A DNA stretch of 64,000 nt from an uncultured delta proteobacterium (lineage in GTDB: Bacteria > Myxococcota_A > Polyangia > Polyangiales > B10-G4). Made by a program: the position numbers and the translations under genes. A model generated the notes under the pieces. The model was not told the DNA's origin. It made no database searches and saw only the letters and a program-made list of their open reading frames with translations. This document shows positions 1-64,000 of the stretch, piece by piece (the stretch's first letter is position 1; every line of letters begins with the position of its first letter). The stretch spans positions 160,001-224,000 of the forward strand of contig CAVSGI010000009.1 of NCBI GenBank assembly GCA_963727445.1. The letters run 5' to 3'.

Positions 1-510
1 TTCACAGATGCTCGCCGTGCCGACGAGGGCGATGGTGATGACTGCGCTTCCGTCGTCTACGACTAGCTGAGCTGTGTGTGGGCCGCCCGACGTCGGCTCA
101 TAGGCGACCTCGATCGCGCACGCCGCGCCAGCTTCGAGGCCATCGGCGCACCCGTCGCTCGCAATCCGGAATTGCATCGCATCCGTGCCCTCGAGCATGA
201 CCATCAGCGGAAGGCTCGGCGCGCTTCCTGTGTTCTCCACGGTGAACGCCTGGGTCCGGCTCGTTCCGATTTCGACGGTTCCGAAGTCGTAGCTCGTCGG
301 CGACGCGGTCAAGCGCGCCTCACCGACGATCGTCCCGTCGACCCCTTCGTCCGGCGCCACCGCCGAGTCGGCGGCCGGCCGCGTATCCACCAGGACCATT
401 GCGTCCGACGAGACGCTCGCGTCCGCCCCATCCGGAGGGTGTGATTCCCCGCAGCCGCCCGACAGCAGCAACAGGGCGCAAGCGCACCAAACCAAACGAT
501 TCCCCCCCAT
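1..510 (-). CDS. Lipoprotein with ASH/choice-of-anchor-D-like Ig domain (partial, runs off the left edge)
   Basis: Manual translation from ATG 510: MGGNRLVWCACALLLLSGGC (lipobox-like), then LTASPTSYDFGTVEIGTSRTQAFTVENTGSAP..CAIEVAYEP; open to base 1. Confidence 0.7.
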   Translation of the reverse strand, partial: MGGNRLVWCACALLLLSGGCGESHPPDGADASVSSDAMVLVDTRPAADSAVAPDEGVDGTIVGEARLTASPTSYDFGTVEIGTSRTQAFTVENTGSAPSLPLMVMLEGTDAMQFRIASDGCADGLEAGAACAIEVAYEPTSGGPHTAQLVVDDGSAVITIALVGTASICE

Positions 511-590
511 GATCCCTTTGTACCATTGACACAGCGGGGGGATCGTCCGCAGATTTCCGACCTCCGAAGTAGAGGAACGAGGAAGCAAAA

Positions 591-2705
591 GTGGCCCGCG
601 AATATCCCCTCGAGCGAACCCGGAACATCGGGATCATGGCGCATATCGACGCCGGTAAGACGACGACCACCGAGCGCATCCTCTACTACACCGGGATCAA
701 CTACAAAATCGGCGAGGTCCACGACGGCGCCGCGACCATGGACTACATGGCGCAGGAGCAGGAGCGCGGCATCACCATCACCAGCGCCGCCACCACCTGC
801 AGCTGGCAGCCGGCGCACGGTCCCTTCAAGAGCGACCGCTACCGCATCAACATCATCGACACCCCGGGGCACGTGGACTTCACCATCGAGGTCGAGCGCT
901 CGCTCAAGGTGCTCGACGGTGCCGTCGCGGTGTTCGACGGTGTCGCGGGAGTCGAGCCGCAGTCCGAGACGGTCTGGCGTCAGGCGGACCGCTACCGCGT
1001 GCCGCGCATCTGCTTCGTGAACAAGATGGACCGCGCCGGCGCGAACTTCACCCGCGCCGTCGAGACCATCCACGAGCGCCTCGGCGCCAACGCGGTACCG
1101 GTGCAGATCCCCCTCGGCACCGAGGACGAGCACCATGGCGTCGTGGACCTGATCACGATGAAAGCGCTGCGCTTCCACGACGACAACCTCGGCTCGGAGT
1201 GGGACGAGATCGACATCCCCGCCAATCTCCTCGACGAGGCGAACGAGCGTCGGGAGCGACTGCTCGAGGCCGTGGCCGAGGTGGACGACGACCTCATGGC
1301 TCGCTACCTCGAAGGCGACACCGCCTTTACGAGCGAGGAGATCATCCTCGCGCTCCGCAAAGGAACGCTCCAGCACAAGCTCGTGCCGGTGCTTTGCGGC
1401 TCGGCCTTCAAGAACAAGGGCGTCCAGCAGCTCCTCGATGCGGTCGTGCAGTACATGCCGTCTCCCATCGACGTGCCGCCCATGAAGGGAACCGACCCCG
1501 ACGACCCGGAGAAGATCCTCGAGCGCAAACCCAGCGACGACGAGCCCTTCGCCGCCCTGGCCTTCAAGATCCTGAACGACCCCTTCGTCGGCAACCTCAC
1601 GTTCTTCCGCGTCTACTCCGGCGTGCTCGACGCCGGCACCGCCGTTCTGAACCCGAGCACGGGCAAGAAAGAGCGCATCGGGCGCATCCTGCAGATGCAC
1701 GCCGACAAGCGCGAGGAGATCAAGACGATCGAGACGGGCAACATCGCCGCCGCGGTCGGTCTCAAGAACGCGCGCACCGGTGATACGCTGTGCGACATCA
1801 AGCATCCGATCGTGCTCGAGCGGATGGAGTTCCCCGATCCGGTCATCTCGGTCGCCATCGAGCCGAAGACCCAGGCCGACCAGCAGAAGCTGGGCGAGGC
1901 GCTGGCCAAGCTCGCCCTCGAGGATCCGTCCTTCAACGCGCACACCGACGAGGAGACGGGCCAGACCATCATCAGCGGGATGGGCGAGCTCCACCTCGAG
2001 ATCATCGTCGACCGCCTCAAGCGCGAGTTCAAAGTCGAGGCGAACGTCGGCAAGCCCCAGGTCGCCTATCGCGAGTCGATCACCGACACCGTGAAGGTCG
2101 AGGGTAAGTACGTGAAGCAGTCTGGTGGCCACGGCATGTACGGCCACGTGTGGATCGAGCTCGGGCCCTCGGAGCCCGGCGCGGGCTACGTCTTCGAAAA
2201 CGGCATCACCGGTGGTGTCATCCCCAAGGAGTTCATCCCTTCGGTGGAGAAGGGCATTCGCGACGCGATGGGCCGCGGCGTCCTCGCGGGCTATCCGGTG
2301 ATCGACATCAAAGCCAAGCTCTACGACGGCTCCTTCCATCAGGTGGACTCCTCCGGCCCGGCGTTCGAGGTCGCCGCGTCGATGGCGTTCCAGGAAGGCG
2401 CGAAGAAGGCGGGCATCCATCTCCTCGAGCCGGTGATGGACGTCGAGGTGGTCACTCCCGAAGAGTTCATGGGCGACGTCATCGGCGACCTCAACGCGCG
2501 ACGCGGCAACGTCACCGGTATGTCGCAACGCTCGAACCTGAAGGTGGTGGACGCCGAAGTCCCCCTCGCCACCATGTTCGGCTACGCCACCGACGTCCGC
2601 TCCAAGACCCAGGGCCGCGCCACCTACACCATGCAGTTCAAGGAATACCAGCCGGTTCCCTCGACGATCGAGCAGGAGATCGTCCGAAAGATCCGCGGGA
2701 TCTGA
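591..2705 (+). CDS. fusA: Elongation factor G
   Basis: [46 protein letters not shown]; 704 aa; GTG start. Confidence 0.98.
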
Positions 2706-2711
2706 GCGCGC

Positions 2712-3578
2712 TCAGGCTTCGCGGGTGCGTGCGCGGCGCTCCCGCAGCGCGTTCTTCAGGCCCCCGACCGCGTGTCGCGCCGCCGTCCTCGCGCCGTGAC
2801 CGAGATCGCCGTCGAGGACGTGGGCGAGGAGCGCGGTGCGTTTCGTCTCGAACTCGAGCGGGACGATCCTCGAAGTGACGCGCGCGAGGGCGAGGCCGAC
2901 GCGGTCGCGCGCGAGGATCCGGAGAAGCGCTGTCAGCGGTTCACCGATGCGCGACTCGAAGATCAGGAGCGTGTGCAACGCAGCGCGCTGGGTCCCGGTG
3001 AGCGCCAGGTGCTCGGCGAGGGCCGCGGGGTCGAAGTCGTCGCGCGCCGCGAGGGCGTCGACGTCGCCGAGCACCGTGTCGAAGCGCGCGTCGAAGCGGC
3101 TCGAGGCGAAGTGGCCGACGGCGTGCGCGAAGGCGTCGAGGTCGTGGATCCGGCGCGCGTGTCGCGTGCCTTCGATGGGCGCGCTGCGTTCGAAGATGCC
3201 TCGCGGCTCGAGGCGATAGAGCCCGTAGCTCCCGAGGCCGCGGTGCAGGTCGAGGGCGATGGGGTATCGGGGGGAGAGGAGGGTAGAGGCGTGGCGAAGC
3301 GGCTTTTCTTCCACGAAGCCCAGGGCTTCGAGGGCTCGGGCCGCCGCGGGATGGTCGAGGACCAACAAATCCAGGTCCCCGCACACCCGAAGCGAGGGGT
3401 CGTCGTAGACCCAGCGCTGGAAATGGGCCCCTTTGAGCGCCATCGAGGCGATACCCGCGTCCTCGAGGACCGCGGTCGCGTCGTCGAGGAGCCTTTGCAC
3501 CATCAGCGCGCGCAGGCGCGCTCGGGGGCTGCCAGGTATCACGCGTGGGATGTTGCAGTGCCGGCACTTCGCGTTCAA
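2712..3578 (-). CDS. Nucleotidyltransferase family protein (NTP_transf_5-like); start uncertain
   Basis: ALKG..F...VY.DP..R..GDLDLLV and LDLHRGL motifs. Confidence 0.7.
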   Translation of the reverse strand: MNAKCRHCNIPRVIPGSPRARLRALMVQRLLDDATAVLEDAGIASMALKGAHFQRWVYDDPSLRVCGDLDLLVLDHPAAARALEALGFVEEKPLRHASTLLSPRYPIALDLHRGLGSYGLYRLEPRGIFERSAPIEGTRHARRIHDLDAFAHAVGHFASSRFDARFDTVLGDVDALAARDDFDPAALAEHLALTGTQRAALHTLLIFESRIGEPLTALLRILARDRVGLALARVTSRIVPLEFETKRTALLAHVLDGDLGHGARTAARHAVGGLKNALRERRARTREA

Positions 3579-3589
3579 GGATCGCCGCC

Positions 3590-3889
3590 GTGGTTCGGGT
3601 CGAGCTCACCAAGCACCTCTTTCAGTTCTTCCCCAAGTTGGAGGGGGAGGAGCTCGAGGTCGAAGCGTCCACGGTGGCGGAGGTGGTGAGCGCGATGGAG
3701 GCGATGGCGCCCGGGTTCGCCTTCTACGTCTGTGACGAGCGCGGCCGGCTGCGCAGGCACGTGAACATCTTCGTGGGCGAAGAGCCCATCTCCGATCGCA
3801 AGACGTTGAGCGACCGCGTCGACGACGGCGCGCGCGTCTTCATCATGCAAGCGTTGAGCGGCGGCGCGCCGCTCCTGGAGGAGACATGA
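3590..3889 (+). CDS. MoaD/ThiS ubiquitin-like protein with extension after the GG
   Basis: DERGRLRRHVNIFV...IMQALSGG followed by APLLEET; GTG start after AAGGA. Confidence 0.85.
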   Translation: MVRVELTKHLFQFFPKLEGEELEVEASTVAEVVSAMEAMAPGFAFYVCDERGRLRRHVNIFVGEEPISDRKTLSDRVDDGARVFIMQALSGGAPLLEET

Positions 3890-5043
3890 CACGCATTCTG
3901 GTCGGCAGTCGCAAGGGCACCTTCTTCGTCGAAAAGGAGCACGGCCGCTGGCGTCCGCGTCTCGTGGGGCACGCCGGAGCGGGCGTGAACTTCGTGGCGA
4001 AGGATCCCCACAGCGACACCTACTGGGCTGCCTGCGGGCACGGACACTGGGGCGCGAAGCTCTCGCGTTCGACCGACGGCGGGGCCACCTGGCAAGACGC
4101 GACGCAGATCAAGTACCCCGAAGGCGCGCGCTATCTCTCACCTCCGGCGCCCAGCGAGGAAGGCAGCGGCGACGGGCCGACGGTGTTCAAGGACGCAACG
4201 CTCCTCAAGCTGTGGGTCCTGACCTTCGGTGAGCCGGGCAAGATCTACGTCGGCACCATTCCCGGCGGGCTCTTCGTGAGCGGTGACGGCGGTGAGAGCT
4301 TCGAGCTCAACCGCCCGCTATGGAACCACGAGTCGCGCGGCGGCGACCTCTTCGCGAGCGATGGTACGGGGAAGACACACTGGTTCGGCACTCCGGCCTC
4401 CGAAGGCGAGTTCGCCCCGGGCATCCACTCGGTGGTCGTCGACCCCCAGAACCCGAAGCGCGTCCTCGTCGCGGTGAGCACCGCGGGCGTCCTCGAGTCC
4501 ACCGACGGCGGCGAGAGCTGGCGCGGCCGCAACCAGGGCATGCTCATGGACTACCTGCCGAACCCGGCGGCGGAATGGGGGCACGACCCCCACTACATCG
4601 AGCTCTGTCCCGGACAGCCGAATCACGTCTGGCAGCAGAACCACTGCGGCGTGTTCTACAGCGACGACGGTGCGGCCCATTGGCGGAAGGTCAGCAATCC
4701 GGCGCAGGGCGTTCACTTCGGCTTTCCGGTCACCGTCGACCCGAACGACGGCAAGACGGCCTGGGTCGTCCCCGGCAAGGCGGACAGTCAGCGGATGGCC
4801 ATCGACGGCGGCCTCTTCGTCGCGCGGACGCAGGACGGCGGCGAGACCTGGGAAGAGCAGCGCGAAGGCCTTCCCCAGGACAACGCCTACGACGTCGTGT
4901 ATCGACACGCCCTCAGCAACGCCGACGGTGTCCTCGCCTTCGGCACCACCACCGGCAACCTCTACGTCAGCGAGAACGCCGGCGAGAGCTGGATGACCGT
5001 CGCCAACAACCTGCCGCCGATCTACAGCGTGCGGATGGGCTGA
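3886..5043 (+). CDS. BNR/Asp-box repeat beta-propeller (sialidase-like) protein
   Basis: Repeated SxDGGxxW boxes (STDGGATW, STDGGESW, TQDGGETW, SENAGESW); ATGA overlap with the upstream gene. Confidence 0.85.
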   Translation: MTRILVGSRKGTFFVEKEHGRWRPRLVGHAGAGVNFVAKDPHSDTYWAACGHGHWGAKLSRSTDGGATWQDATQIKYPEGARYLSPPAPSEEGSGDGPTVFKDATLLKLWVLTFGEPGKIYVGTIPGGLFVSGDGGESFELNRPLWNHESRGGDLFASDGTGKTHWFGTPASEGEFAPGIHSVVVDPQNPKRVLVAVSTAGVLESTDGGESWRGRNQGMLMDYLPNPAAEWGHDPHYIELCPGQPNHVWQQNHCGVFYSDDGAAHWRKVSNPAQGVHFGFPVTVDPNDGKTAWVVPGKADSQRMAIDGGLFVARTQDGGETWEEQREGLPQDNAYDVVYRHALSNADGVLAFGTTTGNLYVSENAGESWMTVANNLPPIYSVRMG

Positions 5044-5106
5044 GCACCGTCACGGGACCACACTCGACGGCTGCGTCCATCAGGGCGCGGCGGCCCGAGC
5101 TCTTGC

Positions 5107-6069
5107 TCAGGCCCTGAGGCTCGCGAGGCCCTCTTCGAAACCGACGTGCCCCTCGTAGCCCAGCTCGCGCCGGGCTTTGTCGTCGCGCACCGTCATCTGC
5201 ACGCCCAACAGAGCGATCTCCGTGCGGTTCAGAGGTGGGTCGCCAGGCAGAGGCAGCCTCTTCCACAAGAGCTCGCTTACCGAAGCCCCGGCGCGCGCGA
5301 CCCAGAGCGGAACGTTGCCATCGGGCGGCTTCACACCTCGCGTCTCGAGCATGCGGCCGAACCACTCTCGGTAGGTATGGCTTTCGCCATCCGTCAGGAA
5401 GTAGATCTCTCCCGGCTTGCCGCGCTCCGCGGCGGCGAGCATGCCCTCGACGACGTTGTCGACGTGGCAGGTCGAGGTGAGCGACTTGCCTCCGTCGATC
5501 CACTTGAAGCGTCCGGTCTCGATTGCCTCCACCAGCCCCGGCAGGACGACCGTGTCGTCGTTGCCCCAGATGGCGCGCGGCCGTACGACGCAGGCGTCGG
5601 CGCCCTCCTTCGCGGCGGAGACGACAGCACGCTCCGCTTCGCCCTTGGTGCGCGGGTAGAGGCCGGCGGGGTGCGCTGGGTAGGGAGCCGTCTCGTCGAC
5701 GTCGACGAGGGGGTGGCCGTCGGCGAGGACGGCTTCGCTGCTCACGTGCACGACTCGCGCGTTCGCTGCTCGCGCTGCCTCGAGGACGCGCTCGGTGCCA
5801 CCCACCGTGATGCGGCGTGCTTCCGCCTCGTCGCCCCAGGTCTTGACGTATGCGGCGCAGTGAAAGACCACGTCCACGCCTCTCGTCCCCGCGGCGAGCG
5901 CATCGGCGTCGTCCAGATCCCCGCGAACGGCGGTGGCCCCGAGCTCTTCGACGGCGCGTGCGGAGCTGTCCGACCGAGCGAGCGCTCGCGCTTCGTCGCC
6001 GCGTGCGGCGAGCGCCCGCAACAGATTGCGGCCGAGGAACCCCGAGCCACCCGTCACGAAGGCTTTCAT
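5107..6069 (-). CDS. NAD-dependent epimerase/dehydratase (3-beta-HSD-like extended SDR)
   Basis: MKAFVTGGSGFLG, VFHCAA, catalytic YPRTK, RPRAIWG. Confidence 0.9.
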   Translation of the reverse strand: MKAFVTGGSGFLGRNLLRALAARGDEARALARSDSSARAVEELGATAVRGDLDDADALAAGTRGVDVVFHCAAYVKTWGDEAEARRITVGGTERVLEAARAANARVVHVSSEAVLADGHPLVDVDETAPYPAHPAGLYPRTKGEAERAVVSAAKEGADACVVRPRAIWGNDDTVVLPGLVEAIETGRFKWIDGGKSLTSTCHVDNVVEGMLAAAERGKPGEIYFLTDGESHTYREWFGRMLETRGVKPPDGNVPLWVARAGASVSELLWKRLPLPGDPPLNRTEIALLGVQMTVRDDKARRELGYEGHVGFEEGLASLRA

Positions 6070-6251
6070 CGTCGCACCATACGCCAGGCGAGAGCCCAGC
6101 GGGTGATGGGCCTGCACGAACTTTGGCCGGCCCGTGGGCGCACGCGCACCAAGTCGAACACTCCAGTGTTCGTTTTCCGCGACAAGGCCCATCATTCCGC
6201 GCGGTCCGACCTTTGCACACCCATGGGCATCCCCGGTTGCTGGAGGTTGAT

Positions 6252-7142
6252 GTGAGACACGATTGGAACCGCGCGCTCGCCCCTTTGCTCCTCTTCTTCG
6301 GCGTTGCCTGCGCCACGACGGAGGAGGGCGGAGCGCCCTTCGGCGATCCACCCCCGCCAGTCGCCGGCGACGACGCCTCGGTGGGTGAGCCGGCGGCCGA
6401 TGCCAGCGGGTCGCAGCCACTCGACGGGGTCCCCTGCTATGGCGAGGTGGAGTTCCCGACGGCGTACTGCGGCTACGGAACGACGTGCGCAGAGGGCCGC
6501 TGCCTGCCAGCGGTTCCGTGTACCGACACGCTCTGCGACGGCGAACCGTTGCTCTGCTACGGCACTGGGTGCGAGGCACCACCCGACGAGTCGCCGTCCA
6601 GCGAGCCGCCGCCGGACGAGCCACCCCCCGAAGAGCCGCCGCCCAGCGAGCCGCCGCCCAGCGAGCCGCCCGCCCCCACCGCGCCGGACACCCCACGCCT
6701 CCTGGTGCGACTCGAGTGGGATTCGGCAGGCGACATGGACCTTCACATGCTCAACCCGACCGCGACGCGCTGGAGCGGTCATGACGACTGCAACTACGCG
6801 AACTGCGAGGGCGGTCTCGAGTGGGGCGTGGCGAGCGATCTCGACAACCCGAGCCTCTCGCGCGACGTCACCTCACGCCTCGGCCCCGAACGGATCGTGA
6901 TCCAGCACCCCCAGCCGGGCACCTATCGGGTCGGCGTCGACGCCTACGACGGACGCAGCAACGTGCGCGTGCACATCGAGTGCGGCCACCTGCCCAAGAC
7001 CCGGAACCTCGGCCCGCTGAACCTGGGCGCCAGCGGGGAGCGGTTCTGGCGGGTCGCCGACGTCGAGATTCGAAGCGATGGAAGCTGCGGGATCTCTCCG
7101 CTACGCGAGGTCGCCACGCGGCGCGAGTGGGATCGGCGCTGA
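6252..7142 (+). CDS. Lipoprotein with Cys-rich segment, Pro/Glu linker and YfaP/DUF2135-like C-terminal domain
   Basis: GGAGG + GTG start; LLLFFGVAC; EPPP repeats; LEWDSAGDMDLHM..GPERI..PGTYRVGV. Confidence 0.7.
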   Translation: MRHDWNRALAPLLLFFGVACATTEEGGAPFGDPPPPVAGDDASVGEPAADASGSQPLDGVPCYGEVEFPTAYCGYGTTCAEGRCLPAVPCTDTLCDGEPLLCYGTGCEAPPDESPSSEPPPDEPPPEEPPPSEPPPSEPPAPTAPDTPRLLVRLEWDSAGDMDLHMLNPTATRWSGHDDCNYANCEGGLEWGVASDLDNPSLSRDVTSRLGPERIVIQHPQPGTYRVGVDAYDGRSNVRVHIECGHLPKTRNLGPLNLGASGERFWRVADVEIRSDGSCGISPLREVATRREWDRR

Positions 7143-7308
7143 AGGTGCTCAGAGGCTCTGCGAGGCGCAGAAAGAAACGCCGGAGGCGGGCATTCGGCAG
7201 TCGAGGGAAGATCATTGAAGCGCGCATGGCTCGACGTCATTCAACGAGCAACCTCGGGGTGGGCGTGTACGATCGAGGCGCGCTAGGCTCTGCGCGGAGG
7301 AGATCCCC

Positions 7309-7863
7309 ATGCCCGACGTCATCATCATCGGAGACGGCCCCGGAGGCCTGAGCGCCGCGCTCTTCCTCGCGAAGAATGGCAAGGACGTCGTCGTCCTCGG
7401 CCAGGACAAGACCGCCATGCATTGGGCGCTCCTGAACAACTACCTGGGCATCGAGCAGATCCACGGCTCGGAGTTCCAGAAGATCGCGAAGAAGCAGGTC
7501 ACCGACAAAGGCGGGACGATCCGCGAGGAACGCGTCGAGAAGGTCGGGCGGACCGACGCCGGGTTCACCGTGACGACGGAGGGCGGCGAGACGCTCGAGG
7601 CGAGACATCTCGTGCTCTCCGAGGGCAAGGGCCCACGCCTCGCGAAGCAGCTCGGGCTCGAGCCAGGCGACGACGGCGCCATCGCCGTCGACCGCCACGG
7701 GCTGAGCGCCGTCCCGAACGTCTACGTCGTGGGCCGCTCGGTTCGCCCGGGCCGCAGCCAGGCCATCATCAGCGCGGGCGACGGGGCGGCCGCGGCGATC
7801 GACATCCTGAGCCGCGAGAAGGGCGAAGCGTTCTCGGATTGGGACGAGCCTCCCAAGGACTAG
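7309..7863 (+). CDS. Short thioredoxin-reductase-like FAD-dependent oxidoreductase
   Basis: DVIIIGDGPGGLSAA; QAIISAGDGAAAA; only 184 aa, no CxxC. Confidence 0.8.
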   Translation: MPDVIIIGDGPGGLSAALFLAKNGKDVVVLGQDKTAMHWALLNNYLGIEQIHGSEFQKIAKKQVTDKGGTIREERVEKVGRTDAGFTVTTEGGETLEARHLVLSEGKGPRLAKQLGLEPGDDGAIAVDRHGLSAVPNVYVVGRSVRPGRSQAIISAGDGAAAAIDILSREKGEAFSDWDEPPKD

Positions 7864-7924
7864 ATCACATGGTCTAGCCGCGCTCCGTCATCGCGCCCAG
7901 TGCTCGGTGCTGTCGCCGGGCGCC

Positions 7925-8116
7925 GTCTCCGCGTCCGCCTCCGGGTCCGTCACCGCGTCCGTCTGCGCGTCCGCCTCCGCGTCCGCCTCCGGGTCCGTCA
8001 CCGCGTCCGTCTGCGCGTCCGTCTCCGGGTCCGTCTGCGCGTCCGTCTGCGCGTCCGTCTGTGCGTCCGTCTGCGCGTCCGTCTCAGCGTCCGTCTTCGA
8101 GTCCGTCTCCGTCTCC
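7925..8116. repeat. Degenerate hexamer tandem array (GCGTCC/GTCTGC/GCCTCC)n
   Basis: Visible 6-bp periodicity. Confidence 0.95.
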
Positions 8117-8151
8117 ATCCCGGGCGACCGGCTGGCGGTGATGTGTTCGGG

Positions 8152-8289
8152 GCTGACTGAGGGGAGAGGGACGCGGTGGGCGGCGGGCAAGCGGCCGTGC
8201 TCCTGGAGGCGCTCGCGTCGTTCGGGAGCGTGGGCGGGCCGCGGGCGGCTTCGCCGCGCCTCTGTCGGGGGCGAGGCCCCCGACACCCC
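8152..8289 (+). repeat. Left copy of ~138-bp REP-like inverted repeat
   Basis: Matches reverse complement of 9590-9726 in identical blocks; contains hairpins GCGGC-TTC-GCCGC and TGTCGGGGGC-GAG-GCCCCCGACA. Confidence 0.9.
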
Positions 8290-8374
8290 GCGGGGTCTCG
8301 GTGGGGCGAGGGGGTGAGTGACGGCCTGAGGCCGTCCGTCTCCACCAAACAGCTCGCCCTGTTCTACCCATTGT

Positions 8375-8455
8375 CTCGCTCCGTCTCCGCGTCCGCCTCC
8401 GCGTCCGTGTGCGGTCTGTCTCCGCTTCCGCTTTCGTGTCCGTCTCCGTGCCCGT
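8375..8455. repeat. Short degenerate hexamer array
   Basis: GTCTCC GCGTCC GCCTCC GCGTCC. Confidence 0.75.
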
Positions 8456-8540
8456 CAGCCGCCGGCCCCACTCCTCCGGCCGAACGTGGCGCAGCCACCC
8501 TCCGCTCCCGCAGTCAGCCACGGGGCCAGAGCCGCCCCAC

Positions 8541-9248
8541 TCATGCGGCCGAACGTGGCGGCACGTAGTCCGGCGCGATCCGTCCGCCCGCGCGCTTCCA
8601 GCCTTCGCGGAGCATCCAGGTGCCGGGCGGCACCACGGGCGGCGGGCCGTCGCGCTCCCTCTGCACGGGCCACTTCCATCCGTCGAAGACCTCCGCGCTC
8701 GAGCAGGGGTCGACGCGATCGCGTGAGCGTCGCCACGCACCGCGCACGCGATGTCGCCGCCCGTTGTTCAGCACGTAGCCGAGGGCGTTGCGAACCTTGC
8801 GCGGCTTGTCGAGCACGCGGTCGTGGTAGCGATCGGCCCACACCGTCCCTCGCGAGAACGTGAGCTGGTTGATGCGCCGGGCGATGGCGACCTTGATCCC
8901 CTTCATCGCCCGCGCCACCGCCCCTCGGCCGCCCGGGGCCTCGACGATCAGGTGGATGTGATTGCCCTGCACCGAGTAGTGCACGATGCGAAAGCCCGCT
9001 CGCGCCTTCCACCCCTCGAGCACGTCCTCGACGAGCGGCAGCACGAAGCGCCCCCGCAAGTCCGGCACGTGCTCACACACGCGCACGGTGATCGACAGCG
9101 GCACGCTCCGATGAAAGCGCTGCCGCCGCCCGTGCGGCACCCGCGCTCGCGCTCCGGCCCGTGGCCGGCCCGCCCCCTTTCGCTTCCCACCCCACGAGGG
9201 ATAGCGGAGCGACAGCTGCTTGGGCTTGCGAGTGCGGCGGCGCGGCAT
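8541..9248 (-). CDS. RAYT / IS200-like Y1 HUH transposase
   Basis: ITVR, YSVQGNHIHLIVEA (HUH), VWADRYH, candidate catalytic Tyr in GYVLNN; flanked by palindromic inverted repeats. Confidence 0.88.
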   Translation of the reverse strand: MPRRRTRKPKQLSLRYPSWGGKRKGAGRPRAGARARVPHGRRQRFHRSVPLSITVRVCEHVPDLRGRFVLPLVEDVLEGWKARAGFRIVHYSVQGNHIHLIVEAPGGRGAVARAMKGIKVAIARRINQLTFSRGTVWADRYHDRVLDKPRKVRNALGYVLNNGRRHRVRGAWRRSRDRVDPCSSAEVFDGWKWPVQRERDGPPPVVPPGTWMLREGWKRAGGRIAPDYVPPRSAA

Positions 9249-9336
9249 CTTGAATAGGCAGACAATAGCAGAATGGCCGCAGGCTGCAAGAGAAAAGCGC
9301 CGTCACCCTCGTGAACCACGATCGCTTCGGTCCCCA

Positions 9337-9572
9337 TCTCCGTCTCCGTCTCCGAGTCCGTTCCGAGTCCGAGTGCGAGTGCGAGTCCGCGTCCGTCTCC
9401 GCTTCCGCTTCCGTCTCCGTCGCCGCCTCCGTCTCCGCGGCCGAGTCCGAGTCCGAGTCCGAGTCTGAGTCCGAGTCCGAGTCCGCGTCCGCCTCCGCCT
9501 CCGCGTCCGTCTCCGTCGCCGCGGCCGAGTCCGCGTTCGTCTCCGCGTCCGCGTCAGCCTCCGCGTCCGCAT
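9337..9572. repeat. Degenerate hexamer tandem array (GAGTCC/GCGTCC/GTCTCC)n
   Basis: Visible 6-bp periodicity. Confidence 0.95.
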
Positions 9573-9589
9573 CCACCCACCCCGCCACG

Positions 9590-9726
9590 GGGGTGTCGGG
9601 GGCCTCGCCCCCGACAGAGGTGCGGCGAAGCCGCCCGCGGCCCACTTGCGCCTCCGAACACCACCAACGCCTCCAGGAGCACGTCCGCTCCCACGCCAGC
9701 CACCGCCCCCTCTCCCCTCAGTCAGC
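9590..9726 (-). repeat. Right copy of ~138-bp REP-like inverted repeat
   Basis: Reverse complement of 8152-8289; contains GCGGC-GAA-GCCGC. Confidence 0.9.
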
Positions 9727-9763
9727 TCCCAAGGCGATCGCCGTCGCCGCTCTCCGTCGTGGT

Positions 9764-9824
9764 TCTCCGTCGCCGCCTCCGCTTCCGCCTCCGCGTCCGC
9801 GTCCGCGTCCGCGTCCGCCTCCGC
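9764..9824. repeat. Hexamer array (GCGTCC)n
   Basis: GCTTCC GCCTCC (GCGTCC)4 GCCTCC. Confidence 0.85.
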
Positions 9825-9887
9825 CCCCCTCAGCTCGAGCCTTCCGTGCATCGAGGGCGTGCCCCATACTCGTGCTTTGGGGGGTCG

Positions 9888-10409
9888 GTGCCTCGGTACT
9901 TCCTCGTCTCCTTCGCCGCTCTTGCGATGCTCACGGTCGCCTGCTCGACGTCGCATCCCACGCGGGAAGCGGGGATCGACGAGGGCGGCGTTTGCGTCGC
10001 CGGAGAGGCGTGCGCGGGGCCGTGCGGGCACGGCCGAACGGTTTGCGCGGGTGGTGCGCCCCGGTGCGTCGGCGAGGTCGCGGCGGAGGGCACGATATGC
10101 CGTGCCGCCGCGGGTCCCTGCGACGTCGCGGAGCTCTGCGACGGCGACACCGCGGCGTGCCCCGCCGACCGCTTCGAGCCGATCCGAACGAGCTGCGGCG
10201 GAGCGACCTGGGAGTGCGACGGCGCGGGCACCTGTCGGGATACCGCGGGCCGTTGCGGCATCCCCTGCGAGTTCCCGTACCCCTGCTATCGCGCCGTGAC
10301 GAGCTGCGAGACCCCGGACTTCAGCTGCGTCGCGGCTGAGTTCCTCCCAGAAGGCACCCCGTGTGATGGTGGGTCGTGCGATCGCGGCGGGTCGTGCCTC
10401 CCCCCCTGA
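9888..10409 (+). CDS. Cys-rich lipoprotein with disintegrin-like motif
   Basis: LAMLTVAC lipobox; GTICRAAAGPCDVAELCDGDTAACPAD. Confidence 0.7.
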   Translation: MPRYFLVSFAALAMLTVACSTSHPTREAGIDEGGVCVAGEACAGPCGHGRTVCAGGAPRCVGEVAAEGTICRAAAGPCDVAELCDGDTAACPADRFEPIRTSCGGATWECDGAGTCRDTAGRCGIPCEFPYPCYRAVTSCETPDFSCVAAEFLPEGTPCDGGSCDRGGSCLPP

Positions 10410-10428
10410 GATTTCACGTGGATCCGCC

Positions 10429-10456
10429 TTGACACCCCCTACTTCTTGGGCAATCT
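10429..10456 (+). promoter_or_regulatory. Putative sigma70 promoter upstream of tuf
   Basis: Perfect TTGACA at 10429; weak -10 (CAATCT) 16 bp later. Confidence 0.4.
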
Positions 10457-10781
10457 TCCCGCCTCCCAACGCCTGGGGACTGCCCGATTTGGGCGCCTAG
10501 GGCTTGAAATGATTGCTTAAAATCCGTTCGGGAAGGTCCGCTCCACTGGGCGCGAAACCACTCGGAAGAGGAGCCAGAGTTCTTCGATTCATGAAGCTGT
10601 GCACATAGACGAGAGCTGTCAGTTCTAAAAAGCGCCCGCCATCCGGCCGGGCCACTGCGCATCTCTCGAAACCTTCTCCGCGAATCCCAACCCGAGGGTG
10701 GTTGGCCGGGCGGGGGGGGTTTTCGTGTCTTTGGACCCCCGAACGGTCCCCCAACTGAAGATCCCAAGGAGATCGACTGAA

Positions 10782-11972
<1,191 letters not shown>

Positions 11973-11979
11973 GGTTCCC

Positions 11980-12018
11980 GAGCCGGGTCGCGCTCACGCC
12001 GACCCGGCTCTTTTCTTT
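11980..12018 (+). terminator. Intrinsic terminator-like hairpin between tuf and rpsJ
   Basis: GAGCCGGGTCG / CGACCCGGCTC 11-bp stem + TTTTCTTT. Confidence 0.8.
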
Positions 12019-12038
12019 CCCGAGACAGAGAGCGGCAG

Positions 12039-12339
<301 letters not shown>

Positions 12340-12353
12340 AGGCGGGGAGTACC

Positions 12354-13004
12354 ATGGCCAAGGTCACGATTTACGACACGGACAAGAAGGCAGTCGGCGA
12401 GCTGGATCTCGACGACGGCGTCTTCGGCACCGAGGTCAACGAAGGCCTCCTCTACGAGGTGGTCAAGGCGCAGCTCGCGTCGCGCCGCAAGGGCTCGCAC
12501 AGCACGAAGAACCGTGCCGAGGTCAGCGGGTCCAGCAAGAAGATCTACAAGCAGAAGGGCACCGGTCGCGCCCGCCACGGCACGATCCGCGCTCCGAGCT
12601 TCGTCGGCGGCGGTCAGGCGCACGGGCCTCGGCCGAAGAGCTGGGCGTACCGTCCGCCGCGCAAGATGCGCATCGGCGCGCTCAAGAGCGCTCTCTCGCT
12701 CAAGCTCGGCGAAGGCAAGCTCGTCGTCCTCGACAAGCTCTCGCTCGACGAGATCAAGACCAAGGCGCTCGCCGGCATCCTCGACAAGCTCGAGGTGGCG
12801 AAGAGCTCGCTCATCGTGGACGTCGCGGGCAACGACAACCTGCGCCTCTCGGCCCGGAACCTCGCGTCCCACCAGTACCTGCCCCCCGAGGGCGTCAACC
12901 TCTACGACGTGCTTCGTCACGAGCACCTCGTCCTGACCAAGGACGCGGCTCTGGCGCTTCAGGCGCGTTGCAACGGTCAGCCGCTGGCTGACGCGGCGGA
13001 GTGA
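12354..13004 (+). CDS. rplD: 50S protein L4
   Basis: [30 protein letters not shown]. Confidence 0.97.
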
Positions 13005-13008
13005 TCCG

Positions 13009-13299
13009 ATGAAGGCCGAAAACGTCATCAAGCGTCCGCTCATCCTCACCGAGAAGGGGAGCGTCCTCCGCGAGGAGGAGAACAAGTACCTCTTCGAGGT
13101 GCACCCCGAATCCAACAAGATCGAGATCAAGAACGCCGTCGAGACGCTGTTCAAGGTCACGGTCGAGGACGTCAACACCCTCATCGTGCGGGGCCGCATG
13201 CGCCGGATGGGCCGCGGCCGCGCCAAGACCAAGAACTGGAAGAAGGCGATCGTCACCCTGTCGGATGGCGAGTCGATCGACTTCTTCGAGGGAGCCTGA
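13009..13299 (+). CDS. rplW: 50S protein L23
   Basis: [28 protein letters not shown]. Confidence 0.97.
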
Positions 13300-13303
13300 T
13301 CCG

Positions 13304-14130
<827 letters not shown>

Positions 14131-14131
<1 letters not shown>

Positions 14132-14438
14132 TGCCGCGTTCAGCCAAAAAGGGTCCGTTCATCGACGACCATCTTCAGAAGAAGGTCGATGCAGCGACCA
14201 AGAGTGGCGACCGCAAGGTCATCCGGACGTGGTCGCGGCGCTCCGACGATCACCCCGGACTTCGTCGGGCTCACAGTTCGCCGTCCACAACGGCAACAAG
14301 TTCGTCACCGTCTACGTCACGGAGAACATGGTCGGGCACAAGCTCGGCGAGTTCGCTCCGACGCGCACCTTCCACGGCCACGCCGCCGACAAGAAGGGCA
14401 AGGGCGGCAAGGTCAACCCGAGGACTGGAAAGCGTTGA
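14131..14438 (+). CDS. rpsS: 30S protein S19 (two apparent +1 frameshifts ~14246, ~14275)
   Basis: [16 protein letters not shown] / [10 protein letters not shown] / [21 protein letters not shown] across three frames. Confidence 0.93.
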
Positions 14439-14486
14439 ATCAGTGGGGCTGCGTGCTACACGCGCCCCCGGATGAAGGCCAGAGAC

Positions 14487-14831
14487 ATGGAAGCGATTGC
14501 AAAGGCTCGATTTCAGAGGATTTCCCCGCGGAAAGCGCGGATGGTCCTCGATATGGTGCGCGGAGAGCCCGTCGCCGAGGCGGCGGCCAAGCTCCGGTTC
14601 ACCAAGAAGGCGGCAGCGCCCCTCGTGGCGAAGCTGCTCGACAGCGCCATCGCCAACGCGCGTCAGAAGGACGAGAACGTCGACCTCGACGACCTCGTCA
14701 TCAAGACCGCGATGGCCGACAAGGCGCCGGACCGTCACATGCGCCGCTGGCGCCCTCGGGCACAGGGACGCGCCACCCGCATCGTGAAGGGCATGAGCCA
14801 TTTGACGATCGTTCTTTCGGACGAGGAGTAG
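14487..14831 (+). CDS. rplV: 50S protein L22
   Basis: [26 protein letters not shown]. Confidence 0.97.
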
Positions 14832-14835
14832 GACA

Positions 14836-15504
14836 GTGGGCCAGAAGACACACCCGTACGGATTTCGTCTCGGCGTCATCAAGACCTGGAAGTCCAAGTG
14901 GTACGAGGACAAGAACTACGCGAAGTGGCTCCACGAGGACCTCGCGCTGAAGCGCACGATCCGCGAGAAGTTCGCGCACGCGGGCATCGCCGAGATCGAG
15001 ATCGAGCGCGCGGCCAACAAGGCGAAGGTGGTCATCTACACCTCGCGGCCGGGCATCATCATCGGTAAGCGCGGCGCCGGCGTCGAGCAGCTCAAGGCGG
15101 AGCTCCAGAAGCTCACCGACAACGAGCTCTTCGTCGACATCCAGGAGATCCGCAAGGCGGAGACCAACGCTCAGCTCGTCGCAGACAACATCGCGACCCA
15201 GCTCGAGCGCCGCGTCGCCTTCCGCCGTGCGATGAAGAAGGCGGTCTCCACCGCGATGAAGTTCGGCGTGAAGGGCATCCGCGTTCGCGCCGGCGGCCGC
15301 CTCGGCGGCACCGAGATCAGCCGCGTCGAGGGGTACCGCGAGGGCCGCGTGCCGCTCCACACCCTGCGCGCCGACATCCAGTACGGCGAGACCACCGCCA
15401 AGACCAAGGCGGGCACCATCGGCATCAAGTGTTGGATCTTCAAGGGCGAGATCATCCAGGGCCGTCGTCGCGGTCCGAACGCTCCCGCTCCCAGGACCCG
15501 CTGA
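14836..15504 (+). CDS. rpsC: 30S protein S3
   Basis: [25 protein letters not shown]. Confidence 0.98.
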
Positions 15505-15519
15505 GGAAGAGACGTAGCC

Positions 15520-15936
15520 ATGCTTCAGCCGAAACGAACCAAGTTCCGTAAGCAGATGAAGGGCAAGATGCGCGGCCTCGCGTATCGCGGCTCCAACGTC
15601 AGCTTCGGCGATTACGGCCTGGCCGTGACCGAGTGCGGTCGCATCACCGCCCGTCAGATCGAGGCGGCGCGTATGGCGATTCAGCGCAAGGTGAAGCGCC
15701 AGGGCAAGCTCTACATCCGGGTGTTCCCGGACAAGCCGGTCAGCAAGAAGCCCCTCGAGACTCGTATGGGTAAGGGCAAAGGCGCCGTCGACCAGTGGGT
15801 CGCCGTCGTCAAGCCCGGCAAGGTGCTCTACGAGATCGAAGGCGTGACCGAGGAGCAGGCGCGCGAGGCGTTCCGCATCGCCGCCTTCAAGCTCCCGCTT
15901 CCCACCGTCTTTCGCGTTCGAGGAGAAGGGCTGTGA
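15520..15936 (+). CDS. rplP: 50S protein L16
   Basis: [18 protein letters not shown]. Confidence 0.98.
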
Positions 15937-16136
15937 AGAACTCTGAGCTCAGGGAGCACACCGACGAGGAGCTCCGCAACATGGAAGCCGATCTCGCGCG
16001 CGAGCTCTGGCAGGCGCGGTTCGACAACCACACCAACCAGCTCGACGATACGAGCTCGATCAAGAAGCTGCGCCGTCGCATCGCGAAGGTGAAGACCATT
16101 CTCACCGAGCGCGCCAGCGCTGCGGAGCAGGGGTAA
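15933..16136 (+). CDS. rpmC: 50S protein L29
   Basis: [20 protein letters not shown]; syntenic position. Confidence 0.92.
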
Positions 16137-16143
16137 GTAAGTC

Positions 16144-16446
16144 ATGGCCGAAGCCACTCCGAAGAAGATCAAGGATCGCGGGGCGCGACGTAAGCTCGTC
16201 GGCCGCGTGGTCAACGACACCAAGAACCCGAACCGCGCGAAGAAGACGGTCACGATCGAAGTCATTCGACGCTTCCGTGACCCTTTCTACGGCAAGTACG
16301 TCAAGCAGCGTAAGCGCGTCCACGCCCACGACGAGAACCACGAGTACCGCACCCGTGACCTCGTCGAGATCGAGGAGAGCCGTCCGCTCTCCAAGACCAA
16401 GCGTTGGGTCGTGACCAAGCTGCTCGAGCGTCCGCCCGAGGTCTAG
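16144..16446 (+). CDS. rpsQ: 30S protein S17
   Basis: [22 protein letters not shown]. Confidence 0.96.
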
Positions 16447-16450
16447 ACCG

Positions 16451-16819
16451 ATGATTCAGACGCAAACGGAAATGGACGTCGCGGACAACAGCGGCGCGAA
16501 GCGAGTCGAGGTCATCAAGGTCCTCGGCGGCTCGCGGCGCCGCTACGCCGCCCTCGGTGACATCGTCGTCGTCTCCATCAAGGAGGCGCTTCCCACCGCC
16601 AAGGTGAAGAAGGGCGACGTGGCCAAGGCGGTCGTGGTCCGGACCAAGTTCGGCTATCGCCGGTACGACGGCAGCTACATCAAGTTCGACACGAACAGCG
16701 CCGTCCTCCTCAACAACCAGCTCGAGCCCGTCGGGACCCGCATCTTCGGCCCGGTCGCGCGCGAGCTCCGCACGAAGCGCTTCATGAAGATCGTTTCGCT
16801 GGCGCCGGAGGTCATCTGA
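16451..16819 (+). CDS. rplN: 50S protein L14
   Basis: [26 protein letters not shown]. Confidence 0.98.
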
Positions 16820-17136
16820 TGGCCCATCGTCTCAAGAAGGACGACCTCGTGGTCGTCATCGCCGGGCGCTCCAAGGGCGAGGTCGGCCGCATCCTCAAGG
16901 TCGACGCCGCCAGTGGCCGCGTCATCGTCGAGGGCGTCAACCGCGTCAAGAAGCACCAGAAGCCCACGCCGAAGAATCCCACCGGTGGGATTGTCGAGGT
17001 GGAGGCGCCCATCCACGTGTCCAACGTGATGCTCCAGGACCCGAAGGAGGAAGCTCCGACCCGGGTTCGCATGGGCGTCGACAAGGACGGCAAGAAGGTC
17101 CGAATCGCCGTGAAGAGCGGTTCGGTGATCGACTGA
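16819..17136 (+). CDS. rplX: 50S protein L24
   Basis: [16 protein letters not shown]. Confidence 0.97.
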
Positions 17137-17149
17137 ATCGGTGAATGCG

Positions 17150-17704
17150 ATGTCCGAATCAATCACGCCCCGTCTCCTGAAGAAGTACACGGAAGAGGTC
17201 GTCCCGGCCCTTCAGAAGGAGTTCGGCTACAAGAACCCGATGCAGGTGCCCCGTCTGACCAAGATCGTGGTCAACATGGGCCTCGGCGAGGCGGTGCAGA
17301 ACTCGAAGATCGTCGAGGCTGCTGTCACCGATCTCACCGCGATCACCGGTCAGAAGCCGGTCGTCACCCGCGCGCGGAAGTCGATCGCCACCTTCAAGCT
17401 CCGCGAGGGCATGCCCATCGGCGCGATGGTCACCCTCCGCCGAGCGCGGATGTGGGAGTTCTACGACCGCCTGGTCACCTTCGCCCTGCCGCGCGTGCGC
17501 GACTTCAAGGGCGTCAGTGCCAAGGCCTTCGACGGCCGCGGTAACTACACCCTCGGCGTGCGGGAGCAGATCGTCTTCCCGGAGATCGAGTACGACAAGG
17601 TCGACAAGATCAAGGGCCTCAACATCACGCTCGTCACGACGGCTGAGAACGACGAGCAGGCACGCGCGCTGTTGCGCGGCCTCGGGATGCCTTTCCGCAA
17701 GTAG
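17150..17704 (+). CDS. rplE: 50S protein L5
   Basis: [24 protein letters not shown]. Confidence 0.98.
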
Positions 17705-17718
17705 AGAGAGAGATAGCG

Positions 17719-17904
17719 ATGGCAAGCGCACGCATGTTCGCGAAACTGAAGTCGACCCCGAAGTTCAAGGTCAGGCACCGCAATCGTTGCAAGGTCTGTG
17801 GCCGCTCGCGCGCGTACTACCGCAAGTTCGAGCTGTGCCGAATCTGCCTCCGTAAGTACGCCCTCGCGGGAGACATCCCGGGCGTCACGAAGTCGAGCTG
17901 GTGA
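17719..17904 (+). CDS. rpsN: 30S protein S14, short Zn-binding type
   Basis: [20 protein letters not shown]; 61 aa. Confidence 0.96.
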
Positions 17905-17917
17905 AGGAAGTCACGTC

Positions 17918-18310
17918 ATGAACTCTGATCCGATCAGTGACATGCTCGCGCGCATCCGGAACGCCTCCCTGGCGCGCCTGGACCGCACCGAAATGCCCTT
18001 GTCCAAGATCAAGGTGGGTATCGCCGAGATCCTGAAGCAGGAGGGCTTCATCTCCGACTTCCGCGTGGAAGAGGAGCATCCCGCGAAGCTGACCGTGTAC
18101 ATGAAGTACGGTCGCGATCGGGAGAGCGCCATCGCCGGGATGCGCCGCAAGAGCCGCCCCGGTCGCCGTGTCTACGTCGGCTACCGCGACATTCCGAAGG
18201 TGCTCAACGGCCTCGGCGTGTCCATCGTGTCGACCAGCAAGGGCGTCATGACCGACGCCACCGCCCGCGAGACCAAAGTGGGCGGCGAGATCCTCTGCGA
18301 GGTCTGGTGA
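17918..18310 (+). CDS. rpsH: 30S protein S8
   Basis: DPISDMLARIRN, SRPGRRVY, STSKGVMT. Confidence 0.97.
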   Translation: MNSDPISDMLARIRNASLARLDRTEMPLSKIKVGIAEILKQEGFISDFRVEEEHPAKLTVYMKYGRDRESAIAGMRRKSRPGRRVYVGYRDIPKVLNGLGVSIVSTSKGVMTDATARETKVGGEILCEVW

Positions 18311-18888
18311 TGTCCGAAGCCACCGAAAAGCAGTCGCGGGTCGGCAAGGCGCCGATTCCGATCGTGAAGGGCGTCGACGTGAAGATCGACGGCCAGACGA
18401 TCTCCCTCAAGGGACCGAAGGGCGAGATCACCCACGAGGCGCACCACGAGGTGAAGGTCGAGAAGCAGGGCGAGGAGATCGTCGTCATTCCGAGCAGTCG
18501 GAAGGCGAACCAGTTCCAGGGCCTGACCCGCTCGATCCTCGCCAACGCGGTGCACGGCGTCTCCGAGGGGTTCAAGACCAGCCTCGACCTCTACGGGGTC
18601 GGCTATCGCGCCGAGCTCAAGGGGTCTGCGCTGAATCTCAGCCTCGGCCTGAGCCACGTCGTCAACTACGAGCTGCCCGCCGGGGTCAAGGCGCGCATCG
18701 AGACCATCGACGAGGGCGGTCTGAAGCGCCCCCGCGTGCATCTCGAGAGCCACGACAAGTCGCTCCTGGGGCAGGTCGCGGGCCGCATCAAGTCGTTCCG
18801 CCCGCCGGAGCCCTACAAGGGCAAGGGCGTGCGCTTCACCGGTGAGCGCATCAGGGAGAAGGCCGGCAAGGCCGGTAAGGGCGCCTGA
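18310..18888 (+). CDS. rplF: 50S protein L6
   Basis: [26 protein letters not shown]. Confidence 0.97.
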
Positions 18889-19036
18889 CGATGGACCTCG
18901 TTCACACCATCCGCCGGCTTACGTCCTCGGCCACTCCCTGCGACGCACCTTCAGTGCGTCTCGGTCGGGCGCTGTGGGCGCGCTCGGCGGCTGGCGCAAA
19001 CGAGGCCCATCTGAGTCTTTCAAACGGGTGTTTGTC

Positions 19037-19390
19037 ATGAAGAAGCGAGAAGAGATTCGGGCCAAGCGCAAGAAGCGCATCCGGAAGAAGATCGAGGGCA
19101 GCGCGGAGCGTCCGCGTCTCTCGGTGTTCCGGAGCACCAAGCACATCTACGCCCAGGTCGTCGACGACCTCACCGGCAAGACCCTCGCGTGCGCGTCCTC
19201 GCTCGACAAAGAGCTCAAGGGCACGGAAGGCACGAAGACGGACGCGGCCAAGGCCGTGGGCACTCGTCTCGCCGAGGTCTGCAAGGGCAAGGGCATCGAG
19301 AAGGTCGTCTTCGACCGGAACGGGTTCATCTATCACGGCCGCGTCAAGGCGGTTGCGGAGGGCGCTCGCGAGGGCGGCCTCAACTTCTGA
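19037..19390 (+). CDS. rplR: 50S protein L18
   Basis: [26 protein letters not shown]. Confidence 0.97.
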
Positions 19391-19408
19391 AGCGATTAGG
19401 GCATTTCA

Positions 19409-19942
19409 ATGCGTCACGACGAAATCATCGATCCGAACACGCTCGAGGACCTCTCCGAGCGCGTGATCCACATCAACCGCGTCGCCAAGGTGGTCAAGGG
19501 CGGCCGGCGCTTCAGCTTCTCCGCTCTGGTCGTCGTCGGTGACGGCAAGGGCCACGTGGGTGTGGGCCTGGGCAAGGCCAACGAGGTGCCGGACGCCATC
19601 CGCAAGGGGAACGAGCGTGCTCGGAAGAACATCTTCCGGGTGCCCCTGGTCGGGACGACCATCCCCCACAAGATCGACGGACACTTCGGTGCAGGTCACG
19701 TGATGCTCCGCCCGGCCAGCGAAGGTACGGGCGTCATCGCCGGCGGCGCGGTTCGCGCCGTCGTCGAGGCGGCGGGCATCCGCGACGTGCTCTGCAAAAT
19801 CCTCAACACCACCAACCCGCACAACGTCGTTCACGCGACGGTGACCGCGCTCAAGGGACTGCACTCGGCGGAGTCGGTTTCGGCGCGCCGCGGCAAGCCG
19901 GTCGGCCAGAAGAAGGCGGCGACCCCTGAGGTGAGCGCATGA
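19409..19942 (+). CDS. rpsE: 30S protein S5
   Basis: [24 protein letters not shown]. Confidence 0.98.
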
Positions 19943-20127
19943 AGGCCAAGCTCAAAGTCACGCAGTTGCGCAGCGGTATCGGGCGCCCTGCACACCAGAA
20001 CAAGATCCTTCGGGGCCTCGGGCTCCGCGGACCGAATCGGTCTGTGGTCGTGGCCAACACCGCGGACTTCCGCGGGATGATCAAGAAGGTGCTTCACCTC
20101 GTCACGGTGGAGGAGATCGATGGCTGA
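19939..20127 (+). CDS. rpmD: 50S protein L30
   Basis: [23 protein letters not shown]. Confidence 0.95.
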
Positions 20128-20639
20128 AGAAGTAAACGATGACGTCCCGATCCTCTCGCGGCTCTCGCCGCCGGAGGGCGCGGTGCGCGGCAAGAAGCGA
20201 AAGGGTCGCGGCGTGGGCTCCGGCCTCGGCAAGACCAGCGGCAAGGGCATGAAGGGTCAGAAGGCCCGCAGCCCCGGCAACTTCCAGCACCTCGGCTTCG
20301 AGGGTGGCCAGACGCCGATCTATCGTCGCCTCCCGAAGTTCGGCTTCAAGAACCCCTTCTCCAAGAAGGTCGCGACCGTGAACGTCGCCGATCTCGGCCC
20401 GCTTCGACGCGGGCGCGACGGTGAACGAGGAGTCGCTTCGCGAGGCGCGCCTCGTACGCGGCGTCTTCGACCGCATCAAGGTGCTCGGCAATGGGGAGCT
20501 CGACAAGAAGCTCACCGTCGAGGCGAACGCCTTCAGCAAGAGCGCGAAGGAGAAGATCGAGAAGGCCGGTGGCACCGTCACGGTCATCGAGATCCCGGAG
20601 CGCAAGTACGTCCGCGGAAAGAACCAAGCCGACAGCTGA
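20120..20639 (+). CDS. rplO: 50S protein L15 (apparent +1 frameshift ~20398)
   Basis: [28 protein letters not shown], then [23 protein letters not shown] in the next frame. Confidence 0.94.
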
Positions 20640-20656
20640 GCATCGGGGACTGCTGA

Positions 20657-21967
20657 ATGAGCGCCTTCGCGAACATCGCCAAGATTCCGGAGCTCCGGCG
20701 CCGCATCCTCTTCACCCTGGGGATGCTCGCCGTCTATCGGATCGGCATCTTCGTCACGTCACCCGGCGTCGACCGGAACGTGATGCAGCAGATCGTCTCT
20801 TCTCAGGGCGGTCTGCTCGGCATGTTCAACCTCTTCTCGGGAGGCGCGCTCGAGCAGCTCTCGATCTTCGCGCTGGGCATCATGCCCTACGTCACCTCGT
20901 CCATCATCCTTTCGCTGCTCGGCGTGGTCATCAAGCCGCTCGAGGAGCTGAAGAAGGAAGGCGAGGCCGGTCAGCGCAAGATCAATCAGTACACGCGTTA
21001 CGGCACCGCGGGCCTGAGCTTCGTTCAGAGCTTCGGCATCGCGCTCTACCTCGAGAGCCTCAACGCGAGCTCGGTCTATGGTGACGTCGTCGCCGAGCCG
21101 GGCTGGGGCTTCCGCATCCTGACGATCATCACGCTCACCACGGGGACCTGCTTCCTGATGTGGCTCGGCGAGCAGATCACCGAGCGCGGCATCGGTAACG
21201 GCATCTCGCTGATCATCTTCGCCGGCATCGTCGCGAACCTGCCCGACAACGTCGTGCAGACCTTCCAGATGGTGCAGATCGGCCAGATGGAGCCCATCAC
21301 GCTCCTGTTGGTGGTCGGCATCGGCCTCGGCGTGATCGCGGTCATCTGCTTCTTCGAGCGCGCCCAGCGCCGCCTGCCGATCCACTACGCCAAGCGCATG
21401 GTCGGCCGGAAGATGTACGGCGGACAGACCTCGCACCTGCCGCTTCGCGTGAACATGAGCGGCGTCATCCCGCCCATCTTCGCCTCGTCGCTGATGATGT
21501 TCCCGGTGACCCTCGGCACTTACAACGTGCCCGGGATGGATTGGGTCCAGCAGCAGTTGGTCCCGGGCACATGGAGCTACACCACCATCTTCGCGGCGAT
21601 GGTCATCTTCTTCTGCTTCTTCTACACGTCGGTCACCTTCCAGCCGGTCGACGTCGCGGAGAACCTCAAGAAGCAGAACGCGTTCATCCCGGGCATCCGC
21701 CCCGGCAAGGCGACGGCTGACTACATCGACCGCGTCGTGACGCGCATCACCTTCGGCGGCGCCCTCTACGTGGCGATCGTCTGCACCATCCCGGACCTCA
21801 TGCAGTCCGGCTGGCGCGTGCCGTTCTATCTCGGTGGCACCTCGCTCATGATCGTGGTCGGCGTCGCGCTCGACACCGTTCAGCAGATCGAGTCGCACCT
21901 CATCACGCGTCACTACGAGGGTCTGACCGGACCCAAGGGTCCGCGCATCAGAGGGAGGCGCGGCTGA
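20657..21967 (+). CDS. secY: Preprotein translocase SecY
   Basis: [38 protein letters not shown]. Confidence 0.98.
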
Positions 21968-22599
21968 TGGATCTCGTTCTCTTTGGACCCCCCGGCGCTG
22001 GCAAAGGCACCCAGGCCCAGCGCCTCACGGACATGCTCGAGGTCCCTCAGATCTCGACCGGCGACATGATGCGTGCCGAGAAGAAGTCCGGCTCGGACCT
22101 CGGGAAGAAGTTCGCCGAGTACATGGAGCAGGGAAAGCTGGTCCCCGACGAGATGGTCGGCGAGCTCATCAAGAAGCGCCTCGGTCAGGCTGACGCCAAA
22201 AACGGTGCGATCTTCGACGGTTACCCGCGGACCGTGGCCCAGGCCGAGCTCCTCGACCGGATCCTCGGCGAGCTCGAGCGCAAGGTCGACAAGGTCATCA
22301 GCATCGAGGTTCCGCTCGAGGACATCATCGAGCGAATCGGCGGAAGACGGACGGACCCGTCGACTGGACAAGTCTACCACCTGACGTACAATCCGCCCCC
22401 CGCTGACTTTTCGGGGGAGCTCGTCCAGCGCAAGGACGACACTCCCGAGGTCGTTCGCGAGCGCTACAAAGGCTACGAAAACAAGACTTTGCCGGTCCTT
22501 CCCTACTACGAGGCGAAGGGGCTGGTGGCAGCGGTGAACGGTGTCGGTTCACTCGACGAAGTAACGGAGCGTATCAAGGCAGCGATTGGAAAAAACTGA
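21967..22599 (+). CDS. adk: Adenylate kinase
   Basis: GPPGAGKGTQA, STGDM, DGYPRT. Confidence 0.97.
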   Translation: MDLVLFGPPGAGKGTQAQRLTDMLEVPQISTGDMMRAEKKSGSDLGKKFAEYMEQGKLVPDEMVGELIKKRLGQADAKNGAIFDGYPRTVAQAELLDRILGELERKVDKVISIEVPLEDIIERIGGRRTDPSTGQVYHLTYNPPPADFSGELVQRKDDTPEVVRERYKGYENKTLPVLPYYEAKGLVAAVNGVGSLDEVTERIKAAIGKN

Positions 22600-22792
22600 G
22601 GAAGGGATCATCGAATCGGCCGAGCCCCGCGGACTCTATCGGGTGCGAACCGACGCAGGTCAGATGTTGACCGCGTCGATCAGCAGCCACGCGCGGCGCG
22701 TCACCGTGAAGTTCCTTCCCGGCGATCGAGTGGAGGTAGCGATATCCCCCATCGATCCCAGCCGAGGCCGGATTACCAAGAGACTGAGCTAG
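22586..22792 (+). CDS. infA: Divergent translation initiation factor IF-1-like protein
   Basis: [19 protein letters not shown]-terminal half; position between adk and rpmJ; N-terminal half poorly conserved; TTG start. Confidence 0.7.
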
Positions 22793-22803
22793 CGAGAAGC
22801 ACG

Positions 22804-22917
22804 ATGAAGGTACGACCCAGCGTCAAGAAGATTTGTGACAAGTGCAAGGTCATCCGCCGCAAGGGTGTCGTGCGCGTCATCTGTGAAAACCCCCGCCACA
22901 AGCAGCGGCAGGGCTGA
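22804..22917 (+). CDS. rpmJ: 50S protein L36
   Basis: Manual translation [37 protein letters not shown]. Confidence 0.97.
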
Positions 22918-22934
22918 GAAGAGAGAGAAGAGTC

Positions 22935-23308
22935 ATGCCCCGCATTGCAGGCGTCGATATCCCGGGCCGTAAGCAGGTCCTCTATCTCGCTTCAGTACAT
23001 CTACGGAATCGGCCCGCAGATCGCGAAGGAGATCTGTGACAGGGCCGACATCCAGCCGGACAAGAAGGCGGACGACCTCGACGAGAACGAGGTGAAGCGG
23101 ATCCGCGAGGTCCTCGACCTCAACTTCAAGGTCGAGGGTGATCTTCGCCGCGACATCAACATGAACATCAAGCGCCTGATGGATCTCGGGTGCTATCGGG
23201 GTCTCCGCCATCGGCGCGGGCTCCCCGTGCGCGGCCAGCGCACTCACACCAACGCCCGCACCCGCAAGGGCCCGCGTCGTGGCGCGGCTGCCCGCCCGAA
23301 GAACGTAG
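22935..23308 (+). CDS. rpsM: 30S protein S13 (apparent +1 frameshifts ~22983 and near the stop)
   Basis: [10 protein letters not shown] then [28 protein letters not shown]; stop inferred at TAG 23306-23308. Confidence 0.92.
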
Positions 23309-23322
23309 ATAAGAGGACCGAG

Positions 23323-23716
23323 ATGGCCAAGCCCGCGAAAGCTTCGAAGAAGAAGACCAAGAAGAAGAACGTCGGCAGTGGGATCGCCCACATCCAGTCG
23401 ACGTTCAACAACACGATCGTCACGATCACCGACCTCGCCGGGAACACCGTTTCCTGGTCGAGCGCCGGCGCCCGCGGCTTCAAGGGCTCCCGCAAGAGCA
23501 CGCCCTTCGCGGCGCAGCTCGCCGCCGAGGACGCCATCCGCAAGGCGCAGGACCACGGCGTGACCTCGGTCGCGGTCTTCGTGAAGTGGTCCGGGCGCGG
23601 GCCGCGAGAGCGCGCTTCGCGCGTTCGGCAACGCTGGCATGCGCGTCACGCTCATCCGCGACGTCACCCCGATTCCCCACAACGGTTGTCGCCCTCCCAA
23701 GCGCCGCCGCGTCTGA
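23323..23716 (+). CDS. rpsK: 30S protein S11 (apparent +1 frameshift ~23587)
   Basis: [17 protein letters not shown], then [25 protein letters not shown]. Confidence 0.94.
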
Positions 23717-23736
23717 AGCTTAGAAGGTATTGAGAG

Positions 23737-24364
23737 ATGGCTCGTTACAACGGTCCGGTTTGTAAGCTCTGTCGTCGGGAAGGCATGAAGCTCTTCCTCA
23801 AGGGCGAGCGCTGCTACACCGACAAGTGCTCCTTCGACCGGCGTCCTTATCCGCCCGGCCAGCATGGCCAGCGCCGCATCAAGTTCACCGAGTACGGCAT
23901 CCGCCTTCGCGAGAAGCAGAAGGTCCGCCGCATCTACGGGATGGTCGAGAAGCAGTTCAAGCGCTACTTCAACGACGCCGACCGTCAGAAGGGCGTCACG
24001 GGTGAGAACTTCCTCTCGCTCCTCGAGCGCCGCCTCGACTCGCGTCACCTATCGTCTCGGCTTCGCCGCGACGCGTTCGGAGGCGCGCCAGCGGGTGCTC
24101 CACCGTCACATCCAGGTGAACGGCAAGACGGTCAACATCCCGAGCTACCGAATCAAGCCGGGCGACGTCGTCTCCGTCAAGGAGAAGAGCCGCAGCAAGC
24201 AGCGCATCGTCGAGTCCCTCGAGGGGGCCGAGCGGCGCGGGATTCCGGAGTGGCTCGAGCTCGACAAGGGCGCCTTCACCGGCACCGTCAAGACGCTCCC
24301 CATCCGCGAAGCCATCACGCTTCCGATTCAAGAACAGCTCATCGTCGAGTTCTACTCGCGGTAA
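23737..24364 (+). CDS. rpsD: 30S protein S4 (apparent +1 frameshift ~24043)
   Basis: [27 protein letters not shown] / [14 protein letters not shown]. Confidence 0.95.
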
Positions 24365-24388
24365 TCGCACCAGGGTCCAGGAGAACAG

Positions 24389-25412
24389 ATGAACCAGCTC
24401 ATCGCGCGCAACTGGCGGGACCTCATCCGCCCGAAGACCATCCCCGTCGACGAGGACACCCTCACCGACTACTACGGGAAGTTCGTCGCCGAGCCTCTCG
24501 AGCGCGGCTTCGGCCTCACCCTCGGGAACTCGCTCCGCCGGGTCCTGCTCTCGTCGCTCCAGGGTGCGGCGATCACCGACGTCAAGATCGATGGCGCTCT
24601 GCACGAGTTCACCTCGGTCCCAGACGTCGTCGAGGACGTCACGGAGATCGTCCTGAACCTGAAGGAGGTCATCATCAATTCGCACACCACCCAGTCCGGT
24701 GCAGGTGCGGATCGACAAGGAAGGCCCCTGTGAGGTCAAGGCCGGCGACATCGAGAAGTCGGACCAGATCGAGATCCTCAACCCCGACCACGTGCATCTG
24801 CACCGTGTCGAAGGGTGGCCGCTTCTCGGCCGAGCTCACCATCAACGTGGGCCGCGGCTACGTGCGCGCCGACCGCAACAAGGCGCCGGGCACGCCCATC
24901 GGCACCATCCCGATCGACGCGCTCTTCTCGCCGATCCGCAAGGTCAACTACACGGTGACCAACGCGCGCGTCGGGCAGCATGACCGACTACGACAAGCTC
25001 ACCCTCGAGGTCTGGACGAACGGGACGGTCAAGCCGCAGGACGCGGTGGCCTTCGCGGCGAAGATCCTCAAGGAGCAGCTCAACGTCTTCATCAACTTCG
25101 AGGAAGAGGAAGAGCCGGTCGAGCAGGAGGCCGAGGAGGAGCCGCTCAACGAGAACCTCTTCCGTTCGGTGGAGGAGCTCGAGCTCAGCGGTGCGCTCGG
25201 CGAACTGCCTGCAGAACGCGTCAACATCCACATCATCGGCGAGCTGGTCCAGAAGACCGAGGCCGAGATGCTCAAGACGAAGAACTTCGGCCGCAAGTAG
25301 CCTGAAGGAGATCAAGGAGATCCTCGCCGACATGGGCCTGTCCCTCGGCATGAAGATCGACAACTGGCCCCAGATGCTCGAGCGCTGGAAGGGTCAGCAG
25401 GGCGGCAGCTGA
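24389..25412 (+). CDS. rpoA: RNA polymerase alpha subunit (about six apparent indels)
   Basis: [58 protein letters not shown], distributed across frames. Confidence 0.95.
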
Positions 25413-25452
25413 AAGAGATTGGCGGCGGTGAACGCGCCGCTGGAGAAGGACG

Positions 25453-25974
25453 ATGCGACATCAGAAGGCAGGCCGGAAGTTCGGCCGTAACACCAGCCAC
25501 CGCCGGGCCATGTTCCGGAACCTCGCGGGGAACTTGATCCTGCACGAGAGGATCGAGACCACCGAGGCGAAGGCCAAGGAGCTCCGTCGGGTCGCCGAGC
25601 GGCTCATCACCCGGGCCACGCGCCTCGGTGACGACCTCACGGCGGACATCGGCAAGCTGAAGGACGAGGATCGCGAGCGCGTCGTCGCGCGGCGCACCCA
25701 CGCCCAGCGTAAGGTCGCCGCGTTCCTTCCGAAGCGGATGAGCCGGACGACCGGCGACGGAGACGTCGAAGAGGTCGATCTGGTTCACAAGCTCTTCCAC
25801 GACATCGCCCCGCGGTACATGGACCGCATCGGCGAGGGCAAGGGCGGCGGCTACACCCGGATCATCAAGAAGATCCGCCGCAAGGGCGACAACGCCCCGA
25901 TGGCGATCATCGAGCTCATCGGCAGCGAGACGGACTTCAGCGAAGACGCTGGGGACGACGACGACGACGAGTAA
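25453..25974 (+). CDS. rplQ: 50S protein L17
   Basis: [42 protein letters not shown]. Confidence 0.97.
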
Positions 25975-26022
25975 CGGATAACGGCTCGTGCGCAATGAGG
26001 CGCGCGTGTTGGGAGAGGCGGG

Positions 26023-26050
26023 AGCCCGGGTCGAGAGACTCGGGCTTTTT
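26023..26050 (+). terminator. Intrinsic terminator ending the ribosomal operon
   Basis: AGCCCGGGTC-GAGA-GACTCGGGCT + T run. Confidence 0.85.
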
Positions 26051-26060
26051 GCCGTTAACG

Positions 26061-26190
26061 GCGTTGGCGTTGGCGTTGGCGTTGGCGTTGGCGTTGGCGT
26101 TCGCGTTGGCGTTGGCGTTGACGTTCGCGTTGGCGTTGACGTTCGCGTTGGCGTTCGCGTTCACGTGGGCGTTCGCGTTCGCGTTGGCGT
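26061..26190. repeat. Hexamer array (GCGTTG/GCGTTC/ACGTTC)n, ~21 units
   Basis: Direct reading. Confidence 0.97.
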
Positions 26191-26192
26191 GC

Positions 26193-26261
26193 GGCTCTTC
26201 TTCGCTTCGCTCGAACTCGCCGCGAGGGGGACGGCTCTTCTTCGCTTCGCTCGAACTCGCC
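26193..26261 (+). repeat. Two copies of 29-bp repeat GGCTCTTCTTCGCTTCGCTCGAACTCGCC
   Basis: 26193-26221 and 26233-26261, with an 11-bp purine-rich linker. Confidence 0.97.
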
Positions 26262-26276
26262 TTCGAATGAGGGCGT

Positions 26277-26436
26277 GGGCTCCTTTGCTCGGGCGGCCGC
26301 GAGGGTGCCGCCGTGCTCGGCCGCGTCAAGGCTCGCGCCGCCGGAGGCGGCGCGACCGGAGCTCCGCTCCGGCTGAAGGCCTTGACCCGGCCTGCGCGCG
26401 GCGGCGGGGGGCCGGCTTTCACGAGCAAAGGAGCTC
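26277..26436 (+). promoter_or_regulatory. Structured leader, copy 1; closing stem sequesters the SD
   Basis: GGGCTCCTTTGCTCG (26277-91) pairs with CGAGCAAAGGAGCTC (26422-36); five internal helices. Confidence 0.65.
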
Positions 26437-26440
26437 AAGC

Positions 26441-26767
26441 ATGAAAGACTTCAAGTGTTACCAACTCTCTCTCGAAGGTGTGCGGCTGGTGAGGCCGTTG
26501 ATCGAGGGGATCGAGAGGCATGACCGGGATCTGGGGCGTCAGCTGCGGAGGTGTCTGAGCAGTGTGCCGTTGAATGTTGCCGAGGGGAGTCGCTCGAGCG
26601 GGAAGAACAAGCAAGCGCGGTATGCGAACGCGATGGGCTCGGCCCGGGAGGCGGTCGCGTGTCTCGAGACGGCAGAGGCGCTGGGATATCTGAGGCAGGA
26701 GGCGCTACCGGTGCCGATCGACAAGCTCGAGCACGTCGTCGCGATTCTCTTCAACCTCTGTCGGTAG
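26441..26767 (+). CDS. Four-helix-bundle protein (23S rRNA IVP / Avd-like fold), copy 1
   Basis: DLGRQLRRCLSSVPLNVAEG..ANAMGSARE..LETAEALGY matches the family pattern QLRRA..S...NIAEG..A.GS..E; 108 aa; SD AAGGAG. Confidence 0.88.
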   Translation: MKDFKCYQLSLEGVRLVRPLIEGIERHDRDLGRQLRRCLSSVPLNVAEGSRSSGKNKQARYANAMGSAREAVACLETAEALGYLRQEALPVPIDKLEHVVAILFNLCR

Positions 26768-26850
26768 CCGGGGCAGCGAGTGACGGCCGCCTGTGGATCG
26801 CCGGCGGCCGTCGCTCTGCGGACTCGCCGCCAGAACCGGGTCATCCGGTT

Positions 26851-27177
26851 CTACTTGCGACGCAGCATCCATAGGAGGCCGAGAAGGGCTGCGCCGACTA
26901 TGCCGATGGTCAGGTAGGAGAAGCTCACCGGATGGCTCGTGGGAGGCGTGTATGGGCGCATGGAGAGCTGGTCGATCTCGCGACGCGTTTGCTCCCGGCG
27001 TCGCCGGCGCTCGATCCCGCGTTTGGTGCGCCGGTGGTCGAAGCCAACCTGGCAGCCGCCGCCGGCGCTGTGCGCCCCGAGCGACGCTCCGTCACTCCCG
27101 CCTCCTGCCGAGGCGAGCCCAGCGACGAGAAGTCCCGCGCACCACAGGCGCGCGAGTCGACCGTGCCCCCTTCCCAT
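26851..27177 (-). CDS. Hypothetical small protein with C-terminal TM helix and basic tail
   Basis: MGRGHGRLARLWCAGLLVAGLASAG...LTIGIVGAALLGLLWMLRRK; start uncertain. Confidence 0.45.
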   Translation of the reverse strand: MGRGHGRLARLWCAGLLVAGLASAGGGSDGASLGAHSAGGGCQVGFDHRRTKRGIERRRRREQTRREIDQLSMRPYTPPTSHPVSFSYLTIGIVGAALLGLLWMLRRK

Positions 27178-27268
27178 GCAGAGACCGTAGCACGCTGCAC
27201 GCGAGCGGCCCTGGGGCGCGCGACATGACTCGAAGACAAGCGAACGAGCCGAATCGACGGGGGGGGCC

Positions 27269-27410
27269 GCGTTGGCGTTGGCGTGAGCGTGGGCGATGGC
27301 GTTCGCGTTGGCGTTCGCGTTGGCGTTCGCGTGGGCGTTCGCGTTGGCGTTCGCGTTGGCGTTGGCGTTCACGTTCACGTTCACGTTCACGTTCGCGCGG
27401 GCGTTCGCGT
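27269..27410. repeat. Hexamer array (GCGTTG/GCGTTC/ACGTTC)n, ~23 units
   Basis: Direct reading; unit order differs from copy 1. Confidence 0.97.
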
Positions 27411-27412
27411 GT

Positions 27413-27558
27413 GGCTCTTCTTCGCTTCGCTCGAACTCGCCGGAGGAGGTCGGCTCTTCTTCGCTTCGCTCGAACTCGCCGGAGGAGGTCGGCTCTTCTT
27501 CGCTTCGCTCGAACTCGCCGGAGGGGGTCGGCTCTTCTTCGCTTCGCTCGAACTCGCC
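27413..27558 (+). repeat. Four copies of the same 29-bp repeat, 39-bp period
   Basis: Starts 27413, 27452, 27491, 27530; linkers GGAGGAGGTC twice and GGAGGGGGTC. Confidence 0.97.
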
Positions 27559-27573
27559 TTCGAATGAGGGCGT

Positions 27574-27732
27574 GGGCTCCTTTGCTCGGGCGGCCGCGAG
27601 GGTGCCGCCGTGCTCGGCCGCGTCAAGGCTCGCGCCGCCGGAGGCGGCGCGCCCGGAGCTCCGCTCCGGCTGAAGGCCTTGACCCGGCCTGCGCGCGGCG
27701 GCGGGGGGCGGCTTTCACGAGCAAAGGAGCTC
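27574..27732 (+). promoter_or_regulatory. Structured leader, copy 2
   Basis: Nearly identical to 26277-26436. Confidence 0.65.
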
Positions 27733-27736
27733 AAGC

Positions 27737-28063
27737 ATGAAAGACTTCAAGTGTTATCAACTCTCTCTCGACGCCGTGCGGTTGGTGAGGCCGTTGATCG
27801 AGGGGATCGAGAGGCATGACCGGGATCTGGGGCGTCAGCTGCGGAGGTGTCTGAGCAGTGTGCCGTTGAATGTTGCCGAGGGGAGTCGCTCGAGCGGGAA
27901 GAACAAGCAAGCGCGGTATGCGAACGCGATGGGCTCGGCCCGGGAGGCGGTCGCGTGTCTCGAGACGGCAGAGGCGCTGGGATATCTGAGGCAGGAGGCG
28001 CTACCGGTGCCGATCGACAAGCTCGAGCACGTCGTCGCGATTCTCTTCAATCTCTGTCGGTGA
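27737..28063 (+). CDS. Four-helix-bundle protein, copy 2
   Basis: Differs from copy 1 at two residues (EG to DA). Confidence 0.88.
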   Translation: MKDFKCYQLSLDAVRLVRPLIEGIERHDRDLGRQLRRCLSSVPLNVAEGSRSSGKNKQARYANAMGSAREAVACLETAEALGYLRQEALPVPIDKLEHVVAILFNLCR

Positions 28064-28077
28064 TGATCTCGGCACGG

Positions 28078-28230
28078 CGGCCATTGCTCGCAGGATGACA
28101 ACCAATTCTCCGCGCAATGGCCGCTTTGCGGCCAATGCTCTCGGGATACGCCTCCATCCCCCGCGTTGTGGCCGCATTCCGGCCATTGCGGCTGGGATGA
28201 CCCTTCATCCCCTGTGTTGTGACCGCGATG
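28078..28230. repeat. Three tandem 51-bp degenerate palindromes (REP/BIME-like)
   Basis: Units begin CGGCCA at 28078, 28129, 28180; unit 1 stem CGGCCATTGC/GCAATGGCCG. Confidence 0.8.
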
Positions 28231-28277
28231 ACACTCACGGCGAACGTCCCGCGACGCGCTCGACCTGGCGAAATCTC

Positions 28278-30615
28278 TCAGCAATCTGTAAAGCCCCCTG
28301 CCATCGCGCAGGTGTCCACGTCACCCACGATCCCATCGACCCCGGCCGTACCGTCGTTGCCGTCCTGCTCACCTGCGGGGGCCGTTGGGGCCGAGGCTCC
28401 GCCCGCGCCGCCGGTCCCCGCGCTTCCGCCGCTGAAGGCGCATCCCTGCCGGATGGTCGAGGACTCGCTGAAGATGCCCATGGACACGCCGCCGGCTCCG
28501 CCGCCGCCGCCGCCACCATGCCCTCCGTGCGCCCCCGCGGCCCCTCGCCCTCCTGGCCCTGAACCTCCGGCTCCCAGCCCCCCGGCCGCGCCCGCGCCGC
28601 CGCTCTGACCGCGCCCGCCCACGCCGCCCGCGCCGCCGGCGCCCCCGTCACCTTGCACCACGTCGCAGTCCGAGAGGTCCAACGTCGCGTCGACGGCGAA
28701 CACACCGAAGCTCCCGCCGCCGCCACCCCCGCGGCCGCCGCCCGCCAAGGCGGCGCATCCCCCGGCGCCGCCGCCACCGCCGCCTGCGCCATGAGCGTCG
28801 GTGCCCGCATCGCAGCCCCCACTGCCCGCGCCGCCGCCGCCGCCCGAGCCATTCTCCCCGGTCCCCCCCTGGCTACCGCTCGCGGCCACCCAGTAGTCGC
28901 CCATCATCAGGCCCCGTGCGTTCATGGCACCGATTCCGGCCCTGCCGTTGCTCATGCGCCCCTCGTACCCCGAGCCCGTGAGCCCACACGTAGTGCCGTT
29001 CAGCCCGCCAACGCCCACGTATGTCATCATGTTCGAGTAGGCCGCGTTCCCCCCGGGGCCGCCGGGTGTCGCCCTGTAGTCGAGCGCGGAGCAGTCGGCG
29101 TCCATCTTGCCGCCGACGCCGCCACCGCCGCCGCCCGGAAGCGTCGTGCCCGGACCGGTGCACCGGTTGTTCCCCCCCGGGCCTCCCGCCCCACGCGTCG
29201 TGTCGTCGCAGACCGTCGCGTAGTAGTCCGCGTTGCCGCCGCCGACTCCGTTCATGTAGCCCGCTGAATCGACCATGGGCGCGTCCACACCCGCCGTTCC
29301 ATCAGCGCCCGCTACGCCGTTACCCGCTTGGATCGTCGCCCTCACGATATCGAAGCCCGGAACGCGCGCCGCGTGCACGACGTAGGTCGACGCCCCCGCT
29401 CCCGACGCATCCGGTCCGACCAGTACCAGACCGTCGAGCGTGGGCGCGACGGTGAGATCGTGGGCGTTCACGGTCAGGTACTGGCCACTGTCGGTGTCGA
29501 GGCCACCCCGGATGAGGGTGCGGTGCGTCGACTCACTCCTGTCACCGCGCACCCAATCGGCGTCGTAGCCGCCGAAGATGCGGATGCCGTCGCTCAGCGT
29601 CACCACCTCGTTGTAGGCGCCGGCCATGACGAAGAGGTCGTCGCGGCCTTCGGCGGCGGCGCGCGTCATTCCGTAATCGATGGTGCGGCAGGGCGTGGCG
29701 AAGTCGAGGCCGCAGCTCGAGGAGTCATCACCGGCGGTGCCCGACACCAGGATCCCCTGCGTCAGGTCCCCGTCGATGCCGTCGCAATTCGAGTCGACGA
29801 AGGAGCCGTCCGGGTCGTCGGATTCCGGGGGCGACTGCGCACTCGCAGCCGTTGCTGGGGTCACGGTCGGCGTCCCCGTAGCCCTCCGCGCACGAAATGC
29901 CGCAGGTGCCCGCGTTGCAACCTGCCACGGCGTGGACCTGCGCAGGCGTGGTGTCCGGACACACGACGCAGTCGTTCGTGCCCGTCGGGCCGCAGTGCAT
30001 CGCGTCGTTCAGGTGGTCGGCCGGCGTTTGCACGCAAGCGCTCATGGACTCGACGCACTCGTCGATGGTGCAGCTGTCGTCGTCGGTGCAGTCCGGCATG
30101 CCGACGCTCTGGCACGCGCCCGTCACGCAGACCTGGACCCCGCCGCAGAAGCCGCCGTACCGGGCGCAATCCGCGTCGGATTCGCAGGTTCCGCTCGGCA
30201 CACAGCCCCTGCCGACACCGCAGACCGTTCCGCTCGGGCACGAGCTGTCGTCGGGGGTGTTCTGGCAGGCGTCGGTTGCGGCGAGGCACGTGTCGACGGT
30301 GCACACGAAGCCGTCGTCGCAGGTGGGCGGCGGGTCCTGGGTGCAGATCCCGCGCTGGCACGTGACGGTGCCATTGCAGAAGACTCCGTCGTCGGCGCAG
30401 TCGTTGTCGGTGGTGCAGTCGCCGCCGATCGCGACGGACCCGTCCGCACGTCCCCCGTCGGCCCCCCCGTCGGCCGGCTCCGCGTCGGAGCTCGAGCTTT
30501 CGGAGCCGCAGGCCGCAACCGTCATGACGGTCAGGCAGGCTCCCACGAGCAGGGCAGCGGGCGAGTCGCAGGGTCGAGAGGGCAAGAGACCGACGGATAT
30601 TCGCATTGCGGCCAT
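28278..30615 (-). CDS. Cys-rich / Gly-rich (PGRS-like) lipoprotein, split by an apparent +1 frameshift ~29830
   Basis: VAAC lipobox, CDDGFVCTVDTC repeats, SNGCEC joining DSNCDGIDG, then GGAGG-rich C terminus; span is 3n+1. Confidence 0.75.
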
Positions 30616-30723
30616 GGTTGCATTCTCACCTGGAGAACCAAAGTCCTATTGGGAAACGGTCCGGTCACACGAACGCTAACGCGGCGGCTGCGGGCTCGCC
30701 GGAAAGCGCTCGCGCGATGGCGT

Positions 30724-31299
30724 CTAGTTGCAGACGTAAACGTCGAAGTCGCCGGCGAAGGTGGCTCCTGCGCCGTTGACGTCGATCGAGCCGGTCGCTC
30801 TGCCGTCTGCGATGGCGTCGAGGGTGGCGACGATCGTGTCGGAGCTGGAGTCCGTCGAAGGAACGGAGAAGGCGATGCTGTTGTCAGGGTCGCGGTCCAC
30901 CCAGGTGAGCTGAAAATGTTGGGACGAGTCCGGCGCGGTGTCGCCGTAGAAGTAGAAGTAGACGCTGACGTTGGCCGCAATGTCGGGCAACGGTTGATCG
31001 CAATCGAGCACCAGGTCGGTCATGACCAGCACGTTGGTTCTCGTGCTGAAGCTTCCCCCGTCGGCATTCGTATCTCCGATCTCGAAGGTCTTGAAGTAGC
31101 CGTACCTGAGCTCGAGGGGCGTGGGGTCCGCTGAGTACTCCGAGTTGCCTTCTCCCGAGATGGGGCTCATGGCGGTGACGGCTGGCGTGGCCCCATCGAC
31201 AGAGCCACCGTCGCTGCCGGAATCGCCTCCACGGACGCGGTCACCACCGCATCCCGTAGCAAAGACGAATACCAGGCCAATGGCGAAACGGACGAGCAC
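30724..31299 (-). CDS. Hypothetical lipoprotein
   Basis: VLVRFAIGLVFVFATGC lipobox, DSG/DGG linker. Confidence 0.6.
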   Translation of the reverse strand: MLVRFAIGLVFVFATGCGGDRVRGGDSGSDGGSVDGATPAVTAMSPISGEGNSEYSADPTPLELRYGYFKTFEIGDTNADGGSFSTRTNVLVMTDLVLDCDQPLPDIAANVSVYFYFYGDTAPDSSQHFQLTWVDRDPDNSIAFSVPSTDSSSDTIVATLDAIADGRATGSIDVNGAGATFAGDFDVYVCN

Positions 31300-31351
31300 G
31301 AGGTGTGATGGTATCGCCTTCCGCTCGGGCGCACGAGCACATCCGAGTCGG

Positions 31352-32330
31352 TTAGAGCTCTCCGGTCGATCCTGGCGTGACCGCGACCGGGTCGGCGAGC
31401 TCGGCGCCTTCGTATCGATTCGGTCGCCGAGTCGTACGGGTAGATGCTTCTCGAGACTGAGAAGCTGCAGTCGTGCCGGTCCCAGTCGAGGTAGGAGTCG
31501 TCGTGTACGGGGTGACCGTCGGGCCAGCTGTCGGGGCGCATTTCGCATCGATAGGGAAGGTGGGCTGCGATGCGTACGACGAGATCGAGGTCGCCATCGC
31601 CGTCCTCGTCTCGGAAGCGGCGAATCGCCGTGCGGTTCGGTCCTCCGTCGCCACCGTGACCGTCGTCGCCGATGTCGATCCCGATCACGCCGTCGAGTGA
31701 GTCGGCGTCCAACACTGCGAGCTCTCGGTGGACGATCTCGTAGGTGCACTCGGGAGGCTCGGCGTTGGCGTACTCCACGACGACCTCCTTCGAACGATCC
31801 CGATCGACGTCGGCCAAGGTGAGATGGTCCAGCTCGATTCGCTCGTCACTCTCTCCGAGCGCCAGGTACGCGTCGAGACTGGGCGCCCGGCCCTTCCATT
31901 CGGAGAAGCGCGCGAGGTAGCCCCGCTCGCCGTGGGGCACGTCGAGGGCGCATTCGTTGCAGCCGTCTTCCTCGCAGGTCGCGAGGCAGTGGTCCAGCAC
32001 CTCCTGGGCGGCGGCGAGCTGCGGCTCGAGCGTCCCGTCGGCTGCGCGTTGCGCGCGCCACTCCGCCTCGCGGTCGATGAGGACCACCCCGAAGACCACG
32101 CGGTCGCCCCGCCGGTTCTCGAAGGCGACCGACTCGTAGTAGAGGCGCGCCGCTTCGCCGAAGTGGCGGGTCGTCAGCGTCGCGAAGCGCGCGTCCGCGC
32201 GGAAGCCCTCGATGGGGTCCTCCGAGAGGCCCCGGGACGGAACCGCGCGCATCGGATCGAGGCGCGAAACCACCGCCGCATCGCCTGGGAGCCACGCCTG
32301 CGTGTGTCCGCACCCACGCACCCTCGAGCC
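31352..32330 (-). CDS. Hypothetical protein with DxDxD loops; ends uncertain, probable frameshift near the 3' end
   Basis: LADVDRDRSKEVVV and DEDGDGDLDLVV within ORF 31167-33239. Confidence 0.45.
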
Positions 32331-32358
32331 GACAGGCGGAAATTGCCGGCAAGGAACG

Positions 32359-32375
32359 TGGCACGGGGATTGATT
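32359..32375 (+). promoter_or_regulatory. Putative sigma54 promoter
   Basis: TGGCACGGGGATTGAT; -24 perfect, -12 has A for the conserved C. Confidence 0.4.
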
Positions 32376-32387
32376 CATTCCCGGGGC

Positions 32388-33209
32388 ATGACCCACCGCG
32401 CCGCCGCCATCCTCCTCCTCTTCGCCTCTGCTTGCGTGGTGCCGGTCGCGGATGGGCTCGACGCGGACGCCGGCGACCCGCCCTGGATGAACGATGCGGC
32501 CATGGAAGTGGAGCTGGCAGCCTGGGACGAACCCCACGTCGTAGAGCCAGGCGCGGCGCAGACTGCGGGCGGCGAAGTCGTAGAGGCACCCGCAGCCGAC
32601 GAGGAGCCCACCACCCCGACCGAGGTCACGATCGTCGAGGATATCGACGAGGGTGCTGTCCTCGACATCGTCGGGCTCCCCGCCATCTCGCGCGACGGAC
32701 GCGTCGTGGCGATGATGACCTACGACGACGCGTACGGCGTCCGGCGGGTGAGCTTCATGGGGGCGCGCACTGGTCGCCCCGTCCGGCAGATCGACGTCGA
32801 CGCCGAGGATCCCGAGAGCGATGCGCCGGCGCGGGCGCTCCACGACGCGTTCGACGCGGGCGACTACGTGCCGCTGGTTTCCCTCGAGCACATCTGGAAC
32901 GAAGACGACGACTCCGGAATGGACGTGACCTTCCTCGGTGACGACCTCAGCGTCCGCCAAGAGGGGCGGCGCGTCGTGGCCTGGGATGACGCGGGTGACG
33001 TCGTGGCTACCATCGCAGTCCGCCCGCGCGTGCCGGATGGCGTCGGGCGCAACCTCATGGCGCCGGAGATGGTCGACGTCCCGATGGTCGCCTGGACCCA
33101 CACAGCCTTCGTGTCCCAGGACGGCCGCCACCTCGTGACCATCCTGGCCGCTTGCGACTGCGCGTGTGACATCAATCCGTACGCACGCGCGACCGTCATC
33201 GAGCGATGA
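32388..33209 (+). CDS. Hypothetical acidic lipoprotein
   Basis: MTHRAAAILLLFASAC lipobox. Confidence 0.65.
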   Translation: MTHRAAAILLLFASACVVPVADGLDADAGDPPWMNDAAMEVELAAWDEPHVVEPGAAQTAGGEVVEAPAADEEPTTPTEVTIVEDIDEGAVLDIVGLPAISRDGRVVAMMTYDDAYGVRRVSFMGARTGRPVRQIDVDAEDPESDAPARALHDAFDAGDYVPLVSLEHIWNEDDDSGMDVTFLGDDLSVRQEGRRVVAWDDAGDVVATIAVRPRVPDGVGRNLMAPEMVDVPMVAWTHTAFVSQDGRHLVTILAACDCACDINPYARATVIER

Positions 33210-33239
33210 GCGGTGGGTTGGCGTCAGGCGTCCGCGCAA

Positions 33240-34205
33240 TCAGAAGCTGCCGTAGACGACCACGCTCCCCAGCCCGGCGCCGACCGAGATCGAAGGGGAC
33301 GGGGGCGGGGGCGGGATGCGCACCTCGCTGACGTCCCCACTGCGCCGGCGGCGCGCGCGGAGCGCGTCGCGCATCTTCTCGTAGGCGCTCCAGCGCTGCT
33401 CCACGCCGCTGGTGCTGAAGAGCTGGATCACGCCCGAGACGATCGATATGGCCGGCGCGAGGAGGAGCAGGTAGGAAAAGGCGCTCGAGAACGAGAACCC
33501 GGACCCCGCAGCGAAGAGCACGCCGAGGCCGACACCGGCCGCAATGTTCACCGATGCGCCGATGACGCGCGCGAGGAAGTAAGCGTGCGCGAACGACTCG
33601 AGCTGCTCTTCGCCGTAGCGCATCTGAGCCACCGCCTGCTCGAGGTTGCCGCGCGGCATCGACATGTATTGGGTGGCGGGATCCGAAGGGTTGGGGATCA
33701 GGACCAGGCGAGCGATCGGTCGCACCAGGCTGATACCGCCGTACGCATACATGTACGGTGCCGCGACGTCGAGCGGCGACCCGCTCACCTGCATCGCGAT
33801 CCCCGCTCCGATGTAGACGGCCCCGAAGACGAACGACGGGATCGCGCTAGCCCACTTCGCCCCGCCGCTCAGCGCCAGCGACCCCCAGGTGGAATCGAGC
33901 CACGACAGCCGCATCTGCACCTCGGTGACGGAGAGTCCCGACGCGCTTCGTTCGCTGGCGGGCATCGTCGTCGGGTAGCGGGATGTGACACCGGGTCCCA
34001 TCGGACCCGGTCCCGGCGTGGTCGTTGGGTAGGTCGACGGCGTGGTCGGGTAGGCCGGCGTCTGCGTGGCGGGCTGTCCCGTCGCCTCCTCCGCCGTCGG
34101 CGGGCGGCTCAGCGCATCCCCCGATTCCTGCTGCGCCAGGGCAGGCGACACGAAGGCGGCGAGAGAGATGGCTACGCAAATGAGGCGAGTGAGCACCGTG
34201 ATCAT
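33240..34205 (-). CDS. Hypothetical membrane protein with signal peptide
   Basis: Signal ..SPALA-QQ, Pro/Thr linker, several hydrophobic segments. Confidence 0.65.
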   Translation of the reverse strand: MITVLTRLICVAISLAAFVSPALAQQESGDALSRPPTAEEATGQPATQTPAYPTTPSTYPTTTPGPGPMGPGVTSRYPTTMPASERSASGLSVTEVQMRLSWLDSTWGSLALSGGAKWASAIPSFVFGAVYIGAGIAMQVSGSPLDVAAPYMYAYGGISLVRPIARLVLIPNPSDPATQYMSMPRGNLEQAVAQMRYGEEQLESFAHAYFLARVIGASVNIAAGVGLGVLFAAGSGFSFSSAFSYLLLLAPAISIVSGVIQLFSTSGVEQRWSAYEKMRDALRARRRRSGDVSEVRIPPPPPSPSISVGAGLGSVVVYGSF

Positions 34206-34300
34206 GGGCGTACCACACGGACGGGCTCGGGGCGATGCGAACGGCCGTCCACGTCCTGGGAGGACTGTGTCTCGTCTGTGCAGCATGCGAGCATCGCGCC

Positions 34301-34993
34301 ATGCGCACGACATTGATCCTCGTAACCCTCTGCGTTGCATGTGAAGACGATCCGGCAGCTACCGAAGCCGCACCACCGGCGCCGGTCGCCGAGACGCCCG
34401 AGTCTGCGACGCCGACGCCGTCTCCTGCGCCAGCGCCGATCCCGACTGAACCGGAGACGACTACCGGTTTCATCGAAGCGACGGTCGGCGGCGAGCAGAA
34501 GCGATACGAGTACCTCCCCGCCACGGACAACCGGGTGTTGACGCGGCTCACGAAGATGATGGCGCGCGCCGGCGCGGATAGCGCAGAAGGATTCGAGCTC
34601 CTGCTGCTCGGATGGGACGTGCGCACGGTCGACCTTCCGATGGTCTTCAAGCACGACATGCAGGCGGCCATTCACGGAGATATCGCGGCCGCGGGCCGTA
34701 TGCCGTCGCTGAAGTACCGAGACGCCGAGGGTGGTGTCTACACGCTGGTCTTCAACGACGACTCACTCGAATGTCAGAGCCTCGACAGCCTCTTGTTGAA
34801 GTGCACGTTCTCCGGCACGTTGAACGAGCGCGATGGCGACGGCCGTCTCGAGATCACCGATGGGCGGGCAGAAGTGCAGCTCACGACCGACACGGTGTCC
34901 GACGCATTCGTGGAGGGAACCGTGGGCGCTGCTGCCGACGAATCCACCGAACGCGTTCAAGAGGCGATCGACGGCGTCACCATGATGAACTGA
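34301..34993 (+). CDS. Hypothetical lipoprotein
   Basis: MRTTLILVTLCVAC, Pro-rich linker. Confidence 0.65.
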   Translation: MRTTLILVTLCVACEDDPAATEAAPPAPVAETPESATPTPSPAPAPIPTEPETTTGFIEATVGGEQKRYEYLPATDNRVLTRLTKMMARAGADSAEGFELLLLGWDVRTVDLPMVFKHDMQAAIHGDIAAAGRMPSLKYRDAEGGVYTLVFNDDSLECQSLDSLLLKCTFSGTLNERDGDGRLEITDGRAEVQLTTDTVSDAFVEGTVGAAADESTERVQEAIDGVTMMN

Positions 34994-35042
34994 GCTCGGG
35001 AGCGCATCGCCAAGACCGCCGCGATGGGGGTACGCTGTCGGC

Positions 35043-35822
35043 GTGAGGAAGCCGCCGACGCTCGTGGTCGCGATGTTGCTCATCGCTTGCGGTTCGGCCG
35101 ACGCGCCCCGCGAGGCGTCGCCGCCTCCGACGGTCCCCTCCGCCGGCGACGAGCAAGTCGACGAAGGCTCGGTGGAAAGCGCCGAAGCCGAGGTCGACCC
35201 CGATCGCGCCACACTCATGCGCACCCTCCTGGTGCGCGGGCGCAATCTCGCAGATGCGGGTGAGACGGGGCTGCTCCTCGACCTGTGGGATCAGCTCTAC
35301 GTTCACGTCCAGTTGATTCGCATGGGGAGCCCCCGTGTCGCGGACATGGACCCGGACGAGGTGGAAGCGCTGATGGCCGAGGTCGACGCGCTCGCCGAAC
35401 GCCTCCCGCCGAGCGAGACCACGGACGATTGGCCCATGGTGGGCGCGACCACGCTCGGGCGCGTTCGCCTCGAAGAGGGTGCGCGGGACGCGGAGCCGCT
35501 CAGAACGTTCCTCGAGACCAAGAGGGAAGAGGTCCAGGCCTGTTACCGCGCCGCACTGGACACCTACGCCGACGAGGCTGGGCACGTGGTCGTGTACGTT
35601 CACCTCGACGCCGGCGGGATCGTCGGAGACGCCGAGTCCCGAGCCAGCAGCATCTCGCAGGACACCCTCGCCGATTGCATCGTCGATGCGATGCGCGGCT
35701 GGCGATTCCCACCGTCACAGGACGCCGCCGTCGTCACCGTGGAGTGGGTGATGGAGTCGAGGCGGGCCACGCGCGCGGAGGCGGGACGAGCTGCGCCCCC
35801 GGCTTCCCCCGACACGCCGTGA
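35043..35822 (+). CDS. Lipoprotein with AgmX/PglI (TonB-C-like) C-terminal domain
   Basis: LLIAC; VQACYRAAL..GHVVV..CIVDAMRGWRFP. Confidence 0.7.
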   Translation: MRKPPTLVVAMLLIACGSADAPREASPPPTVPSAGDEQVDEGSVESAEAEVDPDRATLMRTLLVRGRNLADAGETGLLLDLWDQLYVHVQLIRMGSPRVADMDPDEVEALMAEVDALAERLPPSETTDDWPMVGATTLGRVRLEEGARDAEPLRTFLETKREEVQACYRAALDTYADEAGHVVVYVHLDAGGIVGDAESRASSISQDTLADCIVDAMRGWRFPPSQDAAVVTVEWVMESRRATRAEAGRAAPPASPDTP

Positions 35823-35828
35823 GCGGAC

Positions 35829-37382
35829 TCAGCTAGTCGTGCCCCCGCCGGGGGTCGCCTTGTCGCGTGGAGGCCACGCGCGGCGGCCGTGACACCACGT
35901 CTCGAGCACCTCGATGTCGCGGATCTTCGTCGGGTCGGCGGCCAGAGGGTCGCCGTCCAGAACGACGAAGTCGGCCCACTTGCCCGGGGAGATGGATCCG
36001 TGCTCCCGCTCCTCGAGGCCGGCGAAGGCGGCGTCGATGGTCATCATGCGCAGAGCTTGTTCCGGGCTGATGCGTTGCTCCTCGTTCGGGTGGTTCACCG
36101 CCGCGTGGATCCCGAGCAGCGGCTTCGGGGGCGTGACGTTGGTGTCGGAGCCGCCCGCGATCCGAATGCCCGCATCCAAGATCGTCCTCAGGCGGTTGGT
36201 GTCGCGCCACGCGTCGCCGAGGCGCATCGAATACATCTTGTCGGGTCCGCCCCAGTAGTACTCGAATGACGGCTGCATGCTGGTGATCACGCCCAGATCT
36301 CGTGCTCGCGCGATCTGCCGGTCGGTCGCGAGCTCGAAATGCTCGATCCGGTGGCGATGGTCGTAACGTGGGTGTCGGTTCAGCGCACGCTCGTACGCGT
36401 CGAGCACCTGCTCGATGGCGCGAGGGCCGATCGCGTGGAAAGCGAGCTGCACGCCCTCGACGTGGGCCTCCTCGACGAACGCGGCGAACTCACGCGGCTT
36501 CTCGTAGAGCACACCGCGTTGGCCGGGGGCGTCCGCGTAGTCCGTGTCCAGGGCCGCCGTGTAGGAGCCGATCGAGCCATCCATGAGGATGCAGCCACCC
36601 AGGTGCTCGAACCCGAAGCGCGTGGTCAATGGGACGTTCATCTCCTGCAAGAAGACGATCACGTCGAGAGGGAGCTTGTCGATCTTGCGAAGGAGCGTCT
36701 GTACGCCTTCGTCCCCGAAGACCTTGCCGCCCTCGAGGGCGTGTACCGAGGTGATTCCATTCTGGAGGCATCGGTCCGCGACCATCCGAACGGCGCGCTC
36801 CTTGGTTTCGATCGGGTACAGGCGTGACACGCGGGCCTTCGCGTAGAAGTACGCCTCCGAGCGGAGGATGCCGTTGGGATGACCCGCGGAGTCGGTGAGC
36901 AGCCCGGGCATGCCCGACGGCACGTCCAGCCGCGAGAGCGCAGGCGTATTGACCACCGAAGAGTGGTAGTCGACGCGGTTGATCCAGACCGGACGCTGAG
37001 GGAAGAGACTGTCGATCTCGTGACGCGTGAGGCGTTCCACGTCTTCGAGGACCTCCTCCTCGTAGCTGTGAGCGAAGATCCACGCGCGCTGACCTCTCGC
37101 CGCCGCCTTCAGGCGCTTGCCGATCTCGTCGACGTTGGTCGCGCCTGCCAGATCCACGAAGAGCAGGTCGAGGCCGGTCTGAAAGAAATGTGCGTGCGCA
37201 TCGACGAAGCCCGGGACGACGGTGCGGCCTCCGAGGTCCACCTGCTCGATGCCCTCTGGTGGAGGACCGGAGCCCACGCGCTGAAAGCGATGGCCGATGG
37301 TCACGAACCAATCGGCGTTCGGCCGATCGGGATCGACGGTGTGGATGGTCGCGTTCTTGAACAGCTTCGCCTTCGCGCTCAC
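35829..37382 (-). CDS. Amidohydrolase family 3 (YtcJ-like)
   Basis: PGFVDAHAH, DGSIG, FHAIG, HRIEH, GGSD, GKWADFVVL. Confidence 0.9.
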   Translation of the reverse strand: MSAKAKLFKNATIHTVDPDRPNADWFVTIGHRFQRVGSGPPPEGIEQVDLGGRTVVPGFVDAHAHFFQTGLDLLFVDLAGATNVDEIGKRLKAAARGQRAWIFAHSYEEEVLEDVERLTRHEIDSLFPQRPVWINRVDYHSSVVNTPALSRLDVPSGMPGLLTDSAGHPNGILRSEAYFYAKARVSRLYPIETKERAVRMVADRCLQNGITSVHALEGGKVFGDEGVQTLLRKIDKLPLDVIVFLQEMNVPLTTRFGFEHLGGCILMDGSIGSYTAALDTDYADAPGQRGVLYEKPREFAAFVEEAHVEGVQLAFHAIGPRAIEQVLDAYERALNRHPRYDHRHRIEHFELATDRQIARARDLGVITSMQPSFEYYWGGPDKMYSMRLGDAWRDTNRLRTILDAGIRIAGGSDTNVTPPKPLLGIHAAVNHPNEEQRISPEQALRMMTIDAAFAGLEEREHGSISPGKWADFVVLDGDPLAADPTKIRDIEVLETWCHGRRAWPPRDKATPGGGTTS

Positions 37383-38456
37383 GTTCCGTTGGCTCCTCGT
37401 TTCGTGGCCTGCGGGAGGAGGGGTTTGACCCAGATGTTCATGTCCTCGAACTCTCCGTAGATGTCGCAGTTGTTCAATAGACGTCCCGAATACTCGTAGC
37501 CCAGTCGGTAGAAGACCCGGTTCATCCCCACCGAGCGCGCGCGGGCCAACGTGTAGCCGGTCATGATCCCCCGCTTCCGGAGATCGCCCTCGAGGGCGGT
37601 GAGGAGCGAATACATCAGCCCTTTGCCCCGCTCCGCCTTGAACGTGGCGCAGTCGGTGAGCTCCGCGTTGGAGTGCTTGGTGTCGATCTCGGCGCTGGCG
37701 GCGCTCACCAGAGTCCCGTGAGGATCGATGACGGCACGATAGACAACGTGACGCCTCATCGTCTGCTGGATGTAGTCCGGATGAGTGAGCGGGCTGGGGT
37801 AGGTGGAGAAGACGTCGCGGTAGAGCGTGACCAAGGCCGGGATATGCACCTCAGTCGCTTCGACGAGGGAGTAGCCGTCGGGAAGCGGCGGCGGTGGGTC
37901 CGGCGGGCCGTCCTTGAGGAGTGTCTCGATGAGGCTGCTCTCATCGATGAGGTGCGGGCTGGTCACGCGGTCGATCGATCCGAACCGGCTCAAGACGTAG
38001 GCGTTGTCGCCCCGATAGAAGTACTTGAGGATGCCTTCGAGCATGTAGCCGAGGCCCAGAAACTTCTGCCAGTCGTCGGAGCGCGCCTTCAAGAAGATCT
38101 TGTCGTACTGGTTTTCCGTGGCGAGCCACGCGAGTCGAATCCGACATCGCGCGATAGTCGGTCGCCTCGTAGTCCATCACCTTGAGCCGCCGGTTGTAGT
38201 TGTCGAAGAAGGCCCGAACGGAGAAGCCTTCGTCTTCGATCTCGAAGTCGAGCCCGTAGAGCTGTCCGATGACGGTGGTGCGGACGCCTCGGTCGAGGGT
38301 GATCCGCGCCATCCCCATGTCTTTTTCCGTCGGGATGATCGGCGCGAGCTCGCTGGTCGGAGTCGACGCGATCGAGCCGGGTTTCGCGATGTCGACGCTC
38401 GGCTTCGCCTCCTCTTCATCGCGCCGCTGCTCATCCAGCTCAGTCGTCGTGACCAT
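37379..38456 (-). CDS. Putative beta-lysine N-acetyltransferase (AblB-like GNAT), apparent +1 frameshift ~38140
   Basis: VFSTYPSP, AELTDCAT..RGKGL, TLARA.S.GMN..F...GY.YSGRLLNNC.I.G..EDMNIW. Confidence 0.8.
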
Positions 38457-40502
38457 CAGCGTCTCCCTTCGAGCAGCCGCGTCCGGCGCCTCTGACGCAG
38501 CCGGCGTATGGCAGGCGCCATGATCTCGCCGATCAGCGAGCGGTATTCGATACCGGCGGCCTCCGCGATGACGCAGTAGTCGGAGAAACCGGGCGTGAGC
38601 CCGGGCAGAGGATTGCACTCGATGAAGTTGAGGCGTCCGTCGGCATCCAGACGGAAGTCGACGCGCGCCATGTCACGACATCCGAGCGCGGAGAAGACGG
38701 TGCGCGCCGCGCGTTCGAGCTCCTTCTGGAGCGCCGGATCGATCTTCGCGGGGACCTGGAATTGGATCGGCTTGCCCTTGAACTTGTGCTCGAAGGAATA
38801 GACGGGGTTGGTCTCCGACGGGTCGAAGACGATCTCCATCGGAGGCAGCACCCGCGGCCGGCGCTCGCCGAGGAGGCCGACGGTGAACTCGCGCCCCGGC
38901 AGGTAGGTCTCGGCGAGCACCGACTGCCGGTAGCGCCCGGCGATCTCCTGCGCCAGCTCCCGGAGCTCCGCTTCGGTCTCGACCACCCCCGCATCGATGA
39001 TCCCCTTGGAGCTTCCCTCGTGCACCGGTTTGGTGATCACGGGAAAGGTGAAGCCCTTGGGGAGCCGCTCCTTGCCGGTGGTCATCAGAATCCCGACAGG
39101 GGAGGGGATCCCGGCTTCGTGGACGACGCGTTTTGCCAGGCCCTTGTCGAGGGAGAGGGACAACGCCGTGGGGTCGGAGCCGGTGTAGGGGATGCCCAGA
39201 AGCTCGAGCAGCGCCGGGACCTGTGCCTCGCGGGCGCGTCCTTCGATGCCCTCGGCGATGTTGAAGACCAGATCGAGACCTTGAGCCGGAAGGATGGCGG
39301 GCAGCTCCGGTGTCGCTTCGAGATCGACGACCTCGTGTCCATAGGACTCGATGGCCTCGCGGATCTGGGCGATCGTCTCGGGCGTATCGAACTCGGCGTC
39401 GCGATCGCTCTTCTCTGCATCGCCGGCCTGTGTTCCTGGCGCGCGGAGGTTGAAGGTGATGCCCACGCGCAGCTGCGACGAGCGCCGGCGCTGCCGCGAC
39501 TTCGCGACCGAGATGCCGTAGCGGTCGGCGGCGCTCTTCACCACGGCGTCGAGGACGGACTCCGTGCTCTCGAGCCCGGCGAGGGCGCCCGATACGTAGA
39601 GGGACGCGCCCTTCTCGAAGCTCGGCAGGGCGTTGAGCTCGATGAAGTAGAGCTCGCCGTCGTCACCGACGCGGAAGTCGATGCGCCCGGCATCTCGGAC
39701 GCCGAGGACTCGGAACACCGTCCGCGACAAATCCATGACCTTCGCTCGCTGCGCCTCGGTGATCTCTGCGGGGACCTTCACGTGCACCGCTTCGAAGCCG
39801 ACCGTCTTCAGCTCGAAGTCGTAGAGCTGGTACTTGCGATCGCCGGTGTACGCCGTGTCGAAGTGATAGGACGCCGGCTCCAGCACCCCTCCGGTCTTCG
39901 GCGAAGCCCGCTCGACGAAGGGGACCACGAGATCACGACCAACGATGAACTCCTCCACCAGGATCCCGGCCGGATAGCGGCCGAGGAGCGTGATCAGCAG
40001 GGACCTCAGGCTCGCCTCGTCGTCCACGACGAAGTCGGTGGTGATCCCCATCGAGCTGCCCTCGTAGTTGGGCTTGGCGATGAGGGGGAAGCGCCAGCCC
40101 GTGACGTCGAGCTTGGAGATGTCCTCGACGACCGTGCCACGCGGCGACCGCACCCCGTGGCCATCGAGCATCAGCTTCGTCAGCGCCTTGTCCAGGGTGA
40201 GCGCGCAGACGTACGCATCGGAGCCGGTGAACGCGAGCCCCAGCCAATCGAAGAGCGCCGGGTAGAAGGCTTCGCGAAAGCGACCGCGCGAGCCTTCGGC
40301 CGTGTTGAACACCAGAATCCGGTCCGAGCGCCTCGAGCCGCGCCACCACTCGCGCGGCGGGCCCCGAGACCTCGATCGGCTCGACCTCGTGTCCGAGCGC
40401 GCGAAGTCCCTGGGTGATCATCGTCACCGTCTCGGGCGTGTCGAACTCGGCTTCCTCTTCGGCGTGGGAGAGCTGTAGGTTGTGTGTGAACGCGATCCGC
40501 AT
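38456..40502 (-). CDS. Tandem double D-Ala-D-Ala-ligase-like ATP-grasp protein, apparent +1 frameshift ~40315
   Basis: Two units each with AEFDTPET, VFN.AEG, TGSD, KP..EGSS.GI, R.DFR and E.N.LP. Confidence 0.85.
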
Positions 40503-40691
40503 GGGCTCCGTGCTCGGCAAAAAAGGGGGGAGTCACCCTAACACGTCGCCGGTGACCGCTCCGATCGGAGCGAGGTCGATACATCACCAGTCGAGGACGG
40601 GTCGTGGATGCGCTCCGGGCGGGGTCTCCCATAGGCCCAACGCGAGTCCAGGCAAGGGAACACTTCGAACCCTGCTGTCGTATGATGAATC

Positions 40692-41213
40692 GTGCGCCGT
40701 AGCGCGTCCTTCGCAGCCGTCCTTTGCACCGTCACGCTGGCGAGCTCGCCCACCGTACACGCCCGGCCGCCGAAGCCGCCCGAAGTCAACGACCCACCGC
40801 AGGTTCAGTGTCGTTCCCTCGACGAGGGCGCCGGCGCTGCGCGCGCCGGGTGGGGCCGGGCCGACCGCACCAACGGATGCTTCTTCTTCAGTGGCCCCCA
40901 CGATCTCGGCCGGGACGACCATCTCGGCGCTCAGGCGCGCTACGAAGTCACGGCTGATCGTGTCGTCGTGCACTTCGGACAGCTGACGTTCTCGGGGCGC
41001 CTCTCGGGCGACCGCGTTCAGCTCCGCCGCGTCTCCAACCACGAATTCGGCTCCACGTGGCGGGTCACCGAGACCATCGAGGCTCGCTTCGTCCAGGAAC
41101 GTGGCTGCCGCATCCTGCGTGGGACGTATCACTACCAGGAGTGCGATACCGCGGGGAACCAATGCCCGGGGGGCTGCACCATCGACGCGCCCGTCAGGAT
41201 CACGGCGCGCTGA
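40692..41213 (+). CDS. Hypothetical secreted protein
   Basis: Signal-peptide-like N terminus, paired Cys. Confidence 0.55.
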   Translation: MRRSASFAAVLCTVTLASSPTVHARPPKPPEVNDPPQVQCRSLDEGAGAARAGWGRADRTNGCFFFSGPHDLGRDDHLGAQARYEVTADRVVVHFGQLTFSGRLSGDRVQLRRVSNHEFGSTWRVTETIEARFVQERGCRILRGTYHYQECDTAGNQCPGGCTIDAPVRITAR

Positions 41214-41353
41214 AGCCGCGGGGGCCGTCAGCCCGCCCACAGACATGGACGAAGGAGCCCTCTCCAAAGCCGCCTGAGGGACGAGCGAGCAGATCATCCC
41301 TTGCAACCCTCGAGCGGATGCCCGAAGAACGCCCTCCCAGAGGGAGGCATGCG

Positions 41354-42352
41354 ATGAAGGCGATGATCGTTCGTGAGGCTGGCAAGCCGTTTCAGTTGGA
41401 GGAGCGCGAGATTCCGGAGGCCGGGCCGGGGCAGGTCCGAATTCGGGTCGAGGCGTGCGGCGTCTGCCACAGCGACGCGTTCGTGAAGTTCGGCGCGATG
41501 GGTACGCTGCCGCGCGTGCCGGGACACGAGGTCGCCGGGGTCGTCGACGCGGTGGGCGAAGGTGTCGAGGGCTTTGCGAAGGGCCAGCGGGTCGGTGTGG
41601 GCTGGCACGGCGGGCACTGCTTCCGTTGCGACGCGTGCCGGCGCGGTGACTTCATCGGCTGCGCGAATGGGAAGATCTGCGGCGTCTCCTACGACGGCGG
41701 CTATCAGGAATACATGGTCGCGCCCTGGGAGGCGCTCGCGCGCATTCCGGATGAGCTCTCCGCCGCCGAGGCGGGGCCGCTCCTCTGCGCCGGGGTCACG
41801 ACCTTCAACTCGATGCGCAACAGCGGCGCTCGCCCGGGGGACACGGTGGCGATCCTGGGCATCGGAGGACTGGGTCACCTGGCGGTGCAATACGCCCGAC
41901 AGATGGGCTTTCGCACCGTGGCGATCTCCCGCGGCGACGACAAGAAGAAGCTCGCCGAGGAGCTCGGCGCGCACGAATTCATCGACGCCAAGGCCACCGA
42001 CGCCGCCGAGGCGCTGAAGGAGCTCGGTGGCGCGGACCTCGTCCTGGCCACGGCACCCAACGCCGAGGCCGTTCAAGGGATGGTCGGTGGGCTCAAGAGC
42101 CGCGGCAAGCTCATGCTTGTCGCCGCCGTCGCGGACCCCATGAAGATCGGCGGGCTGCCCCTGCTCTCCGGCAAGCAGATCCACGGCTGGCCGAGCGGCT
42201 CGTCCATCGACTCGGAGGACACGATGCGCTTCAGCGCCCTGGCCGGGGTGCGGCCGACGACCGAATCCTTCGCGCTCGAGCAGGCGGACGAGGCCTTCGC
42301 CAAGGTGATGGAGAACACGGTGCGCTTTCGCGCCGTGTTGAAGATCGCCTAG
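41354..42352 (+). CDS. Zn-dependent alcohol dehydrogenase
   Basis: GVCHSD, PGHE, CFRCDAC..C, GIGGLG. Confidence 0.93.
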   Translation: MKAMIVREAGKPFQLEEREIPEAGPGQVRIRVEACGVCHSDAFVKFGAMGTLPRVPGHEVAGVVDAVGEGVEGFAKGQRVGVGWHGGHCFRCDACRRGDFIGCANGKICGVSYDGGYQEYMVAPWEALARIPDELSAAEAGPLLCAGVTTFNSMRNSGARPGDTVAILGIGGLGHLAVQYARQMGFRTVAISRGDDKKKLAEELGAHEFIDAKATDAAEALKELGGADLVLATAPNAEAVQGMVGGLKSRGKLMLVAAVADPMKIGGLPLLSGKQIHGWPSGSSIDSEDTMRFSALAGVRPTTESFALEQADEAFAKVMENTVRFRAVLKIA

Positions 42353-42408
42353 CGCTAGAGCAGCCTCCGTTGGGCGGTCCGCGCCCCGTGTCGGTTAGGA
42401 TCGCGCCG

Positions 42409-44676
42409 ATGAAGGAGACGCACCAGACCTTCTGTCGCATCTGCGAGGCGCTTTGCGGTCTCGAGGTCGATGTCGAGGCCGATCGAATCACGGCGGTACG
42501 CCCGGACTCGGCGCACGTGGCGACGCGGGGCTTCGCGTGCGTCAAGGGCCTCAAGCAGCATCGGCTCTACGGCTCACCGGACCGGCTGCTCCATCCGCTG
42601 TGGCGAAAGAACGGCGAACTCGTTCGCGCGCAGTGGGATGAGGTCAACGCAGACATCGGCGACCGACTCCGCTCGTTGATCGACGCCCACGGACCCGATG
42701 CAGTCGGCATGTACGTCGGCACCGCGGCGGGCTTCGGCGTGCTTCATCCCGTCTTCGCACAGGGTTTCATGACGGGCCTCGGCTCGAAGAGCATGTACTC
42801 GTCGGCGACGCAGGACTGCGCCAACAAGTTCGCGGTCGCCCATCACGTCTACGGATTCTGCTTCACGCAACCCTTCCCCGACATCGACCGCACCGAGTGC
42901 TTGATCATCGTCGGCGCGAACCCCGCCATCTCCAAATGGAGCTTCCTTCAGGTCCCGAACCCCATCGGGCGCCTCAAATCCCTCGAGGCACGGGGCGCGA
43001 AGCTCTGGGTCGTCGACCCGCGCCGCACCGAGACGGCGAAGGTCGCCGGTGAGCACGTCTTCATCCGACCGGATACCGATCTCTTCTTTTATCTCGCGTT
43101 CCTGAACGAGCTCATCGCCGTCGGCGGGGTCGACGAGGCGCTGGTCGACGAGCACACCACCGGCTTCGACGAGGTCCGGAAGTTCGCGGAGAGCTGGACG
43201 CCGGAGCGCGGCGCCGAAGTGACCCGCATCCCCGCCGACACGCTGAGGGCGATGGTCCGCAGCTACGCGGAGGCCGACGGTGCCGCGCTCTACAGCTCGA
43301 CCGGCGTCAACATGGGGAGCAACGGCTCCCTCTGCTTCTGGCTCCAGGAGGTGATCAACGTCGTAAGCGGCAACGTGGACCGGCGCGGCGGTACGCTCGT
43401 CGGGCGCGGCGTGATCGACTTCCCGCGCTTCGGGAAGAAGAACGGCGTGCTCACTCGACCGGACCGTTCGCGCATCGGCGGGTTCGCCTCGGTGAACGAC
43501 GGCTTCCCGGGCGGCACCCTCGCCGACGAGATCCTCACCGAGGGCCCGGGTCAGATCCGCGCGCTCTTCGTGACCGGCGGAAACCCGCTGCTCACCATGC
43601 CGAACTCCGCGCGCCTCGCGCGCGCCCTCGAGTCCCTCGAGCTTCTCGTCGTCCTCGACATCCTCCCGACCGAGACCGCGACGATCGCGACGCACGTGCT
43701 GCCCTGCACGGCGCCTCTCGAGAGGCCGGACCTCCCCTTCGTCTTCCCGTTGATGCTCGGGATGCAGGCGCGCCCGTACCTCCAAGCGACGCGCCGGGTG
43801 GTCAAGCCCTTCGGCGCCCAGCGCGACGAAGCGACGATCTACCTCGATCTCGCCCGCGCCGCCGGGGCGCCGCTCTTCGGCAGCTGGGCCTTTCAATGGG
43901 CGATGGAGGCTGCGCGCGCGCTCCACTCGTCGAAGCTCTCGGACGAGCAGCCCTCGATCCCGCAGGAGGCGCTCCTGTCGCTTCTCCTGCGACTCACTCG
44001 CCAGGGTAGCTTCGAGGCGCTACTCGAGAGCGCGCACGGTCGCCTCCGGGAAGACCACGCGGGCGGTGACTTCCTCGGGGAGCGCGTGACCACCGACGAC
44101 GGCCGGATCCACCTCGCACCCCCGGTTCTCGTCGCACAAGCGAAGGCGCGCATCGAGCCCACCTACGCGCGCGAGCTCCAGTGCGGTGATGGTCTCAAGC
44201 TGATCACACGCCGACAGGTCACCACCCACAACAGCTGGACTCACAATCTCGACGGTTTCGTCGGTGGCGAGCGCGCCACCAACTATCTCTACGCGCACCC
44301 GGACGACCTCGGCCGGCTCGGTCTGACGGACGGTGCGATTGTCGACGTCGAGAGCGCGACCGCGACGGTGCGGCTGCCCGTGCGCGCGCTCGCGGACTTG
44401 ATGCCCGGCACGGTGGCCCTTCCGCACGGTTGGGGACACCAACACGCAAAAGGGCTGAGTATCGCCAGCAAGACGCGCGGCGTGAACGTGAACCTACTCG
44501 CGGCCGACGGCCCCGACTCCCTCGAGCGCGTGAGCGGGATGGCGCACCTGACCGGGATTCCGGTACAGGTGCGCCTCGCGCGCGGGCCCCACGATCCGGC
44601 GCACTGGTCTGGGCTGCCCGAGAGCGAGCGGCCCCCAGCTCAGGGCGCGTCCTGGATGCGGTGGAGCAGGCGGTAG
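42409..44676 (+). CDS. Molybdopterin-dependent oxidoreductase
   Basis: CRICEALCG..C Fe-S motif, GANP, DPRRTETA, GGNP, PHGWG. Confidence 0.9.
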   Translation: MKETHQTFCRICEALCGLEVDVEADRITAVRPDSAHVATRGFACVKGLKQHRLYGSPDRLLHPLWRKNGELVRAQWDEVNADIGDRLRSLIDAHGPDAVGMYVGTAAGFGVLHPVFAQGFMTGLGSKSMYSSATQDCANKFAVAHHVYGFCFTQPFPDIDRTECLIIVGANPAISKWSFLQVPNPIGRLKSLEARGAKLWVVDPRRTETAKVAGEHVFIRPDTDLFFYLAFLNELIAVGGVDEALVDEHTTGFDEVRKFAESWTPERGAEVTRIPADTLRAMVRSYAEADGAALYSSTGVNMGSNGSLCFWLQEVINVVSGNVDRRGGTLVGRGVIDFPRFGKKNGVLTRPDRSRIGGFASVNDGFPGGTLADEILTEGPGQIRALFVTGGNPLLTMPNSARLARALESLELLVVLDILPTETATIATHVLPCTAPLERPDLPFVFPLMLGMQARPYLQATRRVVKPFGAQRDEATIYLDLARAAGAPLFGSWAFQWAMEAARALHSSKLSDEQPSIPQEALLSLLLRLTRQGSFEALLESAHGRLREDHAGGDFLGERVTTDDGRIHLAPPVLVAQAKARIEPTYARELQCGDGLKLITRRQVTTHNSWTHNLDGFVGGERATNYLYAHPDDLGRLGLTDGAIVDVESATATVRLPVRALADLMPGTVALPHGWGHQHAKGLSIASKTRGVNVNLLAADGPDSLERVSGMAHLTGIPVQVRLARGPHDPAHWSGLPESERPPAQGASWMRWSRR

Positions 44677-46613
44677 TCCATGCCGCTGCCGCCGCTCGAG
44701 GAGTCGACGAAGACCGCTCCGATACCGCGGGGGATCACGATGCTGTTGATGCGCGAGCCGTACTCGTACCCGTCCACGTAGGACGACGTGCCCATGGTCG
44801 AGTCGTAGCCGCGGCAGTCGGTGGCTCCCATCGAGGCGCCGTCGTCGTTGCAGGTGACCTGCATGCCGGTCTGTGCGCTGCGCGTGTACATTCGCGGGTC
44901 GTAGTTGACCATCCCGTCGGTCCGTTCGTACTCGGGGCGGGTGCGGAAGAAGAACCCGATGTAGTCGCTGCGGCAGAGGCTGAAGGTCTGGGGCTGGCCG
45001 CCGCAGGTGACGAACCAGCGCGCGTCCTCGCCCGAGGAGGCGCCGCCACAGGACCCCGCGGTCACGCTGCTTCCGACGAGCTGCGTGGAATCTGTCACGT
45101 CGTCGCCTTGCAGGGGCGCGTCGTAGAAGAACGACGCGACGTCCTCGGCCATGTACTGGACGTGCAGCGTGAAGTCGCCGGTGGTGCAGCCGCCGACGGA
45201 GATCGAGTAGGTCCCGGCGGTGAGCCACCCGTAGAGGCGCGCGTCGCGCGTTCCCCAGCCGGCCGCCGAGCCGCAGGAGTGATCGTCCTGGCACCACACC
45301 TCGCCGTCTCCTGCCGTGACGACGGCGCCGGCCGAGTCCGTCAGGAAGAGCTTGGTGTCGAAGGAAGAGCCCTGGGTGTCGACGTAAAGGACGCCGTCCT
45401 GAGGCAGGGTGACGCTGTACCAGACGTTGCCGCCGCCGGTGCAGCCGCGGCACTCGGTGCCGCTGGTCGGGCCGTCCTTGGTGGCGTCGGTGGTGGTGCC
45501 CATGACGGTGACCTCGGCCGCGTCGAGGGGCACGTCGATCGCGCCGGAGCGCGGGTCGTTCATCGGGCGGCAGCGGCCGGTGGAGCACATCGTCGTCGAA
45601 GAACAGGCCATGCCGCAGCCGCCGCAGTTCATGTCGTCGCTCTGCGGGTCGACACAGGAGCCGCCACACGGGATCTCACCCATCGCGCAGGTGGACGCCA
45701 TGCAGGAGCCGGAGACGCAGGTGGGCATGCCGCCGGAGCAGATGTTGCCGCAGGACCCGCAGTTGGCCGAGTCGATGTCGGTGAGCGTGCAGGAGCCGCT
45801 GCAGAGCGTGGTGGGGGAGGGGCAGGTGCACGTGCCGCCGACGCAGGTCTGGCCCGCGTCGCAGGTCGTCCCGCAGGAGCCGCAGTTCGCGACGTCCGTG
45901 TCGGTATCGGTGCACGCGCCGCCACAGATCTCGGTGCTCCCGCCACAGCCACACGCGCCGCCGGTGCAGACCTGGCCGCTCGGGCAGGGCATGTCACATC
46001 CGCCGCAGTGCGCAGCGTTGGTGTCGGTGTCGACGCAGACCTCGTCGGCGCCCGTGCCGCAGAGCATGCGTGGCGAAACGCAGGCGTCGGTGCAGGAGCC
46101 GCCCGCGCAGGACTGACCCATCGGGCATTCCATGCCGCATGCGCCGCAGTTGGCGCTGTCGGTCATGGTGTCGACGCACGCCGCGCCGCAGCGCATCTCG
46201 CCGCCCATGCAGCTGGCGGCGGTGCAGGTGCCGTCGATGCACGACTCGTCAGGACCGCAAGCCCGGCCGCAGGTGCCGCAGTTCGTGTTGTCGCTCTGGA
46301 CGTCGATGCAGCCGCTGCCGCAATCCGCCATCCCGGCGCCGCACATCATCATCGCCTGACACGAACCCGACGAGCAGCTCTCGTCGAGCGCGCAGAGATT
46401 GCCGCAGCTGCCGCAGTTGTTGATGTCGGTGTCGGTGTTCACGCAGCCGCCGCCGCAGGAAGTGAGGCCGCCGGTGCACGTGGTTCCGGTGTCGGTTCGT
46501 CCGGTGTCGGTGCTGCCGTCGATGGGCAGTACGCCGCCGTCGTCGCCGCAACCAGCGAGCGCGAGGAGCGTGACGAGGGAGAAGGAGAGGGTGAGCGAGC
46601 TCTTGCGGGTCAT
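44640..46613 (-). CDS. Myxobacterial Cys-rich repeat lipoprotein (MXAN_6577-like)
   Basis: LAGC lipobox; many C..TD..NCG.CG..C repeats. Confidence 0.85.
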   Translation of the reverse strand: MTRKSSLTLSFSLVTLLALAGCGDDGGVLPIDGSTDTGRTDTGTTCTGGLTSCGGGCVNTDTDINNCGSCGNLCALDESCSSGSCQAMMMCGAGMADCGSGCIDVQSDNTNCGTCGRACGPDESCIDGTCTAASCMGGEMRCGAACVDTMTDSANCGACGMECPMGQSCAGGSCTDACVSPRMLCGTGADEVCVDTDTNAAHCGGCDMPCPSGQVCTGGACGCGGSTEICGGACTDTDTDVANCGSCGTTCDAGQTCVGGTCTCPSPTTLCSGSCTLTDIDSANCGSCGNICSGGMPTCVSGSCMASTCAMGEIPCGGSCVDPQSDDMNCGGCGMACSSTTMCSTGRCRPMNDPRSGAIDVPLDAAEVTVMGTTTDATKDGPTSGTECRGCTGGGNVWYSVTLPQDGVLYVDTQGSSFDTKLFLTDSAGAVVTAGDGEVWCQDDHSCGSAAGWGTRDARLYGWLTAGTYSISVGGCTTGDFTLHVQYMAEDVASFFYDAPLQGDDVTDSTQLVGSSVTAGSCGGASSGEDARWFVTCGGQPQTFSLCRSDYIGFFFRTRPEYERTDGMVNYDPRMYTRSAQTGMQVTCNDDGASMGATDCRGYDSTMGTSSYVDGYEYGSRINSIVIPRGIGAVFVDSSSGGSGMDYRLLHRIQDAP

Positions 46614-46689
46614 GGGGCCTCGAGGGTGGAGGCCACTGGATATCTGGTTGCTGGCGACTCGGTCAAGATCGCCAGGTGGGGAGCAGGCA

Positions 46690-48057
46690 CTAGGACGCGA
46701 CGGCGCCACCATTTCTCAGGCTGGGAACGCGCACGACGAACTCGCTCCCCTCGCCGGGCTGACTGGACACGGTGATGGTCCCACCGAGGAGCTCCACGAA
46801 GTGCTTCGTGATGGTGAGGCCGAGGCCGGTGCCTCCGTATTCCCGCGTCGTGGTGGCGTCGGCCTGCCGGAAGGACTCGAACACGTGCTCCTGCTGCTCG
46901 GCCGTCATCCCGATGCCATCGTCGGATACGACGAACTCGACCCCGTCCCGGCCATCGAGGCTCACCTTCTTCGCCACCAGGCTGACGCGGCCATCCTTGG
47001 TGAACTTGGCCGCGTTGCTGAGCAGGTTGAAGAGGATTTGTCGCAGACGCGTGCTGTCGGAGACGACCGTGGCGACGTCGTCGGGGGTGTGATGCTCGAA
47101 GACGTTCCCGTTGCGCTTCACCAGAGGCTCGACGGCGGCCGCGACGGACCGCGTCAGTTCGCCGACGTCCAGCTCCTCCAACAACAGCTCGACCTTGCCC
47201 GCCTCGATCTTGGCGACGTCGAGGACGTCGTTGATGAGCCCGAGGAGGTGCTTGCTCGACGCCATGATCTTGCCGAGGTCGTCGACGCATTGGTCGAGCC
47301 CGGCCTCCTCCACCTCCTCCTGGACGAGCTCGGCGTATCCGATGACCGCGTTCAGAGGAGTGCGAAGCTCGTGGCTCATGTTGGCGAGGAAAGTGCTCTT
47401 GGCGCGGCTGGCAGCCAGCGCTCTATCGCGCGCTTCCACCGCCTCCTCTCGCTGCCTCTCCGTATCCTCGTTGGCGGTCTCGAGCTTTCGAGTGAGCTCG
47501 ATCCGTTCGACCGCCGAAGCGTGCAGGGTGAGGCTCGTGCTCGACATCGCGATGATGAACACCGTCAACAGGAACGCGATGCCCGCGCCCCCGCCCTCCG
47601 GAAAGAACGCGTGATAGACGACCTGAGGGACCATCGCGAAGACGATGAAGACGATCGCTGGTCCCCGGACCGGAGCGTAGGTCGCGACCCCGCCCGCGCT
47701 GTAAAGCGCCACGGTGACGAGCAGGTATTCGGTCGCGTGCGGCACCCCGTGCATCTTCAGGTTCAAGAAGATCGCGTTGTAGAGGATGCCGAGGCCCGCC
47801 AGCTGAACGGATAGCCCGAGCCCCCAACGCCTGGCGGTCTCCTCCGAACGCGTTTCGCGGTTGTACCAACGCGTCGCTGCGATCGTGAGGATCGTGTATC
47901 CGAGCAGAGCGGCGACGAAAGCGAGATTCGACGGGTTCGCGCGCTCCCAGCCGATCACGAGGACGAAGATCGCGATCAAGGCATGGGAGGAGACGCCCCG
48001 TATGCGCTGGCGTTGCGCGGCGTCGACGCCCTCCGCAAAGACCGATCTCGCCTCCAT
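46690..48057 (-). CDS. Membrane sensor histidine kinase
   Basis: Multiple TM segments; ANMSHELRTPLN, NLLSNAAKFT, DDGIG, GGTGLGL. Confidence 0.95.
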   Translation of the reverse strand: MEARSVFAEGVDAAQRQRIRGVSSHALIAIFVLVIGWERANPSNLAFVAALLGYTILTIAATRWYNRETRSEETARRWGLGLSVQLAGLGILYNAIFLNLKMHGVPHATEYLLVTVALYSAGGVATYAPVRGPAIVFIVFAMVPQVVYHAFFPEGGGAGIAFLLTVFIIAMSSTSLTLHASAVERIELTRKLETANEDTERQREEAVEARDRALAASRAKSTFLANMSHELRTPLNAVIGYAELVQEEVEEAGLDQCVDDLGKIMASSKHLLGLINDVLDVAKIEAGKVELLLEELDVGELTRSVAAAVEPLVKRNGNVFEHHTPDDVATVVSDSTRLRQILFNLLSNAAKFTKDGRVSLVAKKVSLDGRDGVEFVVSDDGIGMTAEQQEHVFESFRQADATTTREYGGTGLGLTITKHFVELLGGTITVSSQPGEGSEFVVRVPSLRNGGAVAS

Positions 48058-48082
48058 GGTTTCCCGCCGCCGCGATCTCAGC

Positions 48083-48307
48083 TCAGCGCGCGCCCCACCA
48101 CCCGACGAACTCCTCCCAGTCGATCACGTCGTTCTCGTTTGCGTCGAGGATCTTCATGCCGGTCTCCACGTCGGCCTCCGAGAACTTCGGGTCGAGCGTC
48201 CGCAGGAGAGACCTGAACTCGTGCCGATCGATCACACCGTTCTTGTCTGCGTCGAAGTGATCGAAGGTTTCCTTGAGCTCCGTGAGCTCCTCGTCGCTGA
48301 GTGACAT
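48083..48307 (-). CDS. Small two-EF-hand protein
   Basis: DADKNGVIDRHE and DANENDVIDWEE loops; 74 aa. Confidence 0.88.
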   Translation of the reverse strand: MSLSDEELTELKETFDHFDADKNGVIDRHEFRSLLRTLDPKFSEADVETGMKILDANENDVIDWEEFVGWWGAR

Positions 48308-48344
48308 GGTTCGCTTTCTATCACCAAATCGGTGGAATCACCGC

Positions 48345-50747
48345 TCAGTCGACGGTGATGCTCTTGGAGACGTTTTTCGGTGCGTCGGGATGGACCCCGT
48401 GGTCCCGGATGCCGAGAGACTCGAGGTGAGCGAGCTTCTTTTCGCTCATGCGGAGCGCGAGGAGCTGGAGGGCGACCGAGGCGCTGAAGGTGCTCATCAA
48501 GGTGTCGCCGGTCTGGGGGAGTGTGACGTAGACGGCGCGGTAGTCGTCCCGGCCGGCGGGGGGGCGTTCCGCGGTCGCGCGGAGCCGAGAGTCCTCCTCG
48601 GCGATGACGATGGTGCTCGCGCCCCGGATCTTGTGCGTGTTGATCTGCGAAATTGTCAGATCGATGTCACGGGCGTCCGGTCCGGTGATGAAGACGAGCG
48701 GATAGTCCGCGTAGAGAGCGTCGACCGTGGTCTCTAGACCGCGGCGAACGAGCTCCGCCGCGCGCGCTCGGTCGTCGCCACCTTCTTCGATGTCCTTCGC
48801 GAGCGCGTCGAGCAGCGCCTGGACCTGGGCCACCCCGAACACCGTGTTGAACCCGAGGATGGTGTTCGGGCCATGCTTGAACTCGCTCGCCTCGAAGCCC
48901 TCGGTGTGGTTGAGGACGACCTCGCGAACCTTGAGCGCGCCTTCTTTCGCGACCGCGAGGAGGCGGGTGGCGAGCAGATGCATCGACGGAGCCAGATAAG
49001 CGAGCTCCGCGGCGCGGGCGATGCTCGGCGCGGTCTCCTCGAGCGTCCGGCGGACGAGCGCTGGCAGGTCCGGCAGGGGCCGCTCCGGAAGACCTCGCGC
49101 CTCCCCGAGCCGGCGCGCGAGGCCGTAGAAGACGGTGAGCTGGTTCAGGAAGCTCTTGGTCGCGGGGACGGCGATCTCCGGGCCGCAGTGCAGAGGGACG
49201 ACGACGTCGCTCTTCTCCTGCGCGAGGGTCGAGTTGAGGTTGTTCACGACGCCCACGATGCTGACGTCCTTTTCGCTCCGTCGGACGAGATCGACGATGT
49301 CGAGGAGGTCCTTGGTCTCGCCGGACTGGCTCACGCCCACCAGGATGTCCCCGTCGGTGAACGTGCGGGCGTACTGAGCGCGAAACTCGCCCGGCAAGAG
49401 CGGGATGACTTCGGCGTGCGCGAGCTCTCCGAAGAACGTGCTCGCCGCCTTCGCTGCGTGATAGCTGGTGCCGCAACAGACGAGGTAGATCCTGTTGCCG
49501 GCGTCGAGGGCTCGCTGCATGCGAGCGGTCGTCTCTTCCACGCCGCCGACGAGCTCGTTCACCTCACTCGCCTCGATGTACGCGTCGACGCCGCGCAGGA
49601 GCGCCTCGTGCTCGGGGACGAGCTGGATCAAATCCGACAGGACGGCGCGCTCCTCGGAAGAGAGCGGCGTCGTCTGGTCGAGCGAGCCGATGCGGGTGAG
49701 GTCGGGCGCGGTCGCGGTCGCGGCGAGCGCACGCACCGAGCGCACGAGGTCGTCGTCGGCGTACTCACCGCGAAGCTCGGCGAGCACGCGGTCGAGCTCG
49801 GCGACTTCCGACGCTGGCCAGCCCGTTTCGGCTTCGGCCATTGCTCGCGCTCGGGTCGAGCCGCCTTGGAACATGCGGAGGGCATCGCGAACCGTCTCCG
49901 GCTGTGCGTGGATCTCCTGTTCCATGAACGTGCGGAAGGAAGGCTGGAGAACTGCATCCTCGACGCGGAGGCGAGAGCGGAGCGGCTCGCGCGCGAGCAC
50001 CGTGCCCTCGTCACCATCGAGGCGCACGACCTCGTAATCCGTCGCCGTGTAGAAGATCGCCTCGCCTTCGGCGAGCGGCACGAGGACCTTGGTCTGCTTG
50101 AGCACGCTCGAGAGGTCGGAGCTCGCGATGGCGAACGGGCCGTGCTCGCCGTCGCCGATCCCGAAGTAGAGGCTCGATCCGCGCTTGATGGCGACGAGCG
50201 CTCGCGTGACGGGGTCGACGACGACCGCGGCGAAGCTGCCCTCGAGCTCGTGTGACGCAGCGACGGTGGCGCGCCGCAGTGCGGTCGATCGCGCGAGCCC
50301 CCTCTCGAGCTGCTCGGCGAAGTGGTGCTCGACCAGGTGGACGACCATCTCGCCATCGTTGTCGCTCTTGACGTCGTGGCCACGCTCGGTGAGCCACACC
50401 TTGAGCGCGTCGCAGTTCGTGACGTTGCCGTTGTGTGCACCGTAGAGGTGTGTCTTGCAGCGCACGACGTGTGGCTGAGCGTTCACCTCGTCGACGACCC
50501 CGAAGGTCGCCCACCGCACCTGCCCGCAGAACACGCGACCGCCGAGCTCGACGATGCCGAGCGAGTGGATCAGCGTCGAAGGCGCGCCGACGCCCTTCCG
50601 GAGCGTGACGCTCTCCTCCGAATCGCCCTGAATCACGGCGCCCGTCGAGTCGTATCCCCGATACTGAAGCGTCTCGAGGAGCTCACCCGCGACGACGCCG
50701 AGATCGTCCCGCGGGTGCGCGACCACCAAGCCGATGACTCCACACAT
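48345..50747 (-). CDS. Long, divergent GlmS-like glutamine amidotransferase/SIS protein
   Basis: MCGVIG, YRGYDS, RWAT, HNG, CGTSYHA, SQSGET, EFKHGP, PKNVSKSITVD; 800 aa. Confidence 0.85.
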   Translation of the reverse strand: MCGVIGLVVAHPRDDLGVVAGELLETLQYRGYDSTGAVIQGDSEESVTLRKGVGAPSTLIHSLGIVELGGRVFCGQVRWATFGVVDEVNAQPHVVRCKTHLYGAHNGNVTNCDALKVWLTERGHDVKSDNDGEMVVHLVEHHFAEQLERGLARSTALRRATVAASHELEGSFAAVVVDPVTRALVAIKRGSSLYFGIGDGEHGPFAIASSDLSSVLKQTKVLVPLAEGEAIFYTATDYEVVRLDGDEGTVLAREPLRSRLRVEDAVLQPSFRTFMEQEIHAQPETVRDALRMFQGGSTRARAMAEAETGWPASEVAELDRVLAELRGEYADDDLVRSVRALAATATAPDLTRIGSLDQTTPLSSEERAVLSDLIQLVPEHEALLRGVDAYIEASEVNELVGGVEETTARMQRALDAGNRIYLVCCGTSYHAAKAASTFFGELAHAEVIPLLPGEFRAQYARTFTDGDILVGVSQSGETKDLLDIVDLVRRSEKDVSIVGVVNNLNSTLAQEKSDVVVPLHCGPEIAVPATKSFLNQLTVFYGLARRLGEARGLPERPLPDLPALVRRTLEETAPSIARAAELAYLAPSMHLLATRLLAVAKEGALKVREVVLNHTEGFEASEFKHGPNTILGFNTVFGVAQVQALLDALAKDIEEGGDDRARAAELVRRGLETTVDALYADYPLVFITGPDARDIDLTISQINTHKIRGASTIVIAEEDSRLRATAERPPAGRDDYRAVYVTLPQTGDTLMSTFSASVALQLLALRMSEKKLAHLESLGIRDHGVHPDAPKNVSKSITVD

Positions 50748-50831
50748 CCGCGATGCGTACCACGGACCGGCCCGTCGTTCACCCCCATCCAGCCTCGCGA
50801 CAGAGCGCGTTCGAGTACACTCCCCCACTGC

Positions 50832-51827
50832 ATGAAAAGACGTCTGTCCGACAGCAAGTACATCACGACGAACGACGGCCAGCTGGGGGTCGTAGACGGG
50901 CTCGGGCCCATCTGCGACGTCCACACGCACCTCGCCCTCACCTACGTTCCCTCGGGCGACATCGACCTGTACGCGAAGGAGGTCGCTCGGCTCTATCTCG
51001 ACCCCGAGCGTGCACACGACTTCGACGTCTACATGAACAGGAACTTCGAGCCGGACGAGATGCGGCGCATGAAGATCGACTTCTCGCTCGGGTCGCTGCG
51101 CCGCGGTGGGATGCGCGGGACGCACACGGCGAAGGCGCTGGTCAATCACATGCGGCTATGCGGGGTCGAGCGCAGCGTCATCCTCGCCATCGATCTGCCG
51201 CACTCCACCGCCAACACCGACAGCTACGTGACGGTGGCGCGGGATCACGCCGAGCTCGTGCCGGCGGCGGCGATCCATCCGCTCGCGCGCGACGCAGAGT
51301 CACTGCTCCGAAGCGCCGTCGCCCGCGGCGCGAGAGCGTTGAAGATGCATCCAGCCGTGCAGCTGATGGAGCCCGACCACCCCAAGGCGATGCGGCTGTA
51401 CGAGGTGGCTGGCGAGCTCGGCATCCCCGTGGTCTGGCACTGCGGGCCGGTCGGGATCGTCTCGGAGCGCGCCGACGCGCGATGCCAGCTCAAGAACTAC
51501 TGGCGCCCCATCCACGATCTGCCGAACACCACCTTCGTGCTCGGTCACTCCGGCGCCCTTCAATACGAGATGGGCATCAAGCTCGCGCAGATGTACGACA
51601 ACGTGTACCTCGAGATCGCATCGCAGGGGGCGATGGGGCTGGATCAAATCCTGAAGTCCGCGCCCACCGACCGGATCATGAACGGCTCCGACTTCCCCTT
51701 CTATCACCAGGGATTCAGCGTCGTGAAGATCCTCGAGGCGACCGAACACGACGAAGCCCTCCGCCGTCGCCTGCTCTGGGACAACGCCGCCCGACTCTTC
51801 GATTTCGAGGAGCCCATCAAGGCGTGA
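50832..51827 (+). CDS. Amidohydrolase family 2 protein
   Basis: DVHTH, LKMHP, WHCG, LGHSG, GSDFP. Confidence 0.85.
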   Translation: MKRRLSDSKYITTNDGQLGVVDGLGPICDVHTHLALTYVPSGDIDLYAKEVARLYLDPERAHDFDVYMNRNFEPDEMRRMKIDFSLGSLRRGGMRGTHTAKALVNHMRLCGVERSVILAIDLPHSTANTDSYVTVARDHAELVPAAAIHPLARDAESLLRSAVARGARALKMHPAVQLMEPDHPKAMRLYEVAGELGIPVVWHCGPVGIVSERADARCQLKNYWRPIHDLPNTTFVLGHSGALQYEMGIKLAQMYDNVYLEIASQGAMGLDQILKSAPTDRIMNGSDFPFYHQGFSVVKILEATEHDEALRRRLLWDNAARLFDFEEPIKA

Positions 51828-52947
51828 TGGTCGGCCCCGTGTCGAGCACCTCGAAGTCGCTGCCGTGTACGGCGCGGAGTCCGCTCGAGAGGTCGTCCAT
51901 GAGCGGGTCCCAGCGGTCGTCGCTGTCGCCGCTGATGTACCAGTCGCTTCCGTTGTCGGCGAGGATCAGTCCGTAGGTCTGCATCGCGCGGAGAACGACC
52001 TGGGCCGTGGCGGGCGCACTGTCGACGGGGTAGTCGGCGCGGAGGCGCAACCGCAATCCCATGGGCGGATCATCGCTTCCTCCCGAGCCCGCCTGGTGGG
52101 TCGCGGGGTGGATGTAGCTGGGCGCGGTGGTGGACATCGTGAAGCGGATCGCGTGGTGGATCTCGCCGGCGAGCACCTCCTCGACACGCACCAGGCCCGG
52201 AAGAATGGGCAAGCCGGCTGCGTCGGCGCTCGTCCAGCCCTCCGGCCGAAGCATGTTCGTGTCGAGAGGGAAGATGGCTGCGCTGGTGACCTCCCAGCTC
52301 GAGCCGTCGAAGTTCTGCGCGTTGTACAGCTCGTAGAGCGTGCAGTGGTCGGGCGCGCCGCCGGTGTCGAGATAGAGCACGTGGCGATCGCTGCCGGAGG
52401 AAGCGCCGGGTCCGTCTTCGATGGGCGCCGTGCCCGGGATCGGATAGCAGTAGTCCCCCCCGCCTCCGGGGCAGGCGAGCATGTCGCTCTCCTCCGGCCC
52501 TCCCGAGAAGGTCAGAGGGACCGGCGTCGCGCCCGTCCCGGCGATCCACGGGATGCCGTAGTGGTCGGAGGACCAGTTCCCCCAGTCCGGATGAACCGTC
52601 CCCGACGGATTCATGTTGCCGAGGAGGGTCGAAGCGCGCGGGTGAAGGGGGAGGCTGGAGACGTCCTGGTTCCAGGGATTGTCCGCCGGAAAGACGCGAC
52701 AGCCAGAGATGAAACCGCTCATGGGCGGGCCGGCGTCCGGCCGTGGCCCGCTGTCGATGCTGCCGTCCGGCCCGCCGTCGCTGCCCGAGCCGCTGTCGCG
52801 ACTCCCGTCCGGCCGCGCGCCGGTATCGCCCCCGCCGTCGGCTGCGCCCGTGTCACCCCCGCCATCGGCCCCGCCGCCGTCGTCCCCGCAGCCGACCGCG
52901 CCGGCGAGTAGCATCAAGATGAAGAGGAATCGAATCGTCGAGCGCAT
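51817..52947 (-). CDS. Lipoprotein with conserved-looking domain of unknown function
   Basis: AVGC lipobox; FPADNPWN, DRHVL, WTSADAAGLPILPGL, HAIRFT, YGLILADNG. Confidence 0.75.
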   Translation of the reverse strand: MRSTIRFLFILMLLAGAVGCGDDGGGADGGGDTGAADGGGDTGARPDGSRDSGSGSDGGPDGSIDSGPRPDAGPPMSGFISGCRVFPADNPWNQDVSSLPLHPRASTLLGNMNPSGTVHPDWGNWSSDHYGIPWIAGTGATPVPLTFSGGPEESDMLACPGGGGDYCYPIPGTAPIEDGPGASSGSDRHVLYLDTGGAPDHCTLYELYNAQNFDGSSWEVTSAAIFPLDTNMLRPEGWTSADAAGLPILPGLVRVEEVLAGEIHHAIRFTMSTTAPSYIHPATHQAGSGGSDDPPMGLRLRLRADYPVDSAPATAQVVLRAMQTYGLILADNGSDWYISGDSDDRWDPLMDDLSSGLRAVHGSDFEVLDTGPTITP

Positions 52948-53001
52948 CGCTCCAGCATACGGTACTTGGCGCGCCCAGCGGGGGCGCTTAGCCTCCTGCT
53001 G

Positions 53002-54177
53002 ATGGCCGAGGACGACGCGGGCGCTTCCGGGCGCCCCTCCTACGAATATGGCGAGCGCGAGGTGGGCGATCTCTCGGCCCACGCCCTTTCCCCCGGCCAG
53101 GGACGCATCAGCGGCGCGCTTTCTCTCCTGCTCGGCGTCGGCTCCCTCTTCGGCGTCGCGTGCTTCTACTTCCCGGATCTGCTCACCACGCGAGAGCTCC
53201 GGGAGGTCTACGACGTCGCGGTCATCCGCAAAGTGCTGATGGTCGCGATGTACGTCGCGCTGGGCACCGGCATCTTCAGCTTCATCCGGGCGCGCGGTCA
53301 GCGCTGGATGGGCGCCGTCGGCGTGACCGCGACAGTCCTGTCGTTTCTCGCGGGCGGCTACCAGGTGCCTGTCGGCCCGGTGGAGCAAACGGGGCCCGGG
53401 GTGGGTGTCGACTGGATGCTCCTCGACCTGCTCAAGTCGACGATCATCTTCATCTTCCTCGAGAAGCTCTGGCCCAAGTATCCAGGCCAACCGATCCTGC
53501 GTCCCGAGTGGCAGCTCGACCTCGGCTACTTCGGCGTCAATCACCTCGCCATCGGCGTGTTGCTCATCATCGCCAACGGGTTCGCGCCGGAGGTCTTCGG
53601 CTGGGCGGTCAACGACACGGTGCAGAGCTTCGTCTCGAATCTGTGGCTCCCCGCGCAGGTGCTTCTGCTGATGTTCTGCGCCGACTTCGTCCAATACTGG
53701 CTCCATCGCGCCTATCACGAGGTTCCGTGGCTCTGGGGCTTGCACGCCGTCCATCATTCGGCGGAGCACATGGACTGGCTCGCTGGATCGCGCACCCACA
53801 TCGTTCAGACCCTCGTCGACCGCTGCCTCGTCTTCGTGCCGCTCTATCTCCTCGGCCCGAGTGAAAAGGCGCTCAACACCTACGTGGTCATCGTCGCCTT
53901 CCAGGCGGTGCTCATTCACTCGAACATCAACTGGAAGTTCGGTCCGCTGAGGTACCTGCTGGTCACGCCCCAGTTCCACCACTGGCACCACAGCAAGGAC
54001 AAGCCCGCGATCGACACCAACTACGCGGCGCACCTGCCCTTGCTCGACTGGATGTTCCGCACCTATCACATGCCCGACGAGCACTGGCCCAAGGAGTACG
54101 GGACCCTCAAGCGCCTTCCGCGCACCTTCGTTCGACAGCTCGTCTACCCCTTCGTCGGAGGCGAGGAGCGCGAATAG
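53002..54177 (+). CDS. Sterol desaturase / fatty acid hydroxylase family protein
   Basis: His boxes HRAYH, HAVHH, HSN, FHHWHH. Confidence 0.9.
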   Translation: MAEDDAGASGRPSYEYGEREVGDLSAHALSPGQGRISGALSLLLGVGSLFGVACFYFPDLLTTRELREVYDVAVIRKVLMVAMYVALGTGIFSFIRARGQRWMGAVGVTATVLSFLAGGYQVPVGPVEQTGPGVGVDWMLLDLLKSTIIFIFLEKLWPKYPGQPILRPEWQLDLGYFGVNHLAIGVLLIIANGFAPEVFGWAVNDTVQSFVSNLWLPAQVLLLMFCADFVQYWLHRAYHEVPWLWGLHAVHHSAEHMDWLAGSRTHIVQTLVDRCLVFVPLYLLGPSEKALNTYVVIVAFQAVLIHSNINWKFGPLRYLLVTPQFHHWHHSKDKPAIDTNYAAHLPLLDWMFRTYHMPDEHWPKEYGTLKRLPRTFVRQLVYPFVGGEERE

Positions 54178-54466
54178 GGAGGGGCCTCAGCGGAGCAGGG
54201 CGAAGTCCGGGATGATCCCGCGACCACGGCCCTCGGGGAACATGGTCCCTCGATGGCGACACGCGATTCGAGGTATCTCGCGTTTGTCGGGTGATCCCGG
54301 CCCCGGGGCCCTCCAGGGGCCCCTCGGAGGCCTCGAATCTTTTTTCGTGGCGCCACCCCCCCACCCGCGCTACCTTGGCGCCCTAACGCTGCTCGTTGCA
54401 GCGCGCTCCACTCCTCGCGGCAGGGTAGTCAGGGCAACCCAAGCGCCGCCGAGTGAGAAGAGACGA

Positions 54467-54757
54467 GTGAACGAGGCCAGATTGGACCGCGGCCCCCGTG
54501 GGCAAGAAGCGGAAGAGTCGCAGATCGCGAACCTGGGCCGCCGGTGGGCGGAATCGGTTCGCGAGAGCCTTGCTGACGAGGGGCGACCCGCGTGTGGCGG
54601 CTGGCCCGGAACCGTCTCTGAAGCGCGGGCTCGCGTGCATGGCGAGGCGACCTCGCCCAGCGAGCACGAGCGTCTGGCGCGTCTCCTCTACGACGCCGCG
54701 CGCGCGTTCTGGCTCCAGAACCGCGATCCGCTCGCCGCGGAGCCGAGCCACAGCTGA
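54467..54757 (+). CDS. Small hypothetical protein
   Basis: GTG start; GRRWA..GGWPGTVSEARAR..LY..AR..W; co-oriented with the downstream operon. Confidence 0.5.
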   Translation: MNEARLDRGPRGQEAEESQIANLGRRWAESVRESLADEGRPACGGWPGTVSEARARVHGEATSPSEHERLARLLYDAARAFWLQNRDPLAAEPSHS

Positions 54758-54804
54758 CGGACTGGCATTTCTCGCCGGTTCACCTGAACGAAAAGAGATA
54801 GAGA

Positions 54805-55086
54805 ATGAGTAAGAAGCTATTCGTAGGCGGCCTGAGCTGGGACACCAACGACCGGGGGCTCGAAGAAGCCTTCGCGACGTTTGGCACGGTCCTCGAGGCC
54901 AAGGTCATTACCGACCGTGACACTGGGCGTTCCCGTGGTTTCGGGTTCGTCACCCTCGAAGACGCCGGCGCCGCTCAGACGGCGATGGAAGAGATGGATG
55001 GCGCGACCCTCGACGGACGCAGCATCCGCGTCAACGAGGCGAACGAGCGTTCGCGCGACAGCCGTCCTCGCCGCAAGGAGTGGTGA
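54805..55086 (+). CDS. RRM RNA-binding protein
   Basis: KLFVGGL (RNP2), RGFGFV (RNP1). Confidence 0.95.
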   Translation: MSKKLFVGGLSWDTNDRGLEEAFATFGTVLEAKVITDRDTGRSRGFGFVTLEDAGAAQTAMEEMDGATLDGRSIRVNEANERSRDSRPRRKEW

Positions 55087-55089
55087 CAC

Positions 55090-56376
55090 ATCGAAGCCGT
55101 AACTTTCGATGATCTCGGCCTCGGCCCCGACGTCCTCAGGGCCGTGGCCGAGGCCGGTTACCGCGAGCCCACGCCCATCCAGCGCAAGGCGGTACCTCCA
55201 GCTCTCGCTGGACGAGATCTCCTGGGCTCCGCCCAGACGGGGACGGGCAAGACGGCGGCCTTCGGTCTGCCGCTCCTCGAGCGCGTGTCGGCGACCGCCG
55301 GCAAGAAGGTCGTCCTGCGTGCGCTGATCCTCACGCCCACACGTGAGCTCGCCGCTCAGATCGGCGACAACCTCGCCACTTACGGCAGGTACCTGTCCCT
55401 CTATCACACGGTGATCTTCGGGGGTGTGAACGACAAGCCGCAGATCGACGAGCTCGACAAGGGCGTCGACGTTCTGGTGGCCACCCCCGGGCGCCTCCTC
55501 GACTTGATGGGCCGGGGCCTCGTCGACCTGGCCGACGTGGAGATCTTCGTCCTCGACGAGGCGGACCGCATGTTGGACATGGGCTTCCTGCCAGACGTGA
55601 AGCGCGTGATCGCGGCGCTCCCGACCGAGCGTCAGACCCTCTTCTTTTCGGCGACGATGCCGAAGGAGATCCGCGCGCTCGCAGAGGATCTCCTCGACGA
55701 TCCCGTCACCGTTGCGGTGGCACCGGTTTCGGCCGCTGCCGACAACGTCGCGCAGCGGGTCTACTTCGTCGACAAGGCCGACAAGAAGCGGCTGCTCGTC
55801 GACCTCCTACGTGACGAGGCGCTCGAGCACACCCTGGTGTTCTCCCGGACGAAGCACGGCGCGAACCGCGTGGTGAAGCAGCTCGACCGGGCGGGGATCG
55901 CCGCGGCGGCAATTCACGGCAACAAGTCCCAGGGCGCGCGCACTCGCGCCCTCGACGGGTTCCGCTCCGGCGATCTCAACGTGTTGATCGCCACGGACAT
56001 CGCCGCGCGCGGCATCGACGTCGAGGGGATCACACACGTGATCAACTACGATCTGCCGAACGTGCCCGAGACGTACGTCCATCGGATCGGGCGAACGGCC
56101 CGCGCCGGCGCTTCGGGCGTCGCCGTGTCGTTCTGCGAGACGGAGGAGCGCCCCTATCTCGCCGACATCGAGCGCCTGTTGGGCAAACACATCGACCGCG
56201 CTCTGGACCACGGCTATCCGCCATCCGAGCCACCGCCTCCCCCGACCGACCTCGCCCCGAGAAAGGGTGAGCGTCGAGCTCGGCCTTCGAGGAGCGGAGG
56301 ACCCGAGCGCGCCGGGCGCAATGGTGGCAGGCGTGGTGGCTGGCGGCGCCGCGGCTCCCGCCGTCAGTCTCGCTGA
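55090..56376 (+). CDS. DEAD-box RNA helicase (RhlE-like); start inferred, possibly ATC
   Basis: [41 protein letters not shown]. Confidence 0.9.
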
Positions 56377-56434
56377 TCTCGCGCGAGGTTCGGCGAAGAC
56401 GGCGCCGCCCGAACGCGGTTGACGCCCTGCTGCG

Positions 56435-56890
56435 TCAGCGAAGGGCGTCGAAGTCCGGCTCGTCGAGCTCGAAGGTGAAGGGTAGCGGGAGCTTTGCGTC
56501 TTCCAGTCTGATCAGCAGCAGCATCAGGTCGGTCGAAGTGACGAGCCCGATGAGCTTCTGCGCGGCATCCACGACGGGCACGGCGTCGATCTTGAGCTCG
56601 GTCATCGTCCGCACCAGGTCGGCGACGTCGGTGTTGGCCTCGCAGACGTAGGGCGCGGGCGTCATCACTTCGGTGACCGTGACACCGTCGACCTCCATCA
56701 TTCCCTCCCCCAACGGGCTCGCGTGCAGGAGGACGTCGCGATCGGAGACGATTCCCACCAGGCAGCCGGCCTCGACGACGGGCAGGTGCCGGAACCGGCC
56801 CTGCTTCATCATCCGCCACGCATCCGAGAGCGGGAAGGCCGGGGGAACGACCACGACGCGGCGAGTCATCGGTTCCTTGGCGAGCGTCAT
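56435..56890 (-). CDS. CBS-domain pair protein
   Basis: FRHLPVV..LVGIVSDRD; VPVVD..LIGLVTSTD. Confidence 0.88.
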   Translation of the reverse strand: MTLAKEPMTRRVVVVPPAFPLSDAWRMMKQGRFRHLPVVEAGCLVGIVSDRDVLLHASPLGEGMMEVDGVTVTEVMTPAPYVCEANTDVADLVRTMTELKIDAVPVVDAAQKLIGLVTSTDLMLLLIRLEDAKLPLPFTFELDEPDFDALR

Positions 56891-56962
56891 GGTCGTCAGG
56901 TAAACACCGCGCACGCGTTGGGAAGGGCGGCTCTCGGTCACGGCTGATCGACGTGCCGGCCG

Positions 56963-58024
56963 TCAGAGGCATACACCGAAATTGGACGGATCGTAGGGAA
57001 CGCAGTCCGTGGCGCTCGAGCAGCCGCTGGCGCGTATGTCGCAGTACGCGAGACAGGTCAGTGTGGACGTGTCGCCCGTGCACGTGAGGCCGGGCAGACA
57101 ATCGCCGTAGGCCGTGCACGTCTGGCCCTCCGATCGCGTCCCCGCGGGTCCACAGTACGTGTGACCCATCTCGTCGTAGATGTCGCACTTCGTGCCGGCG
57201 GGACACACGTCCGTCCGTGTCGGATTGCACCCGGTGGAGCACACCCCGGCGTCGAGGGTAGTGGGCGCGCAGAAGGTCCCTTCCGCCACCGGGCAATCGG
57301 CGTCCGTCCTGCACCACCGGAGACAGATGCTCGGCGTCGAACCGTCGGAGCTCGTCGCGGTACAGGTGAGCCCGCGCGCGCAGTCGATGACGTCCAGACA
57401 CTCGGCGTTGTCGCCCGCGGCGCCCGCGGTGTAGCAGACGTAATCCGGTGTGGTCTCGGTACCCGAGTAGACGCACTGGAGGCCCGGACCGCAGAGCGTC
57501 TGATCCACGAGGTCTTCGGCCGTGCAAAACCCTCCGGTCGTCGCGTCCGTCGAGGAGTCGAACATCGCATCGACGGTGGCCGCGTCCGAGCCAGCGTCGA
57601 CCAGCAGATCCTCGCAGACGCCCGAAGTACAACGCGAGGCCTCGCAGCGTCGACTGGGGCGCAAGGTGTCGACCAGGGTGAGCGTCACGGTCTCACCGGG
57701 CGCAAGCGGCAGGGTGCGCTCCTGACAGGCGAGCGCGTAGACGACGCATGCGTCGTCGACGGCGACCGCATCGAAGCCGTAAACGCCGGGCGGGAGCACG
57801 CCGGGTCGCGGTCCCATCGCCTCTCCAGGGATCACCGCGGTGGCGTAGAGCTCGGTGGTACCGTCGCAACCGCCACCGAGGATCCTCGCCTCGACACGCG
57901 CAGCACGCAGGGGATCGGTGCCAGTGCCGAAGACGACCTCCCAACCGAGATCGCGATCGGGAGATCCACACCCCGCGGTGGCGAGAAGGAGCGCGGCGAC
58001 CATCGCGGGACCCCTGGGTGGCAT
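56963..58024 (-). CDS. Cys-rich lipoprotein
   Basis: LLLATAGC; C....DC..GL.C repeats. Confidence 0.7.
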   Translation of the reverse strand: MPPRGPAMVAALLLATAGCGSPDRDLGWEVVFGTGTDPLRAARVEARILGGGCDGTTELYATAVIPGEAMGPRPGVLPPGVYGFDAVAVDDACVVYALACQERTLPLAPGETVTLTLVDTLRPSRRCEASRCTSGVCEDLLVDAGSDAATVDAMFDSSTDATTGGFCTAEDLVDQTLCGPGLQCVYSGTETTPDYVCYTAGAAGDNAECLDVIDCARGLTCTATSSDGSTPSICLRWCRTDADCPVAEGTFCAPTTLDAGVCSTGCNPTRTDVCPAGTKCDIYDEMGHTYCGPAGTRSEGQTCTAYGDCLPGLTCTGDTSTLTCLAYCDIRASGCSSATDCVPYDPSNFGVCL

Positions 58025-58148
58025 GACGCTGCAGATGATAGCGGCTCGACCGGCCTCGGACGCGTCCACTCGAAACAGAGTTGAAACGGCTGAAACGAAC
58101 CGGGGGGACGGATGGGGCTCTTAATTCAGTCATTTCGATCCAGTCGGG

Positions 58149-58164
58149 TGGCACGGGGAGTGCT
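58149..58164 (+). promoter_or_regulatory. Putative sigma54 promoter
   Basis: TGGCACGGGGAGTGCT with correctly spaced GG/GC; AT-rich tract just upstream. Confidence 0.55.
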
Positions 58165-58177
58165 CCGAGGGTGCGCC

Positions 58178-58825
58178 ATGCTCACAGCCATTGGCGACGT
58201 CATGCGCCGCCTCTACGACCGCGGCTTCATCACCACGCGGGACGGGAACGCGAGCTTGAAACGCCGCGACTCCAAGTTCCTCTACATCACGCCTTCCGGG
58301 TGGCGGAAGACGATCCTTCACCCCGAGCACATCGTGAAGCTCCGCTTCGGCGAGGACCGCACGCTCGAGATCCCCGATGGCGAAAAGCCTTCGGGTGAGC
58401 TGCACATGCACTACCTCCTACAGCGGGATCACGAGACGACGCGCGCGGTGCTACATGCGCATCCGACCCACGTCGTCGCGGCGATGTACCGCGGATTCTC
58501 TCTACGGAGCATCGCGACGGAGTTCCCCGAGATCTTTCGATACACGCGGGTTGGACCGACCGTTCCGACGATCCCCGCCATCACCAAGGAGCTGGGCGAG
58601 GCGACGAGTGAGGCATTCGGAGTGCGAGCGGGGCGCGAAGCGCTCGCCTTCGACGTGGTCGGTCAAGCGAACCACGGTGTCACCGCTGTGGCGAAAGACC
58701 CCTGGGCGGCATACGAACACATCGAGCGCCTCGACCACGTCTGTCAGATCGTTCTCGCCAGCGGCGTGACGCCGGACGAGGTTCGAGAGAGTGCGACGAC
58801 CTGCCGCATGCAAGAGCGCGCATGA
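58178..58825 (+). CDS. Class II aldolase/adducin family protein
   Basis: DGNAS, ITPSG, PSGEL.MH, HAHP, NHGV. Confidence 0.88.
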   Translation: MLTAIGDVMRRLYDRGFITTRDGNASLKRRDSKFLYITPSGWRKTILHPEHIVKLRFGEDRTLEIPDGEKPSGELHMHYLLQRDHETTRAVLHAHPTHVVAAMYRGFSLRSIATEFPEIFRYTRVGPTVPTIPAITKELGEATSEAFGVRAGREALAFDVVGQANHGVTAVAKDPWAAYEHIERLDHVCQIVLASGVTPDEVRESATTCRMQERA

Positions 58826-58921
58826 GTTGCGCCACTGAAGCTCGCGCGAGCGATTGTTGGGAATACGTTGCCACCGAGGGAGTTCCCTTTCCGAGACTGG
58901 CTGCGTTCCTATGTGACGCTC

Positions 58922-59341
58922 GTGAAGGATGACCCCAAAGACGAGGCCCGACGACGGTTTCTGGTGAGCGCTGGGACCGTCGCCGCCGGCGCGTGCCTGG
59001 GCCTTGGATGTCGGGGGCTCCAGGTCCTCACGCACGACGTCTCCGTCGTCGTGGCCGACCATTCCGAGCTCACGTCTTTCGATCAGACGGCGCTCATCGA
59101 CGTGGGGCTCGGCTATCCGCTCGCGGTGACGCGTACCAGCGACACCGACTTCCTCGTCACGGGGACGGAGTGCAACCACGCGGGCTGCGAGGTCACGCGC
59201 TCCGGCACGGGATGGCGATGCCCCTGTCACGGCTCGGTCTTCGATCTCGACGGGACCCTCCGTCGCGGGCCGGCCACCGCGAGCCTGACGACGTACGACT
59301 ACGTGTTCGACGGGACGACGCTCACGATTCACGGCCAGTAG
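58922..59341 (+). CDS. Tat-exported Rieske [2Fe-2S] protein
   Basis: RRRFL signal; CNHAGC and CPCHGS. Confidence 0.88.
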   Translation: MKDDPKDEARRRFLVSAGTVAAGACLGLGCRGLQVLTHDVSVVVADHSELTSFDQTALIDVGLGYPLAVTRTSDTDFLVTGTECNHAGCEVTRSGTGWRCPCHGSVFDLDGTLRRGPATASLTTYDYVFDGTTLTIHGQ

Positions 59342-59440
59342 AAGCTTCGACAGAAGCCGATCGTCGACCCGGCATGGGACGGACGACGCGAAAGGTGTCG
59401 AAGAAGCGATCCGACGCGGGCCGTCGCACGTACCGTCTCC

Positions 59441-59989
59441 GTGAGGCTCCAGTGGTGGTTCGGAATCGTGGCCTGCGCGACGCTGCTGTGCCTGAGCTCG
59501 CCGGCGCGCGCATGGGATGGCCCGACCCTCTTCGGCCGGCCGGTCACGCGCACCGGCGTTCACTTCGAATTCGGTCTCGGCGTGGGAGTCGGCACGCAAG
59601 GTATTTTCGGGCTCCATCACACCATGGAGCTCGGCGGCACGCTGAAGAGTGGGGTCACCATCGCTTTGCTCCACACCTTCATCCAGAACCGTGGGATCGG
59701 ACCCGTGAGCAACGGGCCCGACCTGATCGGCGCGTGGATGGGGGAGGTGAAGGTGCCGATCTTCGTTCCGGAGATCGTCGCGAAGCTCGCGTTCGGCCTC
59801 GGCGGGGAGCACGACCAGAGCGACGGCATCCGCCTCATTCCGGGCATCGGTTGGGCGTACGGGATCGACTTCCACTTCCCGGTGGGACCGCGTCACGGGC
59901 CGACGCTGGGACTGACGGTGCTGCACACGCTCGCCGAGGGACGTCACAGCGTCGGCTTCGGCGTCGCGCTCGGATGGACGCTCTTCTGA
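59441..59989 (+). CDS. Putative small outer-membrane beta-barrel protein
   Basis: Signal ..PARA-W; Gly-rich amphipathic strands; C-terminal Phe. Confidence 0.55.
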   Translation: MRLQWWFGIVACATLLCLSSPARAWDGPTLFGRPVTRTGVHFEFGLGVGVGTQGIFGLHHTMELGGTLKSGVTIALLHTFIQNRGIGPVSNGPDLIGAWMGEVKVPIFVPEIVAKLAFGLGGEHDQSDGIRLIPGIGWAYGIDFHFPVGPRHGPTLGLTVLHTLAEGRHSVGFGVALGWTLF

Positions 59990-60046
59990 CCTCGCGCCGA
60001 ACACGCGGAGGGCGTCTCTCGACCGAATGTATGAGAACCTCGGAGC

Positions 60047-61072
60047 ATGCGTACGTGGCTCGCAATGCTCGCGCTCGTCGTCGGCTGCGGTGATTCCGCC
60101 GCTCCTGCCGGCTCGGGACCGGTGGTCAGCGAGCCGGCGCAGACGGGCGTGGAGCTCGTGCCATCCGCCGAAAACGGCGCCGATCCCGTTGGCACGAGCG
60201 ATGAGCCCGAAGCGACTGGAGATGCACCCGTCGCAGCGCCGGATCCCACCGCGCCACAGACGATGTTCTGGCACGGAAGTGCGGACATCGCGGGTGACGC
60301 GCACTTCGACCGCGGCAAGCCCCGGTATCACATCGTCGCCGGCGACTGCCTCGAGGATGGTGCGTGCGTCACAGCGGACGGGTTTCCCGCGATCCGAGTC
60401 GACGGAGCGGAGCTCTTGATCGCGATCGAGCAGGGCTTCGAGTACGACTATGGGATGGCCGAGCGGGGCAAGACCAAGGAGCTCGCCGCGCTCGAGCTGC
60501 TCCCCGCGCTGCACCCCCGCCACGTGTTGCCCCTCGTCGATCGCGAGGCTGCGCTCGCACACACGCGGGCGGGCGAAGAGTGCTGCGCCCAATTCGATGA
60601 TGACGAGGAGGGCTGTGAGCCGGCGGCGTGCAGTCCGAGTGACGCGACCGTGCGCCGAATCTCGGTCGAGGTACGCCGCGAGCTCGGAAATGACGTGGCC
60701 GCTGCCAACGCGTACATCCGCAAGAACCGGTACCGAACGCTCGTCGCGATCCCGGGAGCTTCGGAGGACGCACAGGGCGTGACCTTGCGGGTGAGCGTAG
60801 CGGAGGCGCCAGCCGCCGAGCCCGAGACCGAGGCCGAGCCCGAGGACGAGGCCGAGACAGAAGTGGTCGTGCGCGTGGTCGACGTCTCGAGCAACGCACC
60901 CCGCTTCGAGTCCAGGTTCACGACGTTGATCGAGGACTTCACGCCGGAGGTGCACGCCTGGCGCGACGCGGTCAGTGGGCTGGTGCTGGTGGAGGTCGCG
61001 CTGCCCACCGACGGCGAAAGCGACTACGACGGCGTCGAGATGCACTATCTGGTCGGTACGCTCTCCTCGTGA
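60047..61072 (+). CDS. Hypothetical lipoprotein
   Basis: MRTWLAMLALVVGC. Confidence 0.7.
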   Translation: MRTWLAMLALVVGCGDSAAPAGSGPVVSEPAQTGVELVPSAENGADPVGTSDEPEATGDAPVAAPDPTAPQTMFWHGSADIAGDAHFDRGKPRYHIVAGDCLEDGACVTADGFPAIRVDGAELLIAIEQGFEYDYGMAERGKTKELAALELLPALHPRHVLPLVDREAALAHTRAGEECCAQFDDDEEGCEPAACSPSDATVRRISVEVRRELGNDVAAANAYIRKNRYRTLVAIPGASEDAQGVTLRVSVAEAPAAEPETEAEPEDEAETEVVVRVVDVSSNAPRFESRFTTLIEDFTPEVHAWRDAVSGLVLVEVALPTDGESDYDGVEMHYLVGTLSS

Positions 61073-61108
61073 TGGCGCCCCAGGTCACCGATGTGGCAGC
61101 CTGACGCG

Positions 61109-62101
61109 ATGCGCACCGTCTCGTTCGTGGTGGCTCTCTCGGTCGTCTTCTTCGCCTCTGCGAGCGCATCGGCGCAGGTCGTGTGGAGCGGCGACTTCGA
61201 GACGGGAGACACCTCGCAGTTCCGAAACGAGCTGAACGGGATGGTGATGGGTCGCGACTACATCGTCGTGCAGACGGAGACGGTCACCGAGGGGACCTAT
61301 GCCGCGCGCGTCGAGCTCCACAACGACGCGGTCTGGCCGAACGGGCTCAAGCGCGTCGAGCTGAACCATCGACCCGACGACGCGCGGACGGCGGAGGGCG
61401 CCGAGCTCCACTTCGCCTGGAGCTTCTATCTGCCGGAGACTCTGCCGACGGATCCGTCGCAGACCATCGGCTACTGGGAGTCCGCCTCGAGCTATCAGCA
61501 GATGATGGCGCTTCGGCTGTCGGGAGAGGACCTGGTCTTCATCACCCGCAAGCCGACGAACGTGACGCAGTGGACGGGCACGGGTGTCGCCACCCCGGGC
61601 GAGTGGCATCGCGTCGCGCTCCACGTTCTTTGGTCGAAGGACGAGACCATCGGGCGCGTGGATTTGTGGTTCGACGGCATGCAGGTCGTCACGGACGCCG
61701 CCGCCCAGACCCTCGCCGACGACAATCCGCACTTCACCCAGATCGGGCTCTTGCGCGGTGCGATCGAATTCACGGACACGCCGGTGATCTATCTCGATGA
61801 CGCCGTCGAAGGGGACTCGCTCGACGACGTGAGGCCGGATCTCGCGGGCCTGCCGATGATGGACGCCGGCGTGCCCGATGGCGCACTGCCCGACGCGAGC
61901 CCGGTCGATTCCGCGACCGCCGATACGAGCACGCCGCCGCCGCCCGACGCCTCCGTCGATGCGTCGGCGGACACCTCCACCACGAGCCCCGGTGACGACG
62001 GCGGTTGTGGTTGCGGCTCGACGGGCAGCGCGCGAGGCGTCCCCCTGAGCGTCGCGCTCGTGTTCCTCGCGTTGCTCGGCACACGTCGCCGCCGTCGCTA
62101 G
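61109..62101 (+). CDS. Polysaccharide-lyase-like protein with MYXO-CTERM-like tail
   Basis: WSGDFETGD, KRVEL, WSFYLP, GEWHR..G.VDLWFDG; tail GCGC + TM + RRRRR. Confidence 0.7.
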   Translation: MRTVSFVVALSVVFFASASASAQVVWSGDFETGDTSQFRNELNGMVMGRDYIVVQTETVTEGTYAARVELHNDAVWPNGLKRVELNHRPDDARTAEGAELHFAWSFYLPETLPTDPSQTIGYWESASSYQQMMALRLSGEDLVFITRKPTNVTQWTGTGVATPGEWHRVALHVLWSKDETIGRVDLWFDGMQVVTDAAAQTLADDNPHFTQIGLLRGAIEFTDTPVIYLDDAVEGDSLDDVRPDLAGLPMMDAGVPDGALPDASPVDSATADTSTPPPPDASVDASADTSTTSPGDDGGCGCGSTGSARGVPLSVALVFLALLGTRRRRR

Positions 62102-62108
62102 CCGGGCT

Positions 62109-63572
62109 TCACTCGAGCGCGAGCTTGGCGAGGAACGTACCCCTGGATGTGAGGTCGACGGTGAGGCCGTCGACGACGAAGCTTCCATCGGCGTAGCCGC
62201 CGACGACGATCGCTCCGCCGGCCAGCACGGTCACGGCTTTCAGCCTATCGTCCCCGGAGCTTCCGAAAACACGTTTCCACAGCGTGTGGCCCGATGGGTC
62301 GAGCGCGACGATGTACGCATCGAGGCCGCCCGCACCACCGACGGGCGATCCATCGAAGACCGCGCCTGAATCGATGCCGCCGACGGCGTAGATCGAGCCG
62401 TCGCCGTCGATGGCGAGGTCGTCTCCGAAGCTCGGGCCGTCGACGCCATCTCCGATGAACCGCGCCCATCGAAGCGCACCGGCTGCATCGTAGGACGCCA
62501 CGAAACCCGCTGTCCCGGCCAGCGTGCGTACACCGTCGCCGAAATCGGTGTCGCCTCGGGTGCTTCCGACGACGTAGACGTTGCCGTCGCCAGCCACGAG
62601 CGGCTCTCGTGCGTATTGCTCGAGGGGCCCCGATATCGTCCACTGGCTCTCGATCACGCCGGCGCTCGTCACCACGAAGATCGCGACATCCTGGCCCCCG
62701 GCGGAGGGGATGACACCCGAGCCCAGGTCCAGTCCCGTCTCGAAGTTCTCGGTCACGACGAAACGATCCGCGGACAGCTCCGCTGCGCCAGAGAGAAATT
62801 GGGCGCCTGCTCCACCCCAGGCGAAGGACGCGAGCTGTGACCAGGCGTCGTCGAGGAGGGCGAAGCATCCCTCGCGGTCTGCCGAACCCGACAGTGCGCC
62901 GCCGCCGAAGTCGATGCCCGCGAAGCAGCCTCCGGTGACGACGATGCTGCCGTCGGCGCGCACGAGCACTCCATTTCCGTAGTCGTCGTCGCCGGAGCTG
63001 CCGAAGACCTCCGCATTGACGAAGCCGCCACCCCGGTCGTATCGAGCGACGAACCAATCGTCGGCGCCGAAAAATCGCTCGATTCCGCCGCCAAAATCGG
63101 CGGAACCCTGGATCAGTCCCCGGAACACGACGTCGCCGCTGGGATAGACGGCGAGCGCCCCCGTGATGTCGGAGCCCGCGGTGCCGGCCGTCTGGAGCCA
63201 ACGCAAGTTCAGATCGGCGTCGAAACACCCCATCCATGCGTCGTCGTCACCGACGCTCGTTCGCGTCACACCGCCGATGACGATGTCGGCGGCGAATGCA
63301 CCGCAGCTGCAGAAGCCGTCGCCGTGGGCCGCCAAGTCCTGGACCGCAAAGGACGGCAGCATCAGCGGGTCTATCGTCGGGGTCTCGATGGCGACGAGCT
63401 TGATGGTTGGCATCGCGGAGTCAGCATCGGCCGCGTCGGTGATCGATCCGTCGGATGCGTCCATCACCGTCGCGTCCGGGCCGACATCGGGGCCGTCGCT
63501 CAGCCGATCGAACCCGACCCGGCCACACCCGAGCGAGGCCAGCACCAGGACAGCCGCTGAGCCGAACCTCAT
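62109..63572 (-). CDS. Beta-propeller repeat (SBBP-like) lipoprotein
   Basis: SLGCGRVGFD; repeated DFGGG / GSSGDD / D..G...W motifs. Confidence 0.75.
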   Translation of the reverse strand: MRFGSAAVLVLASLGCGRVGFDRLSDGPDVGPDATVMDASDGSITDAADADSAMPTIKLVAIETPTIDPLMLPSFAVQDLAAHGDGFCSCGAFAADIVIGGVTRTSVGDDDAWMGCFDADLNLRWLQTAGTAGSDITGALAVYPSGDVVFRGLIQGSADFGGGIERFFGADDWFVARYDRGGGFVNAEVFGSSGDDDYGNGVLVRADGSIVVTGGCFAGIDFGGGALSGSADREGCFALLDDAWSQLASFAWGGAGAQFLSGAAELSADRFVVTENFETGLDLGSGVIPSAGGQDVAIFVVTSAGVIESQWTISGPLEQYAREPLVAGDGNVYVVGSTRGDTDFGDGVRTLAGTAGFVASYDAAGALRWARFIGDGVDGPSFGDDLAIDGDGSIYAVGGIDSGAVFDGSPVGGAGGLDAYIVALDPSGHTLWKRVFGSSGDDRLKAVTVLAGGAIVVGGYADGSFVVDGLTVDLTSRGTFLAKLALE

Positions 63573-64000
63573 CGTGCCGTCGCGCTCCCCGACATCCGCG
63601 CGCGCAGGGCGAAGTAGCCGTAGTGACCGACGATCACCAATGCGCAGAGCGAACCGATGGTGCGGTACGCGGTCGTCAACGATCGGCCGGTCCAGTCGTA
63701 GCCCGCCATCATTCGTTCGATGTCGCCGGTGCCGTCACCGGGCGCTCCGAGGATCGAGCCGAGCGGCAGGGCCTGCGTGCCCTGGTCGATGCGGATCCAC
63801 ATCGCGAATGAGCTGGCGAAGACGCAGGCAGCAGGGATCAGCACGACGTAGCGCCAGAAGTCCCAGCGGAGGCGGTCGGGCATGCGGTAGTAGAACGAGA
63901 CGATGGCGGCGGTGCTGAGGACGAGCTCGCCCAACAGGCCGCCGAAGAGGATCCAGCCGATCGACGCACGTGGATCGAGGACGAGGCTCATGTATGCCCA
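63569..64000 (-). CDS. Membrane protein (partial, start beyond the window)
   Basis: Hydrophobic ORF 63569-63991 open toward the edge; ATGA overlap with the next gene. Confidence 0.55.
   Translation of the reverse strand, partial: WAYMSLVLDPRASIGWILFGGLLGELVLSTAAIVSFYYRMPDRLRWDFWRYVVLIPAACVFASSFAMWIRIDQGTQALPLGSILGAPGDGTGDIERMMAGYDWTGRSLTTAYRTIGSLCALVIVGHYGYFALRARMSGSATAR

Follow-up and report, generated by a model that had tools for sequence, protein, structure and literature searches.

The DNA just beyond rplQ in the window (the whole stretch of 64,000 nucleotides analysed here) raises two questions: why does it carry two nearly identical copies of a small gene, each behind an ordered set of repeats and a structured leader, and what does that leader do? 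Our view, of moderate confidence, is that both units belong to a cassette that is dispersed and spreads slowly, and that the leader is a predicted single-stranded-DNA promoter for the four-helix-bundle gene it precedes.

Both units described in the first-pass annotation are present where it placed them (Table 1). The coding sequences are near-identical, with 8 nucleotide differences and two amino-acid changes (EG/DA), and the substitutions are clustered at the ends as had been reported: five in codons 7-16, one in codon 105 and two in the stop codon (TAG/TGA). The leaders are 98.9% identical, the order of the hexamers differs (22 against 24 units) and the 29-mers, whose period in the window is 39-40 bp, number two and four; the claim that the 5' repeats change faster than the core holds. 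The first array indeed begins 10 bp beyond the final T of the terminator that closes rplQ. In the window the long inverted repeat closes 5' of the ATG, and no arm pairs across the coding sequence. We rejected a head-to-tail tandem duplication: 501 unique bp separate the copies and hold a minus-strand ORF, for which a Pfam search gave no match and no paralogue was found. An assembly artefact is unlikely, because the flanks of the copies differ and the copy-1/spacer junction is matched exactly by low-depth contigs from two public runs; no record covers the two copies together.

Table 1. Features of the two cassette units and their surroundings, in window coordinates.
Feature	Position	Strand	Remarks
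rplQ intrinsic terminator	26023..26050	+	belongs to the host and borders unit 1 on the left; from sequence
Hexamer array, unit 1	26060..26191	+	22 units, mostly GGCGTT/CGCGTT
Two 29-mers, unit 1	26193..26261	+	26193-26221, 26233-26261; GCGAAGC mini-hairpin on minus strand of each
Leader, unit 1	26262..26440	+	fold-back hairpin; folds computed on copy 2
Predicted fold-back promoter, unit 1	26302..26329	-	-35 TTGACG 26329-26324, 16 nt, -10 CACCCT 26307-26302
Shine-Dalgarno (SD) site, unit 1	26427-26433		covered by outer stem in read-through RNA
Four-helix-bundle gene, copy 1 (CDS)	26441..26767	+	PF05635/TIGR02436, 108 aa
Hairpin 3' of copy-1 stop	26778..26816	+	absent from copy 2; weak likeness to other palindromes of the genome
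Unique spacer ORF	26851..27177	-	108 aa, hydrophobic C-terminus; outside cassette
Hexamer array, unit 2	27268..27411	+	24 units
Four 29-mers, unit 2	27413..27558	+	39-bp period (27413, 27452, 27491, 27530)
Leader, unit 2	27559..27736	+	anti-SD arm ~27570-27588; partner arm TTGAC 27679-27683; predicted +1 bubble 27713-27717; SD 27723-27729
Predicted fold-back promoter, unit 2	27599..27626	-	-35 TTGACG 27626-27621 paired, then 16 nt
-10 of unit 2 fold-back promoter	27604-27599	-	CACCCT; unpaired -11 to -6
Four-helix-bundle gene, copy 2 (CDS)	27737..28063	+	108 aa, pI 9.1

Nor is the pair the one-off local duplication that the first-pass annotation had allowed for. The window units are sisters of recent origin, belonging to a dispersed cassette that runs from hexamer array through 29-mer and hairpin leader to a PF05635/TIGR02436 gene, and this fixed order, proposed from the window, is kept in the dispersed copies: this genome has four related copies and a congener (G001) at least eight, at different sites. 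Orthologous sites are polymorphic for its presence, and in the congener an unrelated gene comes after the rplQ terminator. None of seven testable sites is shared with G001, while close congeners share sites at three of four loci, so that movement must be rare. The abrupt end of similarity at the stop codon is true of this pair and fails for the family, since seven of nine 3' ends in G001 run into a shared hairpin. Exact ends are blurred by divergence between this genome and G001, the empty sites being too diverged to fix them, and neither terminal inverted repeats nor a target duplication were seen by eye in copies of this genome, G001 and a further genome, G119. A hexamer array lies within about 650 bp upstream of 15 of the 16 PF05635 genes in this genome, against 1.06% of random points; there are 115 arrays in all, most without a gene. 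PF05635 copy number ranges across the order from 0 to at least 35, and many copies are co-oriented, directly 3' of a host stop codon or terminator. Among the protein records matched were one plasmid and no phage, and the cassette is chromosomal. Lagging-strand exposure was considered and dropped, as cassettes in G119 have no replication-strand bias (17 co-directional, 14 head-on, counted by hand with the origin assumed at dnaA); GC skew in the present genome is too weak for such an analysis. In two other subfamilies of this genome, B and D, the start codon is spanned by perfect inverted repeats that do not fit the leader geometry; a third, C, is ambiguous in this respect. The gene itself is under purifying selection, with dN/dS of 0.05-0.16 in 28 of 28 pairs; two of the four copies of the same subfamily in this genome are broken. 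A protein so constrained in parallel copies is not a passive passenger.

What does the gene encode? PF05635 proteins are widespread and several structures have been solved; to our knowledge, the family has no known function outside diversity-generating retroelements (DGRs). Its assignment in the first-pass annotation is borne out by HMM scores of 54-56 bits against PF05635/TIGR02436 cut-offs of 33.8 and 24, and the suggested likeness to the DGR accessory protein Avd by an AlphaFold2 model (pLDDT 96.9), in which four helices are predicted with TM scores of 0.89 to 2GSC (Xcc0516), 0.84 to 2RLD (BT_0352) and 0.82 to 4DWL (Avd). The protein is basic. PF05635 is the sole match in the unit, which thus encodes no catalyst, as noted before. 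The further proposal of a catalyst acting in trans fared less well, since the two candidates checked do not track the cassette. Transposases of the RAYT type, judged for the window's subfamily only and in counts that leave out one genome marked unpublished, occur in 6 of 16 genomes with at least 10 PF05635 matches, and are missing from three genomes with 23 scored copies. Nor do the data support a need for reverse transcriptase, since 3 of 16 such cassette-rich genomes have no PF00078 match.

It is the leader that makes this cassette more than another dispersed repeat. Its fold is exceptional both as RNA (z = -6.6) and as antisense DNA (z = -7.9), with none of 200 shuffles as good; as DNA, the whole window leader folds slightly better in the sense direction (-75.7 against -72.2 kcal/mol antisense). 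On the antisense (template) strand TTGACG lies in duplex, followed by a 16-nt covarying stem and by a -10 element whose A-11 and T-7 sit in a mismatch bubble. Neither of these two positions was part of the pattern used to collect hairpins. On the antisense strand the pair stands at a spacing of exactly 16 nt from the -35 in 36 of 51 non-Caulobacteraceae genome representatives (background 2.0%) and in 66 of 82 hairpins of an independent metagenome set, both sets being non-redundant; in the latter other spacers gave 0-5 and the sense strand 1 of 82, the sense control over the two sets being 0-1. The -10 is otherwise degenerate, A-11 and T-7 alone being conserved. Watson-Crick pairing is maintained at -17 to -12 (34-50 of 52 in genomes, 53-76 of 82 in metagenomes), where most positions show all four pair types, and drops at -11 to -7 (5-17 of 52 and 11-18 of 82). 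Mini-loops of the DNA-type GNA class number 201 antisense and 5 sense in 128 distinct cores (11.5 and 5.1 in shuffles), and 90 against 4 in the metagenome set; 153 of the 201 antisense loops are G-closed and therefore cannot be c(UNCG)g RNA loops. Wobbles of the inner stem, too, are of the G.T kind when the antisense strand is read (24:4 in one set, 20:6 in the other). An alignment of 40 representatives chosen by hand from the 52 favours motif-bearing ones, and its conservation marks were not used; the signature and pairing counts given here come from unbiased sets. Of the 23 leaders in G119, 20 retain A-11, at a 17-nt spacing, and lack T-7; this and the other per-genome leader tallies are exploratory, with a few false rows that stem from an out-of-frame seed, one of 13 in a local PF05635 profile.

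The leader is not confined to the cassette; it is a widespread mobile-DNA hairpin with the geometry of a single-stranded-DNA promoter. The core adjoins IS110, IS21, IS4-type, ISL3, rve and tyrosine-integrase genes, and transposase genes 3' of it are in sense orientation in three of four metagenome cases; it precedes a PF05635 gene in 9 of the 82 metagenome hairpins, all nine with A-11/T-7. Its usual place in IS110 elements is after the stop codon of the transposase gene. The core also occurs without a gene, in repeats that often form convergent pairs and in one miniature element. A search of Rfam with the window region, and with the core from 10 further loci, gave no credible match, the hairpin pattern was not found in viral contigs, and a blastn search of plasmids with the window leader returned chance-level matches only. 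Neither the cassette nor the idea of its single-stranded promoter was found in print, and passages of PMC5524665, PMC5737381 and PMC11109978 hold nothing that matches the hairpin motif.

The general pathway can be sketched from these features. If the leader is a single-stranded-DNA promoter, expression of the protein would be limited to times at which the template strand is free, most likely on single-strand entry into a cell or through a single-stranded copying intermediate. For example, consider a cassette in its double-stranded state: the promoter signals would point away from the gene, and any read-through RNA would bury the ribosome-binding site (computed SD unpaired probability 0.0). Once freed, the antisense strand would fold, presenting RNA polymerase with a duplex -35 and a pre-melted -10, and the polymerase would copy the other arm from about 27713-27717, some 22 nt before the ATG, giving an mRNA with a short leader whose ribosome-binding site is free (unpaired probability 0.86 from the predicted start, with the SD about 10 nt downstream). 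This transcript could also prime second-strand synthesis. The basic, Avd-like protein might then coat the single strand, possibly at the hexamer repeats, and the coated DNA might be helped to persist or insert; these two are the weakest steps. A bolder version, possible yet distinctly tentative, is that of a new chromosomal selfish element switched by single-strandedness, in which a fold-back promoter of a new class, present also with IS110, IS21, ISL3 and integrase genes in several phyla, drives the cis production of an Avd-like protein on single-strand transfer or copying; the protein would bind the hexamers of its own subfamily and drive establishment, and convergent pairs would cover either strand.

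Other readings of the same hairpin have to be weighed. The same hexamers, with identical spacing, read in duplex DNA as an ordinary weak leftward promoter, and one can imagine that it drives transcription through the anti-SD arm, the 29-mers and the array to give an antisense RNA, while the hairpin acts as a sense RNA leader that locks translation until the antisense RNA unlocks it, or that RNA partners the protein. The strength of the RNA fold with its paired SD agrees with such a lock, as do an outer-stem G.U on the sense strand with a compensatory change in G001 and an invariant outer-stem position at which the antisense strand has A.C (37 of 52) and the sense strand a G.T wobble. A conventional promoter leaves unexplained, however, why in both independent sets the pairing ends precisely at -12, and why GCGNAGC loops of DNA type and G.T wobbles mark the antisense strand; we consider this reading unlikely. 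We think it rather improbable that the hairpin is mainly a second-strand priming site (ssi/sso-like) on the single-stranded intermediates of many mobile elements, with the gene as incidental cargo. Its usual place after the IS110 transposase stop, the convergent gene-less repeats and the ability of transcripts from Frpo-type promoters to prime synthesis all suit that role, but A-11/T-7 have been lost from the gene-less repeats of Caulobacteraceae (0 of 19), and the cassette keeps an SD and an ATG in register with the predicted start as well as a protein under purifying selection.

Two further explanations concern how the copies arise. A host-useful stress gene, occasionally duplicated by recombination or microsatellite slippage and with no self-directed mobility, would account for the purifying selection, for the three of four loci kept between close congeners and for the abundance of gene-less arrays; it sits poorly with the broken copies, the range in copy number, the lack of common sites with G001 and a leader core typical of mobile DNA, and appears very unlikely. 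Least probable to us is retroposition, in which a reverse transcriptase in trans copies the read-through RNA with the aid of the Avd-like protein. The fold shared with Avd, the identity of the folding strand with the strand that a cDNA would be, and the co-oriented copies after host stop codons or terminators speak for it. Against it, the cassette-rich genomes without a PF00078 match include G117 (30 PF05635 matches, 96% complete), reverse transcriptases occur in 81 of 121 genomes regardless, and neither a reverse transcriptase nor a TR/VR pair lies near the window.

If the leader hairpin is active as a single-stranded-DNA promoter, mobile chromosomal DNA would switch on a PF05635 protein as it moves or arrives, and such promoters would extend beyond plasmid leading regions to insertion sequences and chromosomal cassettes, with a bearing on how mobile DNA activates itself on entering a new cell. 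The model is precise and mutable (two bases, one bubble, a predicted start), which makes the timing of PF05635 expression testable. Should the selfish-element reading be true, a large orphan family would gain a function, and zygotic induction would be extended from plasmids to chromosomes and insertion sequences.

How does this cassette relate to known systems? The S23p intervening sequence in the 23S rRNA of Coxiella encodes a protein of the same family and has variable-number short tandem repeats 5' of its ORF, there heptamers in 2 or 3 copies (PMC4990558). Unlike it, the cassette is intergenic, after rplQ, with no rRNA match in 25900-28300, its stem lies 5' of the ORF with no arms enclosing it, and its ORF is conserved where that of Coxiella is decaying (PMC4990558). 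With DGR Avd (PDB 4DWL, 8UB7 series), Xcc0516 and BT_0352 the basic protein shares its predicted four-helix fold; it differs from Avd in having 12% identity and no reverse transcriptase, TR or VR nearby, the single PF00078 match of the genome being on another contig, and the copies lack the adenine-directed TR/VR pattern (one of six sense-codon differences involves A). Its dispersed intergenic copies recall REPINs/RAYT, MITEs and IS110/IS21/ISL3 elements, some of which contain the leader core, whereas the cassette has no transposase of its own, shows by eye neither terminal inverted repeats nor a target duplication, and carries a conserved non-catalytic gene. The closest likeness in layout is to the Frpo/ssi single-stranded-DNA promoters, especially class 2, 5' of klcA and ardA (PMC12672017, PMC9849209, PMC11541004); Wen et al. 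define such hairpins as class 2 promoters, with starts mapped in pESBL. Sequence homology to classes 1-2 was not found when nhmmer was run with the core profile against 11.5 kb from the F leading region (best E 3.5), and the cassette is chromosomal, multi-copy, flanked by hexamer arrays and set beside a ribosomal-protein operon, not in a plasmid leading region, with an outer stem that also locks the SD in read-through RNA. In both, nevertheless, a stable template-strand hairpin stands 5' of a gene that starts just past its base, a -35-like box lies in the duplex of the 3' arm, the -35/-10 signals are aimed at the gene only when the strand is folded, and GCGAAGC/CCGCAGC loops mark the template strand; the unpaired A-11 even falls in the same register as in the F-plasmid hairpin 5' of its antirestriction gene.

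The leader is a putative control element of known kind inside an unclassified cassette, and we predict that it acts as a fold-back single-stranded-DNA promoter for the four-helix-bundle gene. On the antisense (template) strand, the stem of its hairpin core reads TT[G/T]ACN, 16 nt, N-A-N-N-N-T. Counted among the matches listed, the two -10 bases A-11 and T-7, which the search pattern did not specify, occur together in 39 of 73 non-redundant cores, against 0 on the sense strand and 0-3 at other spacers; in an independent metagenome set the count is 66 of 82, with 1 on the sense strand. These are the two bases flipped out by sigma-70 during promoter melting from -11. In both sets, again among the matches listed, pairing is compensatory as far as -12 and is largely lost between -11 and -7; a further alignment, of a hand-picked 40 of 52 representatives, agrees. 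In the predicted fold of the window's leader, -11 to -6 stay unpaired, and positions +1 to +4, facing the predicted start, form a second bubble; in computed folds, the Shine-Dalgarno site has an unpaired probability of 0.86 in RNA from that start, versus 0.0 in read-through RNA.

The loops point to the antisense strand as the one that folds. In the inner part of the core, which is unconstrained, GNA tri-loop hairpins number 201 antisense versus 5 sense among the matches listed (128 distinct cores, many drawn from few genomes), with 11.5 and 5.1, respectively, in shuffles; 153 of the 201 are G-closed, and the non-redundant metagenome set gives 90 versus 4 among the matches listed. GCGNAGC is an unusually stable mini-hairpin as DNA and a weak one as RNA. 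Wobbles of the inner stem are mostly G.T when read on the antisense strand (24:4; metagenome set 20:6; among the matches listed). Two observations are contrary: the antisense strand has A.C at one invariant position (37 of 52, among the matches listed), and the full window leader folds slightly better on the sense strand. The promoter model applies to the window's leader type and not to the whole family: leaders in G119, a further genome compared, retain the A at 17 nt and not the T (an exploratory result), and in subfamilies B and D of the window's genome the start codon is spanned by a perfect inverted repeat of another kind.

The duplicated unit described in the first-pass annotation is real. 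On re-measurement, leaders (98.9% identity) and coding sequences are nearly identical, while hexamer order and repeat number differ (22 hexamers and two 29-mers in unit 1, 24 and four in unit 2). The two 108-aa genes differ at 8 nt, 2 of these in the stop codon, and at two amino acids; between the units lie 501 unique bp with a small ORF that had no match in a Pfam search. Of the proposed assembly check, the copy-1/spacer junction stood, being identical in contigs of two public runs, none of which covers both copies. Both proteins exceed the PF05635 and TIGR02436 cut-offs in a profile search, as their family assignment had it. The predicted structure, modelled at pLDDT 96.9, has four helices in a bundle and matches 2GSC, 2RLD and 4DWL, the DGR accessory protein Avd, with TM scores of 0.89, 0.84 and 0.82, in line with the fold earlier said to be common to Avd; the accessible part of PMC10053308 also links the family to Avd. 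The R-S-N-E spacing found in the available portion of PMC3936711 is present here, with Q replacing the first residue. The protein is under purifying selection, dN/dS being 0.05-0.16 in 28 of 28 pairs from eight intact copies.

The window's genome holds 16 PF05635 matches in four subfamilies. A hexamer array lies no more than about 650 bp upstream of 15 of the 16 genes, versus 1.06% of random points, and within 300 bp downstream of none. The same genome has 115 such arrays, mostly without a PF05635 gene, and a CCGTTC-type unit is common to many. Two further copies of the window's subfamily are present there, one frameshifted and one internally deleted. Its congener G001 has at least eight copies with leader and gene, all with one 29-mer wherever that part assembled, and the 29-mer amplification is therefore private to the window pair. 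Five congener sites with a clear flanking-gene orthologue in the window's genome lack the PF05635 gene there; reciprocally, both testable window-genome sites (rplQ and a C10 gene) are empty in the congener, including the empty site that had been looked for after rplQ. Synteny on both sides is seen for only one interval, which runs between a regulator gene and a tRNA gene; in the congener, the filled version of this interval is split across two contigs. Two close congeners have three of four sites in common, which argues for slow turnover. Across the order, the family occurs in 62 of 121 genomes, with up to at least 35 matches per genome. The fixed module order postulated earlier is kept in G119, where, by eye, 22 of 23 genes examined (from 31 matches) have it and the hexamer unit tracks protein subfamily, one unit being present in 8 of 8 genes and another in 14 of 14.

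As to what moves the cassette, the window's RAYT subfamily, which itself has hexamer arrays on its flanks, was rejected: of 16 cassette-rich genomes, 6 contain it, and PF05635 matches are absent from three genomes that have 23 scored RAYT copies. A reverse transcriptase was also rejected as a required catalyst, not being found in 3 of the 16. Cassettes in G119 have no replication-strand bias. The single strand would come from entry by conjugation or transformation, or from a single-stranded copying intermediate. Convergent cassette pairs are frequent and would fit a design covering either strand.

The leader core also occurs outside the cassette. Scanning with a pattern for it gave at least 119 loci from genomes and at least 119 from metagenomes, with no match in viral contigs, and Rfam has no model of it. 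Among the matches listed, PF05635 genes adjoin the core at 6 of 80 genome loci (local profile) and in 9 of 82 metagenome representatives; other neighbours include transposases (IS110, IS21 istB, an IS4-type, ISL3, rve), a tyrosine integrase with HTH_17, RadC and ParB, and transposase or integrase families are near 13 of the 82. Among the matches listed, five metagenome cores have a hexamer array nearby, four of them next to a PF05635 gene and one on a short flank; 0 of 58 others have one. In ISBj4-type IS110 elements the core lies 3' of the transposase. In Caulobacteraceae it forms gene-less repeats that have lost the -10, A-11 and T-7 being found together in 0 of 19 representatives and, outside these repeats, in 36 of 51 (background 2.0%; among the matches listed).

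Locations of features in the window, its genome (G000, contigs C), its congener (G001) and other genomes (loci L)
Feature	Location	Strand	Remark
Y1_Tnp (RAYT-like) gene	window 8544-9248	-	within 7900-9830, hexamer arrays and GC-rich hairpins on flanks
Sister copy of Y1_Tnp gene	G000 C10:985543		other genomes of the order have up to at least 23 copies
rplO, rpsK, rpsD, rpoA	window 20120-25412		look frameshifted, probably assembly indels
Copy 1 CDS	window 26441-26767		
Predicted start	window 27713-27717		
Copy 2 CDS	window 27737-28063		
Palindromic repeats	window 28072-28226		51-bp period, immediately 3' of copy 2; no other match in G000
Two copies	G000 C9:916800 and 924400		inside duplicated block
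Subfamily B and D leaders	G000 C9:916800, 924400; C12:56600; pairs on C6, C14, C25, C27		perfect inverted repeats of gene's own start
Subfamily C and D genes	G000 C6, C14, C25, C27		five convergent pairs with common 3' hairpin
Second palindromic repeat, about 100 bp	G001 L024, L028, L032, L033		interrupts or adjoins cassettes: inside two genes, after one, between array and 29-mer in another
Additional ~75-bp module	G119 L228, L231, L232		within 3' arm of three leaders
ISBj4-type IS110 hairpin	L093:1240-1400; plasmid hits H31-H43		immediately after transposase stop; if folded back, would face downstream non-coding end
Core in IS21 element	L156:1501-1572	opposite	between istA-like and istB; -10 degenerate
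Caulobacteraceae gene-less repeats	L088, L108, L115, L139 and others		often convergent pairs, about 290-350 bp apart
Gene-less repeated miniature element	G025 L034-L037		contains core; TG...CA ends, presumably IS21-like; genome without PF05635 match

Our literature search, with most subscription papers outside it, turned up no publication that describes a PF05635 cassette flanked by repeats, or that places single-stranded-DNA promoters within insertion sequences or cassettes of the chromosome. For repeats ahead of an S23p-type gene, a published precedent is the Coxiella IVS, which in the accessible text of PMC4990558 has 2 or 3 heptamers before the S23p ORF. The leader was compared with Frpo, which, in the portions available of PMC9849209 and PMC11541004, folds as single-stranded DNA, reconstituting -10 and -35 and turning on early genes in recipients; its type of transcript is able to prime second-strand synthesis, according to the available part of 10.64898/2026.01.09.698686. 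In Wen et al. (excerpts of PMC12672017), the promoters ahead of klcA and ardA make up class 2; their starts are mapped in pESBL, and they are conserved in F. In F, the hairpin that precedes the antirestriction gene shows no sequence homology to the leader core (E 3.5), yet its transferred strand has GCGAAGC and CCGCAGC loops, and it has an unpaired A in the same register as the leader core.
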